Below, in pieces: positions 1 through 64,000 of a stretch of DNA of 64,000 bases (within the stretch, counting starts at the first letter, position 1; every line of letters begins with the position of its first letter). The DNA is from Candidatus Latescibacterota bacterium. Lineage in GTDB: Bacteria > Latescibacterota > UBA2968. The stretch covers positions 32,001 through 96,000 of the forward strand of contig OZ220741.1 of NCBI GenBank assembly GCA_965116885.1, given 5' to 3'. The notes beneath the pieces were generated by a model. That model was not told where the DNA came from. It worked only from the letters and a program-made list of their open reading frames with translations, and made no database searches. Both the position numbers and the translations under genes were made by a program.

Positions 1-351
1 ATCAACTTCACGGGCCAACCGCGCATATGTCTCCGCGTCCATGCCGAGGTGATCTTGTGTCAAATCGCTCGGCACGGCAATGACTTTTTCGCGCATCACA
101 GCATCAAAACGACCCCCGAGTTCTGCGCGCAATCGCGTAAAGGCACTGGATTGCAAAATCTCCCTTTGCAGTCGATCTTCGGCACTAATGGGCTTGCCCC
201 CTCCCCGCCTTTGAGGTCGCACCATGAGATAAATGCGCCCAACATCTGGCGCATGGCAAAGGATTTTTCCCACTAATCCCTTGGCCAAAAAACCAGTTGC
301 ACCTGTAACAAACAGAACCTTGTGATTCAAAAATGGAATAACGACACTCAT
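1..351 (-). CDS. Fatty acyl-CoA reductase-like SDR (NAD_binding_4/male-sterility domain), N-terminal part; runs off the window start
   Basis: Not in the ORF track. Manual translation from ATG at 351: MSVVIPFLNHKVLFVTGATGFLAKGLVGKILCHAPDVGRIYLMVRP...REKVIAVPSDLTQDHLGMD...EVD, open to position 1. The TGxTGFL and IYLxVR pattern is typical of FARs. Confidence 0.8.
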   Translation of the reverse strand, partial: MSVVIPFLNHKVLFVTGATGFLAKGLVGKILCHAPDVGRIYLMVRPQRRGGGKPISAEDRLQREILQSSAFTRLRAELGGRFDAVMREKVIAVPSDLTQDHLGMDAETYARLAREVD

Positions 352-411
352 AAAAAGACCCCGGCATTACCAAAAAAATTAAAACGCAACAGCACTTAAA
401 TCACCTTCCCA

Positions 412-440
412 ATTAAAGGCGACCATTAGACTTGTGTCAA
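412..440 (-). promoter_or_regulatory. Putative sigma70 promoter for the reductase gene
   Basis: On the minus strand: TTGACA (440-435), 17-nt spacer, TTTAAT (417-412). Confidence 0.45.
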
Positions 441-488
441 CCCCTTTCTCGGGCAGTTCACAAGCGCAAATCCTTATCAAAAATGGGG

Positions 489-517
489 TTGACAAAAAAA
501 AGGTCAACTCCTATCTT
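489..517 (+). promoter_or_regulatory. Putative sigma70 promoter for the ndk/fab operon
   Basis: TTGACA (489-494), 17-nt spacer, TATCTT (512-517). Confidence 0.55.
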
Positions 518-565
518 GTCCTTCTTCAAGCCGTTATGAGCCTATTTTTTTATGGAATTTTATGC

Positions 566-964
566 ATGGAACGCACCTTGCTCATCGTCAAACCCGACGC
601 TGTTGCACAAAATGTAATCGGTGAAATCATTCGCCGTCTCGAAGAAAAAAAATTTCGAATTGTAAACCTAAAAATGGTTCGCCTCACGCGCAGACAGGCC
701 GCCGAATTTTATGCAGTACATCGCCAACGGCCTTTTTACAACGACTTGCTCGATTTTATGACCTCCGGTCCCTGTGTACCCATGGCACTCGAGCGAGACA
801 ACGCCGTTGCATTTTTGCGCGAAGTCATCGGCAGTACCAATCCCGAAGAAGCCGCAGAAGGAACCATTCGCAAAGACTTTGCAACCGATATTCAAAACAA
901 TGCCGTACACGCCTCAGATTCACTGGAAAATGCAGCCAAAGAAGTGGCTTTCTTTTTTAGCTAA
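566..964 (+). CDS. ndk: Nucleoside-diphosphate kinase
   Basis: [13 protein letters not shown] start, GTIRKDFA, catalytic NAVHASD; start moved to ATG 566. Confidence 0.97.
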
Positions 965-981
965 AAGCCGTTACCTACATT

Positions 982-1497
982 ATGAAAATCGACCTGAGAG
1001 ATATACAGGAAGGCGAAACCGAACTTTCGTTTGAAGAAACGCCTGCCGACCTGCACATTACCGGGGAAGACACCTCATTTGCAGGTGCCATAAACACCCG
1101 TCTCGTCGTGTACAAATACGGCGACTCGCTCTCTGCCAAAGGGCAAACCACCTGTCTGGTGCGCCCCGAATGCGCGCGGTGCCTGGAACCCATCGAATTT
1201 CCCATCGCCATCTCATACACATTCGTTTTTCAAAAAGGTCGCCCTGACCAGATGAACGATGACGATGATGAAACGCTGATCTGGCTCAATGAAGAACCCG
1301 GCGAAATAGACCTGGGCAATGACGTGAAAGACTATATTTTGCTCGAACTACCCATGATCCCAACCTGCGCTGCATCGCCTTCTGGCCCTTGCGAACGCTA
1401 TGAGCAAGACCCCCATGAATTACTGGAATACGAGCGTGAAAAGAGCCACGACCCGCGCTGGGATGCTCTCCGCGTACTAAAAGAAAACGAACAGTAA
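982..1497 (+). CDS. yceD: YceD/DUF177 family protein
   Basis: CARCL motif, C-terminal DPRWDAL, position upstream of rpmF. Confidence 0.9.
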   Translation: MKIDLRDIQEGETELSFEETPADLHITGEDTSFAGAINTRLVVYKYGDSLSAKGQTTCLVRPECARCLEPIEFPIAISYTFVFQKGRPDQMNDDDDETLIWLNEEPGEIDLGNDVKDYILLELPMIPTCAASPSGPCERYEQDPHELLEYEREKSHDPRWDALRVLKENEQ

Positions 1498-1527
1498 ACA
1501 GAGCAACAATCAAAAAGGAATACCACC

Positions 1528-1710
1528 ATGGCCAACCCCAAACGAAAAAGTTCAAATTCCCGCACAGGTAAACGCCGTGCCAATTGGAAACTGCGTCAAC
1601 CCACTTTTAACGAATGCCCCAACTGTGGGCAGCAAAAAATACCCCACCGGGTCTGTGGAAATTGTGGTTATTACAATGGACGCGAAGTGGTTGAAACCGA
1701 TGGCTTCTAA
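1528..1710 (+). CDS. rpmF: 50S ribosomal protein L32 (Zn-binding type)
   Basis: MANPKRKSS...[19 protein letters not shown]. Confidence 0.97.
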
Positions 1711-1756
1711 TTTTGGTCTAACGTCGCGCAGACTTTAGAGGAGCAGAGTAATTATC

Positions 1757-2749
1757 ATGTACCCCCTTACAGCCACCATCACCGGGGTTGGGCACTACGT
1801 CCCAGAACAGAAGCTGACCAATATCGACCTCGAAAAAATGGTCGATACATCCGACGAGTGGATCACTTCCCGCACCGGCATCAAAGAACGTCGCATTCTC
1901 GACGAGGGATTGGGCACGTCTTTTATGGCTCTAAAATCTCTGGAAGCCATTCTGCACAACAAAGGGCTCGATGCCAGAGATATCGACCTGCTCATCGTCG
2001 CAACCATCACGCCCGACATGGTATTTCCATCAACGGCCTGTCTGGTACAGGACCAAATTGGTGCCACAAATGCCTGGGCTTTTGATCTGGCGGCAGCCTG
2101 TAGCGGTTTTTTATATGCTCTGATGGTGGGGGGGCAATTTATTGAAACGGGCGCACACAAACGCGTAGTCGTCATTGGAGCCGACAAAATGAGCAGCATT
2201 ACAGACTACACCGATCGCGACACCTGCGTGCTCTTTGGCGATGGCGCGGGCGCCGTTTTACTCGAACCCGGCGAACCCGGTTTGGGGCTTAAAGACTTTA
2301 TCCTCTATTCTGATGGCAGCGGCGTAAAATATCTGCGACAACCCGCTGGCGGCAGCCTGCTTCCCGCCTCTCGTGAAACCGTTGAAAAAAAAATGCATTA
2401 CATTTATCAAGATGGTCGCGAAGTTTTCAAATTTGCAGTCCCCAAAATGGCGGAAGTTTCCGCTCAAATTCTCGAACGCAACGGCCTTGTCGGCAAAGAC
2501 ATCGCGCTTTTTGTGCCACATCAGGCCAACAAACGCATCATTGACGCCTGTGTCAAACGTACAGATATACCCGAAGATCGCGTTGTGGTCAATATTGACC
2601 GCTATGCCAATACCTCGGCTGCCACCATTCCCATTGGCCTGTCTGAAGCAGCCGAACAGAGCCGTCTCAATCGCGGTGACAACGTGTTGCTCGCCAGTGC
2701 CGGTGCGGGATATACCTGGGGCAGCACCCTGCTAACCTGGGCTTATTAG
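1757..2749 (+). CDS. fabH: Beta-ketoacyl-ACP synthase III
   Basis: AACSGF, PHQAN, NTSAA motifs. Confidence 0.96.
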   Translation: MYPLTATITGVGHYVPEQKLTNIDLEKMVDTSDEWITSRTGIKERRILDEGLGTSFMALKSLEAILHNKGLDARDIDLLIVATITPDMVFPSTACLVQDQIGATNAWAFDLAAACSGFLYALMVGGQFIETGAHKRVVVIGADKMSSITDYTDRDTCVLFGDGAGAVLLEPGEPGLGLKDFILYSDGSGVKYLRQPAGGSLLPASRETVEKKMHYIYQDGREVFKFAVPKMAEVSAQILERNGLVGKDIALFVPHQANKRIIDACVKRTDIPEDRVVVNIDRYANTSAATIPIGLSEAAEQSRLNRGDNVLLASAGAGYTWGSTLLTWAY

Positions 2750-3667
2750 ATGGAAAAAAAAATTTTCCTATTTCCAGGACAAGGTTCCCAATTCGTTGGC
2801 ATGGGATACGACCTGTACAGAAGCGCACCGGAAGCGCACCAAATTTTTGATCTTGCCGACGATGTGCTCGATATAGACATTAAGTCATTCTGCTTCAACG
2901 GTCCTGCCGAGTCACTCAAACAAACCGCAGTCACACAACCGGCAATTTTTGCCCACAGCATTGCTGCCCTTGAAATACTCAAAAGCCGGGGACTGCACCC
3001 CGACCTCGTGGCAGGACACAGTGTTGGAGAACTCGCCGCGCTCGTTGCGGCAGGTGTTATGCACGTCGAAGATGGCTTTCGGGTCGTCAGCGTTCGCGGA
3101 CATGCCATGCAAGTCGCGGGAAAAATTCGGCCAGGTACCATGGCAGCTGTGCTCGGTCTCGACGACGACGTGATGATTCGGCTTTGCGACGACCTCAGTT
3201 CTTCGGGTCATGTCACAACAGCCAATTTCAATTGCCCGGGGCAAGTGGTCCTATCTGGCGAGGAAAACGCCGTTGACGAAGCACTCGAAAAAGCCAAAGC
3301 ACTGGGAGCCAAACGCGCTGTGCTCTTGCCCGTAGGCGGCGCATTTCATTCGGCCTTGATGCAACCAGCCGTAACAGCACTGACCGACATACTCGAAAAT
3401 GTGCCATTTGTGCGGGCGCAAATCCCCGTGATCCCCAATGTCACGGCTGAACCCACACGCGATCCAGACCTGCTCAAAGACCTGTTGATTGAGCAAGTTA
3501 TTTCGCCTGTCCGCTGGACAGAATCCATGCAAAGGCTCATAGCAGAAGGCATGACTGAAGCCCTCGAAGTGGGACCAGGCAATGTGCTCAAGGGTCTCAT
3601 GCGCCGCATTGACCGCAATATTTTAGTCCGCGAAGCCGGCACATTGGAAGCCATTGAACAACTTTAG
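2750..3667 (+). CDS. fabD: Malonyl-CoA:ACP transacylase
   Basis: FPGQGSQ, GHSVGE, GAFHS. Confidence 0.96.
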   Translation: MEKKIFLFPGQGSQFVGMGYDLYRSAPEAHQIFDLADDVLDIDIKSFCFNGPAESLKQTAVTQPAIFAHSIAALEILKSRGLHPDLVAGHSVGELAALVAAGVMHVEDGFRVVSVRGHAMQVAGKIRPGTMAAVLGLDDDVMIRLCDDLSSSGHVTTANFNCPGQVVLSGEENAVDEALEKAKALGAKRAVLLPVGGAFHSALMQPAVTALTDILENVPFVRAQIPVIPNVTAEPTRDPDLLKDLLIEQVISPVRWTESMQRLIAEGMTEALEVGPGNVLKGLMRRIDRNILVREAGTLEAIEQL

Positions 3668-3690
3668 AACATTTAACCGACAATTATCTC

Positions 3691-4437
3691 ATGAACCGAC
3701 TCACAGATAAAACAGCTCTTATAACAGGTGGGTCTCGCGGCATTGGCGAGGCCATTGCCCTGCGCCTTGCGCGCGAAGGAGCCAACATCGCCGTATGTGC
3801 CAGCCAGAGCACGGAAGCTGCAGAAGTCGTGGCCGAAAAAATCCGCGAACAGGGCAGAGAGGCCATTGTACGACAAACCGATGTATCCAATGCCGAATCA
3901 GTTGAAGCCCTTGTAAAGACCGTCCTCGACACCTGGGGCAAAATTGATATACTCGTCAACAATGCGGGTATCACCCGCGACAATTTGCTGATGCGTATGA
4001 AAGAAGACGAGTGGGATGCTGTTCTTGGCGTCAACCTCAAAGGTGCGTACCATTGTATCAAAGCCGTCATCCGTCCCATGATGAAGGCGCGAACCGGTCG
4101 CATCATCAACGTCTCATCGGTCGTGGGACTCACGGGCAATGCCGGGCAGATCAATTACGCCGCATCCAAATCGGGCCTTATTGGCCTGACCAAATCGGTA
4201 GCCCGAGAATTGGCCAGCCGCAATATTACGGCCAACGCCATTGCGCCCGGATTTATTCCAACGGACATGACCGCCAAACTCAACGACAAAATACAAGAAC
4301 AGTTGATCGCACAGATTCCACTGGGCAAACTCGGTAGCCCCGACGATGTCGCTGCTGCCACAGCCTTTCTCGCCTCTGACGACGCGGCCTATATTACCGG
4401 ACAGGTTCTCGTTGTCGATGGCGGAATGGTGATGTAA
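3691..4437 (+). CDS. fabG: 3-oxoacyl-ACP reductase
   Basis: TGGSRGIG, NNAGITRD, YAASK. Confidence 0.96.
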   Translation: MNRLTDKTALITGGSRGIGEAIALRLAREGANIAVCASQSTEAAEVVAEKIREQGREAIVRQTDVSNAESVEALVKTVLDTWGKIDILVNNAGITRDNLLMRMKEDEWDAVLGVNLKGAYHCIKAVIRPMMKARTGRIINVSSVVGLTGNAGQINYAASKSGLIGLTKSVARELASRNITANAIAPGFIPTDMTAKLNDKIQEQLIAQIPLGKLGSPDDVAAATAFLASDDAAYITGQVLVVDGGMVM

Positions 4438-4479
4438 ATAATCACTACACACTACACACTGCAAACGGAGGGCTTCACA

Positions 4480-4719
4480 ATGACCGATGATATTCAACAA
4501 AAAGTTACTGACCTGATTGTTGACCAACTCGGAGTCGATGCCGATAGCGTCAATGCCGACGCCCATTTTATTGACGATCTGGGCGCAGACTCGCTCGACA
4601 CAGTCGAACTGGTCATGGCTTTCGAAGAAGAATTTGACATGGAAATCTCCGATGAAGACGCCGAAAAGCTCGAAACAGTTGGCGATGCCATCGCATACTT
4701 AGACGAACGTCTGGATTAA
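4480..4719 (+). CDS. acpP: Acyl carrier protein
   Basis: [12 protein letters not shown] phosphopantetheine site. Confidence 0.97.
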
Positions 4720-4769
4720 TTCGGGAACTGGAGGCTGGAACCAATCTCAAGCCTTCAGGAGGTCATTTA

Positions 4770-6020
4770 GTGAACAGACAACGCAGAGTGGTCATCACCG
4801 GCATGGGCGCACTTGCCCCCAATGGCAATACCACAAAAAGCTATTGGGAAGCACTGTGCAATGGACAAACAGGTGTTGGCCCCATAACAAAATTTGACGC
4901 CACCGATTTCCGCGTGCAATTTGCTGCCGAAATCAAAAACTTTGATCCAGAACACTTTGGCATTGATCGTCGCAGCCAGCGTCGTATGGACCTCTTTACC
5001 CAATACGCCATTGCATCATCTGTTCAAGCCGTAGAAAATGCAGGTCTCGACATCAGTAATGAACAGGCCGAACGAATCGGGGTTGTATTTGGCTCGGGCA
5101 TTGGCGGCATCCAAACCTTTGAGGATCAGCACGAAGCCTATCGCAAAGATGGTCCAAGACGCATCAGTCCGCTTTTTGTACCCATGATGATCCCCGACAT
5201 GTCCGCAGGTCAAGTATCCATCCACCTCGGTGCCAAAGGCCCCAATTATACCACCGTCACAGCTTGCGCCTCGGCAGCCCATGCCATTGGCAATGCAGCC
5301 CGAGAAATTTGGGACGACGAAGCCGATGTCATGATCACAGGGGGCGCAGAAGCCGCCATTACCCCGATGTCAGTGGGTGGATTTGCCGCGGCGCGAACGC
5401 TTTCAACCCGCAACGACGCCCCAACGCAAGCCAGCCGTCCCTTTGACGCAGACCGAGATGGATTTGTAATTGGAGAAGGCGCCGGTGGGCTTGTTCTGGA
5501 AGAACTCCAACGCGCAACACAACGGGGCGCCACCATCTATGCCGAAGTAGTGGGGACGGGCTACACTGGTGATGCCTATCACATTACCGGTATGGCACCT
5601 GGTGGCGAGGGGGGTGCCCGCGCCATGTGCCGCGCCATGCGACAGGCGCAGATCAATCCCGAAGACGTGGCTTATATCAACGCACACGGCACATCAACAC
5701 CCGTGGGTGACCCGGCAGAAACAGCCGCCATCAAATCCGTATTTGGCGATTATGCCAAAAAGCTCGCCGTCAGTTCGACAAAATCCATGACCGGACATCT
5801 TTTGGGGGCTTCGGGTGCGATTGAAACCATTGCAACAACCCTGGCGGTTCACCACAATGTGGTACCGCCCACGATCAACTATGAAACACCCGATCCAGAA
5901 TGCGACCTCGATTACGTGCCCAATGAAGCGCGAGAAATACCCGTCGAAATCGCCATTAGCAACTCCTTTGGCTTCGGGGGTCACAACGCAGTACTCATCC
6001 TGCGCAAGTTTCGCAACTAA
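4770..6020 (+). CDS. fabF: Beta-ketoacyl-ACP synthase II
   Basis: TACAS, NAHGTST, GHLLGA, SFGFGG. Confidence 0.96.
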   Translation: MNRQRRVVITGMGALAPNGNTTKSYWEALCNGQTGVGPITKFDATDFRVQFAAEIKNFDPEHFGIDRRSQRRMDLFTQYAIASSVQAVENAGLDISNEQAERIGVVFGSGIGGIQTFEDQHEAYRKDGPRRISPLFVPMMIPDMSAGQVSIHLGAKGPNYTTVTACASAAHAIGNAAREIWDDEADVMITGGAEAAITPMSVGGFAAARTLSTRNDAPTQASRPFDADRDGFVIGEGAGGLVLEELQRATQRGATIYAEVVGTGYTGDAYHITGMAPGGEGGARAMCRAMRQAQINPEDVAYINAHGTSTPVGDPAETAAIKSVFGDYAKKLAVSSTKSMTGHLLGASGAIETIATTLAVHHNVVPPTINYETPDPECDLDYVPNEAREIPVEIAISNSFGFGGHNAVLILRKFRN

Positions 6021-6031
6021 CGAGACCATGC

Positions 6032-6808
6032 ATGCTACGTGAATTGAAAGGGGGCGGTTTTATCCGACTCGGAACCGTCTTACAAACAATCAGACGCTGG
6101 TCCGCGGGCGTCAGAGTGCGTTCCCAGGAAGAACTCCAACGCAAACTCGGTTATACCTTTTCCAATACCGCTTTACTCGAACAAGCCCTTAAACACCGAT
6201 CCCATGTTTACGTCACTCAAGAAGGCAGCATTGCTTCCAACGAACGCCTGGAATTTTTGGGCGACGCAGTGCTCGATCTCATTGTGACAGAACATCTCTA
6301 CAATCAGTTCAGAAAGAAAAGAGAAGGCGAACTCACACAGATCAAGTCTCTGCTCGTCAGCAAGGTAGTTCTGGCCGAAAAAGGCCGAAAAATCCAACTC
6401 GGAGAATATCTCTATTTGAGCAAAGAAGAAATCTCATCTGGTGGGCGCCAACGCACCTCAATTATCGGCGATGCTTTCGAAGCGCTCTTAGGTGCGGTTT
6501 ACCTCGATGGCGGGCTTGAAGCTGCTCGCTCATTTGTCGAACGCACAATTCTAACCAATGTTGAGGAAATCCTCGCCGACGGCAACTATCTCAACTTCAA
6601 AAGCCTGCTTCTCGAATATACACAGAGCACGGGAAAGGGTCATCCGCGATATCAGCCCATATCCGAAGAAGGCCCAGATCACCGAAAAATTTTCTTTATT
6701 GAAGTAACCCTTCAGGGCGATCGATTGGGCGAAGGACAGGGACGCAGTAAAAAAGAAGCCCAACAGATGGCCGCAAAAGACGCGCTCAGACATCTGGGCC
6801 TGCACTAA
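6032..6808 (+). CDS. rnc: Ribonuclease III
   Basis: NERLEFLGDAVL signature plus C-terminal dsRBD; exact start uncertain. Confidence 0.95.
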   Translation: MLRELKGGGFIRLGTVLQTIRRWSAGVRVRSQEELQRKLGYTFSNTALLEQALKHRSHVYVTQEGSIASNERLEFLGDAVLDLIVTEHLYNQFRKKREGELTQIKSLLVSKVVLAEKGRKIQLGEYLYLSKEEISSGGRQRTSIIGDAFEALLGAVYLDGGLEAARSFVERTILTNVEEILADGNYLNFKSLLLEYTQSTGKGHPRYQPISEEGPDHRKIFFIEVTLQGDRLGEGQGRSKKEAQQMAAKDALRHLGLH

Positions 6809-6810
6809 CC

Positions 6811-7644
6811 ATGACACAATGCAATCCCCCCACATGGCGTTTCCTGAATACTCAACACGGAAACGCCTTTTTTAATATGGCAGTCGATGAAGCTCTCGTG
6901 CGCTCGATAGGTGCTCAGCCCGCATTTCGCGTTTACGGGTGGCAACCGCCCGCGGTCTCTTTTGGATATGCACAGCGCATCAGCCGCGAAGTCGATGCTC
7001 AAAAAGTTCGCGAGCGCGGTATCGACATTGTCCGCCGTCCCACCGGTGGTCGCGCTATCTTGCACTGGAACGAACTGACCTATAGCGTTATCTGCCCTGC
7101 CGACAATCCCGTAATGGGGGGCAATATCAACGAAGCCTATCGCAGAATCAGCGAGGGCCTTTTGGCGGGTATTCGCGCTCTCGGCGTCGATGCGACCTTT
7201 GAATCCCGCCGCCAGACACAGCCCTCACCGCGCGGCAAAGAACTCACCGCGCCCTGTTTTACCAGCACAGCACAATACGAAGTCAAATTCAAGGGACGCA
7301 AACTCATCGGTAGCGCGCAACAGCGCATCGGCACAATGCTCTTGCAGCACGGGTCTCTCTTACTCGGCCCAGAGCACAAACAAATCGTCGATCTTCTGCC
7401 CGGCGACAAACCCGGCCTGAAGAAGCGTTTTGCACGCGAACTCGACCGCCACACCATCTCTCTCTCTGAAGCCCTCGCATCCCCCATCGATTTTGATACG
7501 GCGGCTACCGCCATCCGACAAGGCATTCAAAAGACCTTTAACATCCAGCTTATTGAAGCCGCGCTCGGCAAAACCGAAATCGCCGAAACCCAACGCCTCA
7601 TCGCCGAGAAATACGCAACGCATGAATGGAATGACAAGTATTGA
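6811..7644 (+). CDS. Lipoate-protein ligase/octanoyltransferase (LplA/LipM-type catalytic domain)
   Basis: NMAVDEAL, RRPTGGRAILH, KLIGSAQ, LQHGS. Confidence 0.88.
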   Translation: MTQCNPPTWRFLNTQHGNAFFNMAVDEALVRSIGAQPAFRVYGWQPPAVSFGYAQRISREVDAQKVRERGIDIVRRPTGGRAILHWNELTYSVICPADNPVMGGNINEAYRRISEGLLAGIRALGVDATFESRRQTQPSPRGKELTAPCFTSTAQYEVKFKGRKLIGSAQQRIGTMLLQHGSLLLGPEHKQIVDLLPGDKPGLKKRFARELDRHTISLSEALASPIDFDTAATAIRQGIQKTFNIQLIEAALGKTEIAETQRLIAEKYATHEWNDKY

Positions 7645-8053
7645 ATCTTCAAAGACCTGGACCTCACATCCCCTGCGCGAAGAGCCTTTGGCAAAATCTG
7701 TTTTACTCGTGCTCATCATCCTGAGCGTCGCGCTTATTGTCGGCGTGAGCTTTCAAAGCATCACCTTCGCCTTTCTTTCACTCATATTGCTCACCGCGGC
7801 GATGTCCCGTTATCTCTTTATAACGCGCTATGCTATTGACGCTCACGGTTTTACCATTTCACATATCGGTATGCGCAGGCAGTATTTGTGGACAAGTTTT
7901 CGCCGTGTCGCAATCCATCCCGACGGCATCTTCTTAAGTCCTTTTGTCAAACCGCATCGTCTCGACACCTTTCGCGGTCAATTTCTGCACTCGAAAAACC
8001 CCTCTGAGATCTACCATGTCGTCCAAAAATACATCGCTATTGATCCGGCTTAA
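7631..8053 (+). CDS. Hypothetical membrane protein (2 TM plus small beta domain)
   Basis: Hydrophobic segments; overlaps both neighbours; start (7622 or 7631) uncertain. Confidence 0.65.
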   Translation: MTSIESSKTWTSHPLREEPLAKSVLLVLIILSVALIVGVSFQSITFAFLSLILLTAAMSRYLFITRYAIDAHGFTISHIGMRRQYLWTSFRRVAIHPDGIFLSPFVKPHRLDTFRGQFLHSKNPSEIYHVVQKYIAIDPA

Positions 8054-8369
8054 GAATTATTGCGCCCATGCCTTTGCCGTCTCTCCACCCGAAAGTGCTA
8101 TCACTGAAGATGATGAAGTTCTCGCCGAAAAAGCCGCCGCCTTCATCGTGAGGCGCAGACTCACAGCACCAGCCATTATGTTACTTGAAACCGGGCGGCC
8201 CTTTAACTATATTGGCAGCCAACTTTTGACTTTCTTATCGCCCTTCGTATCTATCATCTTCTCCTCAACAGCTGAGTTTGACCGCTTCACGCGCTTTCTG
8301 GAAAAGCGAGAAAGCATTCCCTGCCTCATTCGCCACATTGAAACCCTGGAAAACAAAAACCATGGATAA
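8016..8369 (+). CDS. Hypothetical protein
   Basis: MSSKNTSLLIRL...; fills the gap and its stop overlaps the next start. Confidence 0.65.
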   Translation: MSSKNTSLLIRLKNYCAHAFAVSPPESAITEDDEVLAEKAAAFIVRRRLTAPAIMLLETGRPFNYIGSQLLTFLSPFVSIIFSSTAEFDRFTRFLEKRESIPCLIRHIETLENKNHG

Positions 8370-10149
8370 ACTCAATGTCATCATCGCTACTGATTGCGGC
8401 AGCACCACGACCAAAGCCATCCTGATAGAAAAAAAAGACGATATCTATCGCCAAACCTATCGAGGCGAAGCACCAACCACAGTTGAAGCTCCCTACGAGG
8501 ACGTCACGCGCGGCGTTCTCAATGCTATTCAAGAAGTTGAAGAACTCTCCGGCAGACAAATTCTCGACGGCGAAACCATCATCACACCCGCAGAAGATCA
8601 TCGCGGAGTTGACATCTACATTTCCACCAGCAGCGCGGGCGGCGGCCTGCAAATGATGGTCGGCGGTGTCATTCAGGCCATGACCGGCGAAAGCGCGCAG
8701 CGTTGCGCCCTCGGCGCAGGCGCAATTGTCATGGACATTCTCGCGTCCAACGACGGACGGCAGCCCCACGAAAAAATCGAACGCATTCGCCAGTTGCGCC
8801 CCGATATGGTGCTCCTTTCCGGCGGCACAGATGGCGGCACCATTTCGCACGTTGTCGAATTGGCCGAATTTATCTCGGCAGCCGATCCCAAACCGCGATT
8901 TGGATCGGGATACCAACTCCCCGTCATTTACGCTGGAAACAAAGATGCCGCGCAGGAAATTGAACGCACCCTGGGCGACAAAACAGCCCTCACCGTCACG
9001 GAAAACATCCGCCCCACGCTCGAAGAAGAAAACCTCGGACCTGCTCGCCATGTGATCCACGACCTCTTTCTCGAACACGTCATGGCGCAAGCACCCGGTT
9101 ATCGAAAACTCATCTCCTGGACAGGCGCGCCCATCATGCCCACGCCCGGCGCAGTTGGCCTCATGATGCAAACCGTATCCAAACAACAAAATATCAATGT
9201 CGTGGGCGTTGACATAGGCGGCGCCACCACCGACGTGTTCAGCGTCTTCGACGATATCTTCAACCGCACGGTATCTGCCAACCTCGGCATGTCATACAGC
9301 GTATCCAACGTACTCGCCGAAGCGGGCCTCGACGATGTCATGCGTTGGGTACCTTTCAAAATTGACGAAGCCGACCTGCGAGACCGCATCAAAAACAAAA
9401 TGATCCGCCCCACCACAATTCCGCAAATGCTCGAAGAACTTCAGGTCGAACAGGCCATTGCCCGCGAAGCCCTCCGTCTGGCCTTTGTCCAGCACCGCGC
9501 ACTCGCCGTGGGTCTCAAAGGCGTACAGGCAGAGCGTACCCTGTCCGATGTATTCGACCAATCCGCAGGCGGAGATAGTCTCATCAAAATGCGCGACCTC
9601 GACCTCCTCGTCGGAAGCGGCGGCGTTTTATCTCACGCCCCACGTCGAATGCAAACAGCCGCCATGCTCATCGACGCCTTCCAGCCCGAAGGCATCACCC
9701 GCCTCGCCGTTGACAGCATCTTTATGATGCCACACCTCGGCGTACTCTCATCGGTCAATGAAATTGCCGCCACGCAGGTTTTTGAACGCGACTGCCTCAT
9801 CTACCTCGGCACGTGTATCGCACCCATCGTCCAGGGCAAAATAGGCGCGCCCTGTGCACAATACGAAATCGCCCTTCCCGACGGAACCCAATCCGGCACC
9901 CTGAATATTGGCGATCTTCTGCACTTCCCGCTCGAAGCAGATCAGGAAGCACACATCACCTTACAACCCGAGCGCAACACAGACGCAGGTGCCGGACCGG
10001 GTCGAGAATTAAACACAACAGTCAAAGGAGGCACCGCCGGACTAATCCTCGACGGACGCGGTCGCCCCATTGTATTTGCCGAAAATCAATCCGAACGCAC
10101 TGATCAAATAAGCCGGTGGAGCGAGACCCTCGACCTCTACCCCCGGTAA
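8362..10149 (+). CDS. GlmL/MutL-like (glutamate mutase L family) ASKHA ATPase
   Basis: DCGSTTTK and VDIGGATTDV actin-fold phosphate motifs, SSAGGGL, LSGGTDGG, TVSANLGM. Confidence 0.8.
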   Translation: MDKLNVIIATDCGSTTTKAILIEKKDDIYRQTYRGEAPTTVEAPYEDVTRGVLNAIQEVEELSGRQILDGETIITPAEDHRGVDIYISTSSAGGGLQMMVGGVIQAMTGESAQRCALGAGAIVMDILASNDGRQPHEKIERIRQLRPDMVLLSGGTDGGTISHVVELAEFISAADPKPRFGSGYQLPVIYAGNKDAAQEIERTLGDKTALTVTENIRPTLEEENLGPARHVIHDLFLEHVMAQAPGYRKLISWTGAPIMPTPGAVGLMMQTVSKQQNINVVGVDIGGATTDVFSVFDDIFNRTVSANLGMSYSVSNVLAEAGLDDVMRWVPFKIDEADLRDRIKNKMIRPTTIPQMLEELQVEQAIAREALRLAFVQHRALAVGLKGVQAERTLSDVFDQSAGGDSLIKMRDLDLLVGSGGVLSHAPRRMQTAAMLIDAFQPEGITRLAVDSIFMMPHLGVLSSVNEIAATQVFERDCLIYLGTCIAPIVQGKIGAPCAQYEIALPDGTQSGTLNIGDLLHFPLEADQEAHITLQPERNTDAGAGPGRELNTTVKGGTAGLILDGRGRPIVFAENQSERTDQISRWSETLDLYPR

Positions 10150-10183
10150 GTGAAAGAGCAAGGTCATGATTTATTTATTTTTC

Positions 10184-10211
10184 TTGTAAAGTAGCCCACG
10201 CATTGTATATT
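10184..10211 (+). promoter_or_regulatory. Possible internal sigma70 promoter
   Basis: TTGTAA-16 nt-TATATT in an AT-rich intergenic gap. Confidence 0.3.
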
Positions 10212-10240
10212 CCGTTATTCGTAACCTCAGGTACTACTCT

Positions 10241-11359
10241 ATGGCACACGCATACACACCCGGCCTTCGCGTCACCCCACAGACCCTTCTTCAACGCCAG
10301 CGCCAACTCCCCCTCAAAGGTGAGGTCGTCGTATCACAAGGCGATAGCGTGACGCGCGATCAGGTCGTTGCCCACACGCACCTGCCCGGCAACGTCACCA
10401 CCCTCAACCTGGTCAACATCTTGAGTTGCACGCCCGAAGAACTGCCCAATTACATGCTCAAAAGCGAAGGCGACCCCGTCGAAGCCGACGAACCCATTGC
10501 CGAAACCCGCCCCTTTATCAAATGGTTCAAAACTACTGTTAAAGCACCTATCAGTGGCACCCTCGAAAGCATCTCCAAAATCACCGGACAGGTCATCTTT
10601 CGCGCCCCTCCGCGTCCCGTTCAGGTACAGGCATACATAGATGGCAATGTGATCGAAATCCTGCCTGAAGAAGGCGTCATTGTCGAAACCACAGGTGCTT
10701 TTGTACAGGGCATCTTTGGCATAGGCGGTGAAATCTGGGGACCTCTGCACGTCATCTCCAAAGAGCCAGATCAAATTTTAACCCCCGATCAAATCGACGA
10801 CTCATGCGCGGGAAAAATCGTCGTAGGCGGCAATTTGCTCACCCTCGACGTGATCGACAAAGCGCGGGAAATCGGCGCCGTTGGCATCATTGGCGGCGGC
10901 ATCCGCGATTCCGATTTGCGCGACCTGCTCGGTTACGACCTCGGCGTAGCCATCACCGGCACCGAGAATATCGGCCTCACCGTCATTGTCACCGAAGGCT
11001 TTGGCCCCATCGCAATGGCGCACAAAACCTTTGGTATCCTGAGCGAAAACAACGGCAAAGAAGCCTCTATCTCGGGTGCTACCCAGATTCGCGCAGGTGT
11101 TTTGCGTCCCGAAATCATCATTCCAGAATCCCGCATCCACGAACAAACCGAAGAATCCGATAATCCGGGTCTCATCGAAGGGGCACTCTTGCGCGTAATT
11201 CGCGCACCCTATTTTGGTCAGGTAGGCAAAGTCACGGCACTGCCACCCGAACTGCAAACAGTCGAATCCGAAACCCATGTGCGCGTACTCGAAGTCGAAT
11301 TTGACAATGGTGACCGCGCCACTGTCCCGCGCGCCAACGTCGAACTCATCCAGGAGTAA
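10241..11359 (+). CDS. Conserved hypothetical protein with barrel-sandwich hybrid-like repeats and a C-terminal KOW/SH3-like domain
   Basis: VSQGDSVTRDQVVA and KSEGDPVEADEPIA...APISGT segments; C-terminal LRVIRAPYFGQVGKV. Confidence 0.7.
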   Translation: MAHAYTPGLRVTPQTLLQRQRQLPLKGEVVVSQGDSVTRDQVVAHTHLPGNVTTLNLVNILSCTPEELPNYMLKSEGDPVEADEPIAETRPFIKWFKTTVKAPISGTLESISKITGQVIFRAPPRPVQVQAYIDGNVIEILPEEGVIVETTGAFVQGIFGIGGEIWGPLHVISKEPDQILTPDQIDDSCAGKIVVGGNLLTLDVIDKAREIGAVGIIGGGIRDSDLRDLLGYDLGVAITGTENIGLTVIVTEGFGPIAMAHKTFGILSENNGKEASISGATQIRAGVLRPEIIIPESRIHEQTEESDNPGLIEGALLRVIRAPYFGQVGKVTALPPELQTVESETHVRVLEVEFDNGDRATVPRANVELIQE

Positions 11360-11381
11360 ACGACCCATCGGGAGATTGCGT

Positions 11382-12587
11382 ATGAGATATTTTTTATGTT
11401 GCATCACACTCGTGCTCTGCGCGGCACAGGTATATGCACAACAACCCACCGGTGTCAAAGCCGAAGACACCCCCAACGACTCGGGAGGCAGCATCACCGT
11501 TGTGTGGAACCGCGCGGAACTCCCCGACGGAGCAATGTACAAAATTGTAGTCAGTGAATCGGAAACCGGTCCTTTTCATCCCGCAGCCAATATCGACCCA
11601 TCGGGCAACCTGCAATCCAGCGATCCGGGAACTTTTGGGCATGGCGAAGAAACATCCCAAATGCACTTTGCCAAAATTGCTGAATATGCCGATCCCGCCG
11701 ACCCATCGAAAAAGATCGCCATTGAAAACGGTAAAACCTATTACGGGCAGGTCATCGCCCACCTCCCCTCTGGCGAATCATTTCCCTCTGAAATCGCAAG
11801 CGCAGAAGCATCTGAAAATTTCTTCAATTTCCTCAAAACCAATAATTTCATCATCGGCACGATCTTCTCCCTCATCATTTTAGGCGGCATTTTCCTCGCC
11901 CAAAAACGCGAATTCTTCATCCGACGCATCGCCGGTCTCGAAGCCCTTGACGAAGCCCTCGGTCGCGCAACTGAAATGGGCCGATCTGTTCTTTTTGTTC
12001 ATGGTTTAACCGATATGAGTAGTGTTTCAACAATAGCTGCCGTCAATATCCTCTCCCGCATTGCAGGCCGCACAGCCGAATTTAACACCCAACTTCGCGT
12101 GGGCAATCGCGACCCGATTGTCATGGCCGTGAGCCAGGAGGTCGTCAAAGAATCTTATCTCAATGCGGGCCGTCCCGACGCATATTCCGACGACATGGTC
12201 TTTCTGGCAGCGACAGAACAATTTAGCTATGCCGCAGCCCTCGACGGCATAATGGTGAGAGAAAAACCCGCGGCCAATATTATGATGGGTTATTTTTACG
12301 CAGAATCGCTCTTGCTGGCAGAAACAGGTGCATCCACAGGTGCGATCCAAATTGCGGGTACTGACTCCTACACCCAATTGCCCTTTTTCATCACCACCTG
12401 CGACTATACCCTCATGGGCGAAGAACTCTATGCAGCAAGCGCGTATCTCTCCCGAGAACCCAGATTGCTGGGCAGTCTCAAGGGGCAGGACATCGGCAAA
12501 GCAGTTCTCTTAATTGTCATGATTTTGGGCACGTTGCTGGCTACATTTGGCTTTCCGACATTGACCCATCTTTTTACAGCATATTAA
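11382..12587 (+). CDS. Signal-peptide, FN3-like domain, DUF6754-like membrane protein
   Basis: Signal peptide MRYFLCCITLVLCAAQVYA; PTGVKAEDTPND.GGSITVVW; TM followed by IRRIAGLEALDEALGRATEMGR. Confidence 0.7.
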   Translation: MRYFLCCITLVLCAAQVYAQQPTGVKAEDTPNDSGGSITVVWNRAELPDGAMYKIVVSESETGPFHPAANIDPSGNLQSSDPGTFGHGEETSQMHFAKIAEYADPADPSKKIAIENGKTYYGQVIAHLPSGESFPSEIASAEASENFFNFLKTNNFIIGTIFSLIILGGIFLAQKREFFIRRIAGLEALDEALGRATEMGRSVLFVHGLTDMSSVSTIAAVNILSRIAGRTAEFNTQLRVGNRDPIVMAVSQEVVKESYLNAGRPDAYSDDMVFLAATEQFSYAAALDGIMVREKPAANIMMGYFYAESLLLAETGASTGAIQIAGTDSYTQLPFFITTCDYTLMGEELYAASAYLSREPRLLGSLKGQDIGKAVLLIVMILGTLLATFGFPTLTHLFTAY

Positions 12588-12628
12588 AACCAACCAGGTT
12601 CTATTTCTAATTTCAAAGGAAACTACTT

Positions 12629-13288
12629 ATGCTTTTTTTGCGACGCACATTGCCTTTGATCCTGGCCTTTACCTTGGGAATCATAGGTATTGTTGTTTTT
12701 TATGTGCCACACAGTTATTCTCAGATGCTTGAAACAGAATTAGGACGCTGGTATCGCATCATCTGGGCATTCGCCATGCTACTGGGTATTTACAGCTTGA
12801 TGCGATTGCACTGGAGTCGCATTCGCCGACAACAAGCGGGTTGGGGATATAGCTTCCTGGTTTTTCTGGGTTTTGGCGTGATGTTCATTTTCGCCGCTTA
12901 TAACAGTGGTAATGGCCCCCTCGTGCCGCGATCAAATTCTCCCGATGATCCATTTAACTGGATGTTTCAATATGTACAGGTACCAGCTGATGCCACCATG
13001 TTCTCCATCCTCGCTTTTTTTATCGCTTCAGCCGCCTACCGCACTTTCCGAGCACGTACTCCTGAAGCCGCTATCTTGCTTGTCTCGGCCATTATTGTCA
13101 TGATCGGGCGCGTGCCTATTGGTGCCGCCATTTCAGATGTTTTTCCCTTATTATCTGGTTGGCTAATGGATGTGCCCAATTTAGCAGCCAAACGCGGCAT
13201 CTTGCTCGGCGTCAGTCTCGGCATGATCGCCACATCATTGCGCATCATTTTTGGCATTGAACGCTCTTATCTCGGCGGAGGTGACTAA
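12629..13288 (+). CDS. Hypothetical multi-pass membrane protein
   Basis: About 6 hydrophobic helices; ASAAYRTFRAR; coupled to the next gene (TAATG). Confidence 0.8.
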   Translation: MLFLRRTLPLILAFTLGIIGIVVFYVPHSYSQMLETELGRWYRIIWAFAMLLGIYSLMRLHWSRIRRQQAGWGYSFLVFLGFGVMFIFAAYNSGNGPLVPRSNSPDDPFNWMFQYVQVPADATMFSILAFFIASAAYRTFRARTPEAAILLVSAIIVMIGRVPIGAAISDVFPLLSGWLMDVPNLAAKRGILLGVSLGMIATSLRIIFGIERSYLGGGD

Positions 13289-14118
13289 TGAAAAATTTTT
13301 TGCTCAATATCGACCGTCGTATTATTTATATTTTTGTTGCATTAGGGGTTATTATCCCATCTCTAACTGCGTTTCAATTGCCCATTAAACCAACAACTTA
13401 TGTGCGTGCTGTTTACGATACAATCGAAGACGTAGCTCAGAAGAAGGGAACCATTCTCATTTCATTTGATTACGGTCCGGGTTCCGATGCTGAAATCCAA
13501 CCTATGGCTCTGGCAATTTTACGGCAATGTTTTAGCGAAGATGTAAAGGTCGTTGCGATGTGTCACTGGCCCGACGCTGTTGGACTCGCCGAAAAAGCAC
13601 TCGCCGAAACTGCTCTTGAATTTAATGCTCAGAGTGGTATAGACTATACATTTTTGGGTTATAAAACAGGCTTCGGTACATTGGTGCTTGGTATGGGACA
13701 AGATTTTCACGGCACATTTCCTCAAGATACCCAGGGGCACAACACAACAGAATTGCCAGTAACCAAAAACATCAGATCTCTCACAGATTTTGATTATGTC
13801 ATTAGTCTTGCAGCAGGCGCTACACCCGAACAGGCCTGGATCCCCTTTGGTCAGGAACGTTATAAATTTAAATTCGGTGTTGGCTGCACGGCGGTTATGG
13901 CACCCGATCAATACCCTTTTCTACAATCTGGACAAATGAATGGACTTATTGGCGGTCTGGCCGGTGCCGCAGAATATGAAGCGCTCGTCAACAGGTCTGC
14001 CAAAGCCACAGCAGGTATGGGCGCACAATCCACCGTTCATGTTATCATTATCCTGTTTATACTTCTAGGGAATGTTATGTACTTCCTATATGGACGTCAA
14101 ACAGGAGGTACACAATGA
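13288..14118 (+). CDS. Hypothetical membrane protein (terminal TMs, central soluble domain)
   Basis: Long ORF translationally coupled on both sides. Confidence 0.8.
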   Translation: MKNFLLNIDRRIIYIFVALGVIIPSLTAFQLPIKPTTYVRAVYDTIEDVAQKKGTILISFDYGPGSDAEIQPMALAILRQCFSEDVKVVAMCHWPDAVGLAEKALAETALEFNAQSGIDYTFLGYKTGFGTLVLGMGQDFHGTFPQDTQGHNTTELPVTKNIRSLTDFDYVISLAAGATPEQAWIPFGQERYKFKFGVGCTAVMAPDQYPFLQSGQMNGLIGGLAGAAEYEALVNRSAKATAGMGAQSTVHVIIILFILLGNVMYFLYGRQTGGTQ

Positions 14119-14852
14119 ACAAAGATAAATTGGCTTTCCTGATCTGCTTATTTCTGTTCGCACTTGTCAATATCTACCTATTAGCCTCCGACAAATTGAC
14201 AGGAGATACGACCGGTGTAGGCATTATTATCGCCGCAGGCATTACTCTGGCGCTCTATAGTTTTCTCTACAAAGACAACCCCCTCTTCAAATTTGCCGAA
14301 AATCTCTATGTGGGTGTAGCTGCCGCATATACGCTTGCTCAGGTCTGGTATCCCATCATTCTCGTTGACGTACTGAACCCACTTTTCGATCTCAACAACC
14401 AAACGGGTGGGTCTTACGATGGTCTTTTGATCATTCCCGCTCTTTTAGGACTTGGTGTTCTCACGCAACTTGCCTCCGACAAAATCAATTGGATCAGCCG
14501 TATCTCATTTGCTTTTATCGTGGGCCTGGGGGCGGGACTCGCTATTCCACGCACCATTGCGGCTAATGTTTTGGCCCAATTGGAACCGACCATGCAACCC
14601 ATAGCAGCCTCATGGGATGGATTAAATCTGCTCATTATTCTAATCGGCGTCGTTACAGTACTCGTGTATTTCTTTTACTCTGTCGAACACACTGGCCCCG
14701 TAGGGGTGGCGTCCAAAATCGGCATCTGGTTCCTCATGATCTCGTTTGGCGCATCATTTGGCTACACCATCATGGCGCGTCTCTCACTGCTGATTGGTCG
14801 CGTCGGGTTCTTGCTCGAAGACTGGCTCGTACTCCCATTGCCTTTATTTTGA
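14115..14852 (+). CDS. Hypothetical multi-pass membrane protein
   Basis: About 7 hydrophobic helices; YSFLYKDNPLFKFAE, FGASFGYTIMARLSLLIGR. Confidence 0.8.
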   Translation: MNKDKLAFLICLFLFALVNIYLLASDKLTGDTTGVGIIIAAGITLALYSFLYKDNPLFKFAENLYVGVAAAYTLAQVWYPIILVDVLNPLFDLNNQTGGSYDGLLIIPALLGLGVLTQLASDKINWISRISFAFIVGLGAGLAIPRTIAANVLAQLEPTMQPIAASWDGLNLLIILIGVVTVLVYFFYSVEHTGPVGVASKIGIWFLMISFGASFGYTIMARLSLLIGRVGFLLEDWLVLPLPLF

Positions 14853-14937
14853 TTCGTGGAGATGCGCGTGTCCATTCGCTCATTGCAAAAAAACGGGAAC
14901 GTTCAAACCCATATAGAAGTCCAAAGAAAAATCGTAC

Positions 14938-15900
14938 ATGCCCAATTCCGTGCTGACAGTTGACAACCTCCAAACGCATTTTCATACAGACAGCGGAACA
15001 GCGAGGGCGGTAGATGGCGTATCATTCACACTCAACAAGGGCGAAACTTATGGCCTTGTTGGTGAATCGGGGTGCGGAAAAAGTGTCACTTCGCTGTCAA
15101 TCATGCGATTGGTGCCTCATCCTGGCCGCATTGAAAGTGGGCATATTTTTTTTCAAGACAGAGACCTGGTATCCCTTTCGGATACCGAAATGCGCGACAT
15201 ACGCGGCAATGACATTGCCATGATCTTTCAGGAACCCATGACCAGTCTCAACCCGGTTTACACCTGTGGGTTCCAGATTGACGAAGCCGTGAGGCGGCAT
15301 CAGGGATTAGAAAAAACAGAAGCGCGAAAAAAAACAGTTGAAATGCTCCACCTCGTGGGGCTGCCCGATCCCGAGCAACGCGCAAACGAATACCCGCACC
15401 AATTGTCGGGCGGGCAACGCCAGCGCGTGATGATCGCCATGGCCCTCTCATGCAATCCCAAAGTGCTGATAGCCGACGAACCCACAACAGCACTCGATGT
15501 CACCATACAAGCGCAAATCCTGGATTTATTGCGCGACTTGCAGCAACAACTCGGCATGGCAGTCCTGCTCATCACACACGATTTGGGCGTTATTGCCGAA
15601 GCCGCCGATCAGGTCGCGGTCATGTACGCGGGCAAAATTGTAGAAACCGGTCCGGCAGATGCAATTTTTCACAACCCCAGGCATCCCTACACACAGGGGT
15701 TACTCGCATCGGTCCCCCGTCTGGACATCGCGAACAATCGCCTCAGAACCATACCGGGCACTGTTCCCGAAGCCACGCAATTTCCATCGGGATGTCGATT
15801 TGCGGATCGATGTGAAAAGGTCGATTCAATTTGCAGGGAAACCACACCACAACTGCAAACCATTAGCGGCGATCACCAGACCGCGTGTTGGATGGCATAA
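14938..15900 (+). CDS. Oligopeptide/dipeptide ABC ATP-binding protein (OppD/DppD-type)
   Basis: [29 protein letters not shown]-terminal Cys motif. Confidence 0.92.
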
Positions 15901-15911
15901 GGCGAGAAATA

Positions 15912-16862
15912 GTGCTACTTAAAGTTCAAAATCTTAAAAAATACTACCCCATTTCTCAGGGACTTTGGGGGCGCAACACCGGGCAGGTCAAAGCGGTAGA
16001 TGACGTGAGCTTCGATATCTCCCCCGGCGAAACCCTCGGCCTGGTCGGCGAATCGGGATGCGGAAAAACGACAATTGGACGCGCCATCTTGCGCCTTATC
16101 AATGCGACATCGGGCACCGTGCAATTCAAAAATACCGACATCCTCTCCCTGGGAAAAAAACAACTTCGAGCACTGCGACGGCATATGCAAATCATCTTTC
16201 AGGACCCTTACGGATCGCTAAACCCCCGTCTCACCATCGGCGGCATCCTCTCGGAACCCTTAAAAATCCACGGCGACAAAACAAAAGATCGAGTCGCCGA
16301 CCTGCTCAACACCGTGGGCTTATCTCCCGACGTCGCACGCCGCTATCCGCACGAATTTTCCGGCGGACAGCGACAGCGCATTGGCATTGCCCGAGCACTG
16401 GCAGTAAAACCGCAATTCATTATCGCGGACGAACCCGTATCTGCACTCGACGTATCGATTCAGGCACAAATAGTAAACTTACTCCAGGATTTGCAGACTC
16501 AATTTGGCCTTTCATATCTCTTTATCGCACACGACCTGAGCGTGGTCAAACACATTTCCAACCGCGTGGCAGTCATGTATCTGGGCAAAATTGTCGAACT
16601 GGCCGAAAGCCAGGAACTCTACGACAATCCGCAGCATCCCTATACGCGTGCATTGCTCTCATCAATCCCCATACCCGATCCGCGCGTCAGGGGATCGCGC
16701 ACCATTTTAACAGGCGACGTACCCAGCCCGGTCAACGTACCTTCGGGCTGTGCATTTCATCCGCGCTGTCCCGAAGCAACGCCGGACTGCGCCCACTGCA
16801 AACCCGAACTCTTAGACATTGAACCCGGCCACAGCGTGGCCTGTATCTTGCGGCACAATTAG
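15912..16862 (+). CDS. Oligopeptide/dipeptide ABC ATP-binding protein (OppF/DppF-type)
   Basis: [29 protein letters not shown] start at 15912 assumed. Confidence 0.92.
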
Positions 16863-16863
16863 A

Positions 16864-16952
16864 GACGAATAGACGAATAGACGAACCCCGCTCCACCCAC
16901 CAAAATCACTACAAGCTTCGATTCGTTGATTCGTTGATTCGCTGATTCGTTC
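16864..16952. repeat. Short octamer tandem repeats in inverted arrangement
   Basis: (GACGAATA)x~3 at 16864-16885 and (GATTCGTT)x~4 at 16920-16951. Confidence 0.7.
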
Positions 16953-16981
16953 AATCCACCCACCATTTCAAGGAGTCATAA

Positions 16982-19900
16982 GTGAAGGTCTTAAAAATTT
17001 TAACGATGCTGTGTCTCACCGGCCTCATATCCCACACCGCCCTGGCACAGCCCCCCTCTTTGGGTCCTGCCAAAGCCATTGGGGTTGACCTTGCCAATAC
17101 CCCGTTAAACCGTCCGTCTCCCGATCAAAAAAGCTACACCTATTGGAAACCCGAAACAGTGGATGGCTTTTTCCCATCGCTTTTGGGACTGCGTACGGCT
17201 GGCGCTCGGATGATTCGCACCAGATATTTCAACATCTACTTCTCTACTGCTGAAAAAACCGCCCGCCAAATTGCCGACTTCTGCGACGAGGTTCTGTCAA
17301 ATCTCATGCGCCATTACCCTACCTTTGTCGATCGCATTGCCCCCATCCACGTCGTCGTTGACGATCAGGCGGATTATTTGGGCAATGCCTTTGCCGTGTA
17401 CAGTGCCAATTACATCCACTTTTGGACCAACCCCATCGACTGGGAAATCCGCGGCACCAGCGACTGGGTACGCAATGTTTTTGTCCACGAACTCGCCCAC
17501 ATCGTAACATTAAAAGCCGCCTATAAGGGCCTGCCATTTCAAATTGGCATAGTCAACACCTCCCGCGCCAATGAAAATCCCGATTTCAGCTTCACACTCG
17601 GCCTGTATCACCTCGCCGTCAATTCGGGTTTTGCCGAAGGCATCTCGCAATACGAAGCCACCGAATACGGTGACGACCACTGGGACACACACCGCGATAT
17701 GCTCCTGCGCATGGCCGCGCTCGAAAATGATCTACTCTCCCTATCCAGCATGGGGCAACTCGGCGGTAAAGGCAATTTCCACGGTGAAATGGTCTATAAT
17801 CAGGGATTTGCCCTGCTCAACTACATTGGCGAACGCTTTAGCCCCAGTGTTGTCAGACAAATTTTTGAACACAGACCCATTATTAACTTCAACTCCTCGC
17901 TGAAAAAAGCCACAGGCGTATCGGCCAAACAACTCTACCGCGACTGGAAAACGCATATTGAAGAACAATACAGCGCGGTTCAAAGCGACATCCAGGAAGC
18001 CGGTGAACGCGAAGGCGAATTGATCGTGGATAGAGGTGGTTTGGACTATCACCCGGTCTATTCCCCGCAAGGCGATAAGCTGGGCTTTATCTCCAACGAC
18101 GACAGCGACTATTTCATTACTGAACTCAAAGTAATGGACCTCGCCACCAAAAAAGTCACAAAAATAGCCGACCGCGTCGATAATCGCTTTGTCTGGACAG
18201 CCAGCGGCGACAGCCTGATGTACATCAAAGCCGTAGGCGCGCGTTGGGACATCTTCACGTATGACATCAAAACGAAAAAAGAAACCCGCGTCACCGTGGG
18301 TCTGCGCGGCAAAGACCCCACCCTCTCACCCGACGGCAAACAAATCGCCTTTGTAACCATGAGAGATGGCACAGCGAACATCGGCCTTGTAAACACCGAC
18401 GGCACCGATGTGCGATACCTCACACATAACAACGACGCCACACAGTATTTTGGCCCAAAATGGTCGCCCGACGGCAAACACCTGCTCTTCAGCGTATTCC
18501 GCACAGGCGAAGACCGCGACATAGCCATCATCGACGTGGATGCCACAACCTGGGAAAAGAAAAAGGGCCGGCGCTCGCTTAAAAAAGAAGAAGTTGACAC
18601 ACAACTCGACAGCCTCCAGCAGGCAAAGGCCGACAGCCTCAAGGCATTTCCCGATAGCCTCGCCTATGCCAACAATGCCAACTTCAAAGCCATTGTACAC
18701 TCCACAGCCGACGAACGAGACCCCGTATGGCTACCCGATGGCAGTGGGTTTGTCTTCAGTTCAGACCGTACGGGCATCTTCAACCTCTACACCCACGACA
18801 TGGCGACCGGGGAACAAAAGCAACTGACCAATGTTGTCGGCGGCGCGTTTTTGCCCACTATTTCTCCCGATGCCAAAGACGTGATCTACGCGGGATATCA
18901 CGCAGCGAACTACAACCTCTATCGCATACCCCTATCCGAGGCCGTTGCCGTCGATCCTCCCGAGGGTATTGCGCGAGACTATGCCGAAATCTACACCGGA
19001 AAATCCATCACCGACCTTCACGACATCGGGCGGTATTCCACGCGTCTCATCTCCTACGGCATCACACCCATCGCATTGCTGGGCCCCACGTTTATCGGCA
19101 ACCGATTCGGCCTGGATCAAATCAGCGCAGGTGTTCAATGGGCCTGGGGCGACCTGCTCGGCAGCGACGTCTTTGTAACCACCGCCCTGATCGGCAAAAA
19201 CTTCAGACGGCAACAAGACTTCAACTCGGAATTCGCCTTCTACTACCAGAACAGCCTCACCCCCATTCTATCTGAACAAAGCACCTATGTCCCCCGCATC
19301 TTCTTTGGAGGCAGCAGACAAACTATCAACAGCATCGTGGATTTGGGTACCGTCCAAACCGTACGCGATACACTCAGCGGCACATTGATCACCCAAAACG
19401 ACGAAGGACAACAGGTTTTAATCCCCAATGTCACGCAGCACTTAGACCTCACGGTTACAGAAGAAGACGATTTTAAGGATGTATTCTCCGATTTTACGAT
19501 AGGCGCTGAAATGGGAGTAGGTCGCGGACACTATTTTAGTCTGGCCTATGGCTACCGCAAATATACTGAAAACTTGCACGCCGTTCAGGTCCTCCATGAC
19601 AGCTCTCGCGTCTTCCAGACCGATTTGGGAACCGGTGCCATCGAAGACATCACAGATCAGATCCCCGGACCGGGCTATGCATCGCAGGAAACCCTTCTCG
19701 ACGATTTTCTCTACAAAGAACTCGACTTCTTCAAAAGTAACGAATGGATGGGTGGTTGGAGCTACATCACCCTCAAACCCGCCACCGACCTCTACATCAA
19801 CCCATCGGGCGGCCGTGCATTATCCTTCCGCTATCGGCGCATCAATGCAACCGTGATAGATTCGCTGGCCCGCACGCCAGATCTGAATGAGGACTTTGTC

Positions 19901-20557
19901 CCGGATGCAATCGGCGAAGACCTGTCACCCGCATTTTTCCGGGGCGATAAAGTCAACGTGGGATTCAACGAATACATCGCCTCCTTCAATGAATTTATCC
20001 CGCTCGTTGGCCGCTCAACACTCGCCCTCCAGGTCTTTGGAGCCTACAAAGACAGCTACGTCAAAGAAGTACAACAAGAAGGCGGCACATTTGAAGGCGT
20101 ATTCTATTACCCCCTGCGCTATTATCTCGGTGGTCTGGGCACCTTGCGCGGCTATCCGTATTTCACAATCGCAGGCGGCAAAGCCCTCTTTGGTCGCACC
20201 ACGCTGACCCTGCCCATCTTCAAGCGCGTCGGCGCAGAACTGCCGCCCTTCTTTTTTGACAAAATTTACGCCTCGCTCTTTTTTGAGTTTGGCGGCACAT
20301 CCAATGCCGCCAGCATCGGCGATATTTTCGACGTAAATGAAGAAGTACACAGTGGGCGATGGGACAAATTCAAGAACTCTTTCCTATTTGACTACGGCGC
20401 CGAAATCCGATTCCAGATATTTTCACATTATCGCTTGCCCATGTTCGGCTATTTCATCGTCGCCCGTCCCACCAAACTCGAAGTTCCATCCCGCAACAAC
20501 CCCGCTATCATCGAAGAGGTCAGTGGGACGCGATTCTATTTTGGCCTGTCATTGTAA
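16982..20557 (+). CDS. Large exported protein: zincin-like peptidase domain, PD40/TolB beta-propeller and putative Omp85-like barrel
   Basis: Signal peptide; FVHELAH..FAEG; repeats PVYSPQG, PTLSPDG, PKWSPDG, PVWLPDG; C-terminal LRGYP and TRFYFGLSL. Confidence 0.7.
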   Translation: MKVLKILTMLCLTGLISHTALAQPPSLGPAKAIGVDLANTPLNRPSPDQKSYTYWKPETVDGFFPSLLGLRTAGARMIRTRYFNIYFSTAEKTARQIADFCDEVLSNLMRHYPTFVDRIAPIHVVVDDQADYLGNAFAVYSANYIHFWTNPIDWEIRGTSDWVRNVFVHELAHIVTLKAAYKGLPFQIGIVNTSRANENPDFSFTLGLYHLAVNSGFAEGISQYEATEYGDDHWDTHRDMLLRMAALENDLLSLSSMGQLGGKGNFHGEMVYNQGFALLNYIGERFSPSVVRQIFEHRPIINFNSSLKKATGVSAKQLYRDWKTHIEEQYSAVQSDIQEAGEREGELIVDRGGLDYHPVYSPQGDKLGFISNDDSDYFITELKVMDLATKKVTKIADRVDNRFVWTASGDSLMYIKAVGARWDIFTYDIKTKKETRVTVGLRGKDPTLSPDGKQIAFVTMRDGTANIGLVNTDGTDVRYLTHNNDATQYFGPKWSPDGKHLLFSVFRTGEDRDIAIIDVDATTWEKKKGRRSLKKEEVDTQLDSLQQAKADSLKAFPDSLAYANNANFKAIVHSTADERDPVWLPDGSGFVFSSDRTGIFNLYTHDMATGEQKQLTNVVGGAFLPTISPDAKDVIYAGYHAANYNLYRIPLSEAVAVDPPEGIARDYAEIYTGKSITDLHDIGRYSTRLISYGITPIALLGPTFIGNRFGLDQISAGVQWAWGDLLGSDVFVTTALIGKNFRRQQDFNSEFAFYYQNSLTPILSEQSTYVPRIFFGGSRQTINSIVDLGTVQTVRDTLSGTLITQNDEGQQVLIPNVTQHLDLTVTEEDDFKDVFSDFTIGAEMGVGRGHYFSLAYGYRKYTENLHAVQVLHDSSRVFQTDLGTGAIEDITDQIPGPGYASQETLLDDFLYKELDFFKSNEWMGGWSYITLKPATDLYINPSGGRALSFRYRRINATVIDSLARTPDLNEDFVPDAIGEDLSPAFFRGDKVNVGFNEYIASFNEFIPLVGRSTLALQVFGAYKDSYVKEVQQEGGTFEGVFYYPLRYYLGGLGTLRGYPYFTIAGGKALFGRTTLTLPIFKRVGAELPPFFFDKIYASLFFEFGGTSNAASIGDIFDVNEEVHSGRWDKFKNSFLFDYGAEIRFQIFSHYRLPMFGYFIVARPTKLEVPSRNNPAIIEEVSGTRFYFGLSL

Positions 20558-20574
20558 AGCCATCTCTCACAATC

Positions 20575-20611
20575 AAGTGCTCCGCCTTATAACACAGGCG
20601 GAGCACTTTTC
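20575..20611 (+). terminator. Intrinsic terminator
   Basis: 13-bp stem AAGTGCTCCGCCT/AGGCGGAGCACTT followed by T-rich tract. Confidence 0.75.
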
Positions 20612-20620
20612 GCTGTTTTA

Positions 20621-21493
20621 ATGCTTATGTCTCCACTCATCCACGCGGTGCGTCCACGCGAATGGGTCAAAAATGTCTTTGTATTGGCCGCTCTCGTTTT
20701 TACCAAACGCATTTTTGAACCCGATGACCTCCTGCAAGGCATTCTGGCCCTTGTCTGTTTTTGTCTCATATCCGGCGCAGCGTACCTTTTCAACGACCTC
20801 CGAGACAGAGAAAACGACCGACAGCACCCTCTAAAACGCCATCGCCCAATCGCCTCGGGTGCGTTGCGTATCTCCGTTGCCGCCATCGCCGCTATCCTCC
20901 TCGCTCTCCTCGCCTTGATCGGTGGATTTTATGTACATCCCCATTTTGGTATCGTCCTCCTGATCTATGCGGTACTGAACATCGCCTATACGCTGTACCT
21001 CAAACACATTGTCATCCTCGATGTTATGATCATTGCCGCGGGATTTCTTCTGCGCGCCATAGGCGGTGCAGTGGCGATTCAGGTCGCCATTTCCTCCTGG
21101 TTCATCCTCTGTACCATGCTGCTGGCACTATTTCTCGGCTTTGCCAAGCGCCGGCATGAACTCGCTCTGCTCGAAGGAGATGCCAGCAATCACCGCCGCA
21201 TCCTCGCAGAATATTCTCCACAATTTCTCGATCAGATAATCGCCATAGTCACAGCCGGTGCACTGGTATCCTATGCGCTTTACACCATGTCGTCCGAAGT
21301 TATTGAAAAACTCGGCACCAAATATCTCAACCTCACCATCCCCTTTGTAATTTACGGTATGTTGCGCTACCTCTATCTCATCTACAAAAAAGATGGGGGC
21401 GGCAATCCCACCTCCACCGTATTGGGCGATTTCCCCCTCCTGATCGCCTGCGCCTTATGGTTGCTAACTCTGGGTGTGATACTCTACGTCTAA
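20621..21493 (+). CDS. UbiA-family polyprenyl-phosphate phosphoribosyltransferase-like protein
   Basis: RPREWVKN, NDLRDRENDRQHPLKRHRPIASG, KRRHEL. Confidence 0.88.
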   Translation: MLMSPLIHAVRPREWVKNVFVLAALVFTKRIFEPDDLLQGILALVCFCLISGAAYLFNDLRDRENDRQHPLKRHRPIASGALRISVAAIAAILLALLALIGGFYVHPHFGIVLLIYAVLNIAYTLYLKHIVILDVMIIAAGFLLRAIGGAVAIQVAISSWFILCTMLLALFLGFAKRRHELALLEGDASNHRRILAEYSPQFLDQIIAIVTAGALVSYALYTMSSEVIEKLGTKYLNLTIPFVIYGMLRYLYLIYKKDGGGNPTSTVLGDFPLLIACALWLLTLGVILYV

Positions 21494-21670
21494 CCTCTCA
21501 GCCGATGAACTGGCTTGAACACCGGCCAGTTGTACCCCGCTCTGTCACTGAATCAGCCTTTATTTCACCCCTGCACGCGGGCATTGTGAAAAGACTTCGT
21601 ATTTTGTATTTTGACTCTGCTGATCGTTTTTAATTTTTAATTCTTAATTCTTTTCACAAGGAGTTCTCGA

Positions 21671-23239
21671 ATGGCAGAGCGACCAAATATTTTGCTAATT
21701 ATGAACGACGATATGGGCTATTCTGATATTGGATGTTACGGCGGTGAGATCCACACGCCAAATTTAGATCGACTTGCTGCCAATGGGTTGCGACTCACTC
21801 AATTTTACAACACGGCGCGGTGCTGCCCCACGCGGGCATCGCTACTCACGGGATTGCATCCTCACCAGGCCAGTGTGGGGCACATGATGGATGACCGGGA
21901 ATACGAAGGGTATCGGGGCGATCTGAACTTCAGGAGCGTAACCATTGCCGAAGTGCTCAAAACAGTGGGATATGCGACCTATATGAGTGGCAAATGGCAT
22001 ATCACGCGGCATACAGATGCAGATGGCCCCAAACACAGTTGGCCCTGTCAGCGTGGATTTGATCGCTTTTTTGGCATCATTACTGGTGCCGCCAATTATT
22101 GGAAGCCGCAAACACTCACGCGAGACAACGAGCAAATCACAGTGGATGAATTTCCAGAAGATTTCTTTTTGACCGACGCCATCAGCGATCAAGCAGCGGA
22201 TTATATCCGCGAACACGCGCAGGCAAACGGAGATCAGCCATTCTTTTTATATACCGCATATACTGCACCCCATTGGCCCTTGCACGCGCATGATGAAGAT
22301 ATTGCAAAATACAAAGACCGTTTTGCCGCGGGATGGGATCAACTGCGCGAAGAGCGTCTGGCGCGCATGCGCGAAATGGGCATCTTAAAACCCGAATGGG
22401 GACTGAGCGACCGCGACCCCTCTCAAGTGCCCTGGGAAGAAGCCGACCACAAGGCGTGGCAGCAACGGCGCATGGAAGTTTATGCCGCCCAGGTTGACCG
22501 CATGGATCAGGGCATTGGACGCATCGTCCAATCCCTCGAAGAGACCGGACAACTGGACAATACCCTGATCGTATTTCTGGCTGACAACGGGGGATGCGCC
22601 GAAGAGCTGGGAGGCGGCATGCAACGCAGCGCGATTGCACCGGCCACTACGCGCAATGGACGACCAGTCCAACGCGGCAACGATCCAAACATCATGCCGG
22701 GGGACGAAACCACGTACCAGAGCTACGGCGTACCCTGGGCCAATGTATCCAACACGCCATTTCGCCTGTACAAGCACTGGGTTCACGAAGGCGGTATTGC
22801 AACGCCATTTATCGTACACTGGCCCGATCGCGTAACAGACGGCGGCGCATTGCGCGAGCAACCCGGCCAGCTTACCGATGTCATGGCAACCTGCCTCGAT
22901 GTAGCGGGCGCCGAGTATCCCGAAACTTATAATGAGCACGATATCTTGCCGCTGGAAGGCACCTCGCTAACACCAATTTTTGACAACCGGGACAACGGCA
23001 AAGAATATTTAATCTGGGAACACGAAGGCAATGGCGCGGTTCGCAAAGGCAAGTGGAAACTGGTAAAACGCTACCCGGGCGATTGGGAGCTATACGATAT
23101 AGAAGCCGACAGATCGGAACTCGACGATCTGGCAAATGAAAAAGCCGATGTCGTATCCGAACTCGCGGCAATTTACGACGCCTGGGCAGAGCGTTGTGGG
23201 ATAGAACCCTGGGACAATATCCTCGCAAAGCGCGGGTAA
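21671..23239 (+). CDS. Arylsulfatase (Cys-type FGly)
   Basis: PNILLIMNDDMG, CCPTRASLLTG, GKWH; no signal peptide seen. Confidence 0.93.
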   Translation: MAERPNILLIMNDDMGYSDIGCYGGEIHTPNLDRLAANGLRLTQFYNTARCCPTRASLLTGLHPHQASVGHMMDDREYEGYRGDLNFRSVTIAEVLKTVGYATYMSGKWHITRHTDADGPKHSWPCQRGFDRFFGIITGAANYWKPQTLTRDNEQITVDEFPEDFFLTDAISDQAADYIREHAQANGDQPFFLYTAYTAPHWPLHAHDEDIAKYKDRFAAGWDQLREERLARMREMGILKPEWGLSDRDPSQVPWEEADHKAWQQRRMEVYAAQVDRMDQGIGRIVQSLEETGQLDNTLIVFLADNGGCAEELGGGMQRSAIAPATTRNGRPVQRGNDPNIMPGDETTYQSYGVPWANVSNTPFRLYKHWVHEGGIATPFIVHWPDRVTDGGALREQPGQLTDVMATCLDVAGAEYPETYNEHDILPLEGTSLTPIFDNRDNGKEYLIWEHEGNGAVRKGKWKLVKRYPGDWELYDIEADRSELDDLANEKADVVSELAAIYDAWAERCGIEPWDNILAKRG

Positions 23240-23254
23240 TAAAAAGGAAACACC

Positions 23255-24010
23255 ATGACCCCCACAGATATCACAGATGAAATGCTGGCAACATACCGGC
23301 GCGATGGCGTCATAAAAATCCCGCAGATCATCTCGCCGGAAGAAGTTGCAAAATTTCGTCAGGCATCACTGGATATACTGGAAGCAATGCCAAAAGATCC
23401 AAACCGACCCTTTAATCAAAAAGTGAACGTATGGCGGGAAGACGAGGTATTGCGAAACTTGACGCAACACCCGAATGTCGCTGCAGTCGCAGAGAAAATT
23501 GCGGGTGCGCGATTGCGTATCTGGCACGATCACATCCTGGCAAAAATGCCAGAACTCGAAGTCCCAACGGCATTCCATCAAGACCTGGTAAAATGGCCTT
23601 ATGATCGCAATTCCAATGCCCTATCGGCGTGGATCGCGCTACAGGATACCCCCGTAGAAATGGGATGCATGTCATTTGTACAGGGATCGCACGAAATGAA
23701 AGACATACCGGACATGGCGACAAATAACCAAGAGGGATGGCGGGAATTCGCACCGGAAATCGCGTGGCGCACCCGGGTAACACATCCGCTTCAGGCAGGA
23801 GATTGTACATTTCACCACGGGATGACATTTCACACCGCGGGACCAAATAAAACCGATGATTGGCGGGTGGGATACGTGATTATTTTTGTCGATGCGGCGG
23901 CGAAATACACCGGAAAAAAGCATGTAGTCACAGATCCCCTGAAGCTGACGCCCGATACATTGCCGCCAGATGATCATTTTCCACCCGTAGTGAAATTTTA
24001 TGGAGACTAA
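23255..24010 (+). CDS. PhyH family Fe(II)/2OG dioxygenase
   Basis: FHQD, AWIALQD, GCM..VQGSH, GDCTFHH..FHTAGPN...R. Confidence 0.9.
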   Translation: MTPTDITDEMLATYRRDGVIKIPQIISPEEVAKFRQASLDILEAMPKDPNRPFNQKVNVWREDEVLRNLTQHPNVAAVAEKIAGARLRIWHDHILAKMPELEVPTAFHQDLVKWPYDRNSNALSAWIALQDTPVEMGCMSFVQGSHEMKDIPDMATNNQEGWREFAPEIAWRTRVTHPLQAGDCTFHHGMTFHTAGPNKTDDWRVGYVIIFVDAAAKYTGKKHVVTDPLKLTPDTLPPDDHFPPVVKFYGD

Positions 24011-24012
24011 AA

Positions 24013-25437
24013 ATGAGCACCCCCAACATAATTTTAATGATGTGTGACGACCTGGGATATGGCGACGTGGGATTTAACGGAAATGAGATAATCAAAACGC
24101 CGAATTTGGACCGCCTGGCGAACAATGGAATCCGGTTCACGCGATTTTATGCGGGCGGACCTGTCTGCTCCCCAACGCGGGGAACGTGTTTGACCGGGCG
24201 ACATTATTTTCGATATGGCGTAACACATGCCAATCGCGGACACTTACCCACACAGGAAATAACACTGGCGCAAATGTTAAAATCCTTCGGCTATGCGACC
24301 GGACACTTTGGCAAATGGCATCTGGGAACCCTGAACCCGAATTATTCGGGCAAGCCCAATCGCAATCCAGCGCGCAACTACGCCCCGCCGTGGGAGCGGG
24401 ATTACGATGCATCTTTTGCCACGGAGTACGCGGTTCCCACCTGGGATCCAACAGTAGATATTAACCAGAGAACCGGAGAACGACTGGACCAACCCTGGGC
24501 CTCTCCGTATTACGAAAATGGAAAACTGGCAACGGAAAACCTGGAAGGATGCGATTCCCGGGTATTGATGGACCGCGCAATTCCATTTATCGAACAAGCT
24601 GTTGAAAATGGCGAGCAGTTCCTTACGACAATCTGGTTTCACGCGCCCCATAGCCCGGTCGTTGCCGGACCGGAATATCGCGCAATGTATTCCGAATACA
24701 GCGAAGATGAGCAGCACTATTACGGCTGTATCACCGCCATAGACGATCAGGTGGGGCGGTTATATCACGCATTAGAAGCATGGGGCGTAGCCAACAACAC
24801 CATGATCTGGTTCTGTTCGGACAACGGACCAGAAGGCCGCACAGGTCGAGATGGCCGTAACCGGGGATCAACAGGCGGCTTGCGCGGGCGCAAACGATCT
24901 CTATTTGACGGCGGCGTGGGCGTACCCGCGCTATTGCACTGGCCGGGTCATGCAGAACCCGGACGCACCGTAGAAATGCCGTGCAGCACACTGGATTACT
25001 TCCCCACAATCGCCGAGGTCATGGGATATGAAATGCCGGATAATCGCCCCATTGACGGCATCAGCCTCCTGCCCGTAATTGAAGGAAACATGACAGAACG
25101 TCCCACTCCCATTCCATATCGATTCAACAGTGGAAAAAATTCGATGTTTGACGCCCCGACCATCTCAATGATCGACAACCGGTATAAATGCTTGACCAAC
25201 CTATCGAGCGATGGCAGCGAAGATCTGTGTTTTGACATGATTGAAGACCGCGCAGAAACGACCAACTTGGCCAATGAACAGCGCGAGCGAATGGGGCAAA
25301 CCCGCGAGACCCTGCGCCAATGGCTCCGCTCATGCGAGGCCAGCCACAACGGCGGGGATTACGACGAAGCTTATGAACCCGTCGCACCATTTGAAGAAGT
25401 CACAGGAGACTGGCCTGGAAGAAGAAACAGAAATTAG
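24013..25437 (+). CDS. Sulfatase (Cys-type)
   Basis: PNIILMMCDDLG, CSPTRGTCLTG, GKWHLG, SDNG. Confidence 0.93.
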   Translation: MSTPNIILMMCDDLGYGDVGFNGNEIIKTPNLDRLANNGIRFTRFYAGGPVCSPTRGTCLTGRHYFRYGVTHANRGHLPTQEITLAQMLKSFGYATGHFGKWHLGTLNPNYSGKPNRNPARNYAPPWERDYDASFATEYAVPTWDPTVDINQRTGERLDQPWASPYYENGKLATENLEGCDSRVLMDRAIPFIEQAVENGEQFLTTIWFHAPHSPVVAGPEYRAMYSEYSEDEQHYYGCITAIDDQVGRLYHALEAWGVANNTMIWFCSDNGPEGRTGRDGRNRGSTGGLRGRKRSLFDGGVGVPALLHWPGHAEPGRTVEMPCSTLDYFPTIAEVMGYEMPDNRPIDGISLLPVIEGNMTERPTPIPYRFNSGKNSMFDAPTISMIDNRYKCLTNLSSDGSEDLCFDMIEDRAETTNLANEQRERMGQTRETLRQWLRSCEASHNGGDYDEAYEPVAPFEEVTGDWPGRRNRN

Positions 25438-25446
25438 AGGTATTGA

Positions 25447-26685
25447 ATGGCAACTCAATTTGGCGATGAACGCGATTGGTTTTTGGAAAAGCGATTTGGA
25501 ATGTTCGTCCACTGGGGGATTTACGCAATCCCCGGATGGCACGAACAGCATCAATGGCGCGGACGCATGCCCGCAAATGAATACGTGAAATTAGCCGAGC
25601 AGTGGAATCCCACAAACTTCAATCCCGACGCATGGTTAGATCTCGCGGAAGAAGCCGGGATGCAATACATCATCGCGACAACCAAACACCACGATGGATT
25701 CTGCTTGTGGGACACAGCGCATACGGCATTCAACACCATGAATACGCCGTACGGCAAAGACCCGATGGCAATGCTCGCCGATGCGTGTCACAAACGCAAC
25801 TTCCCCCTGGGCTTTTATTATTCAATTGCCGACTGGCACCACCCCAATTATCCCAATCAGGGACGACATCACGAATTGCCCCAACCCAAGCCAGGAGATG
25901 ATCCCGACCTGGTGAAATACCTGGAATTTCTGAAAGCCCAGGTATGGGAATTGTGTACCCATTACGGAAAACTACACGCATTCTGGTGGGATATGAATGT
26001 AGATGAACACTTCGACCCATCCATCAACGCGATGATTCGGTCCCTACAACCCGCGGCAGTAATCAACAATCGGGGATTTGACCCCGGTGATTTTGGCACG
26101 CCCGAGCGCGATCATGTGCAAGGCATAGATACGCAGCAGTCATTTGATCGGCTGACCGAAGCGTGTCAATCCGTCGGAATCGAAAGCTGGGGCTATCGGA
26201 TAGATGAGGATTATTATACAGACCGCCATTTGATACGGAGCATCGATCGGTATCTCGCGCGCGACGCAAACTACTTGCTCAACGTAGGCCCCAAACCCGA
26301 CGGCACAATTCCAGACGCATCCGAACGCATCTTGAAACGCATAGGAAAATGGTATTGCGCGGTAGAAGAAGCGGTCAAAGACGTAGAACCCGCGTCGCAC
26401 CTGACGCGCAACCGCGATATACTATTGACGCGCCGGGACAATGTGATCTACGTACACCTGGTAAACGACCCGCGCACGAGCGGCGTAAAACTCGACCCCA
26501 TTGCAATCGCACCAAAAAGTGCCACATTACTAAATACAGGTGAAACCGTAGATTTTACCGTGGACCTGGTACCGACCAATCACATAGAACACAAACCCTA
26601 TTTGCGACTACAAAACTTGCCAGTAAATAAACTGATCAACACCGTAATAGTAGTAAAACTCGAATTTGACGAAGCACCTGAGTAA
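25447..26685 (+). CDS. Alpha-L-fucosidase family (GH29)
   Basis: RFGMFVHWG, TTKHHDGFCLW, WWD nucleophile, NYLLNVGP. Confidence 0.9.
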   Translation: MATQFGDERDWFLEKRFGMFVHWGIYAIPGWHEQHQWRGRMPANEYVKLAEQWNPTNFNPDAWLDLAEEAGMQYIIATTKHHDGFCLWDTAHTAFNTMNTPYGKDPMAMLADACHKRNFPLGFYYSIADWHHPNYPNQGRHHELPQPKPGDDPDLVKYLEFLKAQVWELCTHYGKLHAFWWDMNVDEHFDPSINAMIRSLQPAAVINNRGFDPGDFGTPERDHVQGIDTQQSFDRLTEACQSVGIESWGYRIDEDYYTDRHLIRSIDRYLARDANYLLNVGPKPDGTIPDASERILKRIGKWYCAVEEAVKDVEPASHLTRNRDILLTRRDNVIYVHLVNDPRTSGVKLDPIAIAPKSATLLNTGETVDFTVDLVPTNHIEHKPYLRLQNLPVNKLINTVIVVKLEFDEAPE

Positions 26686-26703
26686 AGATAGCAGGAGAAA
26701 ATC

Positions 26704-27426
26704 ATGTTTGGAGAAATCCGAAATAAAAACGGCGAAAAACTCGACTATGCTTTTCACAGTGGAAATCCCGAAAGCAAACACATCGTAGTCTTAGGCCATG
26801 GCGTAACCGGCAACAGAGACAGGCCATTTCTGGTCGCACTGGCGCATGCATTGGAAGCCGAAGGAATCAACGTCCTCCGCTTCTCTTTTGCCGGCAACGG
26901 GAACTCGGAAGGTCAATTTGAGGACGCAACCATAACAAAAGAAGTAGATGATCTGGGTTCAGTCCTGGATGCCTTAAACGGATATACAATCTGTTATGCC
27001 GGACACAGCATGGGAGGTGCCGTAGGCGTATTGCGAGCGAGCACAGATACGCGCATTCAGTATCTCATCTCGTTGGCGGGCATGGTAGATACAAAGGGAT
27101 TTGCACAGCGCGAATTTGGAGATGTCACCCCCGATGAAGGCAACATGTGGGACGACCCGGATTGTCCGCTATCCAGCGCGTATATGGACGACCTGACCGC
27201 GATTGACACCGTCGTAGATCGCGCGTCTCAAATCTCGGTCCCGTGGTTGCTCGTACACGGCACAGAAGACGACGTAGTACCCATTGAAGACTCCCAGACA
27301 ATATTCGAGCAAGCCAACGAATCAAAAGAACTGGTCGTACTACCCGATGCAGATCACGTATTCAGCGATGACGCAACACCCACCATGATACAGGCCGTTA
27401 TAGATTGGATTGCAAAACGGGAGTAA
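26704..27426 (+). CDS. Alpha/beta hydrolase
   Basis: HG, GHSMGG, HGTEDDVV, ADH. Confidence 0.9.
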   Translation: MFGEIRNKNGEKLDYAFHSGNPESKHIVVLGHGVTGNRDRPFLVALAHALEAEGINVLRFSFAGNGNSEGQFEDATITKEVDDLGSVLDALNGYTICYAGHSMGGAVGVLRASTDTRIQYLISLAGMVDTKGFAQREFGDVTPDEGNMWDDPDCPLSSAYMDDLTAIDTVVDRASQISVPWLLVHGTEDDVVPIEDSQTIFEQANESKELVVLPDADHVFSDDATPTMIQAVIDWIAKRE

Positions 27427-27428
27427 TA

Positions 27429-28466
27429 ATGTCTTCTAAAACATACCGAGCCGCGGTAATAGGCCTGGGAATGATCGGCGGAGCAGATCAAGTCTCAGGA
27501 GATGTATTGGGCCAGCGCGTGGACAGTATGGACGGCACGCATACTTTTGCGTATCAAAACCATCCGCGCATCGCTCTCGTGGCCGGATCAAGCCGCGACC
27601 TGGGGCGACGCGAGCGCTATGAAGCGCGCACAGGTGCTATAACTTATGAGAACTGGCGTGAAATGATCGCCAACGAAGCACTCGATATTGTCAGCATAGC
27701 GACCTACACCCCTACCCACGCGGAAATTGCCATAGCCTGTGCCGAACGCGGCATTCCCGTCATCTATTGCGAAAAACCCGCAGCAACCACGGTGATAGAT
27801 GCCCAGCGCATGCTCGAGGCACAAAAACACGGATTATTGGTCTTTAACCATCAGCGAAGATTTGATCCCAATTACCGCCGACTCAGCGCACTAATTGCCG
27901 AAGGAAAACTGGGCACACTTATTTCCGCTTCTCTCCAATGGCCGACGGGCCGATTGGGTAATGTGGGAACCCATGCAATTGACGCCCTCTTGATGCTCAC
28001 CGGACATCGCGTCCAATCGGTCTCCGCGACCCTTGATCTGGCGGGAAAACCCGATTGCCGCGGCGATGAATTTCGCGATCCCGGAGGATGTGGTGTCATG
28101 CGTATGGACGGTGGGCTAATGGTAACAGTAAGCGCACCCGACTATTCCGCCGCACCGCCGCGCACGGAAATTAACGGGCAAAAAGGACGGGCAATTATCG
28201 AGGCAAAAGGCATCACACTCGAATACTGGACTGGAGAAACAGAACAGTGGCCGCCCCATAAGGATAGCGATTCGGGAATGGACCGCGCCGTATCGGAAAT
28301 CGTCGCCTGTCTGGACGATCGCGTCCCATTCTCTTATAACCCCGAAGAAGCTGTCCATACACTCGAAACCATTGTCGCCTTCCACGCTTCTCATAAACAA
28401 AACGCAGCCTATGTTGATCTTCCCTTATCGGGCAGTGACCGCGAGATTGTCGTACTAAGCGGATGA
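27429..28466 (+). CDS. Gfo/Idh/MocA family oxidoreductase
   Basis: IGLGMIG, CEKP, GTHAID. Confidence 0.88.
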   Translation: MSSKTYRAAVIGLGMIGGADQVSGDVLGQRVDSMDGTHTFAYQNHPRIALVAGSSRDLGRRERYEARTGAITYENWREMIANEALDIVSIATYTPTHAEIAIACAERGIPVIYCEKPAATTVIDAQRMLEAQKHGLLVFNHQRRFDPNYRRLSALIAEGKLGTLISASLQWPTGRLGNVGTHAIDALLMLTGHRVQSVSATLDLAGKPDCRGDEFRDPGGCGVMRMDGGLMVTVSAPDYSAAPPRTEINGQKGRAIIEAKGITLEYWTGETEQWPPHKDSDSGMDRAVSEIVACLDDRVPFSYNPEEAVHTLETIVAFHASHKQNAAYVDLPLSGSDREIVVLSG

Positions 28467-28475
28467 AAGGAATCT

Positions 28476-29657
28476 ATGCCGACTATTGGAACACCGCTTT
28501 CACCCACCGCAACCAAAGTACTCATGTGTGGCTCTGGCGAATTGGGCAAGGAAGTTGTCATTGAACTCCAGCGCTATGGCGTAGAAGTAATTGCTGTAGA
28601 TCGCTACGCCAATGCGCCCGCGATGCAAGTAGCGCATCGGTCGCATGTCATCACCATGCTGGATGGAGCTGCCCTGCGCGAAGTCATAGAAAAAGAACAG
28701 CCCGACCTGATCGTACCCGAAATTGAAGCAATAGCCACAGACACACTCGTCGAATTGGAAAGCGAAGGATTCACAGTAATCCCAACAGCCCGAGCAACTC
28801 GCCTGACAATGAACCGCGAAGGCATCCGTCGGTTAGCCGCCGAAGAACTGGGACTAAAGACCTCACCTTACCGATTTGCGTCGAATTTGGAAGAATACCG
28901 CGCAGCAGTTCGTGAAATCGGCGTACCCTGTGTCATAAAACCAACCATGAGTTCATCGGGCAAAGGACAAAGCACCGTAAAAAACATGGCCGACGCCGAA
29001 AAATCGTGGACCTATGCACAGGAAGATGCGCGCGGAGGCGCAGATGCGGTCATCGTGGAAGGCTTTGTAGATTTTGACTATGAAATTACGCTATTAACCC
29101 TGCGCCATGAAGGAGGCACGAGCTTTTGCGCGCCAATAGGACATCGACAGGTAGATGGCGACTATCACGAATCGTGGCAGCCACAGCCAATGAGCGAAGC
29201 TGCCCTTGCAGGCGCACAACGGATTGGCAAAGCGATCACCGACGCACTGGGCGGCCGCGGCATATTTGGCGTAGAATTATTTGTGAAAGGCGACGACATC
29301 TACTTCAGCGAAGTATCACCTCGCCCACACGACACGGGCATGGTAACCATGATCTCGCAAGACCTGTCTGAATTTGCCCTGCATGCGCGGGCAATCCTGG
29401 GATTACCAGTACCAAACATCAAACACCACGGTCCCTCTGCTTCGCATGTAATCCTGGTAGAAGGACATTCACAACAGGTACAATTCGGCAACCTGGGCGC
29501 CGCACTCACCGAACCCGACACAGAAATCCGCTTATTTGGCAAACCCGAAGTACAGGGAGAACGGAGAATGGGCGTCGTCCTTGCAAGGGGCGCGACACTG
29601 CAAGAAGCGCGCGAAAAGGCAAAAGCGGGAGCAGAAGCCATTAGCATCGCGCTTTAA
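28476..29657 (+). CDS. purT: Formate-dependent GAR transformylase
   Basis: [37 protein letters not shown]. Confidence 0.96.
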
Positions 29658-30859
29658 GACAGAATCAGTTGTGCAACAGCCTCTTCATTAAGCGTAATAC
29701 CCAAACCGGGTTCTTCACTCAGAGTAACATGCCCATTTTCAAGCAACAAAGGCTCTGTAAGAAGCCCATTACCAAAAGGACCGCGCGCAAAACCACTGGG
29801 ACATTCGGATATAAAGCAATTGGGAGTCGCCGCGCCAACCTGCAGACCCGCCATGAGATGAACAGGCGTACTGGTACTCACATGAGACGCCCATGACACA
29901 CCAAAAACATCGGCTAATTGTGCGATGCGCAACGTCTCAGAAATACCTCCAGCCCGACAAACATCCGGAAGAATGAGATCGCATTCCTTATTCAGCAAAC
30001 GATCTCGCACGACATAGCGGTTGCAGTCCGTCTCCCCAACAGCGATTCGAACAGAAGTCAATTGGGTCAACTGCCGATATCCCTGATGATCTTCGGGCAG
30101 CAGAGCATCTTCAAACCATTCCACATTGCCGAGATCCTCAAGCAACCGGACAAAGCGGAGAGCATCTTTAATATCGAATCCACCGTGTGCATCAACGAGC
30201 AACTTGCCGCGGTCTCCCACAGCGCGGGACATCTCCCGGACAACGTGCATCTGTTCGTCTATAGTCCCGCGTCCACAGGACGTCTTCACCACAGAAAACC
30301 CATCATCCAGAACCCTATCAATCCCCTCGCAACGAGATTCAATAGTCTGACCCGGCGTACCCGATGAATACACGGGAATTTGCAAACGATAGGGACCACC
30401 GAGCAACCGCCAGATCGGTTCGTTGTAATATTTACCGAGTATATCCCAAAGCGCGATATCGATCCCCGCAATCGCCTCCAGTGTAAACCCCTGCGTATGG
30501 GAACGCAGGCGCATCGTCGAAAACATGCGCTCCCACAAAACGTCGATCGAGCGCGGGTCCTCCCCGATCAGGACAGGACGCAACAAATCTTCTACAATCG
30601 TTTTGACAACGCGAGGCGCAGCCGGGGCGTGGGCTTCGCCAATGCCCTCAATGCCATTATCTGTACGCACGCGAATAAGCGCTGTCGATCGCCCCGAAGG
30701 ATAGACACACAGGTGGCGCGTATCGGCTCTGCCGGGAAAGGTCTGTGTGGATTGGGGCGCGACTTGCGGAAATTTTAATCCTGCGGTATCTTCATATCGC
30801 GTCGCACCCTGCTGACGAACGGTAGAGAGAATATCGCAGGTAATATCGATAATTTTCAT
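29654..30859 (-). CDS. Mandelate racemase/muconate lactonizing enzyme family
   Basis: [28 protein letters not shown]; start moved to MKIIDIT. Confidence 0.88.
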
Positions 30860-30960
30860 TTTTACCTCTTGGGGTGTGTTATTATGTCGAAAAATAAAAA
30901 TAGGACGGAAATCCGTTATTTGCAAATCTCTAAAAAATATTAAACAAGGAGACCGCAAAC

Positions 30961-32313
30961 ATGAAACACTTATTAAAAGACGAAGCAATATTGCATTTTA
31001 TAGCGCGGGGATATTGCGTCGTCAAAACAAATGTCGCACCGCATATCCACGCGCAAATTCTGACAGATGCAAAAAAGGCGATGGCAGAGAGAAACCCGGG
31101 CAATGACATATTGCATGCCGCACCGGGATTGCGCGAAATTTTTGACGACGAAGCAATGGTCGGCACGCTATCGAGTATCCTGGGCGACTCGTATGTCATG
31201 CATTGCCACAGACATTGCCATCGCAATACCGCGGGCACAGAAGGCCGAAATTTTCATCAGGACGGATCAACGCGTCGATTTGCTGGCTGGAGCCGCCCCT
31301 GGCGGCGTCACCATCGCCCGCGAACCGTCATGGCAATTTGTTATCCCCACCAAACGCCGATTGAAATGGGACCCACGGGCGTCATTCCCGGAACGCAGTA
31401 TTACAGCGCGAAACCCCAAAATGAGTTTGATTACGAATTTCCATTTGCAGTTGTCGATCCCGGCGATGTATTGCTCGTACATTTTGATTTGTTCCATCGT
31501 GTATCCAGCAACACGAGCGACCGCGACCGGTATATGATGAAATTTTTGTTCAAACGCACAGAAGAACCAACAGTGCCGAGTTGGCATGCCGCATCGGATT
31601 TCGATCCCGATTTCGACACCCTTGCCCACCGGATAAAACCCGACCATCCATCTGACGTCTTATTGCGCCATCCCCTAGTATGGGAATTTATGTGGCACTG
31701 GATGCGCGGTGAACCCCTGCCCGAGTGGGGTAATGACGCGCCCGTCTCCGTGGATGACATGATGCACAACCTGAACAGCGACGATCCAGGTATCGTGATA
31801 GATGCGACATACGCACTGGGGCGACTGGGCAAACGCGCAGTACCCACATTGATGGATATATTACTGGGACCAGATGAAGCCCTACGAGAGCAAGTACCCG
31901 CAGCACTATCAGCAGCAGGTAGATACGCGGTAGATCCACTCATCCAGGCATTGACACATTCAGACGACTGGGTGAGAGCAACCGCTGCGGATACCCTGGG
32001 CGACATTGGCTTACCAGCCCTCGACGCGCTACCCGCTATTCGCAACGCACTCTCAGACCGCGACGACTGGGTACGCCACAATGCCACGCGCGCATTAACC
32101 ATCTGGAGCAAAGCAGCCGAAACTGCCCGCGATGACTTGCTCACAGCACTAAAAGACCAGGAGCCTTTTGTCGGCTTCAACGCGCTAACAGCTCTGGAAC
32201 ACATGGACCGCGTTGACGATGCCCAGGTACTGCCGTTGCTAAAAGCAATGCAACACCACGAACACACGCGATTGCGCTACCAGATAAACGAAATGCTCCA
32301 GCGCGTAGCCTGA
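30961..32313 (+). CDS. PhyH-like dioxygenase fused to HEAT repeats
   Basis: FHQD, GPTGVIPGTQ, HFDLFHR; repeats VRATAADTLG, VRHNATRAL. Confidence 0.82.
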   Translation: MKHLLKDEAILHFIARGYCVVKTNVAPHIHAQILTDAKKAMAERNPGNDILHAAPGLREIFDDEAMVGTLSSILGDSYVMHCHRHCHRNTAGTEGRNFHQDGSTRRFAGWSRPWRRHHRPRTVMAICYPHQTPIEMGPTGVIPGTQYYSAKPQNEFDYEFPFAVVDPGDVLLVHFDLFHRVSSNTSDRDRYMMKFLFKRTEEPTVPSWHAASDFDPDFDTLAHRIKPDHPSDVLLRHPLVWEFMWHWMRGEPLPEWGNDAPVSVDDMMHNLNSDDPGIVIDATYALGRLGKRAVPTLMDILLGPDEALREQVPAALSAAGRYAVDPLIQALTHSDDWVRATAADTLGDIGLPALDALPAIRNALSDRDDWVRHNATRALTIWSKAAETARDDLLTALKDQEPFVGFNALTALEHMDRVDDAQVLPLLKAMQHHEHTRLRYQINEMLQRVA

Positions 32314-32418
32314 CCGAATGTTAAATATATGTTACAGGTCTTGACTTTTGCGTTGAATACTTATAATGTTGCCCGTGCTTGAGACATATTTCCACGTTTC
32401 TATTCAGCGAGGACTACA

Positions 32419-32676
32419 ATGTCAGACAAAAAACGGGTTTACTTTCAAGTGGAAGCACCCAGGGCGGGTGCTGTTGTCGTATCGGGCGACTTTAACAACT
32501 GGGAACAACGGTCTTTGAAACTCAATAAAAAGGGCCAGTGGACAACCTGGACAACGCTAACACCGGGGCGGTATGAATATCGGTATCAGATCGACGGTGA
32601 ATGGCGCAATGATCCTGAAGCACCTGCTGTACCCAATGATTTTGGGTCGGAGAACAATGTCGTGGTTGTAGGATAA
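32419..32676 (+). CDS. Stand-alone CBM48/AMPK-type glycogen-binding domain protein
   Basis: VSGDFNNW, PGRYEYRYQIDGEW..DP, FGSENN. Confidence 0.88.
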   Translation: MSDKKRVYFQVEAPRAGAVVVSGDFNNWEQRSLKLNKKGQWTTWTTLTPGRYEYRYQIDGEWRNDPEAPAVPNDFGSENNVVVVG

Positions 32677-32700
32677 AACCCACTCAAAATTCCAATACAG

Positions 32701-32742
32701 AATCGCCTGCCTCTATCTCGGGCAGGCGATTTTTGCGTTTTT
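32701..32742 (+). terminator. Intrinsic terminator
   Basis: AATCGCCTGCC/GGCAGGCGATT stem followed by T tracts. Confidence 0.75.
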
Positions 32743-32806
32743 TAACACTTTCATATATTTTCTCGTATGCGTATTTTGCACAACCATCAGGCATTGAGGA
32801 GGTATA

Positions 32807-33634
32807 ATGTATTCCAAACGCGAGCAATTAATTCAAGAGGGATTCTGTGTATTTGAAAATGTGCTCACTCCCGAGATGGTTGCGCGTACAAACGCGGTAT
32901 CCAATCGCCTGTTAGACGCGCAAGACGCCGAGTATTTTGAGGCACAAAAATCGACGGGCAGTTTGATCAGCATTTACAATGACGACTTTTTTGCCGAACT
33001 GGTCACATGGCCAAAAGCACTAAGTGCTCTGCGAGAAATGGGCTTTGATCACCCCACCTTTTCATCGGGTTTCATAATCAGCAAACCCCCGCACAGCCCA
33101 CCCCTATTCTGGCATCAGGATTGGTGGGGATGGAACGATCCCATCAGCTACGAACCCCTACCGCAACAGGTATTTTTAATGTACTATCTCGTAGATACCT
33201 CGCGTGAAAACGGGTGTTTGAGATTAATCGAAGGCTCGCACTTAAAACGACATCCCCTGCACGATCTGGCCCCCGAAGCACATACCGAAGATCTGAGGCG
33301 CGTATCTGACCCAGACCATCCGGCCTATCAGTCGTATCCCGACGAGCGCGATGTACCCGTACGCGCTGGCGACCTGGTCATCGGAGATTCGCGGTTATTG
33401 CACAGCGCACACGCCAACAAAACGGATCAGCGGCGGACAGTGATCACACTGTGGTACCACCCGATATACAACGAATTGCCCGACGGCATGCGCGCCCGCC
33501 TGGCGAACCGGCACCCGATTCCAGATTACTGGTCTGAAGAAGCCGCCCACAAAATCGTGTCCTTAATGCCCATTTACGAAGGCGATGGCGAAGAACTCGA
33601 ATGGAATCGTGTCCCAGGACCAGCGTTGGTGTGA
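32807..33634 (+). CDS. PhyH family dioxygenase
   Basis: WHQD, NGCLRLIEGSH, GDLVIGD.RLLHSAH. Confidence 0.9.
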   Translation: MYSKREQLIQEGFCVFENVLTPEMVARTNAVSNRLLDAQDAEYFEAQKSTGSLISIYNDDFFAELVTWPKALSALREMGFDHPTFSSGFIISKPPHSPPLFWHQDWWGWNDPISYEPLPQQVFLMYYLVDTSRENGCLRLIEGSHLKRHPLHDLAPEAHTEDLRRVSDPDHPAYQSYPDERDVPVRAGDLVIGDSRLLHSAHANKTDQRRTVITLWYHPIYNELPDGMRARLANRHPIPDYWSEEAAHKIVSLMPIYEGDGEELEWNRVPGPALV

Positions 33635-33639
33635 TGATT

Positions 33640-33894
33640 ATGACCAAACCAAAACTATATGAAGAAGTGGCAATAGCGCGCAACATACCGGAAGAAAACT
33701 TAAAACAGGGTGATGTTGCTGTCGTGGTCGAGTACATACCGCATCCTGCAGGTGGAGAAGAAGGGGCAATTTTAGAGATTTTTAATGCTATTGACGAATC
33801 CGTAGCCGTGGCCACAGTGCCCATCTCTGCGATTAAATCGCTGCGTGCGGATCAAGTGCTGATGGTGCGGGAGATGGCCCCTGCAGGATCGTAA
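33640..33894 (+). CDS. DUF4926-like small protein
   Basis: LYEEVAIARNIPEENLKQGDVAVVVE...LEIFNA. Confidence 0.7.
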   Translation: MTKPKLYEEVAIARNIPEENLKQGDVAVVVEYIPHPAGGEEGAILEIFNAIDESVAVATVPISAIKSLRADQVLMVREMAPAGS

Positions 33895-33914
33895 AAACCA
33901 CAAAGCGAAAAGAT

Positions 33915-34967
33915 ATGAAAATCGCCGTCCTCATCTCTGGTGGTGTCGATAGTTCGGTGGCTTTGAACATATTAAAAAACGAAGGCCACGACCTGACGGC
34001 ATTTTACTTAAAAGTATGGCTCGAAGACGAACTCGCTTTCCTGGGGGAGTGTCCCTGGGAAGCCGACCTGAAATTTGTCCGTGCCGTATGCGATCAACTC
34101 GATGTACCGCTACAAGTGATCTCCCTGCAATCGGAATACCTCGAACGCGTCGTATCTTATGCACTCGACGAACTGCGCGCTGGACGCACACCCAGTCCCG
34201 ATATATTTTGCAACCAGCGGATCAAATTTGGTGCATTCTTTGACCACATAGACAGCAGCTATGAAAAAGTGGCAACCGGGCACTACGCACAAATCGCACG
34301 GAGCAACGGAACTTATCATCTAAAACGCGCCCCCGACCCCATCAAAGATCAGACCTACTTCTTATCCGGCATGTATCAATCGCAGGTCGCGCGGGCATTA
34401 TTTCCCATCGGAAACATGATGAAAAACGAAGTGCGCCAACTCGCGCGGGATTTTGACCTGCCAAATCAAGCGCGAAAAGACAGCCAAGGAATATGCTTCT
34501 TAGGCAAAATCAGATACCCAGACTTTATCGCATTTCATCTTGGCGAAAAAAAAGGCGACATTATCGACAGAGAAACCGGACAAATCCTGGGACCTCATCG
34601 GGGCTACTATTATTACACAATTGGACAGCGGTATGGCCTGGGATTGGGCGGGGGCCCCTGGTACGTCGTGCAAAAAGATATCGAGCGCAACATCATCTAT
34701 GTATCCCACGCCACGAAGCACCAGAACACATCGCGCAACCAATTTGTCGCCACAAATCCCAATTGGATAGCAGAACCACCTGACAAAAACGCCCTGCAAT
34801 TAAAACTGCGTCACGGTCCAGAACTGATCAACTGTGAAATCGAAGCAATGAATAACAACCAATTATCCGTAACCATAGCAGAAAAAGACTCCGGCATAGC
34901 GCCCGGACAATTCGCCGTATTTTACGACGGCGACCTCTGCCTCGGTAGCGCGGTAATTAACCAATAA
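33915..34967 (+). CDS. mnmA: tRNA 2-thiouridylase
   Basis: SGGVDSS, PDIFCN, TGHYA, KDQTYFL, DSQGICF, APGQ. Confidence 0.96.
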   Translation: MKIAVLISGGVDSSVALNILKNEGHDLTAFYLKVWLEDELAFLGECPWEADLKFVRAVCDQLDVPLQVISLQSEYLERVVSYALDELRAGRTPSPDIFCNQRIKFGAFFDHIDSSYEKVATGHYAQIARSNGTYHLKRAPDPIKDQTYFLSGMYQSQVARALFPIGNMMKNEVRQLARDFDLPNQARKDSQGICFLGKIRYPDFIAFHLGEKKGDIIDRETGQILGPHRGYYYYTIGQRYGLGLGGGPWYVVQKDIERNIIYVSHATKHQNTSRNQFVATNPNWIAEPPDKNALQLKLRHGPELINCEIEAMNNNQLSVTIAEKDSGIAPGQFAVFYDGDLCLGSAVINQ

Positions 34968-34981
34968 AAGAAGAGGGTATA

Positions 34982-35731
34982 ATGAGCATTGAACAGGCGC
35001 GTGCCGCCGTTGAATCCGGCGATATAGATACATTGAAAAGACTGATGGCAGAAGATCCGCAACTGGTCAATAAAACCACAGCGGACAATCCCCGCACACT
35101 TTTGCACACCCTCTGCGACTATCCCGCACACAGACCCAGATGCCGCGAATCCGCAGAAATTTTGATACGCTCAGGTGCAGATGTCAATGCGCGGGCAAAA
35201 TTCGCGGGAAAAACCGACCCTGGCGAAACACCCCTGCATTGGGCAGCCAGCAGCGACGATGCGAAAATGATAGAAGTGCTACTCGACAGCGGTGCGGAAA
35301 TCGACATCGATGGCGGGAATATTGCAAACGGCACACCGCTCTGGGAAGCCGTGATATTCGGCATGCAAAACGCCGCGGCAAAACTGATCGAGCGCGGGGC
35401 AACCTGCAATCTGATGATCGCTGCCGGCGTGGGGCGACTGGATCTCGTTGAGAAATTTTTCGATAAGAAAGGCAATATAACCGATACGGCGGGCATTCTG
35501 CCCGGATGGTCAGAACCCCGACCTGTGCGAGACTGTATCGACAGTGCCTTCGGAATGGCATGCCGCAATGGACACCTCAAAACCGCCAGATGGTTGCTGG
35601 AAAAAAAACCGGATATCAACCGCAAAAATCCCGTTGGCGAAACGCCTCTGGATCAAGCCGTGGACAGAAAACACACCGAAGTTGCGAACTGGTTGATGAC
35701 AATTGGCGCAAAACGATCCGCAAACCTGTAA
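34982..35731 (+). CDS. Ankyrin repeat protein
   Basis: GETPLHWAA, GTPLWEA, GETPLDQA. Confidence 0.9.
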   Translation: MSIEQARAAVESGDIDTLKRLMAEDPQLVNKTTADNPRTLLHTLCDYPAHRPRCRESAEILIRSGADVNARAKFAGKTDPGETPLHWAASSDDAKMIEVLLDSGAEIDIDGGNIANGTPLWEAVIFGMQNAAAKLIERGATCNLMIAAGVGRLDLVEKFFDKKGNITDTAGILPGWSEPRPVRDCIDSAFGMACRNGHLKTARWLLEKKPDINRKNPVGETPLDQAVDRKHTEVANWLMTIGAKRSANL

Positions 35732-35757
35732 TGCCATCGCATTGAAGGAAACCCAAC

Positions 35758-36702
35758 ATGAACAAAGTAGGACTGGTACAACATCCCGATTTTCAAAAAC
35801 ACGACACAGGAGGCGCGCATCCCGAGCGACCCGAGCGACTACAAACACTACATGCCCATCTGGATGCAACGGGCTTGACAAAAGACCTCATCACACTCGA
35901 ACCCCGACATGTCGATATCTCCTATTTGGAAAAAGCGCACACCCCCGAGCACATTGCAAATGTAAAATCCCGATGTACACAGGGCATCACGTACATGGAC
36001 GATTTTGACACCAGGATCTGTCCACTATCTTTTGACATAGCCCGACTCGCTGTTGGCGCCACATTTGAAGCGATTGACGCAGTTATGGACGCACGCGTAC
36101 ACACGGCTTTTTGTGCCGTACGCCCCCCCGGACACCACGCCGAACGCAATCACGCAATGGGATTTTGTCTATTTAGCAATGCGGTCATAGCCGCGCGATA
36201 TATACAAGAAACATATTCCCTTGAACGCGTGACAATTGTAGATTGGGACGTACATCACGGCAATGGCACACAGCACATATTAGAAACTGATCCCTCGGTA
36301 TTCTTCTTTAGCATCCACCAATACCCCCATTATCCCGGCACGGGGCGGGATGACGAAACAGGTATTGGCGCAGGAGAAGGATTCACACTAAATGCACCCG
36401 TGCCCGCAGGCAGCGATGACGCAGTGTACTTGCGTATATTCGACGACGTATTTTTACCCGCTATGAACGCATTTAAACCGCAATTTGTCATTATCTCCGC
36501 TGGATTTGACGCGCATCGGTCCGATCCCTTATCGGCCACTCAAGTGACGGAATCCGGTTTTGCCGAAATGACAAAACGCGTGATGGCTGTCGCACAAGAT
36601 CACGCAGAAGGACGGTTAATCTCCCTCCTGGAAGGCGGGTATGATCTGGGTGGCCTCTCGCGCAGCGTCGAATCCCATATAAAGGAACTCATGAATGGGT
36701 AA
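35758..36702 (+). CDS. Histone deacetylase family amidohydrolase
   Basis: HPERPER, RPPGHHA, GFC, DWDVHHGNGT, SAGFD, LEGGY. Confidence 0.94.
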   Translation: MNKVGLVQHPDFQKHDTGGAHPERPERLQTLHAHLDATGLTKDLITLEPRHVDISYLEKAHTPEHIANVKSRCTQGITYMDDFDTRICPLSFDIARLAVGATFEAIDAVMDARVHTAFCAVRPPGHHAERNHAMGFCLFSNAVIAARYIQETYSLERVTIVDWDVHHGNGTQHILETDPSVFFFSIHQYPHYPGTGRDDETGIGAGEGFTLNAPVPAGSDDAVYLRIFDDVFLPAMNAFKPQFVIISAGFDAHRSDPLSATQVTESGFAEMTKRVMAVAQDHAEGRLISLLEGGYDLGGLSRSVESHIKELMNG

Positions 36703-37582
36703 TACGAAAAAAGTTGTAGCATTTCAAGGTGAACCCGGTGCATTCAGTGAAATGGCCGCGCGCTCGTACTTTGGCAAAGACGTCGAAGTCGTACCGCAAC
36801 GCAATTTCTCAGCCCTGTTTGCCGCCGTCGAACACGAAGAATGTACACACGGCATGGTACCCATTGAAAATTCATTAATGGGCAGCATCCACGAAAATTA
36901 CGATCACCTGTCGGCGCACCATTTACAGATCGTCGGCGAACTGAAGTTGCGCATCGTACACAATCTAATTGTAAACCCCGGAGTAAAATTAGAAGACATC
37001 CGCCATATCTATTCCCAGGCACCAGCACTGGCGCAATGTACGCAATTCACTGCATCTCTATCGCAAGCCGAAACAGTTATGACCTCCGACACCGCAGGAG
37101 CCGTAAAAGCTTTGAAAACATCGGGCGCACGCGATGCGGCTGCAATAGCGAGTGCCCAGGCAGCCTGGGATTACGATCTGGAAATTTTGCAGACGGGTAT
37201 TGAAGACGACCATCAAAACTACACGCGATTTTTAGTCGTCACATCCGAAGCGCTATCACCTGAAAATCCAGACATCCAAATGCCCGCAAAAACATCGATC
37301 GTATTCGCCATGAAAAACGTGCCCGGCGCATTGTTTAAAAGTCTAAGCGTATTTGCATTGCGCGACCTCAACCTGCTCAAAATCGAATCTCGCCCCCTCG
37401 CGGGCAAACCCTGGGAATACGCCTTCTCGCTCGACTTTGAGGGCCATATCCATCAAGAACCCTGTGCCCGCGCCATTGAACACCTGCGCGAAATCGCCAC
37501 CTTTGTAAAAATTCTCGGTTCTTATCGACAAGGGGACATGGTCGAAGGCAAAGTTTGGAAACGCGAAAAAAATAAAGTATGA
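36695..37582 (+). CDS. pheA: Prephenate dehydratase
   Basis: GEPGAFSE, PIENS, NYTRF, ACT domain KIESRP. Confidence 0.92.
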   Translation: MGNTKKVVAFQGEPGAFSEMAARSYFGKDVEVVPQRNFSALFAAVEHEECTHGMVPIENSLMGSIHENYDHLSAHHLQIVGELKLRIVHNLIVNPGVKLEDIRHIYSQAPALAQCTQFTASLSQAETVMTSDTAGAVKALKTSGARDAAAIASAQAAWDYDLEILQTGIEDDHQNYTRFLVVTSEALSPENPDIQMPAKTSIVFAMKNVPGALFKSLSVFALRDLNLLKIESRPLAGKPWEYAFSLDFEGHIHQEPCARAIEHLREIATFVKILGSYRQGDMVEGKVWKREKNKV

Positions 37583-39720
37583 AAGGATTCTACATGGCAA
37601 GCCAAAGGTACAAAAACCTGTATGCACAAATAGAAACATCATTGCGAGAAAAACCAAAACGCACACAACTCTACAACGCAGTCAAACGGGCGCGAGATGC
37701 GCGACGCACGGCAATTGATATTTTGCCACAAGGAGAGGCATTTCGCAAAGAAGTCCGCGACATCAAAGTGCGGTGCCTGCACAATCTGGACGACCTGGTC
37801 GATCAATTTGCCGCAAAAGTTGAATCGCGCGGAGCAAAAGTATTTCTCGCAAAAGACGGTGCTGCTGCGATTGACTATATCTTAAAACTATCAGCAGAGA
37901 AAAACGCCGAGACCGTGGCAAAATCAAAATCGCTAACAAGCGAAGAGATTGAAGTCAATCACCCGATGGAGGACGCGGGCTTAGAAGTCATAGAAACCGA
38001 CCTCGGCGAGCTTATTATCCAGAAAGTCCACGAAAAACCATTCCATCTCGTATTTCCCGCTGTCCATAAAACCGCAGTTGAAGTAGCCGAAATATTCAAA
38101 AAAGAAACAGGTGAAGACGTCCCCAACGATGTAGATGCCATCATGAAAATCGTGCGCAAATACCTGCGACCGATTTTTCTCAACGCCGACATCGGCATGA
38201 CAGGCGCGAACGTGGGCGTCGCCGAATCCGGCACAATCCTGATCGAAACCAACGAAGGCAATGCCCGTCTCGTATCGAGCATCCCCGATGTACACATCTG
38301 CATTATGGGACGCGAAAAAGTAGTGGAAACAGTAGAAGACGCATTGCAAATGATGCTGGCGCATCCCGTCAGCGCAGTCGGCCAACACACGACAACCTAT
38401 GTAACCTGGATGAGTGGCAGATCGCCCCTGGGCGAGGGAGAGGGACGCGCGCCGCGAGAATCGCATATCATCATCCTGGACAATGGCCGAACCAGAATGC
38501 AAGAAGACCCCCTCTTCTCAGACGCGCTCAACTGCATCCGCTGCGGCGCCTGCATGAATATCTGCCCGACATACGGCGTAGTCGGCGGCCATGCATTTGG
38601 ATACATATACCCCGGACCGATAGGCATACCGTGGACAGCTGAAGTTCACGGCGTGGATAAAGCTGGCGACTTCGCCCCACTGTGTATTTCGTGTGGATTG
38701 TGCAAAGAAATATGTCCAGCAGAAATCGACATCCCAATGATGATAGCCGGGGTAAAAGACCGCGACAGCGAAGCCAATCCGCATCCACGCGTCAACAAAA
38801 TGCTGATGGCCGCTGAAAAAGCCGCAAAAATGAGCAGTTTGACAGCACCCATATCCAACTGGATGATGGACAATGGACTGGTGCGATGGGCAATGGAAAA
38901 AGTGATGGGCATTGACCGGCGGCGCCAGCTACCCAAATTCAGCCGAAAAACACTCGTAAAACGCTTCGCAAAACGCGGGCCATCTCCCGTAGCGAATCCC
39001 ATTCGCAAAGTGGCTTTTTTCACAGACCTGTTTGCCAATTACAACGACCCCGACCTGGGAATGGCGGCAATTGAACGACTGGAAGCACTCGGTTGCGAAG
39101 TCATCATCCCCCCGCAAAAAAGCAGCGGATACCCCTACATCGGCTACGGCGACCTGAAAAACGCGAAAAAAATTGCACGCGAGAACGTAGATCTCCTCCT
39201 CCCCTATATACAGCAGGGCTATGAGGTGGTTGCAACAGAACCCACGGCAGCGTATTGCCTGAAAATCTCATACCCCAAATTGCTCGATAAAGCAGACGAC
39301 GCCGTCTCTGTCGCCGAGCACACATACGAGTTTTTCGAGTTCCTATCCCTGCTCGAAAGCAATATTTCAGATGAAGAGCAAAATACCCTACGCGGACGCG
39401 CATTTGGATTCCACATCCCCTGCCACCAGCGTCCCCTGGGAGCGGGAGAACACGCAATGGCATTCTTGCGCCAGCGCGGTGCAGACGTCGCCCTCATCGA
39501 AACGGGCACCTGTTGTGGCATGGCGGGAACATTTGGCCTGAAAGCCGGACCACTCGGCTACGAACTCGCACAGGCTGTTGGAGAACCACTCTTCGAAGGC
39601 TTCCGCGAAGCCGATGTAGAAGCCATCGTCACAGAAAGCAGCGTGTGCGCCATCCACCTATCTGAAGGAACTGAACTCGAAGTCTGGCATCCCTTAAATC
39701 TGCTTCGTCTCCTGGAATAG
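37579..39720 (+). CDS. LUD-domain/4Fe-4S protein (LutB/LldF-like) fused to CCG domains
   Basis: KSKS, ETDLGE, NEGNARL, CIRCGACMNIC, CISCGLCKEICP, CCGMAG. Confidence 0.85.
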   Translation: MKGFYMASQRYKNLYAQIETSLREKPKRTQLYNAVKRARDARRTAIDILPQGEAFRKEVRDIKVRCLHNLDDLVDQFAAKVESRGAKVFLAKDGAAAIDYILKLSAEKNAETVAKSKSLTSEEIEVNHPMEDAGLEVIETDLGELIIQKVHEKPFHLVFPAVHKTAVEVAEIFKKETGEDVPNDVDAIMKIVRKYLRPIFLNADIGMTGANVGVAESGTILIETNEGNARLVSSIPDVHICIMGREKVVETVEDALQMMLAHPVSAVGQHTTTYVTWMSGRSPLGEGEGRAPRESHIIILDNGRTRMQEDPLFSDALNCIRCGACMNICPTYGVVGGHAFGYIYPGPIGIPWTAEVHGVDKAGDFAPLCISCGLCKEICPAEIDIPMMIAGVKDRDSEANPHPRVNKMLMAAEKAAKMSSLTAPISNWMMDNGLVRWAMEKVMGIDRRRQLPKFSRKTLVKRFAKRGPSPVANPIRKVAFFTDLFANYNDPDLGMAAIERLEALGCEVIIPPQKSSGYPYIGYGDLKNAKKIARENVDLLLPYIQQGYEVVATEPTAAYCLKISYPKLLDKADDAVSVAEHTYEFFEFLSLLESNISDEEQNTLRGRAFGFHIPCHQRPLGAGEHAMAFLRQRGADVALIETGTCCGMAGTFGLKAGPLGYELAQAVGEPLFEGFREADVEAIVTESSVCAIHLSEGTELEVWHPLNLLRLLE

Positions 39721-39744
39721 ATCATATCCTGTCCTGTAGGACCT

Positions 39745-39811
39745 ACCCCCCTAACCCCCCTTCCTGCGAGGAAGGGGGGATCATGTCTCCCCTCTTCGTC
39801 TCGGGGAGAGG
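39745..39811. repeat. REP-like GC-rich double hairpin
   Basis: CCCCCCTTCCT-GCG-AGGAAGGGGGG (39755-39779) and TCTCCCC..GGGGAGA (39786-39809). Confidence 0.6.
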
Positions 39812-39844
39812 TCAGAATTATTTTTGAAACAATTCAAAAAAAAC

Positions 39845-39883
39845 TTGCATTTTAACACAAGTGTATTATATTAGTAATACAGT
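39845..39883 (+). promoter_or_regulatory. Promoter with YtrA-type operator palindrome
   Basis: TTGCAT at 39845 and TATATT at 39867; TGTATTA-N6-TAATACA at 39862-39881 overlaps the -10 region, just upstream of the GntR gene. Confidence 0.7.
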
Positions 39884-39908
39884 AATTCACTTATTGAGAG
39901 AATACCTC

Positions 39909-40304
39909 ATGTTGATCTCGATTGACCACCACAATGGCATACCCGTTTTTCGCCAGATCATCGACCAGGTGAAATTCCACGTAGTCAGCGGGCTACTCGC
40001 GCCGGGAGACGAATTGCCCTCGACCCGTGCATTATCGGGACAACTGGGACTCAACCCAATGACAGTAAGCAAAGCGTACAGCCTGTTGGAAGCAGAGGGA
40101 TTGGTCGAGCGGCGGCGCGGACGACCTTTAACCGTAAAACCCTTACGAGATCAGACCGTACACGCTGAAAAACTGGCACAACTCAAACCACAACTCACGC
40201 AATTGGCAACAATGGTTCGGCAGTTGGGGATTGATCGGGCGGAAGTCGTAGATCTTTTTCTCTCCATCTTAGATACCCTGGAGGAAGACAATGATGGCAC
40301 ATAA
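39909..40304 (+). CDS. GntR family regulator, YtrA subfamily
   Basis: PVFRQI...PGDELPSTRALS.QLGLNPMTVSKAY; short C-terminus; precedes an ABC ATPase. Confidence 0.9.
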   Translation: MLISIDHHNGIPVFRQIIDQVKFHVVSGLLAPGDELPSTRALSGQLGLNPMTVSKAYSLLEAEGLVERRRGRPLTVKPLRDQTVHAEKLAQLKPQLTQLATMVRQLGIDRAEVVDLFLSILDTLEEDNDGT

Positions 40305-41184
40305 CCAGACATCTGTATTTGAAGCCACATCTTTAACTAAAAAATTCAGTGACACCACAGCGCTCAACTCCGTAACGCTCTCTCTCGGGGCGCATCGCGT
40401 AATTGGATTGATCGGACGCAATGGCGGAGGCAAAACCACCTTGATCCAGCACATGATCGGCCTGTATTTGCCCACAGAGGGAACGTGTCAAACACTGGGA
40501 CAAACGTGTGATCAGTTGGGGGCAAACGAACTCTCGCGCATAGGCGTAGTACACCAGGAAAATCGCTTTTTTGAATGGATGACCGTCAAACAGCATCTGC
40601 GCTATGTGTCCTCATTTTACGAAATATGGGACCGCGACCTGGAAGCGCATCTGCTGCGCGAACTCGAACTGGAAACCTCCGCGCGCGTGGGCAACCTGTC
40701 TTCGGGGAATATGCAAAAATTGGGAATCATTCTGGCAGTATGTCATCATCCCGAATTATTGATCTTAGATGAGCCGGTCAGTGGCCTGGACCCTATCGCG
40801 AGAGAGACATTGTTGAAATTTCTAATGACACTCCTATCTGAAGACGAAAACACAATCGTGATCTCCTCCCACATTCTGCGGGACATCGAAAAAATAGTAG
40901 ATTGGGTCGTATGCCTCGACGAAGGTGTGGTCAAAGCCGACAAATCACTGGACGATCTGCACCAGACCTACGCAAAATGGACAGTCACAGGAAACAATCT
41001 GCCCCAGCAATTTTCTGAACCTTATATCCTGTCGCAAACAGTGAACGGAGTACAGGCACAATTGATCGTCAACCAGACACTGGGCAACGCAGACCAATTC
41101 AAACAGACTTATCAGGCTGATGTCACCAGTCAGTCCCTGAACCTCGACCAGCTATTTCCCATCCTGATTCGGGAGGGCGCGTAA
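40291..41184 (+). CDS. ABC transporter ATP-binding protein (YtrB/CcmA-like)
   Basis: GRNGGGKTT, LSSGN, LDEPVSGLD, SSH. Confidence 0.92.
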   Translation: MMAHNQTSVFEATSLTKKFSDTTALNSVTLSLGAHRVIGLIGRNGGGKTTLIQHMIGLYLPTEGTCQTLGQTCDQLGANELSRIGVVHQENRFFEWMTVKQHLRYVSSFYEIWDRDLEAHLLRELELETSARVGNLSSGNMQKLGIILAVCHHPELLILDEPVSGLDPIARETLLKFLMTLLSEDENTIVISSHILRDIEKIVDWVVCLDEGVVKADKSLDDLHQTYAKWTVTGNNLPQQFSEPYILSQTVNGVQAQLIVNQTLGNADQFKQTYQADVTSQSLNLDQLFPILIREGA

Positions 41185-42650
41185 TGGGTATTCTTCCATT
41201 TTTCACATTTTGGCGAAGCCCCGTTTACATTATCATCGCCTCTTGTGTAGGCTGGTTTCTCTTCCAAAACGCGCTGTCTTCCCACGCACATCAGTTCTCT
41301 GTATTCTTTTTATTTTTCTTTATTGAACTTTACGGTGGGATTATTGGCGATATTGTAGGAGAGAACCAGCATCGGATGCTCACATGGACCCTGCCACATT
41401 TTCGCAAGCGTCTTATGATCTGGTCAATAATTGTCGGACTATTTTCCGTTGTGGCGTGGACGATTGTGCTGACTTATGCACCCCTCAATGCGTCCTGGTC
41501 AACGATTTTGCTCCTGAATATGTGCCTCTATTGTTTGGGATTTACCCTTTTTGGGGGATGGAGTTTAGATACTAATCGCCCCGGGTTGATTTACAAGTGT
41601 CGAGTTCCCCTCTCATTGCTGGTGTTGGCATTAGCCTATTTGTGGCAAGAGGTGCTCGCTTTTGGAGAGCAACAAAAGTTGGGATTGGCTCTCATCGCAT
41701 TCGCTATCGCAATTGGAACTCATTATTTCGCCTTTAACCAGACAGCTTTTCGCAGTAGGCCATTTTCTTTTTTTGTTGGTTCATTCTACTCGGGTTTTGA
41801 TCCTCAAACCCGGGAGATTCAAAAGAATGCAATGAAGATGCGAAAGACGAGTACCAGGGTATGGCATATCGATCACATCGGTACAGGCATCTTCAACTGG
41901 CTGCGTGCCGGTCAGTACGAAAATTCTGGTCTGGGCGGGTGGAGATGGCCACTTTCCGCGTTTGGCGCAGCATTGGTAATGGTATTCATTTTTTTGAGCA
42001 TGGAGACGAATTTCTTAGGATTGTTGGGTCAATCTCCCTACGATTTTGAGACCGTCTCGAAAATGATTTATCACATGATCTTTTATTGTGACCAGTTAGA
42101 TCCCAAGATCGCCCTTAATATATCGTTTTCTGTGTGCTTCGGCATTTATATGTTTATTTTTTTCTCTGCTTTTTTCTTAAAAAGAGGGTATGTCTATCCG
42201 CTTTCCCGCACCCAGCGGATGCGAATTCAGTATTGCGATTTGCTGGTGCAAAATATTTCTTTTATTGCCGCATCTATTCTGGTGTTGGGCGTTCTGGGCA
42301 TCCTATCTGGAGCAAAGGTTGGGTTTGTGTCTGAAGGAAATATTTCTCTGGGAATACTTCGCGTTTTTGGATGGGTAGTGGTTCTGATACCGATATTTCA
42401 GTGGTTGCAAGTCAAATATGACCTGTATGAATTTCAAAGAATGCTGAGACATCGGTGGAGGTTCGCTCTTGTGTTACTGATCATGATTTTGAGTATTGGA
42501 ATCGCTGGTTTTACCAGTCTGATGCGTGTCTGGTATCCCGATTTGATGCTGATCTATGAAGTGCCAATCCTATTTGTCTGTTTTATTCTCTTGCAATGGT
42601 TCCTATTGGCTCGGCTCAAACGGTATTATGCGACACAGGATCTGGTATAG
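41184..42650 (+). CDS. Multi-pass membrane protein, putative ABC permease (copy 1)
   Basis: About 12 TM segments; TAATG-coupled to the ATPase; paralogous to 43628-45112. Confidence 0.75.
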   Translation: MGILPFFTFWRSPVYIIIASCVGWFLFQNALSSHAHQFSVFFLFFFIELYGGIIGDIVGENQHRMLTWTLPHFRKRLMIWSIIVGLFSVVAWTIVLTYAPLNASWSTILLLNMCLYCLGFTLFGGWSLDTNRPGLIYKCRVPLSLLVLALAYLWQEVLAFGEQQKLGLALIAFAIAIGTHYFAFNQTAFRSRPFSFFVGSFYSGFDPQTREIQKNAMKMRKTSTRVWHIDHIGTGIFNWLRAGQYENSGLGGWRWPLSAFGAALVMVFIFLSMETNFLGLLGQSPYDFETVSKMIYHMIFYCDQLDPKIALNISFSVCFGIYMFIFFSAFFLKRGYVYPLSRTQRMRIQYCDLLVQNISFIAASILVLGVLGILSGAKVGFVSEGNISLGILRVFGWVVVLIPIFQWLQVKYDLYEFQRMLRHRWRFALVLLIMILSIGIAGFTSLMRVWYPDLMLIYEVPILFVCFILLQWFLLARLKRYYATQDLV

Positions 42651-42678
42651 ATTTAACCTTATCAACAAGGAAGAAGAG

Positions 42679-43518
42679 ATGACGTATCCAAATCTGAAGC
42701 AGTCTATTTGGCTGCTGGTATTATTGGTCCTGATTAGCGCAGGTTTGGGGATACCGGTTGCGATCCTGGGGATGATTATTGACCAGCCGTTACACAAAAG
42801 TCCTTATGCGATCTGGCCATTGACCCTGGTGAGTTTTGTTTTGGTCGTACACTATGTTTTGCGTCGGACCGATCGAACCTGGGCTTCGTGGTCTGATATC
42901 ATGCCCATAAAAGCCATTTCGTGGCAATTGCTACTGCCACTTGTGGTATCTATCCTTGGATTGCTTATCGTCTCTTTCGAATTGGGAAAAGTGATGATGT
43001 CTTTGGCCCCAACGCCCGAGGTGGTGAAGGATACACTCCGCGGGTTGGTCGGCAAAAAAACCTCTTATTGGTTGGCCTTTTACGGCGCAGTGATTCAAAC
43101 ACCTATCATAGAAGAGGCACTTTTTAGAGGCATTATTGTGGGTGGTTTGTTGGCGTATTGGTCAAAATATCAGGCCGCTATTTGGTCGGCAATTTTGTTT
43201 GGCATATATCACCTGAACCCAGCGCAATTTCCCGTGGCCTTCATATTGGGGCTTGTATTCGCATGGTGGATTATTCAAACGGGGTCTTTGTTGCCTTGTA
43301 TGCTGGGACACGCATTGAACAATTTTCTGGCTATTACCCTGGCACGATCGGGAATACCGGGCTTTAAAAACCCAAAGGCTCTGATCTTTCTGCCGTGGTG
43401 GGTGATCGTGTGTGCCGTACTATTGGCCGCGATTGGATTGTGGTGGTTTTATCAAGTAGCAAAGCGCGAAGAAACTAATCAGCTTGAAGCGGAAGTTGAA
43501 CCCGAAAGACATTGTTGA
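42679..43518 (+). CDS. CPBP (Abi/CAAX type II) intramembrane metalloprotease
   Basis: EEALFRG, FGIYH, HALNN. Confidence 0.9.
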   Translation: MTYPNLKQSIWLLVLLVLISAGLGIPVAILGMIIDQPLHKSPYAIWPLTLVSFVLVVHYVLRRTDRTWASWSDIMPIKAISWQLLLPLVVSILGLLIVSFELGKVMMSLAPTPEVVKDTLRGLVGKKTSYWLAFYGAVIQTPIIEEALFRGIIVGGLLAYWSKYQAAIWSAILFGIYHLNPAQFPVAFILGLVFAWWIIQTGSLLPCMLGHALNNFLAITLARSGIPGFKNPKALIFLPWWVIVCAVLLAAIGLWWFYQVAKREETNQLEAEVEPERHC

Positions 43519-43628
43519 AATTTCTAATGACACTTTTGACTGAGGACGAAAACACAATCGTGATTTCGTCACATCATGCACTAAACCTCGACCAGCTATT
43601 TCCCATCCTGATTCGGGAGGACATGTAA
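43507..43628 (+). pseudogene. Internally deleted remnant of the ABC ATPase 3' end
   Basis: 43507-43574 matches ~40805-40874; 43581-43630 matches 41137-41186. Confidence 0.85.
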
Positions 43629-45112
43629 TGGGTATTCTTCCGTTCTTCACATTTTTGCGAAGCCCTGTTCACATTATCATCGCATTTTTTGCATGTCTGT
43701 TACTCGCTCATGTCTCATGGACTGCCGACAGAGACCAGTTCTTTGTGTTTCTCGTATTTCTGCTATTCTTCTTTAGTGGATTTTGGGGCTATGCTATCGG
43801 AGGTATTGTAGCAGAGAACCAGCATCGGACGCTCACCTGGACCCTGCCACATTTTCGCAAGCGTCTGATGATCTGGTCGGCAATAGTCGGACTGTTTTCC
43901 GTAGTGGCGTGGACGATTATGTTGACTTATGCACCCCTTAATGCGTCCTGGTCAACAATCTTGCTAATAAACTTGGGCTTTTATTGTTTCGGATTTGTCT
44001 GTACAGCGGGTTGGGATTTTGGTGTTTATCATTCTCTGTTGATCCAGGCATGTCAGATCATATTAATTTTTTTATTTCTTATATTGGCTTTTTTTTGGCA
44101 AGAGGTACTCGCTTTTGGAGAGCAACAAAAATTGGGGTTGGCTCTCATCGCATTCGCCATCACAATTGCGGCTTATTATTTTTCGTTTAAACAGACAACT
44201 TTTCGGAGAAAGCCTCTTTCCTTGTTATGGTCACTGCGCTCGGTTTTTTATCCTCATACTTGGGAGATGTGGAAAAGGGATGCGATGAAGAGGCGAAAGC
44301 CGAGTACCAGGGTATGGCATCTCGATCACATCGGTACAGGCATCTTCAATTGGCTGCGTGCGGGCCGGTATGAAAATAGTGGTGGCAAGCTATGGCTATG
44401 GATGCTTCCCGGTTTTAGCGCAGCATTGGCAATGGTATTCTTTTTTTTGGGCATGGAGACGAGTTTCTTCGGGTTATTGGGTCGATCTCCTTACGATTTT
44501 GAGACCATCTCAAAAATGATTTATCACATGATCTTTTATTTCGACCAGTTGGCCCCCAAGACCGCCATTAATATATCTCTTTCAGCGTTTTTCGGCGTTT
44601 GGGCATATACGACGTATATTTGGAGTCATCCTTTTTTCTTAAAAAGAGGGTATGTGTATCCGCTTTCTCGCACCCAGCGGATGTGGATTCGGTATTGTGG
44701 TTTTCTGGTGCAAAATATTTCTTTTTTTGCATCGTCTATTCTGGTACTGGGTGTTCTGGGCATCCTGGCAGGGGCAAAGATCGGGTTTATGCATGAAGGG
44801 GATATTTCCTTGAGAATACTTTGTGTCTTTGGGTGGACAGTGGTTCTTTGGCCGATGTTTCAGTGGTTGCAAGTCAAATATCACCTGTATGAATTTCCAA
44901 GAACGCGGCGACAGATGTGGGGGGTGGTTTTTCTGGTCTTGATCATGTTTTTGGCTTGTGGAATTGCTGGTTTTGTCGGTGTGATGCGTAATCTATATCC
45001 CGACTTGTCACTGACCTATGAAGCGCCGATCCTTTTTGTCTGTTTTATTCTTTTGCAATGGTTCCTATTAGCACGGCTCAAACGGTATTACGCCACACAG
45101 GATCTAATTTAG
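43628..45112 (+). CDS. Multi-pass membrane protein, putative ABC permease (copy 2)
   Basis: Shares long near-identical blocks with copy 1 (LTWTLPHFRKRLMIWS, FFLKRGYVYPLSRTQRM, LLARLKRYYATQDL). Confidence 0.75.
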   Translation: MGILPFFTFLRSPVHIIIAFFACLLLAHVSWTADRDQFFVFLVFLLFFFSGFWGYAIGGIVAENQHRTLTWTLPHFRKRLMIWSAIVGLFSVVAWTIMLTYAPLNASWSTILLINLGFYCFGFVCTAGWDFGVYHSLLIQACQIILIFLFLILAFFWQEVLAFGEQQKLGLALIAFAITIAAYYFSFKQTTFRRKPLSLLWSLRSVFYPHTWEMWKRDAMKRRKPSTRVWHLDHIGTGIFNWLRAGRYENSGGKLWLWMLPGFSAALAMVFFFLGMETSFFGLLGRSPYDFETISKMIYHMIFYFDQLAPKTAINISLSAFFGVWAYTTYIWSHPFFLKRGYVYPLSRTQRMWIRYCGFLVQNISFFASSILVLGVLGILAGAKIGFMHEGDISLRILCVFGWTVVLWPMFQWLQVKYHLYEFPRTRRQMWGVVFLVLIMFLACGIAGFVGVMRNLYPDLSLTYEAPILFVCFILLQWFLLARLKRYYATQDLI

Positions 45113-45333
45113 TAACCGAGAGTTTTTAAGTAGCAGAACAAAAAGCATAATTTTTGTATAATTATGCATATATGCATTTGTTTTCTAATAGTTTTTTTAA
45201 TTTTTTATACGCGTTAATAGCGTTTAATAACTTGCAGCGTGTCGCCAGGGTTACGACAATAAGAGACACGAAGTATTGGCGTATCCATTATTTTGCACAC
45301 GTATGCGTTTCTATACCTGCGAAAATAACGTGT

Positions 45334-48300
45334 ATGTTTGAAAACGGAACGATTCTCGACAAAAGATATCAAATCCAGACGCATCTGGGAACCGGGGGCA
45401 TGGGCGAAGTCTATCGGGTTTTGGACCTGGAGCAAGGTCAGGATTGTGCGCTCAAAATTTTGAATACCATGGCGGATCAGAAGGCTGTGCATCGCCGTTT
45501 TCACAGAGAATTTCAGGTGTTGAACAGATTTCAGCACCCGCGCCTGGTAAGCACCTTTGCCTGGGGCTTTGCCGAAGATCGTCCCTATTTTACAATGGAA
45601 TATTTACCCGGAAAGACATTGGAAAAAATAATTGCTGATCGTGCACATTCAGGGCAATTCCGGACATCCCACTTTTTCGATTTGATACAACAACTTGCCG
45701 AGGGATTGGCTTATATCCACGCGCAGGGTGCGGTGCATCGCGATCTCAAACCGTCCAATATTATGGTATTGGAAACAGAAGAGGGGATTGAAACCACGAT
45801 TCTGGATCTGGGACTGGCGAAACTCAGACATCTGCATAGCGTTTCCATTACGCAGACGGGCACAGCCATTGGGACAGCAGAATATATGTCGCCAGAACAG
45901 GGTAAAGGGTTGTGGGTGGATCATCGATCAGATTTGTACTCATTGGGCATAATTTTATACGAGATGCTCACAGGCACACCGCCTTTTTCGGGACAAAATC
46001 CAATATCTGTTATTATGAAGCATATTCGAGAGGTGCCGCCACCAATGGGCGAAATCAATATCGCGGTTCTCGAACAGACGCAACAAATTGTGTCGAAGTT
46101 GCTGGCAAAGGGAGCTGTTGATCGTTTTCAGTCGGCAGAAGAACTCATGCACGCCTTACCATCGGGGTCTATGCTACCCGATGACGAGCAACGCGATGTA
46201 CATAGAAAAGTTATGCGGTCGCAATTTATCGGGCGAGAATCCGAAATGAAGACATTGCGCGCAATGTTGCAGGATGTACAGGCTGGCAAACAGCGCGCGG
46301 TTCTAATCTCCGGTGAGTCCGGTGTGGGGAAAACGAGACTGGTTGAAGAACTATTGGGCGACGCTTTGATCCATGATTTTCTGTGTTTGAAAGGCACAGG
46401 TCAGGAAGAGGGAGGACAAATATACGGTGCGTTGATCAGTGCTTTTCAAGAGACAGTGGATTTGGTGGCAGAGTTGCCCGATCCAGTAGAATCGGACAAG
46501 TTTTCTGTTATGGAGCGCTGGTTGCAGTTATTAAAAACTCTGCGGCAGAAACAACCCATTGTGTTGTGTTTGGAAAATATTCAATGGCTGGATGAATTGA
46601 CATTGGAATTTTTACAGTATGTGTTGCGCGATCCAGAGCCCTGCCCGTTTTTGTTATGCCTGACCTGTCAATGGTCCAACCTGGAACCGCTTCTAGAGGA
46701 AGTTGAAAATTTTATACACAACAATGTATTTGCTAAGGCGACCCGGATTCAGTTGAAAAATCTACCCCGTGAAGAGGTGGGGTATTTAGCAGCGTCAATG
46801 TTGGGGGAGCGATCCATACCATCCGATGCATTGCAAACCCTGTTCAGGGAAACGGGTGGGCAACCCCTGTTTGTCGTGGAAGCAGTGAGGACACTGGTGA
46901 ATGCCGATGTGGTTCGGCAGAATGTGTACGGCGATTGGCAGTGGGGAGAATTTCCCGAAACACTATTATCCGATGATTTTTCAGAGATTTTGCACAGGCG
47001 CGTAGCTGCTCTTCCTACGGTACAACAGCAAGTGTTGGAATACGCCTGTGTTTTTTTAAATGATTTTTCTTTTGACTTACTGGCGGCGGTTTGGCGCGGC
47101 GATGAGTTGGAATTGCTGGATATACTGGACGAATTGATTGCAGAAGGGCTTTTGACAGCTTGTGGAGAGGATGAAGATCAATATCGTTTTGCACAGGAGT
47201 TGTGCAGACGTGCAATTTATGACCGGATGAAAAATGTGCGGCGACGACTGTTTCATCGAGAAATTGGCAATGCTCTGGAACAGACGGAAGATGTAGAAGA
47301 ATTGACGGAAGAACTGGCAGATCATTTCGCGGCAGCGGAAGAACGAGATAAGGCTATAAAATATACGCGCATAGCAGGTAAAAAAGCATTGAAAAAACAC
47401 GCCTATCGTCAGGCGAGAATGCGGTTTGAGGCTGGGCAGGACTGGACAGCTAATGACGCCTTTGAATCACAAGCAGATACCATCGATTTTTTGTGCGATT
47501 ATGCAGATGCGTTGCGCAATTGTAGTCAGCACAATAGCGCACTGGAACTTTTAGACGAGGCAAAAGCGTTATTGCCCGATGATCGAAATGATTTGAAAGC
47601 GCGTATTTTGTGGAATGAAGGCATTATTCACAGCGTACTTCAACATGGGGGAATAGCAGAAAAATATATGCTGGAGGCATTGCAGCTTTATCGGGAGTTG
47701 GATGATCTCGACGGAGAAATTCAAGCATTGGGTGGTTTGTCTTATTTGTGTGATGTATCTGGGCGACACGAAGAAGCTATTGCATATATGTATCGGGAAA
47801 TAGAGAAACATCATGCGTTGGAAGAAGCCCAGAACAAGGCTATCGTACAAGTGCGAGAAGGTATGGTTGCATTGGTGGAATTTCGGTTTGAGACAGCCAG
47901 GGCACATGTGGAAGCGGCTGTAAAGACATCTCGGCAACCTGGACTTGAACACCATCGTATTGGGGCACTCAATTTACTTTCAAGAGTTTATTTATATCTG
48001 GGTGATCTCGACCAGGCAGAAGCCGTTTGCCACGAAGCCATTGGCGAGTGGCAAAAACGAGGCGATGCTTACTGGGAAGCAATGAATCTTCTCCGGTTGG
48101 GAGAATTGGCACTGGAACGGGAACGCGGTGATTTTGCAGAGGCGTTGGAATATACTGAGATTGCATCAGAGCGATTTTTGGAAACACCGAGAAGAGATTA
48201 TGTCTATCGCGCTTATGCGATTGCGGCAACGGCTGTTGCAAGAATGGGAGATACAGAAGCGGCACTTGAATGGGCAGAAAAAGCCAGTGAAGGTGTACAG

Positions 48301-50148
48301 CAAACATCGGGTATGTACACGGGCATATTGCCTCTGGTGCATTGCGGTATTGGTGTTGCCTTAGACAAAGCTGGGCGGATAGCTGAGGCTGAAGAGGCTT
48401 TTGAGCAGGCGATTGAATGCCGAAGAGAATCCAAAGGCGACCACTGGGCGCGTGCGCTGCTGATGGCAGGGGAGTTTTATCTCCAGCGCGATGATGTATC
48501 AAAAGCGCAAGCACATCTCAAAGCGGCAAAACAGGCGTTTGAAGAAATGCAAATGTCCTATTTTTTGGAGAAAACACAGGTGTTATTAGGTCAATTATCT
48601 GGCGACAAAGATGGTCACCACAGGGATGCCGCACCCAGTTCTGAAAATTCAGTCGATACGTTGTCTGTTGATCGCTGGCGCTTGCTTTACGATGTGAGCC
48701 AGGAATTGACTACAGAGCGCGATGTCAAGGTGCTATTGGATCGGACTCTGGGTAATTTGTTGACTGTTTATCCAGCAGAGCGGGTGCTTGTTGCGATTAA
48801 AAATGAGACCCCAAAAGGCTTTGCGGTTGATGCCGTACGCCACTACAATTTAGAAGTAGATGATGCAGAAGCACTGAGTCAGGGTATTATTCGTCGGGTT
48901 ATTGAGACAAATGAGCCCGTTTTGAGCATTGATGCACAGACAGACGACAGGCTCAATCAGTACCAGAGCGTGATAGACTACGACATTCGGTCTGTATTGT
49001 GTGTACCCCTATTTCATGTTAGCGAAGGTGTGATGGGTGCGCTATATGTGGATCATCGTGGCTTGGGTAACGCATTTTCTGAAACAGACCAGACGTTTTT
49101 ACAGGCATTTGCGAATCTGGTGGGGGTGGCACTGGTCAATGCGAGGATGTACGAACAACTGGAAGAGAAAGCGCGATATTTGCAGCAACAGATTGAAAAA
49201 AGGTACCAGCTTGGCGATCTCGTCGGGCAAAGTGATGCGATGCAGACCATCTACCATCTTATAGAACGCGCGGCAAAGAGCGATATTCCCGTGCTTGTGC
49301 AGGGTGAAACAGGTACGGGCAAAGAATTGGCTGCGCGTGCCATACACTACAATAGCACGCGCAAAGACCAGCGATTTTTGTCGCAAAATTGCGCGGCTCT
49401 TTCACCAGAGTTGTTGCAGAGTGAGTTGTTTGGATACAAAAAAGGCGCGTTTACTGGCGCGACTGAAGATCATAAGGGGATTTTTGAGGCTGCCAATGGG
49501 GGTACGGTTTTTCTGGATGAAATCGCCGATGCCTCTCCACAGTTGCAAAGGAGTTTGTTGCGGGTATTGCAAGAAGGAGAGGTGCGGCGTATGGGAGAAA
49601 CAGAAGATCGTCCAGTAGATGTGCGCATTATTGCAGCGACTAATCGAGACTTAAAAAAGGAAGTTGAAAAAGGCTCTTTCCGCGAAGATTTGTATTACCG
49701 GTTGCGTGTGATTCAGATCGATATGCCGCCTTTGCGAGAACGCCTTGAAGATGTGCCATTGTTGGCCGAACTTATGCTCACCCGAGCAAAAGAAGATGCA
49801 AACAAGTCGGTTGGGGGGCTAACAGTAGGTGCAATAAAGACCCTTGTAAGTTACAACTGGCCTGGCAATGTGCGCGAGTTGGAGAATGAGATTCGACTGG
49901 CTGTGGCATTGACAAAAGAAGAGGGTGATATTACGCCCGATTTATTTTCAGAATCCATCGGGCACGCGGTGTCAGGTGTCTCTGTCGAATACCAGGGGCG
50001 TTTACAAGACCGTGTGCAGGCGTATGAAAAACGAGTAATTCGAGACGCGCTCGAAAAATGCGTGGGCAATATTACGCATACAGCCAGAGAATTGGGGATG
50101 ACGCGCGCTGGCCTACAGAAAAAGATCAATCGTTTGGAGTTGAGATAG
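45334..50148 (+). CDS. Hybrid Ser/Thr kinase - P-loop NTPase - TPR - GAF - sigma54 enhancer-binding protein with Fis-type HTH
   Basis: GTGGMGEVY, HRDLKPSN, DLG, GTAEYMSPE; GESGVGKT; helical repeats; SVLCVPL..GALYVD; GETGTGKE, GAFTGA, FREDLYYRL, WPGNVREL; TARELGMTR. Confidence 0.9.
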   Translation: MFENGTILDKRYQIQTHLGTGGMGEVYRVLDLEQGQDCALKILNTMADQKAVHRRFHREFQVLNRFQHPRLVSTFAWGFAEDRPYFTMEYLPGKTLEKIIADRAHSGQFRTSHFFDLIQQLAEGLAYIHAQGAVHRDLKPSNIMVLETEEGIETTILDLGLAKLRHLHSVSITQTGTAIGTAEYMSPEQGKGLWVDHRSDLYSLGIILYEMLTGTPPFSGQNPISVIMKHIREVPPPMGEINIAVLEQTQQIVSKLLAKGAVDRFQSAEELMHALPSGSMLPDDEQRDVHRKVMRSQFIGRESEMKTLRAMLQDVQAGKQRAVLISGESGVGKTRLVEELLGDALIHDFLCLKGTGQEEGGQIYGALISAFQETVDLVAELPDPVESDKFSVMERWLQLLKTLRQKQPIVLCLENIQWLDELTLEFLQYVLRDPEPCPFLLCLTCQWSNLEPLLEEVENFIHNNVFAKATRIQLKNLPREEVGYLAASMLGERSIPSDALQTLFRETGGQPLFVVEAVRTLVNADVVRQNVYGDWQWGEFPETLLSDDFSEILHRRVAALPTVQQQVLEYACVFLNDFSFDLLAAVWRGDELELLDILDELIAEGLLTACGEDEDQYRFAQELCRRAIYDRMKNVRRRLFHREIGNALEQTEDVEELTEELADHFAAAEERDKAIKYTRIAGKKALKKHAYRQARMRFEAGQDWTANDAFESQADTIDFLCDYADALRNCSQHNSALELLDEAKALLPDDRNDLKARILWNEGIIHSVLQHGGIAEKYMLEALQLYRELDDLDGEIQALGGLSYLCDVSGRHEEAIAYMYREIEKHHALEEAQNKAIVQVREGMVALVEFRFETARAHVEAAVKTSRQPGLEHHRIGALNLLSRVYLYLGDLDQAEAVCHEAIGEWQKRGDAYWEAMNLLRLGELALERERGDFAEALEYTEIASERFLETPRRDYVYRAYAIAATAVARMGDTEAALEWAEKASEGVQQTSGMYTGILPLVHCGIGVALDKAGRIAEAEEAFEQAIECRRESKGDHWARALLMAGEFYLQRDDVSKAQAHLKAAKQAFEEMQMSYFLEKTQVLLGQLSGDKDGHHRDAAPSSENSVDTLSVDRWRLLYDVSQELTTERDVKVLLDRTLGNLLTVYPAERVLVAIKNETPKGFAVDAVRHYNLEVDDAEALSQGIIRRVIETNEPVLSIDAQTDDRLNQYQSVIDYDIRSVLCVPLFHVSEGVMGALYVDHRGLGNAFSETDQTFLQAFANLVGVALVNARMYEQLEEKARYLQQQIEKRYQLGDLVGQSDAMQTIYHLIERAAKSDIPVLVQGETGTGKELAARAIHYNSTRKDQRFLSQNCAALSPELLQSELFGYKKGAFTGATEDHKGIFEAANGGTVFLDEIADASPQLQRSLLRVLQEGEVRRMGETEDRPVDVRIIAATNRDLKKEVEKGSFREDLYYRLRVIQIDMPPLRERLEDVPLLAELMLTRAKEDANKSVGGLTVGAIKTLVSYNWPGNVRELENEIRLAVALTKEEGDITPDLFSESIGHAVSGVSVEYQGRLQDRVQAYEKRVIRDALEKCVGNITHTARELGMTRAGLQKKINRLELR

Positions 50149-50160
50149 GCGGTGAACAGG

Positions 50161-50280
50161 TGCATCCAGATGTATGCAGTAGTGCATCCAACTGTATGCA
50201 CTTGTTTATCTTTATATAATTCAGATAGTTATGTTTGTTTTCTTGTAAATAGAGATTATAGGTGCATCCTGTCGGATGCA
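50161..50280. promoter_or_regulatory. Three palindromic upstream activator sequences TGCATCC-N4-G(G/T)ATGCA
   Basis: Sites at 50161-50178, 50183-50200 and 50263-50280 (the third has perfect arms). Confidence 0.75.
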
Positions 50281-50342
50281 CCTGCGCCAGAATCTCGCAG
50301 GTGTAGCACAAATAATTCTTAAATTTTATCTCTTTGTTTTTC

Positions 50343-50368
50343 AAGCACTTGAAAATTTTCAAGTGCTT
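50343..50368. promoter_or_regulatory. Perfect 26-bp palindrome overlapping an IHF-like site
   Basis: AAGCACTTGAAAATTTTCAAGTGCTT; the overlapping TTTCAAGCACTTG (50339-50351) is one mismatch from WATCAANNNNTTR. Confidence 0.5.
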
Positions 50369-50389
50369 TTTTTGTGCTGAGACGACCTT

Positions 50390-50404
50390 TGGCACGGATC
50401 TTGC
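50390..50404 (+). promoter_or_regulatory. sigma54 (RpoN) -24/-12 promoter
   Basis: TGGCACG-GATC-TTGC with exact GG-N10-GC spacing, 55 nt before the precursor ATG. Confidence 0.9.
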
Positions 50405-50459
50405 GCTATAAAAAGGGCAAACCGTTATGGCGCAAGATTTTTCCTTAAAGGAGGATAAC

Positions 50460-50639
50460 ATGGCAACACGACGCAAGTTGACTTTGGTCAATGGAACAAT
50501 AGATCAAGAAGGTAGCATTCTTATGTATCAGACTGTAAAGAGTGTTGAGGTTCACTGCTCCCCTTATTCTTTTTCCGTTCCCCTCGTGCCTTTCCCTGAT
50601 GATGACGACGATTGGGACGATTTTGATCAAGCTGAATAA
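50460..50639 (+). CDS. Putative RiPP precursor peptide (59 aa)
   Basis: AAGGAGG RBS then MATRRKLTLVNGTIDQEGSILMYQTVKSVEVHCSPYSFSVPLVPFPDDDDDWDDFDQAE; 26 nt upstream of an RRE-rSAM gene. Confidence 0.75.
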   Translation: MATRRKLTLVNGTIDQEGSILMYQTVKSVEVHCSPYSFSVPLVPFPDDDDDWDDFDQAE

Positions 50640-50665
50640 ATCATCTCTATTTTGAGGAGTGTACT

Positions 50666-52096
50666 ATGCTATGCATTCAGAAATGCGACATGCATCTTTT
50701 TGAAACCGAGGAGCAAAAACAGCCGATTGTCTATCAGGTTGAGACCGGTCTGTTTTTTGAACTGGACACCCTTTTCCAGTCAATTTTAGAGTGTTGTGAG
50801 GGCTTGTCTGCTTCACAGGTTGTTCAAGTATTGGTTGATCAATACGAGGCAGAAGAAATTGCTCAGGCTATCGGGGAATTGGCGCAGGTGGGTTTGATTG
50901 CTGATGGCGCACTACCTGTAGTAGCCAATGTACCGACAACAGAAGGGGTAGCTGCCTGTGGCGTGTCGCAGACAGATCGTTTGCAGGTGTCGTTGCACAT
51001 TTCGCATACATGTAATATTCAATGTGCTTATTGCTTTGCTCACGGTGGAGATTATGGCGGTAAGGCCATGCTGATGCAACCAGATGTTGCCGAGCAAGCC
51101 ATACGCTGGATCGTCACTGAAGCTCAGGGGTTTGGGCGGTGCCAGATTGATTTTTTTGGCGGGGAGCCGCTTCTGAATTTTCCGCTGTTGCAGAAGCTCG
51201 TTCCATTTGCCAAATCCCTGGGCGCGCGATTGGATGTACAGGTTGGTTTTGGTATTGTGACCAATGGCACGCTGTTGACCGACGAGATGAAGCAATTTTT
51301 GGTCGATGAAAAGTTTCAAATTAAGGTTAGCCTGGATGGTGGGCGCAAGACACAGGATCGCATTCGCAAGTTTCACAATGGTTCCGGGACTTATGATGTT
51401 GTGGCAAAGAATGTAAAGAAATTGGCTGCTGAGGCACCTGAGCGCGTGTATTTGCAGGCTGTTATGACAGCTTATGATATGGATGAAGATCAGATTGCCA
51501 ATGCGTTGCGCTCGCTGGGTACTGATAACGCGCTTGTTGATCCGGCTGTTGTTTCACCGGATGCGCCCTATGCGATTCGGGAAGAACACATACCCGTTTT
51601 GAAGCAGCAAATTCACAAGCGGAGTAGGCGTGCGCTCAAAGCCATTCTAAATGGTGAAGAGAATGAGGAGTTTGATCCGCGGATTCAGAAACTGTTGACG
51701 CGACAAAAATCCTGTCATGGATGCCTGGGTGGTAAGCAGTATCTGGCTGTTGCAGCGGATGGGGCGATTTATTTTTGTTCGAGCTTGGCCGATGCGCCTG
51801 AGTTTAAGATGGGTGATGTGTTTGCGGGTATTGATCGCGAAAAACAGCAGCATTTTGACGCGCAGTTCAATGTCAACAATCGGCCTGAGTGCAAGACCTG
51901 CTGGGCGCGCAACCTGTGTGGTGGTGGGTGTCTTTGGGAGGCGCGGACGACGACGGGTGATCCGATGTATCCCAACCCTGTTGCTTGTGAGCAGACGCGC
52001 TATCGCTATGAACTGGCGATGGAGATGTGTATGGAAATTTCAGAGGCAGATGGTTCTTTGTTGCAACGACGTTATGATCTGGAAGTGGCATCATAA
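50666..52096 (+). CDS. Radical SAM/SPASM peptide maturase with N-terminal RRE-like domain
   Basis: CNIQCAYC, FFGGEPL, TNG, SLDG; SPASM GC..G..YLAV..DG.IYFC...CKTCWARNLCGGGC...C; GAGGAG RBS. Confidence 0.9.
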   Translation: MLCIQKCDMHLFETEEQKQPIVYQVETGLFFELDTLFQSILECCEGLSASQVVQVLVDQYEAEEIAQAIGELAQVGLIADGALPVVANVPTTEGVAACGVSQTDRLQVSLHISHTCNIQCAYCFAHGGDYGGKAMLMQPDVAEQAIRWIVTEAQGFGRCQIDFFGGEPLLNFPLLQKLVPFAKSLGARLDVQVGFGIVTNGTLLTDEMKQFLVDEKFQIKVSLDGGRKTQDRIRKFHNGSGTYDVVAKNVKKLAAEAPERVYLQAVMTAYDMDEDQIANALRSLGTDNALVDPAVVSPDAPYAIREEHIPVLKQQIHKRSRRALKAILNGEENEEFDPRIQKLLTRQKSCHGCLGGKQYLAVAADGAIYFCSSLADAPEFKMGDVFAGIDREKQQHFDAQFNVNNRPECKTCWARNLCGGGCLWEARTTTGDPMYPNPVACEQTRYRYELAMEMCMEISEADGSLLQRRYDLEVAS

Positions 52097-52206
52097 GCAG
52101 AATTGACTGTATATTGAGTACTTGCTTAAAAACGACATCCAAATGGGGAGCACTCTATTAGATGCCGTTTATTTTGCTTTTTTGGGTGGGCGACAGATTG
52201 TCGGTG

Positions 52207-53199
52207 ATGGGAAAAATATACCAATCAAAAAAATCCGGTCTCTATAAATGGCCGCTCATTGGACAGCATTCCTCACTCTTAGACGTGCAAAAGCGCGCGT
52301 ACCGCGTGGCGAATAGCGAATTGCCCGTCAACATCAATGGTGAGACTGGCACGGGTAAGGAATTGCTCGCCCGTTATGTTCATGGGATTAGCCACCGCAA
52401 CAAGGGACCATTTGTAACCGTTGACTGCGGCATACTCTCTTCTGAAATGTCGCGCAGCGAGTTATTTGGACATGTTCGAGGTGCTTTTACCGGTGCCAGT
52501 GAAACGCGCACCGGACTGGTTGAATCTGCCCACGGCGGTACGCTATTCCTCGATGAAGTGGGCGAATTGCCAGCCAATCTTCAGTTGCAATTGCTACGCC
52601 TGGTACAGGAGCAGGAATTTCGCCGCGTAGGCGAAGCATCCATGCGCCGATCTGACGTGCGCCTGGTCACTGCGACACACTGCAACTTGCGAAAAATGGT
52701 GCGAAAAGGAACTTTCCGAGAAGATCTCTATTACCGCTTAAATGTCGTACCCCTGCATTTGCCACCCCTGCGGAAGCGACTGAGCGACTTACCTCTTCTG
52801 GTCACACATTTTTACAAGAACATGAACGGATACACCCGCGCGTTTTCCCCCGAAGTCATTCAAAGGATGTCGCGTTATGCATGGCCCGGCAATGTTCGGG
52901 AACTACAACACGAAGTCGCCCGATTGATGGTCATGGCCGAAGGTAAAATTATCCGCGTATCCGATCTGCACCCTCGCATTCGAGGGGCAAAGGCCGAGGT
53001 CGATGTATTTGACCTCCCCTTTAAGGAAGCCAGACAGCTGGCGAACAGCCGGTTTATGCGAGAGTATCTTCACAGAGCTTTGCAGCGAACACAGGGCAAT
53101 GTAACCCAGGCAGCGCGAGAATGCGGGATTGGCCGACAATATTTCCAATTGCGTATGTCTGAACACGGTCTAAAGTCGGCATCTTACAAACAAAAATAA
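52207..53199 (+). CDS. sigma54-dependent activator lacking an N-terminal sensory domain
   Basis: GETGTGKE, GAFTGA, FLDEVG, FREDLYYRL, WPGNVREL, C-terminal HTH; only ~15 aa before the AAA+ core. Confidence 0.88.
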   Translation: MGKIYQSKKSGLYKWPLIGQHSSLLDVQKRAYRVANSELPVNINGETGTGKELLARYVHGISHRNKGPFVTVDCGILSSEMSRSELFGHVRGAFTGASETRTGLVESAHGGTLFLDEVGELPANLQLQLLRLVQEQEFRRVGEASMRRSDVRLVTATHCNLRKMVRKGTFREDLYYRLNVVPLHLPPLRKRLSDLPLLVTHFYKNMNGYTRAFSPEVIQRMSRYAWPGNVRELQHEVARLMVMAEGKIIRVSDLHPRIRGAKAEVDVFDLPFKEARQLANSRFMREYLHRALQRTQGNVTQAARECGIGRQYFQLRMSEHGLKSASYKQK

Positions 53200-53217
53200 T
53201 ACCTCACGGTGTACCCA

Positions 53218-53251
53218 AAAAACGTCAATGGAAAAACCCATTGACGTTTTT
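53218..53251 (+). terminator. Intrinsic (possibly bidirectional) terminator
   Basis: 14-bp stem AAAAACGTCAATGG/CCATTGACGTTTTT. Confidence 0.7.
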
Positions 53252-53278
53252 CCTTGCAGGGTGTTTCTTGAGCGTATC

Positions 53279-56200
53279 ATGCAATACATCGCCGACATAC
53301 ACCTGCACTCGCGTTTTGCCCGCGCAACCAGCAAGACCCTGAACCCCGAAAACCTGTATCGGTGGAGCCTCATCAAAGGTCTGACCGTGGTAGGCACCGG
53401 AGATTTCACCCATCCGGTATGGTTTGAAGAACTGCGCGATCAACTCGAACCCGCCGAAGAAGGGTTATATCAACTGCGCCCAGACCTCAGGCGAGGTATC
53501 GACGCCGAGTTACCACAAGCCTGCCGCGGACAAATGCGATTTGTGCTCTCGGTCGAAATCAGCCTCATCTACAAAAAAAACGACAAAACGAGAAAAATAC
53601 ATCACGTCGTCACAATGCCGAGTTTTGACGCTGTGGCGCGCTTGAATGCCCGACTCGGCGCAATAGGCAATCTGAAATCCGACGGACGCCCCATCCTCGG
53701 CCTGGACAGCCGGGACCTGGTAGAAATTTGTCTGGAAGCGTGTGACGAGGTACTCTTTATACCCGCCCACATCTGGACCCCTCACTTCGCGGTCCTCGGC
53801 GCGAGTTCTGGATTCGACACCCTCGAAGAATGTTTTGAAGACATGCTCCCCCACATCTTCGCCGTAGAAACCGGCCTGTCTTCCGATCCGCCGATGAACT
53901 GGCGCCTATCCATGCTGGACAACTACGCAATCGTCTCCAATTCCGATGCACATTCCCCGCAAAAACTCGCCCGCGAAGCCACCTGCTTTAACACCGAATT
54001 ATCCTTTCGAGGAATGTATGACGCATTAAAAGACCGCGATCCAACGCGCTTCACCGGCACCCTGGAATTTTATCCCGAAGAAGGCAAATATCACTTTGAC
54101 GGACATCGAAAATGCGATATATGCTGGAAACCCGTACAAACCCTCGAAGCAGACGGGATCTGTCCGGTATGTAATCGCAAATTGACCGTTGGCGTACTCC
54201 ACCGCGTTGAAAAACTCGCAGACCGCGCAGAAGGCGACCGCCCCAACGTGGCGATGCCCTTTGAAAATCTGATCCCACTGCCAGAAATCATCGGTTCAGT
54301 CCTCCAGGTGGGACCGACCAGCAAACGCGTACAATCCGTGTACGAACAAATGCTCGCAACACATGGGGCAGAGCTGAAAATCTTGCGCGAACTGCCCATC
54401 GAAGAAATCGCAAAAACAGGAGACCCCCTCATCGCCGAAGGCATTCGACGCATGCGCGAAGGCACAGTTCACATAGACCCGGGATACGACGGCGTGTACG
54501 GCAAAATTCAAGTCTTCTCCGACGAAGACCGCGCACGCCTGAGCGGACAGGAATCGCTGTTTCACATACCAGTCTCAGAGCCTTCGAAAGAGAAAGAAGA
54601 GAAAGCAAGCCTGGACAAGAGCACAGAAACCGAGATCGTCAGAGATTCTCCCTTCACACTTCCCACTTCTCACTTCACACTTCTCGATCCCCACCAGCAA
54701 GCAGCCGTAACAACAGAAAAAGGTCCCGTCATCGTAACAGCGGGACCTGGCACCGGAAAAACCAGGGTACTCACCCATCGCGTAATCGACCTGATCCAGA
54801 ACCGCGGCGTATCGCCCGCTTCTGTAATGGCCGTAACATTCACCAACCGCGCCGCAACTGAAATGTGGGAACGCATCGTATCACTATCCTCGGGAGGAGA
54901 AGAACTGGTACCCATGCGCGTGGGCACATTCCACCGCCTATCACTGGACCTCCTGCGAGAATACGCCCCCGAGCGACTGGGCGCAATAGCCGACCGCGGA
55001 GAAGCCCGTGCCCTCTTGCAAGAAGTAATCGCCGACATCGACACCGAAATACCGATTGATGACGCCCTCTCTCAGATCTCCCTGTACAAAGCCTGTGCTG
55101 AAGATCAAGACATCATTTCCCCCGAACTCCAAACCATTTATACAAATTATCAACACCGCCTCACCACGTATGGACTGATGGACTTTGACGACATCTTGCT
55201 CATACTCCACGATGTACTCTGCGGCGATATATTGCGGACAGTGCAAGCGCGTTTTTCCCATGTACTCGTCGATGAATTTCAAGACGTCAACGCCGTACAA
55301 TACGCACTAATTCAAAAACTGGCTGGGGATGGTTCCGGTCTATTCGTCATCGGCGATCCCGATCAAGCTATCTACGGTTTTCGAGGCGCGAGCGCAGAAT
55401 ATTTTGCACAGTTAAAATCGGACTTTCCCGAAACAAACGAAGTCATATTGCAGCACACATTTCGCTCCACACCTCAGATTATCTCCGCAGCATCCAGCCT
55501 GCTTGGCGAGCGATCGTACGATCCCGTACGAGAAAATGGTCCTAATCTAAGAATACTATCCACACCCGGCGAAACAGGCGAAGGCATCGCCATCGTAGAA
55601 GAAATCTCCCGGATGGTCGGCGGCGCAGACTTATTGCAAGCCAACGAAGAAGGCAAACGCAGCCTGGACGACTTTGCCGTATTGTTCCGCACCGGACGCC
55701 AGGCAGACGCCCTGGAAGCGTGCTTCTTACAGGCCGGGATCCCCTATCGCGTCGTCGGACAGAAAAATTATCTGGACGCGGCCTCGGTACAGCATGCACT
55801 ATCGTTTTTTAAGTGCCTCCTGAAGGACAACATTTCCAGCACCCCAACCACCAGAGATATAACCGACCTCCTCTCCATCCCCGCATTTGACCCTGGCCGA
55901 GAAGCCCGCGCATCAATACGCCAGCAAATACAAAACAACACACTATCAGACACTGTACAGGAAAAATTGGACACCGCGATAGAAGCTGTAGATCGCTTCC
56001 GCAATGAAACATCCCACCTATCGCCTTCCGAACGCATAGCAAAGTGGGCAGAAGAATTTGCGACATCAGACGACATCGACATCGAACGACTGGGCCTATT
56101 AGCTCAAGGCGTGGATTCCATCGCAGAGCTATTGGAAATCATCACCCTCGGACAAGATGGCGACTTTGTACGTCGTGGAAAAATTGCGCGGCCCGAAGCC

Positions 56201-56509
56201 GTCACGCTCATGACCTTGCATGCGTCCAAGGGCCTGGAGTTTCCCGTAGTATTTATCAGCGGAGTTGAGGAAGGATTGATACCGCATGCCGAAGCGAATA
56301 TCGAAGAAGAGAAACGCCTATTTTTCGTCGGCATAACCCGCGGACAAGACGAAGTAATCTTAACCCGCGCCCGAAGCCGCAGACGCTTTGGCGAACGCAT
56401 CGCACCCAAAATATCGCGCTTTGTGACCGACATCCCCGAAGAAGTGATCGAATTTGTCGATCTGCGAACCGAAAGACGCAAGCCCGCCGAACAATTATCC
56501 CTATTTTAA
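53279..56509 (+). CDS. EndoQ-family PHP nuclease fused to a UvrD/PcrA-type SF1 helicase
   Basis: ADIHLHS, GTGDFTH, PAHIWTP, ETGLSSD, SNSDAHS, CDIC..CPVC; AGPGTGKT, VDEFQD, GDPDQAIYGFRGA, TLHASKGLEF, RLFFVGITR. Confidence 0.88.
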   Translation: MQYIADIHLHSRFARATSKTLNPENLYRWSLIKGLTVVGTGDFTHPVWFEELRDQLEPAEEGLYQLRPDLRRGIDAELPQACRGQMRFVLSVEISLIYKKNDKTRKIHHVVTMPSFDAVARLNARLGAIGNLKSDGRPILGLDSRDLVEICLEACDEVLFIPAHIWTPHFAVLGASSGFDTLEECFEDMLPHIFAVETGLSSDPPMNWRLSMLDNYAIVSNSDAHSPQKLAREATCFNTELSFRGMYDALKDRDPTRFTGTLEFYPEEGKYHFDGHRKCDICWKPVQTLEADGICPVCNRKLTVGVLHRVEKLADRAEGDRPNVAMPFENLIPLPEIIGSVLQVGPTSKRVQSVYEQMLATHGAELKILRELPIEEIAKTGDPLIAEGIRRMREGTVHIDPGYDGVYGKIQVFSDEDRARLSGQESLFHIPVSEPSKEKEEKASLDKSTETEIVRDSPFTLPTSHFTLLDPHQQAAVTTEKGPVIVTAGPGTGKTRVLTHRVIDLIQNRGVSPASVMAVTFTNRAATEMWERIVSLSSGGEELVPMRVGTFHRLSLDLLREYAPERLGAIADRGEARALLQEVIADIDTEIPIDDALSQISLYKACAEDQDIISPELQTIYTNYQHRLTTYGLMDFDDILLILHDVLCGDILRTVQARFSHVLVDEFQDVNAVQYALIQKLAGDGSGLFVIGDPDQAIYGFRGASAEYFAQLKSDFPETNEVILQHTFRSTPQIISAASSLLGERSYDPVRENGPNLRILSTPGETGEGIAIVEEISRMVGGADLLQANEEGKRSLDDFAVLFRTGRQADALEACFLQAGIPYRVVGQKNYLDAASVQHALSFFKCLLKDNISSTPTTRDITDLLSIPAFDPGREARASIRQQIQNNTLSDTVQEKLDTAIEAVDRFRNETSHLSPSERIAKWAEEFATSDDIDIERLGLLAQGVDSIAELLEIITLGQDGDFVRRGKIARPEAVTLMTLHASKGLEFPVVFISGVEEGLIPHAEANIEEEKRLFFVGITRGQDEVILTRARSRRRFGERIAPKISRFVTDIPEEVIEFVDLRTERRKPAEQLSLF
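54652..54686 (+). repeat. Heptamer tandem repeat (CTTCNCA)x5 in the domain linker
   Basis: cttcaca cttccca cttctca cttcaca cttctcg. Confidence 0.75.
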
Positions 56510-57811
56510 AACACCGAGCATCTCGTGTACAGCGTTGTGAATGCGGTCTTCTGTATCTTCAAGGAAGGGACCCGTGCGTTTCCAGTGTTGCTGATTAAAC
56601 CAGACCTCGTAACCCCCTTCTGGAATCTGCCGTTTGACGGGAATATAACCCACGATGTCATTCGTATAAGCCGCCACCAGAAGATTGTCAAAATAAGGCC
56701 CCAGTTCTCTTTTTAAACGCAACCCGTGCTCCACATTCATCTCCGCGGCAAGCCCGACTATTGCCAGCGCATCGCCAAAACGCACGGTCTGGATCTCAAA
56801 CGGAAAACTGGTCACAACGGGAATATTGTTTTCAACGCTCTCGAACAAATGTCGCGCCCATGCCCGCACATAATCCGAACCGGCGTCCAGACTGGCCTTA
56901 ACCAGATCCATATCGATGGGTTCGGTCTCTATACTGAGAATGGTCTGCGCAATAGAAATCGGACCGCTTATGGGCTGCAGGTCTTGCGAAGCGAGTACCC
57001 GGGCAACGGACTCACCCAATTCGACGCCAATATCGCGGATCTCATCAACCTCCCGCGGAACAAAAACATTTGACATCGGATCAACGGGCTTCGTCTTCTG
57101 ATCTCCGGCACAACCCTGCAAAAAACAAGTCTCGACATCGGGATACACCGCTTCGATATGATCATAAGCAAAACACACGTAATCCCCCCCAATAAGCGTC
57201 CCGCTACGGCTGGTGGGATGACAGGCGTAAGAAAAAATAACACACCGCAACTCGCCTTCGGGAGATTCCACCGCAATAACTGGAACATCGTGGTCGTGAG
57301 GCGCTTCCAAAGAGGGCACCCACGCCACACCGCCTTTCCCATCTGGCTTGCGACGAGATCTCGCAATATCACAACTCCCCGTACCAAAACGAAGGCGCGC
57401 AGGAGACCGGTCTTCCCAGGCTATTTTTGCACAGCGCGCGACATTTTCAAAAAGATCTTCGAGATAATCGTCATCCAGTTCCCCGTGCCGCTCCCTATCC
57501 ATCTCCCGGATACAGGGACCGCAATGCGTATGCGAACCATTCAGAATAATATGCACCGGATCAATACCCGTAACCGCGTTAATCCTGCTTCTCACCTCCT
57601 CAGTCCGCTCGTAAAACCCCAGAATCTCGGCACCCACGATAAGCAGCGGTGTCAGCCCGTCGTCTATCGCAACCGCCGTAGCCTTCAAAGGGTGATAAAC
57701 CTCAGTAGAAGGCTCTTGCCGCGCCGCGAACCCGGCCAGATAAATTCCCACGGACGGGGTAATATCGACCGTGCTAACGCCGACTTGATAGGTATGATTG
57801 GACGATGACAT
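56501..57811 (-). CDS. Neutral/alkaline ceramidase-like hydrolase
   Basis: DITP..G..LAGF..R, SHTHCGP, YACHPT, QGCAGD, GYIP. Confidence 0.75.
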   Translation of the reverse strand: MSSSNHTYQVGVSTVDITPSVGIYLAGFAARQEPSTEVYHPLKATAVAIDDGLTPLLIVGAEILGFYERTEEVRSRINAVTGIDPVHIILNGSHTHCGPCIREMDRERHGELDDDYLEDLFENVARCAKIAWEDRSPARLRFGTGSCDIARSRRKPDGKGGVAWVPSLEAPHDHDVPVIAVESPEGELRCVIFSYACHPTSRSGTLIGGDYVCFAYDHIEAVYPDVETCFLQGCAGDQKTKPVDPMSNVFVPREVDEIRDIGVELGESVARVLASQDLQPISGPISIAQTILSIETEPIDMDLVKASLDAGSDYVRAWARHLFESVENNIPVVTSFPFEIQTVRFGDALAIVGLAAEMNVEHGLRLKRELGPYFDNLLVAAYTNDIVGYIPVKRQIPEGGYEVWFNQQHWKRTGPFLEDTEDRIHNAVHEMLGVLK

Positions 57812-57823
57812 GACATATATTCC

Positions 57824-58957
57824 TTATAAAAATCGCGTAATTTGATACGCATCTATCTCTGTTTCGGGATCTTTCTCCAAAACCAGATCCGCAATGAGCT
57901 TGCCACTATAGGGACCGAGTTGCAAGCCCGTGGGACCGTGTCCGGTTGCGAGATAAATATTTTGAATATTGGGAACCGAACCGAGAACTGGCAAATGGTC
58001 CTCCGTGTACGGACGCAGCCCAACCCGAATCTCGCGGACCTCAGCCTGCGCCAGACCCGGCGCAACCCGCAGGGCCTCTGCCAGAACCTCGAGCACCCCC
58101 GCGGCAGTGGTGCGCGCCTCAAAACCCGATCCCGTCTCCCGCGTTGCCCCCACAACCACGCGGCCATCCGGCCAGGGAACCATGTAATGACCCCGCACAG
58201 CACTGATAATGGGCCATGACGACGTATCCGTATCACCCAGACCCAGATGGATAATCTGACCGCGCTGAGGCTCAACCGGAATATGAACACCGAGCTGATC
58301 CCCAAACCCCTGCGACCATGCCCCACCCGCGATCACAACCTTACCGGCGGAGATCGTTTCTCCATCTGTAATAACGCCCGTAACCGAATCATCCCGGATC
58401 AATAGTTGTTCAACCCCGGCGTGTTTGACCGCCAGCCCCTTCGCTTCGGCAGCCCTATGCAGAGCAGCCGATAGCAGCCGACCATCCACGCGGGCGGCAT
58501 CGCGGTAGAAAATCGCACCGCGCACATCCCCCAAAGCGGGAAAACGCCTGCGCGCCTCGTCCGAGGAAATCTCGTACAAATCCTCCTCAGCCGGTTCACC
58601 GCGTTGATCCCGGCGATTAAAAATGTGCTGCCGCGCAATAGCAAAGGACTCTATTTCATCGTACGAAACAGCGACCAGCATCATACCACAAGTTGCAAAA
58701 CCCGTATCTCCATCCTGTTCCGCCTGCAAATTATCCACCAATTGTGGATAATATTCAGAAGCAAACGCAGCAAGACGCAGCCAGGGATCCGGATCGCGGG
58801 TATTGGTAGCAGGCGAAAGAATACCCGCACCAGCATCCGTAGCGCGCCCAGCATCTCTCCGATCAACGAGCAGAGTCTTTGCACCGTCGCACACCAGATG
58901 ATACGCAGCAGAAATCCCGACAACACCACCGCCGATAACAATAGCGTCATAACTCAT
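57824..58957 (-). CDS. FAD-dependent oxidoreductase (DAO/glycine oxidase family)
   Basis: IGGGVVG, ATDAGAG, AGGAW, GLRP, ATGHG..G. Confidence 0.88.
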   Translation of the reverse strand: MSYDAIVIGGGVVGISAAYHLVCDGAKTLLVDRRDAGRATDAGAGILSPATNTRDPDPWLRLAAFASEYYPQLVDNLQAEQDGDTGFATCGMMLVAVSYDEIESFAIARQHIFNRRDQRGEPAEEDLYEISSDEARRRFPALGDVRGAIFYRDAARVDGRLLSAALHRAAEAKGLAVKHAGVEQLLIRDDSVTGVITDGETISAGKVVIAGGAWSQGFGDQLGVHIPVEPQRGQIIHLGLGDTDTSSWPIISAVRGHYMVPWPDGRVVVGATRETGSGFEARTTAAGVLEVLAEALRVAPGLAQAEVREIRVGLRPYTEDHLPVLGSVPNIQNIYLATGHGPTGLQLGPYSGKLIADLVLEKDPETEIDAYQITRFL

Positions 58958-58975
58958 TTTTTATCTCTTTCCGTA

Positions 58976-59818
58976 TTATCCTGACAGACTCCATATCTCA
59001 GCCGCGGTCCCGCCCAGAATGCGTTCTATATCCCCATCCGTCAGAAAGGGCAACCCCTCGCGAATAAGGCGAAGCTCATCAGCAAGCGTGGGCCACTTGT
59101 GTCTGACCCGATGATACCCGGGATACCCAGTCCCCCAGACCGTACGCTGAGCAGTAAAAACCCCCAGCGCCGCCTCAATATACGGATGCACATCTTCGTA
59201 CGGATGGACTCTTTGCGAACGACCAGCCACATCCGAGAGTTTAAAAAACACATTGTCAAAACGCGCCAGATCCAGAACCGGCTGATAATCGGCAAGCGGA
59301 CGATCTATTTGCGGGTACCCCATATGGTCTAAAATAAGAACAGTCTCCGGACACCGCTGCGCAATAGCAGCGACCTGATCCGCATCCTCGGGCCGCAAAT
59401 GAAACTGGACAACAGCATTGAGCGCCGCAATCTCTTCCCACATCGGACCATTCTGCTCCGTAAGCAGAATCTTCTCATCGGGATAGTACATCGGATGCAA
59501 ACGGAACCCAACCAGACCGCGCTCCCGGATCCAGTAGCGCACCTGCTCGGCATTGTCGGGATCCTGGGGATCAATAAGGCCATGCCCGACAAACCGATCC
59601 GGATACCGAACAACCGAGTCCGCAATATAACCGTTATCCCATGTGGACCAGCTCGTCTGCACAAGCACCGTCCAATCCACCCCTTCGGCATCCATATCAG
59701 CCAAAAGTTCCTCAGCAGTACCCGGCTCATCCGGATAGCTATTCCACGTCGGCGCAGTGGGACCAACCGGATACTTATCCGAAATTTCCCAGATATGAAC
59801 GTGCGTATCTACAATCAT
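58976..59818 (-). CDS. Amidohydrolase_2 family protein
   Basis: VDTHVHIW, DHMG, KLS, WGT. Confidence 0.85.
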   Translation of the reverse strand: MIVDTHVHIWEISDKYPVGPTAPTWNSYPDEPGTAEELLADMDAEGVDWTVLVQTSWSTWDNGYIADSVVRYPDRFVGHGLIDPQDPDNAEQVRYWIRERGLVGFRLHPMYYPDEKILLTEQNGPMWEEIAALNAVVQFHLRPEDADQVAAIAQRCPETVLILDHMGYPQIDRPLADYQPVLDLARFDNVFFKLSDVAGRSQRVHPYEDVHPYIEAALGVFTAQRTVWGTGYPGYHRVRHKWPTLADELRLIREGLPFLTDGDIERILGGTAAEIWSLSG

Positions 59819-59831
59819 AAATAAGTCCTAT

Positions 59832-59861
59832 AAGAAACAAAAGCCCGATAGAATCGGGCTT
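59832..59861 (-). terminator. Intrinsic terminator downstream of rpn
   Basis: AAGCCCGAT/ATCGGGCTT stem; T-rich tail on the minus strand. Confidence 0.6.
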
Positions 59862-59904
59862 ATTCATATAGTTTGCGGGATGTGCATAATTCCATATAAT
59901 CGCG

Positions 59905-60153
59905 TCACGCATCCAACGCTTGCTCAAATGCCTCAAGGCTGGGCACCTGGATCGCTGCACGATGCAACTGCTTGAGACGTTGCAAATCGTCAATCGCGGC
60001 AATGCAAGCAGATAAAGGGTGCGCTTCGCTCAGATCAAATCGAATCTCCAACACTTCGAGGATATCTTCGAGCGTGCTTTTTCTTTCGCCCTGCTCAATG
60101 CCCTGCTTCATAATGTATTGTGCAAACGACGATTCGCGCATGATTGCGTCCAT
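59905..60153 (-). CDS. Putative intragenic small protein (RpnS-like), in frame with rpn
   Basis: AGGAGG-5 nt-ATG inside rpn giving MDAIMRESSFAQYIMKQGIEQG..., 82 aa. Confidence 0.6.
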   Translation of the reverse strand: MDAIMRESSFAQYIMKQGIEQGERKSTLEDILEVLEIRFDLSEAHPLSACIAAIDDLQRLKQLHRAAIQVPSLEAFEQALDA

Positions 60154-60786
60154 AAGCCCCTCCTGTAAGAGAATGCGATTGATCAGTGTCTGATCATACG
60201 CTAACCCACTCAATATCATCATCCTGCCTAAAATGTCAACCTTTATTGATTTATCCACCCGCAGTGCATTCGCGGCGTCAACACAGTGGCGAAACCACGC
60301 ATCCGAGTCCATCCTATCAGGACGTTTCATCAAGGTGGTAAACGGAAACAAGCCCGAAGGCCCGCCATCAAGAATATCCTGTCCCTCTATCTCACTCAGC
60401 CGAACCACTGTGTATTCTATCACAACGGGACGGCCGGATATTTCCTGAACAAAGTACCCTGGATCGCGCCGACCTGCACTGCGCCGCAAGTAGATCACAC
60501 TCGAATAAATCGGCAGGTTGTGCTGCTCAATCGCACGTATCATATAGCCCGCCATGCGGAGCGGCATAGAGGGATCGTCAGTCGTTTGAAACTCCGTATG
60601 GATCAATGTCTCCTTGCCCGCAATATGGACGCGGATAAGGCTATCGGTATGTCGTATTTCAACCGTGTTTTGCTCTGTGTCGAGTATGTCCAGGACTTCT
60701 ACATCGTCCTGTTCAAGTGTGAGGCGGATAAAGTCTTTGGGATAGGTCTGAATCAGATCTTTGGAGACAGAATCATATTCGGCCAT
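59905..60786 (-). CDS. Rpn/YhgA-like PD-(D/E)XK nuclease
   Basis: YDSVSK, TDSL, HTEFQT..D..MPLRM..Y, C-terminal QGIEQGE..LEIRF. Confidence 0.8.
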   Translation of the reverse strand: MAEYDSVSKDLIQTYPKDFIRLTLEQDDVEVLDILDTEQNTVEIRHTDSLIRVHIAGKETLIHTEFQTTDDPSMPLRMAGYMIRAIEQHNLPIYSSVIYLRRSAGRRDPGYFVQEISGRPVVIEYTVVRLSEIEGQDILDGGPSGLFPFTTLMKRPDRMDSDAWFRHCVDAANALRVDKSIKVDILGRMMILSGLAYDQTLINRILLQEGLMDAIMRESSFAQYIMKQGIEQGERKSTLEDILEVLEIRFDLSEAHPLSACIAAIDDLQRLKQLHRAAIQVPSLEAFEQALDA

Positions 60787-61095
60787 GAGGGATGCCCAGG
60801 GTCTGATGGGTGAATTTGATCAGACACAAAGCAAATATCAGGCCAACATCACAGAAATTGAGCGATACATTGTATGGACAGAAACTCAAGTACCCTCATC
60901 AGGCTTTTAATATACTGTATTGCGCCCTTACCTTAAATATACGGATCGCATCTGGAGGCACATACAAACGGAACGCGCCGGGATACAAAAGTGTACGTTT
61001 TGATCCATGAATGATGGGATTCGTGAAAGATTTTTACATTTGGGAAAAAGGGACTAAACCTTGTTTTAAAAAGTGATTCCGTAAGGGACATCACC

Positions 61096-62007
61096 CTATT
61101 CAAGGTAATTTCCTTTAAACACCTCTTTAACATGCCAACCTATGAAACTCGCATTCGGATAAAAGGACACCCTTTGAGGAAAGTTGATTTTTTTACCGTG
61201 AAATCTCAGAAGCCATTCTTTAAAACCCACTGAACCGCAAGCATCCTTCGATACCCGTATTTCTAATTGCTCTAACAGCGCAAACGCCCCACGGTCAAAT
61301 AGCTTATGATGTAGCGAACATAGAGCCAATCCATTTACTTCTATATCGGGACCACCCGCCTGATGCCATTTGATATGGGCAGCTTCTAATCCAACGGGTT
61401 TGTCGCCTAATTTTACATCAAAACCACAGATAGCACATTTATACTCATAGGCTTTCAGTATATTTGTCCGGAAGTGAGGGGAACGCTTTCGCGCCTTAGA
61501 AATCTGGGGAGCAAACACAATTTCCGTGACCTGTAAAATGTCTTCAATTCCAGCAGCCTGTAAAATATCTTCATGAATCGAAGCAGGAAAATGAGCGTAT
61601 AGCAAGCCATGAATTATTTCAGACGCCAGTTTAGAATCATGTTGAAGCTGCTGGGCAATAGCTTCGAGAAAACCACCAGAAACATTGTAACTATCAAGAT
61701 CCCCTTTTAAGGCATCGCCACTTTTTGTTAGTCCAATCTTGTCGGCATCAGATACTTCCCAAACGCTATCTTTGCGGAGCCGCCAAAATGGATATTCTGT
61801 TCGATAATTAGCTCGTTTGGGGCCAAACTCTCTCAGTAATTCTTCAAGATCCCTGTCTATTTCGGAGTAGGGAATCAGTCGGCGGTTATCTTGTCGCAAT
61901 TTTCCAATTGCATAGAGAACCAGTAAAGGTTTGTGAGGTGCTCTTTCTCCACTTCTTTTCCATATATTCAAATTCGCGAATTTCTGAAGAATTAATTTCC
62001 TATTCAT
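61096..62007 (-). CDS. SBD-HNH endonuclease (putative phosphorothioate-dependent type IV restriction)
   Basis: RAPHKPLLVL and YPFWRL SBD-type motifs; CAICG, LEAAHIK, NGLALC.LHHKLFD. Confidence 0.8.
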   Translation of the reverse strand: MNRKLILQKFANLNIWKRSGERAPHKPLLVLYAIGKLRQDNRRLIPYSEIDRDLEELLREFGPKRANYRTEYPFWRLRKDSVWEVSDADKIGLTKSGDALKGDLDSYNVSGGFLEAIAQQLQHDSKLASEIIHGLLYAHFPASIHEDILQAAGIEDILQVTEIVFAPQISKARKRSPHFRTNILKAYEYKCAICGFDVKLGDKPVGLEAAHIKWHQAGGPDIEVNGLALCSLHHKLFDRGAFALLEQLEIRVSKDACGSVGFKEWLLRFHGKKINFPQRVSFYPNASFIGWHVKEVFKGNYLE

Positions 62008-62211
62008 TTTGTACGCTCTTTTGTTTGGGAGAATCTGAATGTGGTAGTTGCTGAGTCATAAAGGTTCAATCCAATTAGCAAATCGGCGAATCTCCTCCGC
62101 TTCATCAGAAGTAAATAAAATTTGCCGACCGCGACACCGATGCACGGCAGGCACTAATCAATATACTCAAGGGGTTGAGATTCCACAAATTGGCAGGCAG
62201 ACCCACATAAC

Positions 62212-62249
62212 AAAAGCCCGATGAATAACTGGATCCACCGGGCTTTTTT
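62212..62249. terminator. Probable bidirectional terminator downstream of the permease
   Basis: AAAAGCCCG...CGGGCTTTTTT. Confidence 0.6.
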
Positions 62250-62266
62250 ATTTTCATTATACCAAC

Positions 62267-64000
62267 CTATTCATGCCGTAACACTTCCACCGGATTGGAC
62301 AGCGCCGCGCGAAGGGCGTGAAAACTCACAGTAAACAACGCAATCGCCAGGGCAACCGCGCCACTCAACACAAATACCCACCACGAAAGATCCGTGCGAT
62401 ATTCAAAGCCGTCCAGCCAACTTCGCATCGCAAAATACGCAACCGGCCAGGCAAACAGATTTGCAATCAAAACCATAATCGCAAATGTCCTGGAAACCAA
62501 AATCACAATATTTGACACACTCGCACCCAACACCTTGCGCACCCCAATCTCTTTCACCCGCTGCTCAACCGTAAATGCCGCAAGACCAAAAAGCCCCATA
62601 CACGCGAGCAAAATCGCCATCCCCGAAGAGAGCAATGTCAGCGCCTGCGCCCGCTGTTCTGCAGAGTACATATATTCAAACTGCTGATCCCACATCATAT
62701 ATTCAAAAGGCTGATCTGCGGGAGCGAATTGCTTCCAGGTCTTTTCAAAAAAAGCGAGCGTCTCTTCCATGTTTTCGGCTTTGGCGCGTACGCCCAAGCT
62801 GTAAAACTGCTGGTGCCGAAGCGTCAGTGCAATGGGGCCAATTTTTTCGTGCAACGGACTATAGTGAAAGTCCTGCACAACGCCAATCACCGTTCCCTTC
62901 CGATTTATCCCCCGATCAACCCACTCAAAAGACTTGCCAATAGGATCGTCCCAGCCGAGCCGCGCAACCGCCGTTTCATTGATAATAAAGGCTTTTGACG
63001 TATCTGTGGGAAATGCCATCGGATCAAATTTTCGTCCTTCTACCAGTCCAATTTGAAACACATCGAGATAATCTTCATCGACCTCCAGAAGGGGCATACG
63101 CCAGTCCGTGCCCTCGTGTCCCTCTGCCCGAATGGTCCGGATAATCCCCCCACTCCATCCAACCCGCCAGCGATAAGCCGTTGCTTCGAGCGCGTTCGGA
63201 TGGTCGAGAAATGCCTGTTTCACTGTGGCATAACGGGCGGCGAGCTTTTGCCCCGGATCCAATTTTGTTTCCTGATCGAGAACAAAGATGGGCATGAGAA
63301 CCATCTGCTCCATATTAAAACCCAGATTCTTGTTTTTAATATAGTCGAGTTGCTGATAGATCACCCCCGTACTCGCAATTAGAGTAATTGAAATTGCAAA
63401 TTGGGCCACCACCAATCCCCTTCGAATCCACTGCCCTTGAGAACCCGCGCGAAACGCCCCCTTTAGCGTTTCAGTCGGTTCATACGCAGAAAGAAAAAAT
63501 GCGGGATAGACACCAGCCAACAGCCCGACGAATACAGCAATACCGAGCAAAGCAATTATAAACAAGGGATCGCTCGAAAAATTCAACTCAATCTGCTTGG
63601 AGAAAAAGGCATTAAACTCGGGAAGCACGAACTTAACAGCAACAAGCGCGAGCACAAGCGCGACCAATGCCGTGAGAACAGACTCGCCCAAAAACTGACC
63701 CATCAGTTGTGAGCGATACGCTCCCGACACCTTTCGCAAACCCACCTCGTGCGCCCTGCGAGCCGATTGCGCCGTCGTCAAATTCGTGAAATTAATACAT
63801 CCAATCGCAAGCACCAGAACCGCAATGGCCCCAAATTGATACACGCGGTCAATATCGCCGTACCAATCCAGACCGTAATCCTGTCTCGAATAGAGATAAA
63901 TGCGTTTGAGAGGCTGGAGATGATACGCATTTGTGCGTGCGATCTCTGCCCCCATATAGCGATCAATCAATTCGGGAAATTTTGCGGACAGCGCCTTTGG
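62267..64000 (-). CDS. FtsX/MacB-family ABC permease, 5' end outside the window
   Basis: IGCINFTNL, EVGLRKVSGA, VVAQFAIS, KEIGVRKVLGA, NPVEVLRHE; frame open to 64000. Confidence 0.9.
   Translation of the reverse strand, partial: PKALSAKFPELIDRYMGAEIARTNAYHLQPLKRIYLYSRQDYGLDWYGDIDRVYQFGAIAVLVLAIGCINFTNLTTAQSARRAHEVGLRKVSGAYRSQLMGQFLGESVLTALVALVLALVAVKFVLPEFNAFFSKQIELNFSSDPLFIIALLGIAVFVGLLAGVYPAFFLSAYEPTETLKGAFRAGSQGQWIRRGLVVAQFAISITLIASTGVIYQQLDYIKNKNLGFNMEQMVLMPIFVLDQETKLDPGQKLAARYATVKQAFLDHPNALEATAYRWRVGWSGGIIRTIRAEGHEGTDWRMPLLEVDEDYLDVFQIGLVEGRKFDPMAFPTDTSKAFIINETAVARLGWDDPIGKSFEWVDRGINRKGTVIGVVQDFHYSPLHEKIGPIALTLRHQQFYSLGVRAKAENMEETLAFFEKTWKQFAPADQPFEYMMWDQQFEYMYSAEQRAQALTLLSSGMAILLACMGLFGLAAFTVEQRVKEIGVRKVLGASVSNIVILVSRTFAIMVLIANLFAWPVAYFAMRSWLDGFEYRTDLSWWVFVLSGAVALAIALFTVSFHALRAALSNPVEVLRHE

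Follow-up and report, generated by a model that had tools for sequence, protein, structure and literature searches.

A predicted sigma-54-controlled radical-SAM RiPP cassette of Latescibacterota with a hypervariable single-cysteine precursor and a giant candidate sensor-regulator

Introduction

Members of the uncultured phylum Latescibacterota carry a compact biosynthetic cassette which, as judged from the comparison of many loci, is a conserved module of three genes, encoding a giant regulator, a short precursor peptide and a radical-SAM/SPASM maturase. We describe it here from a 64-kb window (the whole stretch of DNA that was analysed) and from its relatives in other Latescibacterota loci. 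We consider it fairly probable that these genes form a sigma-54-controlled RiPP cassette, whose product would be a loop peptide closed by a single thioether and possibly sensed by its own regulator. Peptide and maturase together appear to constitute an undescribed family in Latescibacterota, while the enzyme class is already known.

Clusters of the antiSMASH classes 'ranthipeptide' and 'RRE' have been counted in sponge Latescibacterota MAGs, and the function of ranthipeptide-type peptides "remains unknown" according to the same source (PMC12993501). Our literature searches found no functional study of Latescibacterota natural products, and nothing on radical-SAM RiPPs in Latescibacteria or on ranthipeptides with sigma-54; the motif PPLPFP and a kinase/TPR/GAF sigma-54 enhancer-binding protein were likewise not found in them.

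Results

Organization and distribution of the cassette

The features of the cassette are collected in Table 1. Among Latescibacterota MAGs the homologous maturases group in a clade of their own, commonly at two to three copies per chromosome, and a second copy of the cassette was not found in the 64-kb window. Comparisons were made over a close set of 31 loci, a clade set of 43 loci and an outgroup of 36 loci. A homologue of the regulator lies directly upstream of the precursor gene in 38 of the 43 clade loci; among the five loci where it does not adjoin, three are ended by contig ends and two (L042 and L043) are without a regulator. In the outgroup the regulator adjoins the maturase in none of the 36 loci. 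Multiple copies of the cassette, and the hypervariability of the peptide loop described below, were not mentioned in the initial annotation of this DNA.

No exporter or leader protease is present within the conserved three-gene module. Just upstream of it, the window and 12 syntenic loci carry genes for an ABC ATPase, two membrane proteins without assignment and a CPBP intramembrane protease of the Rce1-like type, which are restricted to this one chromosomal site and absent from paralogous cassettes; in one further locus (L012) two ABC exporters are encoded downstream of the maturase. A protein of about 300 aa with methyltransferase-like motifs, encoded after the maturase in 12 paralogous cassettes, was rejected as part of the cassette, because the window encodes no homologue of it. 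No quinohemoprotein genes turned up when the neighbours were scanned with Pfam.

Table 1. Features of the cassette, with positions given in nucleotides of the window unless stated otherwise
Feature	Position	Strand	Remarks
Regulator, about 1,600 aa	45154..50148	+	Kinase, STAND, TPR, GAF, sigma-54 AAA+ and HTH (Pfam, NCBIfam)
Variable TPR segment of regulator, residues 811-985	47584..48108	+	Candidate specificity region
Three palindromes, TGCATCC-N4-KKATGCA	50161-50178, 50183-50200, 50263-50280	+	Candidate UAS for the regulator HTH
Terminator-like hairpin	50343..50376	+	AAGCACTTGA-N4-TCAAGTGCTT and T-run; 11 pairs; between palindromes and promoter
Sigma-54 promoter, -24/-12 element	50390..50404	+	TGGCACGGATCTTGC
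RBS, AAGGAGG	50448..50454	+	Read upstream of ATG 50460
Precursor peptide, 59 aa	50460..50639	+	MATRRKLTLVNGTIDQEGSILMYQTVKSVEVHCSPYSFSVPLVPFPDDDDDWDDFDQAE; start ATG at 50460
Precursor leader	Residues 1-20	+	Recognition residues about 3-14, nt 50466-50501
Precursor variable linker	Residues 21-32	+	
Precursor loop, SPYSFS	50559-50576	+	Hypervariable, six residues
Precursor segment VPLVPFP	50577-50597	+	Conserved
Precursor acidic tail	50598-50636	+	
RRE / radical-SAM / SPASM maturase, 476 aa	50666..52096	+	CteB-like

A conserved precursor with a hypervariable loop

The initial annotation had drawn attention to a 59-aa ORF with a strong RBS directly before a SPASM enzyme, and its coordinates, the AAGGAGG sequence and the gap of 26 nt between the precursor stop and the maturase start were all verified. 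The AGGAG core of the RBS is kept in 31/31 aligned upstream regions, as read from the alignment. A second in-frame ATG, further upstream at 50427, would give a precursor of 70 aa, but the extra stretch lacks conservation in relatives. Because the gap is as short as 26 nt and no terminator-like site was found between the two genes, precursor and maturase are probably carried on one transcript.

It had also been suggested that the short ORFs upstream of homologous radical-SAM genes be examined, and these proved to encode a conserved peptide with an invariant Cys and an acidic tail. Of the 31 close loci that were compared, 30 have the same precursor ORF upstream of the maturase, and the only miss (L003) is broken by a contig end, with the C-terminal part of the precursor still there. 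It is found as well in all six loci at about 50% maturase identity. Among the 30 close loci, 28 have 21-29 nt between precursor and maturase, and two have a gap of 304 nt. The earlier statement that the peptide fits no recognised family was borne out by searches of NCBIfam and Pfam, which returned no family match, and by a search of 1.84 billion proteins, in which only nine representatives matched it; the ESM Atlas gave no usable match.

In the alignment of 31 precursors from the close loci, the invariant positions are M1, K6, L7, L9, N11, G12, C33, V40, P41, F45, P46 and D49, and the C-x6-V-P spacing is maintained in 30 of them. C33 (nt 50556-50558) is, as had been stated, the single Cys of the 59 residues, and it is the only invariant residue within the variable half of the precursor. 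From the C-S-P-Y motif proposed at the outset the Cys was thus retained, while S-P-Y falls within the hypervariable loop and is not conserved. The six loop residues, which in other cassettes read for example PSGDIA, EPGWVT or RPFPVS, diverge sharply among otherwise near-identical precursor copies, with a dN/dS of 0.881/0.864 (a ratio of about 1), as against 0.048/0.430 for the maturase; the corresponding values are 0.135/0.506 for the leader, 0.075/0.643 for the VPxxPFP segment and 0.124/0.505 for the acidic tail. The codon of Cys33 switches between TGT and TGC (pS 0.97) and the amino acid stays unchanged. By these substitution patterns the precursor reading frame is under purifying selection outside the loop, and the pairing of precursor and maturase goes beyond chance, because of the adjacency in 30/31 loci, the purifying selection and the synonymous switching of the Cys codon.

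Close to Cys33 there is no invariant residue of the types that commonly serve as ranthipeptide acceptors (Asp, Glu, Asn, Thr), the only invariant one being D49, 16 residues away. CX3D is present in only 3 of the 31 precursors (L001, L008 and L035) and absent from that of the window. In the group at about 50% identity the precursor is without the acidic tail and has a different conserved core, C-x-W-P-x-F-P-x-L-P-P-P, in which W and F are invariant.

A maturase of CteB-like architecture

The translation of the maturase gene contains the motifs CNIQCAYC, GCLGGKQYLAVAADGAIYFC and CKTCWARNLCGGGC. Pfam assigns Radical_SAM (56.9 bits) and SPASM (22.4 bits, cut-off 21.5), and PqqD/RRE scores 17.8 bits over residues 22-69, below its cut-off of 23.4. 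In a profile search of the PDB, CteB (5WGG) came first over the full length with an E-value of 8.8e-91, and it was also the top Foldseek match (TM 0.71/0.76) of an AF2 model of the maturase with a pLDDT of 85.9. The model has a winged-helix N-terminus, with predicted strands at residues 4-32 and helices at 35-74. By sequence and model, the identification as an RRE-dependent radical-SAM/SPASM RiPP maturase of CteB-like architecture, including the RRE that had been read into the N-terminus from the letters only, is supported.

Cluster ligands were placed by CteB numbering, taken from PMC10177961, through a profile alignment to CteB. The cysteines of the CX3CX2C motif (C116/C120/C123), which ligate the radical-SAM cluster, and the SPASM motif (C353-x12-G366-x4-C371, C409-x2-C412-x5-C418-x3-C422, and C441) are invariant in 31/31 sequences, so that all 10 cluster-ligating Cys of CteB are invariant across the 31 clade maturases. 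The predicted ligands are C353/C371/C422 for auxiliary cluster 1 and C409/C412/C418/C441 for auxiliary cluster 2. Since an extra Cys, C350, occurs in only 20 of the 31, auxiliary cluster 1 would stay a three-Cys cluster as in CteB. In PapB and Tte1186, the substrate Cys or SeCys binds an enzyme iron that is assigned to auxiliary cluster 1, according to PMC10177961.

The enzyme remains below every curated NCBIfam cut-off, so the case in which the pair would simply be a characterised family was not encountered. Its four best NCBIfam matches are the SCIFF maturase TIGR03974 (266.4 bits, cut-off 425), the nif11-type maturase TIGR04064 (254.9 bits, cut-off 518.7), QhpD TIGR03906 (246.9 bits, cut-off 453) and PapB NF047865 (229.6 bits, cut-off 340), which agrees with the likeness to the CteB/PapB/QhpD group put forward initially. 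Two families of cyclophane formers are matched more weakly, YhhB at 89.7 bits and FxsB at 77.8.

In a model of the precursor-maturase complex, residues 3-14 of the precursor are placed against strand 28-34 and helix 64-75 of the maturase, a canonical RRE strand contact made with exactly the invariant leader residues. The ipSAE was 0.79 (0.79, 0.79 and 0.80 in the separate runs) and that of the best of three controls 0.02; of 157 solved complexes 116 come up to that mark, as do 2 of 215 mismatched pairs. At least 47% of the contacts recur between runs, at a partner pLDDT of 48 or more, and the leader only is placed, the core having no usable placement. The N-terminal RRE of the maturase is thus predicted to bind the precursor leader, with a score that may reflect memory, because a similar complex, CteB-CteA, has already been solved.

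Sigma-54 promoter and giant regulator

The promoter upstream of the precursor is the only exact TGGCAC-N5-TTGC in the window. GGCAC-N5-TTGC is found in 31/31 loci, 57-79 nt upstream of the ATG; the stricter TGGCAY-N5-TTGC matches 18 of the 31, and the alignment has variation in the first base only. The three palindromes are the only matches to their pattern in the 64-kb window, where 0.01 would be expected, and at least one TGYA-N10-TRCA site occurs in 27/31 loci. The type of half-site follows the HTH recognition helix of the adjoining regulator, in that regulators with ...GLQKK adjoin TGCA..TGCA sites (13/13) and those with ...VGL[H/Y]KK adjoin TGTA..TACA sites (6/6); among the SLYRK regulators, no site was found in L001 and L010, and L024 has TGTATCAT-type sites. 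The hairpin, whose pattern is kept in 25 of 31 loci, is probably where transcription of the regulator stops. The promoter of the GG-N10-GC type, the palindromes and the GAFTGA and HTH elements of the regulator are those expected of a sigma-54-dependent operon with an enhancer-binding protein, and we read the cassette as such from its sequence. Neither the promoter and palindromes nor the regulator had been mentioned in the initial annotation.

The domains of the regulator follow in the order Ser/Thr kinase, AAA_16 (STAND) NTPase, TPR solenoid, GAF, sigma-54 AAA+ and Fis-type HTH. Its translation carries HRDLKPSN, the Walker A motif GESGVGKT and GAFTGA, and Pfam finds Sigma54_activat (252 bits) and HTH_8. 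NCBIfam TIGR03903, a TOMM kinase/cyclase fusion, is matched at 290.5 bits against a cut-off of 705.75, through the kinase part only (residues 95-332). The ORF as listed begins at TTG; residues 1-50 are poorly conserved (0.51), an ATG at 45334 (MFENGT...) was verified, and the conserved start is probably this one. The frame of the regulator is broken in 6 of the 31 loci, whether through genuine decay or through faults in the assembly.

Conservation within the regulator is lowest (0.68-0.69) at residues 811-985, in the TPR region. Residues 741-1180 were modelled with AF2 as a solenoid made up of helices only (pLDDT 86.5), which gave its highest TM, 0.57/0.69, with a phage Rap with bound pheromone (8RTC_B), and 0.50/0.58 with MalT domain III (1HZ4); the resemblance to Rap in fold is of a kind shared by TPR proteins in general.

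Apparent co-variation of the loop with one TPR segment

When distances among loops were compared with those among regulator segments in sliding-window Mantel tests, the correlation peaked at residues 811-985 (r 0.41-0.45; 0 of 2000 permutations, including the family-wise maximum), with r below 0.2 in the flanking windows. The loop gave an r of 0.07 with the HTH and of -0.18 to 0.10 with the maturase, which would accordingly be predicted to be indifferent to the loop sequence. Over 26 loci, r was 0.37 for the TPR segment (0 of 10000 permutations) and 0.08-0.15 for control segments, values reached by 205-1247 of 10000 permutations. Among the top 40 mutual-information columns of the regulator, 22 lie within residues 801-1000.

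Individual loci point the same way. The TPR tree joins L010 and L016 as sisters (support 100/99), and their loops are similar, yet the GAF-HTH tree has them in opposite halves; L014 and L027 form a sister pair in the GAF-HTH tree (96), yet are unlike in loop and TPR. In L002, which among the orthologous loci has the most similar flanks (UvrD-like 95%), the loop is a different one. Simple linkage was rejected as a sufficient cause of the correlation, because the segments nearer to the precursor (the HTH and residues 1011-1185) are uncorrelated with the loop, and species relatedness was rejected as its cause, because L002, the closest syntenic locus, carries a different loop.

The number of independent contrasts is small, 4 on supported branches and 7 on all. 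With TPR columns chosen post hoc, 2.5-3.6 of 4 contrasts go in the same direction and about 0 in the opposite one (sign test p 0.125-0.25). Loop class changes number 5 on the TPR tree versus 7 on the backbone tree, a small difference, and the tree of the 175-residue TPR segment is mostly open (16 of 23 inner branches). From these comparisons, which cover few independent events, the loop appears to co-vary with a single TPR segment of the regulator and with no other part of the cassette.

Discussion

By analogy with CteB, PapB and Tte1186, the RRE of the maturase would take up the leader (K6, L7, L9, N11 and G12) as an added beta-strand, the thiolate of Cys33 would ligate the open iron of the three-Cys auxiliary cluster 1, and a 5'-deoxyadenosyl radical would take a hydrogen from a downstream residue, leaving one thioether and a shift of -2 Da. 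For this chemistry, the basis is homology at about 30% identity. We infer that the acceptor would be one of the invariant residues that follow the loop (V40/P41, F45/P46 or D49), in which case the product would be a macrocycle displaying six hypervariable residues, followed by the Pro-rich segment and the acidic tail. Given the co-variation, the TPR segment (residues about 811-985) may recognise the loop of the precursor or product. If it does, each cassette would be a matched pair of peptide and sensor with its own HTH/UAS wiring, and such a pair would give a feedback or signalling circuit with specificity types.

The closest known systems are the SCIFF, or thermocellin-type, ranthipeptide pairs CteB/CteA and Tte1186/Tte1186a, which have the same order of RRE, radical-SAM barrel and SPASM over the full length. 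The likeness extends to all 10 cluster Cys, including the three-Cys auxiliary cluster 1, to 5WGG as best match in both sequence and fold, and to the leader predicted on the RRE strand. The differences are an identity of about 30%, a score of 266 bits against a cut-off of 425, and a precursor with one Cys instead of six, no SCIFF family match, a hypervariable loop, a Pro-rich segment and an acidic tail, all under sigma-54 control with a dedicated giant regulator. PapB, which in freyrasin biosynthesis links Cys to the C-beta of Asp in the CX3D motifs of PapA, is a homologous enzyme (below the cut-off), and PapA shares an Asp-rich sequence after Cys, with D49 invariant here; however, PapA has six repeats, whereas here there is one Cys, with the nearest invariant Asp 16 residues away. 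QhpD, also homologous and below its cut-off, forms intra-protein thioethers from Cys to Asp/Glu in QhpC, but this substrate is a dehydrogenase subunit, in contrast to the 59-aa peptide with no quinohemoprotein genes found nearby by Pfam.

On the side of regulation, streptococcal RaS-RiPP operons of the streptide type, controlled by Rgg/SHP, tie a radical-SAM RiPP to a TPR-containing peptide-sensing transcription factor, in which the signal SHP is a separate peptide and Rgg a small sigma-70-type regulator. Here, unlike in Rgg/SHP, the role of candidate ligand falls to the RiPP itself, as precursor or product, and the regulator is an activator of about 1,600 aa combining kinase, STAND, GAF and sigma-54 modules. 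The TOMM kinase/cyclase fusion (TIGR03903) and MalT/LAL-type STAND proteins share the architecture of kinase, AAA_16 and TPR beside a RiPP operon; the output here is, however, GAF, sigma-54 AAA+ and HTH instead of a cyclase or a LuxR HTH. The pherotypes of Rap-Phr, ComQXP and Agr are alike in their hypervariable peptide and several alleles at one site, and the apparent co-variation of loop and TPR segment recalls that of their peptides and sensors, but they have no sequence relationship to the cassette, and export with re-import is not evident here; the co-variation in our case rests on 4-7 contrasts, and thus on few independent events.

Whether the short ORF is a substrate of the maturase at all hardly seems in doubt. 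It might instead be a small acidic protein or a leader-peptide-like regulatory ORF, with the maturase acting elsewhere, and the complex score could then be memory of CteB-CteA; we regard this as very improbable, given the adjacency in 30/31 close and 6/6 distant loci with gaps of mostly 21-29 nt, the RiPP-precursor layout of conserved leader and variable core, and the modelled RRE-strand contact with exactly the invariant leader residues. The same cassette could carry out another chemistry, such as a C-C or C-O cross-link on F45, W52/F55 or a loop Y/W/F, or some other radical modification, with Cys33 as a ligand, anchor or in another role. SPASM enzymes also make cyclophane and ether links, as covered in a review (PMC10114670), and the matches to YhhB and FxsB, the invariant F45 of the close group, the invariant W and F of the distant core and the missing conservation of a canonical thioether acceptor near Cys33 are all consistent with this. 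It nevertheless seems improbable to us: the thioether formers SCIFF (266 bits), QhpD (247) and PapB (230) are among the four best matches at about 3x the scores of the cyclophane families, as is the second-best, the nif11 maturase (255), whose chemistry is not established here; the three-Cys auxiliary cluster 1 that binds substrate Cys is conserved; the variable half of the precursor keeps its Cys as the sole invariant residue; and W52 is replaced by R in 5 of the 31 precursors and missing in L024.

The product may be an exported, bacteriocin-like antimicrobial, its loop driven by an arms race, with a regulator that senses some other cue and a TPR/loop correlation left by the shared history of fast segments. 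Loci for bacteriocin export and immunity commonly contain ABC transporter, membrane-protein and CPBP-type genes, and genes of these kinds lie upstream of the cassette in the window and the 12 syntenic loci; in L012, two ABC exporters follow the maturase. The test on independent contrasts, 4-7 in number, was not significant. Against this, the transporter and protease genes are confined to one chromosomal site, unlike the regulator (38/43 loci), and the variable segments nearer to the precursor are uncorrelated with the loop, where linkage or shared history would predict correlation. We judge an antimicrobial role rather unlikely. The more far-reaching reading, which we put forward tentatively and not as our expectation, is a new peptide-signalling unit, in which a radical-SAM-cyclised peptide or its precursor is read by the TPR segment of its own regulator, the circuits are orthogonal and any thioether acceptor is unusual.

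Returning to the single-thioether cassette that we favour, its new elements are a family of single-Cys precursors, in which a fixed C-x6-V-P frame surrounds a freely varying loop, and a RiPP operon hard-wired to a sigma-54 promoter and a sensor-regulator of about 1,600 aa with a TPR segment that appears to track the loop. As the precursor lies outside the Cys-rich substrates of the SCIFF, PapB and QhpD enzymes, radical thioether chemistry with an acceptor residue or a ring size not seen before could come to light through it. A loop that evolves at the neutral rate or faster within an otherwise constrained gene would be a natural scaffold for sequence-diverse macrocycles. If the signalling reading is true, cassette alleles would be exchanged between species, and types of loop and sensor, together with separately diversified HTH/UAS pairs, would let two to three orthogonal circuits share one genome; under the same reading any thioether formed would either use an acceptor (Val, Pro or Phe) of a type that known ranthipeptide enzymes do not use, or link to Asp over a long range. 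The wiring to sigma-54 and to a regulator whose TPR segment appears to track the loop would make the purpose of ranthipeptide-type peptides directly testable.

Results

A clade of precursor-maturase loci

A protein search with the enzyme returned about 60 clusters at 296-1020 bits, followed by a fall to 248 bits, where the SCIFF-type maturases start. With one genome sampled per species, relatives were encoded in 197 of the 214 candidate stretches, and 79 loci were retained. Of these, L001-L043 make up the clade; they come almost entirely from Latescibacterota MAGs, apart from a few labelled as Gemmatimonadota or Poribacteria. Two to three copies, ~90% identical, are present on each of eleven chromosomes, and the window carries one. 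Conservation across chromosomal sites is limited to a three-gene module, the cassette of regulator, precursor and maturase.

Features of the cassette and its surroundings (window positions, except for the L-numbered loci of other genomes)
Feature	Position	Strand	Remarks
ABC ATPase	40291-41184	+	upstream of cassette, syntenic site
Membrane protein, 488 aa	41184-42650	+	66% identical to 43628-45112 paralogue; no Pfam/NCBIfam family
Rce1-like/CPBP intramembrane protease	42556-43518	+	ORF as listed overlaps preceding gene by 95 nt
Membrane protein, 494 aa	43628-45112	+	no Pfam/NCBIfam family; paralogue of 41184-42650 protein
Regulator, 1,664-codon frame	45154-50148	+	adjoins peptide upstream; probable start 45334
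Three palindromes, TGCATCC-N4-KKATGCA	50161-50280	+	no others in window; 0.01 expected
Hairpin and T-run	50343-50376	+	conserved in 25/31 loci
Sigma-54 promoter	50390-50404	+	sole exact TGGCAC-N5-TTGC in 64-kb window
Precursor peptide, 59 codons	start ATG 50460	+	ATG seven bases past AAGGAGG; single Cys at position 33
Maturase, 476 codons	50666-52096	+	starts 26 bases past peptide stop
Sigma-54 activator, 345 aa	52162-53199	+	AAA+ (GAFTGA) and HTH only, sensor domain absent, PspF-like layout
UvrD-type helicase, 1,093 aa	53228-56509	+	first ~485 residues without Pfam match
Second radical-SAM paralogue, L032	7545-9026
Second radical-SAM paralogue, L038	8298-9689
Second radical-SAM paralogue, L040	2677-4050
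Second radical-SAM paralogue, L041	8839-10239
Second radical-SAM paralogue, L042	7372-8838

The layout claimed in the initial annotation, a 59-aa ORF with a ribosome-binding site followed by a SPASM enzyme, is confirmed, and the precursor translates as MATRRKLTLVNG...HCSPYSFSVPLVPFPDDDDDWDDFDQAE. A longer in-frame start at 50427 lacks conservation in relatives. A scan of the window gave no terminator-like site in the interval separating the peptide stop from the enzyme ORF, and one at 50735-50752, inside the enzyme ORF and within 90 nt of its start. Several of the features first pointed out in the peptide recur at close homologues of the enzyme: the ORF lies upstream of the enzyme in 30 of 31 close loci (L003 is cut by a contig end; L030, which begins within the enzyme, was left out), the cysteine is invariant and the acidic tail follows. 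Peptide and enzyme ORFs are separated by 21-29 nt in 28 of these 30 loci and by 304 nt in the other two, L015 and L024. In this pair (L015 2480-2949; L024 5535-6001), a 52-codon ORF, MSVQ..LIKKRDHLAYL..., occupies part of the gap, and the peptides stop early, at ...WDDF or ...DDDF, so that the last residues of the tail appear dispensable.

Invariant positions in the alignment of 31 precursors are M1, K6, L7, L9, N11, G12, C33, V40, P41, F45, P46 and D49; the frame C-x6-V-P-[PLT]-[LVMA]-[PS]-F-P is retained in 30 of them (x5 in L026), followed by a D/N-rich tail with W-D-D-F. By pooled Nei-Gojobori estimates over all pairs, the six residues after Cys33 have dN 0.881 and dS 0.864, as against 0.135 and 0.506 in the leader, 0.075 and 0.643 in VPxxPFP, 0.124 and 0.505 in the acidic tail, and 0.048 and 0.430 in the enzyme; the loop is therefore unconstrained or diversifying within a constrained gene. 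The Cys33 codon alternates between TGT and TGC (pS 0.97) and the residue never changes. At the syntenic site, whose flanking genes share 89-95% identity with those of the window, loops include SPYSFS, PPGRVV, PSGDIA, RPFPVS and EPGWVT, among others.

That the precursor fits no recognised family was borne out by a search of 1.84 billion representatives, which gave only 9 matches (E <= 1e-3). Three of these matches (P0122, P0125, P0129) appear frameshifted, P0122 being without the cysteine. In the predicted metagenomic protein P0128 (197 aa), the stretch ...KQDHCHPWSVSLPPIPFWDPP... occurs two times and shows a C-x6-L-P-P-I-P-F frame resembling the precursor core; this protein may be a mis-called ORF across a tandem array of another precursor variant. 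Six loci whose enzyme is ~50% identical encode a distinct but related precursor, with the leader ..L..ING..D..G.., a conserved core C-x-W-P-x-F-[PR]-x-L-P-P-P and no acidic tail.

The maturase

Pfam assigns Radical_SAM, Fer4_12 and SPASM to the maturase, and PqqD/RRE below threshold at residues 22-69. The likeness to the CteB/PapB/QhpD group that had been claimed is upheld by the top NCBIfam matches, namely SCIFF maturase (266.4 bits, cut-off 425), nif11-peptide maturase (254.9, cut-off 518.7), QhpD (246.9, cut-off 453) and PapB (229.6, cut-off 340), although the enzyme falls under all 71 NCBIfam cut-offs listed. In a PDB search, the profile of 31 clade members matched CteB (5WGG) first and over its whole length (E 8.8e-91), then an anaerobic sulfatase maturase (E 1.5e-26); 5WGG is also the best structural match of the AlphaFold2 model (pLDDT 85.9, pTM 0.83; TM 0.71/0.76, 30% identity). 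Through the profile alignment we mapped the CteB cluster ligands, as listed in PMC10177961, onto the maturase, predicting C116/C120/C123 for the radical-SAM cluster, the three ligands C353/C371/C422 for auxiliary cluster 1 and C409/C412/C418/C441 for auxiliary cluster 2. None of the ten varies among the 31 clade members, whereas the neighbouring C350 is present in 20 of them. The same source describes auxiliary cluster 1 as binding the substrate cysteine in the CteB/PapB/Tte1186 group, and the maturase, with its invariant ligands and its CteB match, therefore shares the layout of that group. By architecture, the maturase would work like CteB, PapB and Tte1186, although curated scores and substrate place it outside all their families.

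The adjacent regulator and its putative sites

The peptide and enzyme of the initial annotation stood, but the sigma-54 promoter, the palindromes and the adjacent regulator had been missed. All 31 loci carry GGCAC-N5-TTGC, which lies 57-79 nt 5' of the ATG. Between the second and third palindromes lies an AT-rich stretch (50205-50245, ATATAATTCAGATAGTTATG), conserved across loci, which we take to resemble an IHF-type bending site. The regulator comprises a Ser/Thr kinase domain, an NTPase of the AAA_16 type, TPR repeats and GAF, followed by a GAFTGA-containing sigma-54 interaction domain and a Fis-type HTH; its conservation is lowest at residues 851-950 (TPR) and 1601-1650 (HTH). A homologue is found at the equivalent place in 38 of the 43 loci of the clade (identity down to 35-41%) and in none of 36 outgroup loci; of the five clade loci without it, three are contig ends, and L042 and L043 lack it. 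The frame is interrupted in L007, L011, L017, L020, L028 and L035 (longest frame 1117-1374 aa or <1000 aa), possible causes being degeneration of individual copies and errors in long-read assembly.

Among 22 full-length regulators, the HTH helix ...GLQKK pairs with TGCA..TGCA sites (13/13) and ...VGL[H/Y]KK with TGTA..TACA sites (6/6); with SLYRK the site is absent (L001, L010) or of the TGTATCAT type (L024). This pairing of helix and palindrome types, which reflects only two or three evolutionary events, supports the view that the palindromes are sites of the regulator and suggests that paralogous circuits are separately wired.

Genomic context

At the window's site and in 12 syntenic loci, the cassette is preceded by the ABC ATPase, the two membrane proteins and the protease, and followed by the 345-aa sigma-54 activator and the UvrD-like helicase. 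The upstream block at 40291-45112 may serve in export, immunity or processing of the peptide, and is linked to it at this one chromosomal site only. The 345-aa activator is conserved at 89-94%, likewise only at the syntenic site, and the window has no other consensus sigma-54 promoter near it. In paralogous cassettes, a ~300-aa protein without Pfam match follows the enzyme in 14 loci, directly in 12 (L001, L005-L007, L009, L010, L013, L015, L017, L018, L024, L026) and also in L002 and L020; its LEFGSGPS and IIDGPP motifs look like those of class I methyltransferases, and the window encodes no homologue. In five distant cassettes, the first radical-SAM gene has another radical-SAM paralogue 3' of it, often followed by glycosyltransferases.

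Discussion

That the short ORF is not the substrate of the enzyme is an unlikely rival reading. In a model of the enzyme-peptide complex, with a separate alignment supplied for each partner, three runs gave ipSAE 0.79 (0.79, 0.79, 0.80), against 0.02 for the best of three controls. Among solved complexes, 116 of 157 attain the mark of the enzyme-peptide model, and among mismatched pairs 2 of 215. The structure of a similar complex, CteB-CteA, has been solved, so this pass shows likeness and may reflect memorisation by the predictor. At least 47% of contacts are common to the runs (partner pLDDT at least 48). Where contacts are confident, they link peptide residues 3-14 with strand 28-34 and helix 64-75 of the enzyme, so that the invariant leader residues are predicted to sit on the RRE; the core is left unplaced. 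A cross-link of non-thioether type is a less likely rival to the thioether. As to the acceptor of a thioether, among Asp, Glu, Asn and Thr near the cysteine only D49 is invariant, and the distant precursor group conserves only W, P, F and L around its cysteine. The CteB-like architecture and the unchanging Cys33 are consistent with a thioether.

The peptide may instead serve as a bacteriocin, with the co-variation between loop and TPR repeats incidental. We compared pairwise loop distance (the residue preceding Cys, Cys, x6) with distance in 100-residue windows along regulator and enzyme, using Mantel permutations that take no account of relatedness. Only regulator windows 811-910 to 886-985 stood out (r 0.41-0.45), matched by 0 of 2000 permutations, including against the maximum over all windows; windows covering 1286-1435 form a lesser peak (r 0.25-0.27, family-wise p 0.017-0.038), and the remaining windows reach r <= 0.19 (HTH 0.07; enzyme -0.18 to 0.10). 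Over 26 loci, the TPR segment gave r 0.37 (0/10000 permutations) and four control segments 0.08-0.15 (205-1247/10000). Loci L010 and L016 (loops SPTPIA, RPFPVS) are sisters in the TPR tree (100/99) and fall in opposite halves of the GAF-HTH tree, while L014 and L027 are GAF-HTH sisters (96) yet unlike in loop and TPR type. Regulator residues 801-1000 hold 22 of the 40 columns most informative on loop register (C-P-x versus C-x-P), and informative TPR columns concentrate at 821-824, 886-897 and 904-918. Residues 741-1180 are modelled as an all-helical solenoid (pLDDT 86.5) with a generic likeness to peptide-binding TPR proteins, including LGN/Pins complexes, MalT domain III (TM 0.50/0.58) and phage Rap with pheromone (TM 0.57/0.69). 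Changes of loop class number 5 on the TPR tree and 7 on the backbone tree, where 4 of 7 independent contrasts are supported; selected TPR columns, picked after the fact, run in the same direction in 2.5-3.6 of these 4 and in the opposite in about none, and a sign test on four has a floor of 0.125. Given the few contrasts, the disregard of relatedness and the post hoc columns, we regard the idea that the regulator senses the peptide as a hypothesis with support rather than as a result.

Surveys of sponge Latescibacterota MAGs based on antiSMASH already flag 'ranthipeptide' and 'RRE' clusters but give no description of them (PMC12993501). Literature searches, with scarce coverage of subscription journals, returned no description of the precursor or of the motif, nor of a sigma-54/kinase regulator associated with clusters of this kind. 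In the best-supported reading, which leans on homology to CteB, the RRE would guide a single radical thioether from Cys33, with the ring closing over the hypervariable loop or extending to D49, and the 1,664-codon regulator directly upstream, a sigma-54 activator, would control expression of precursor and enzyme.
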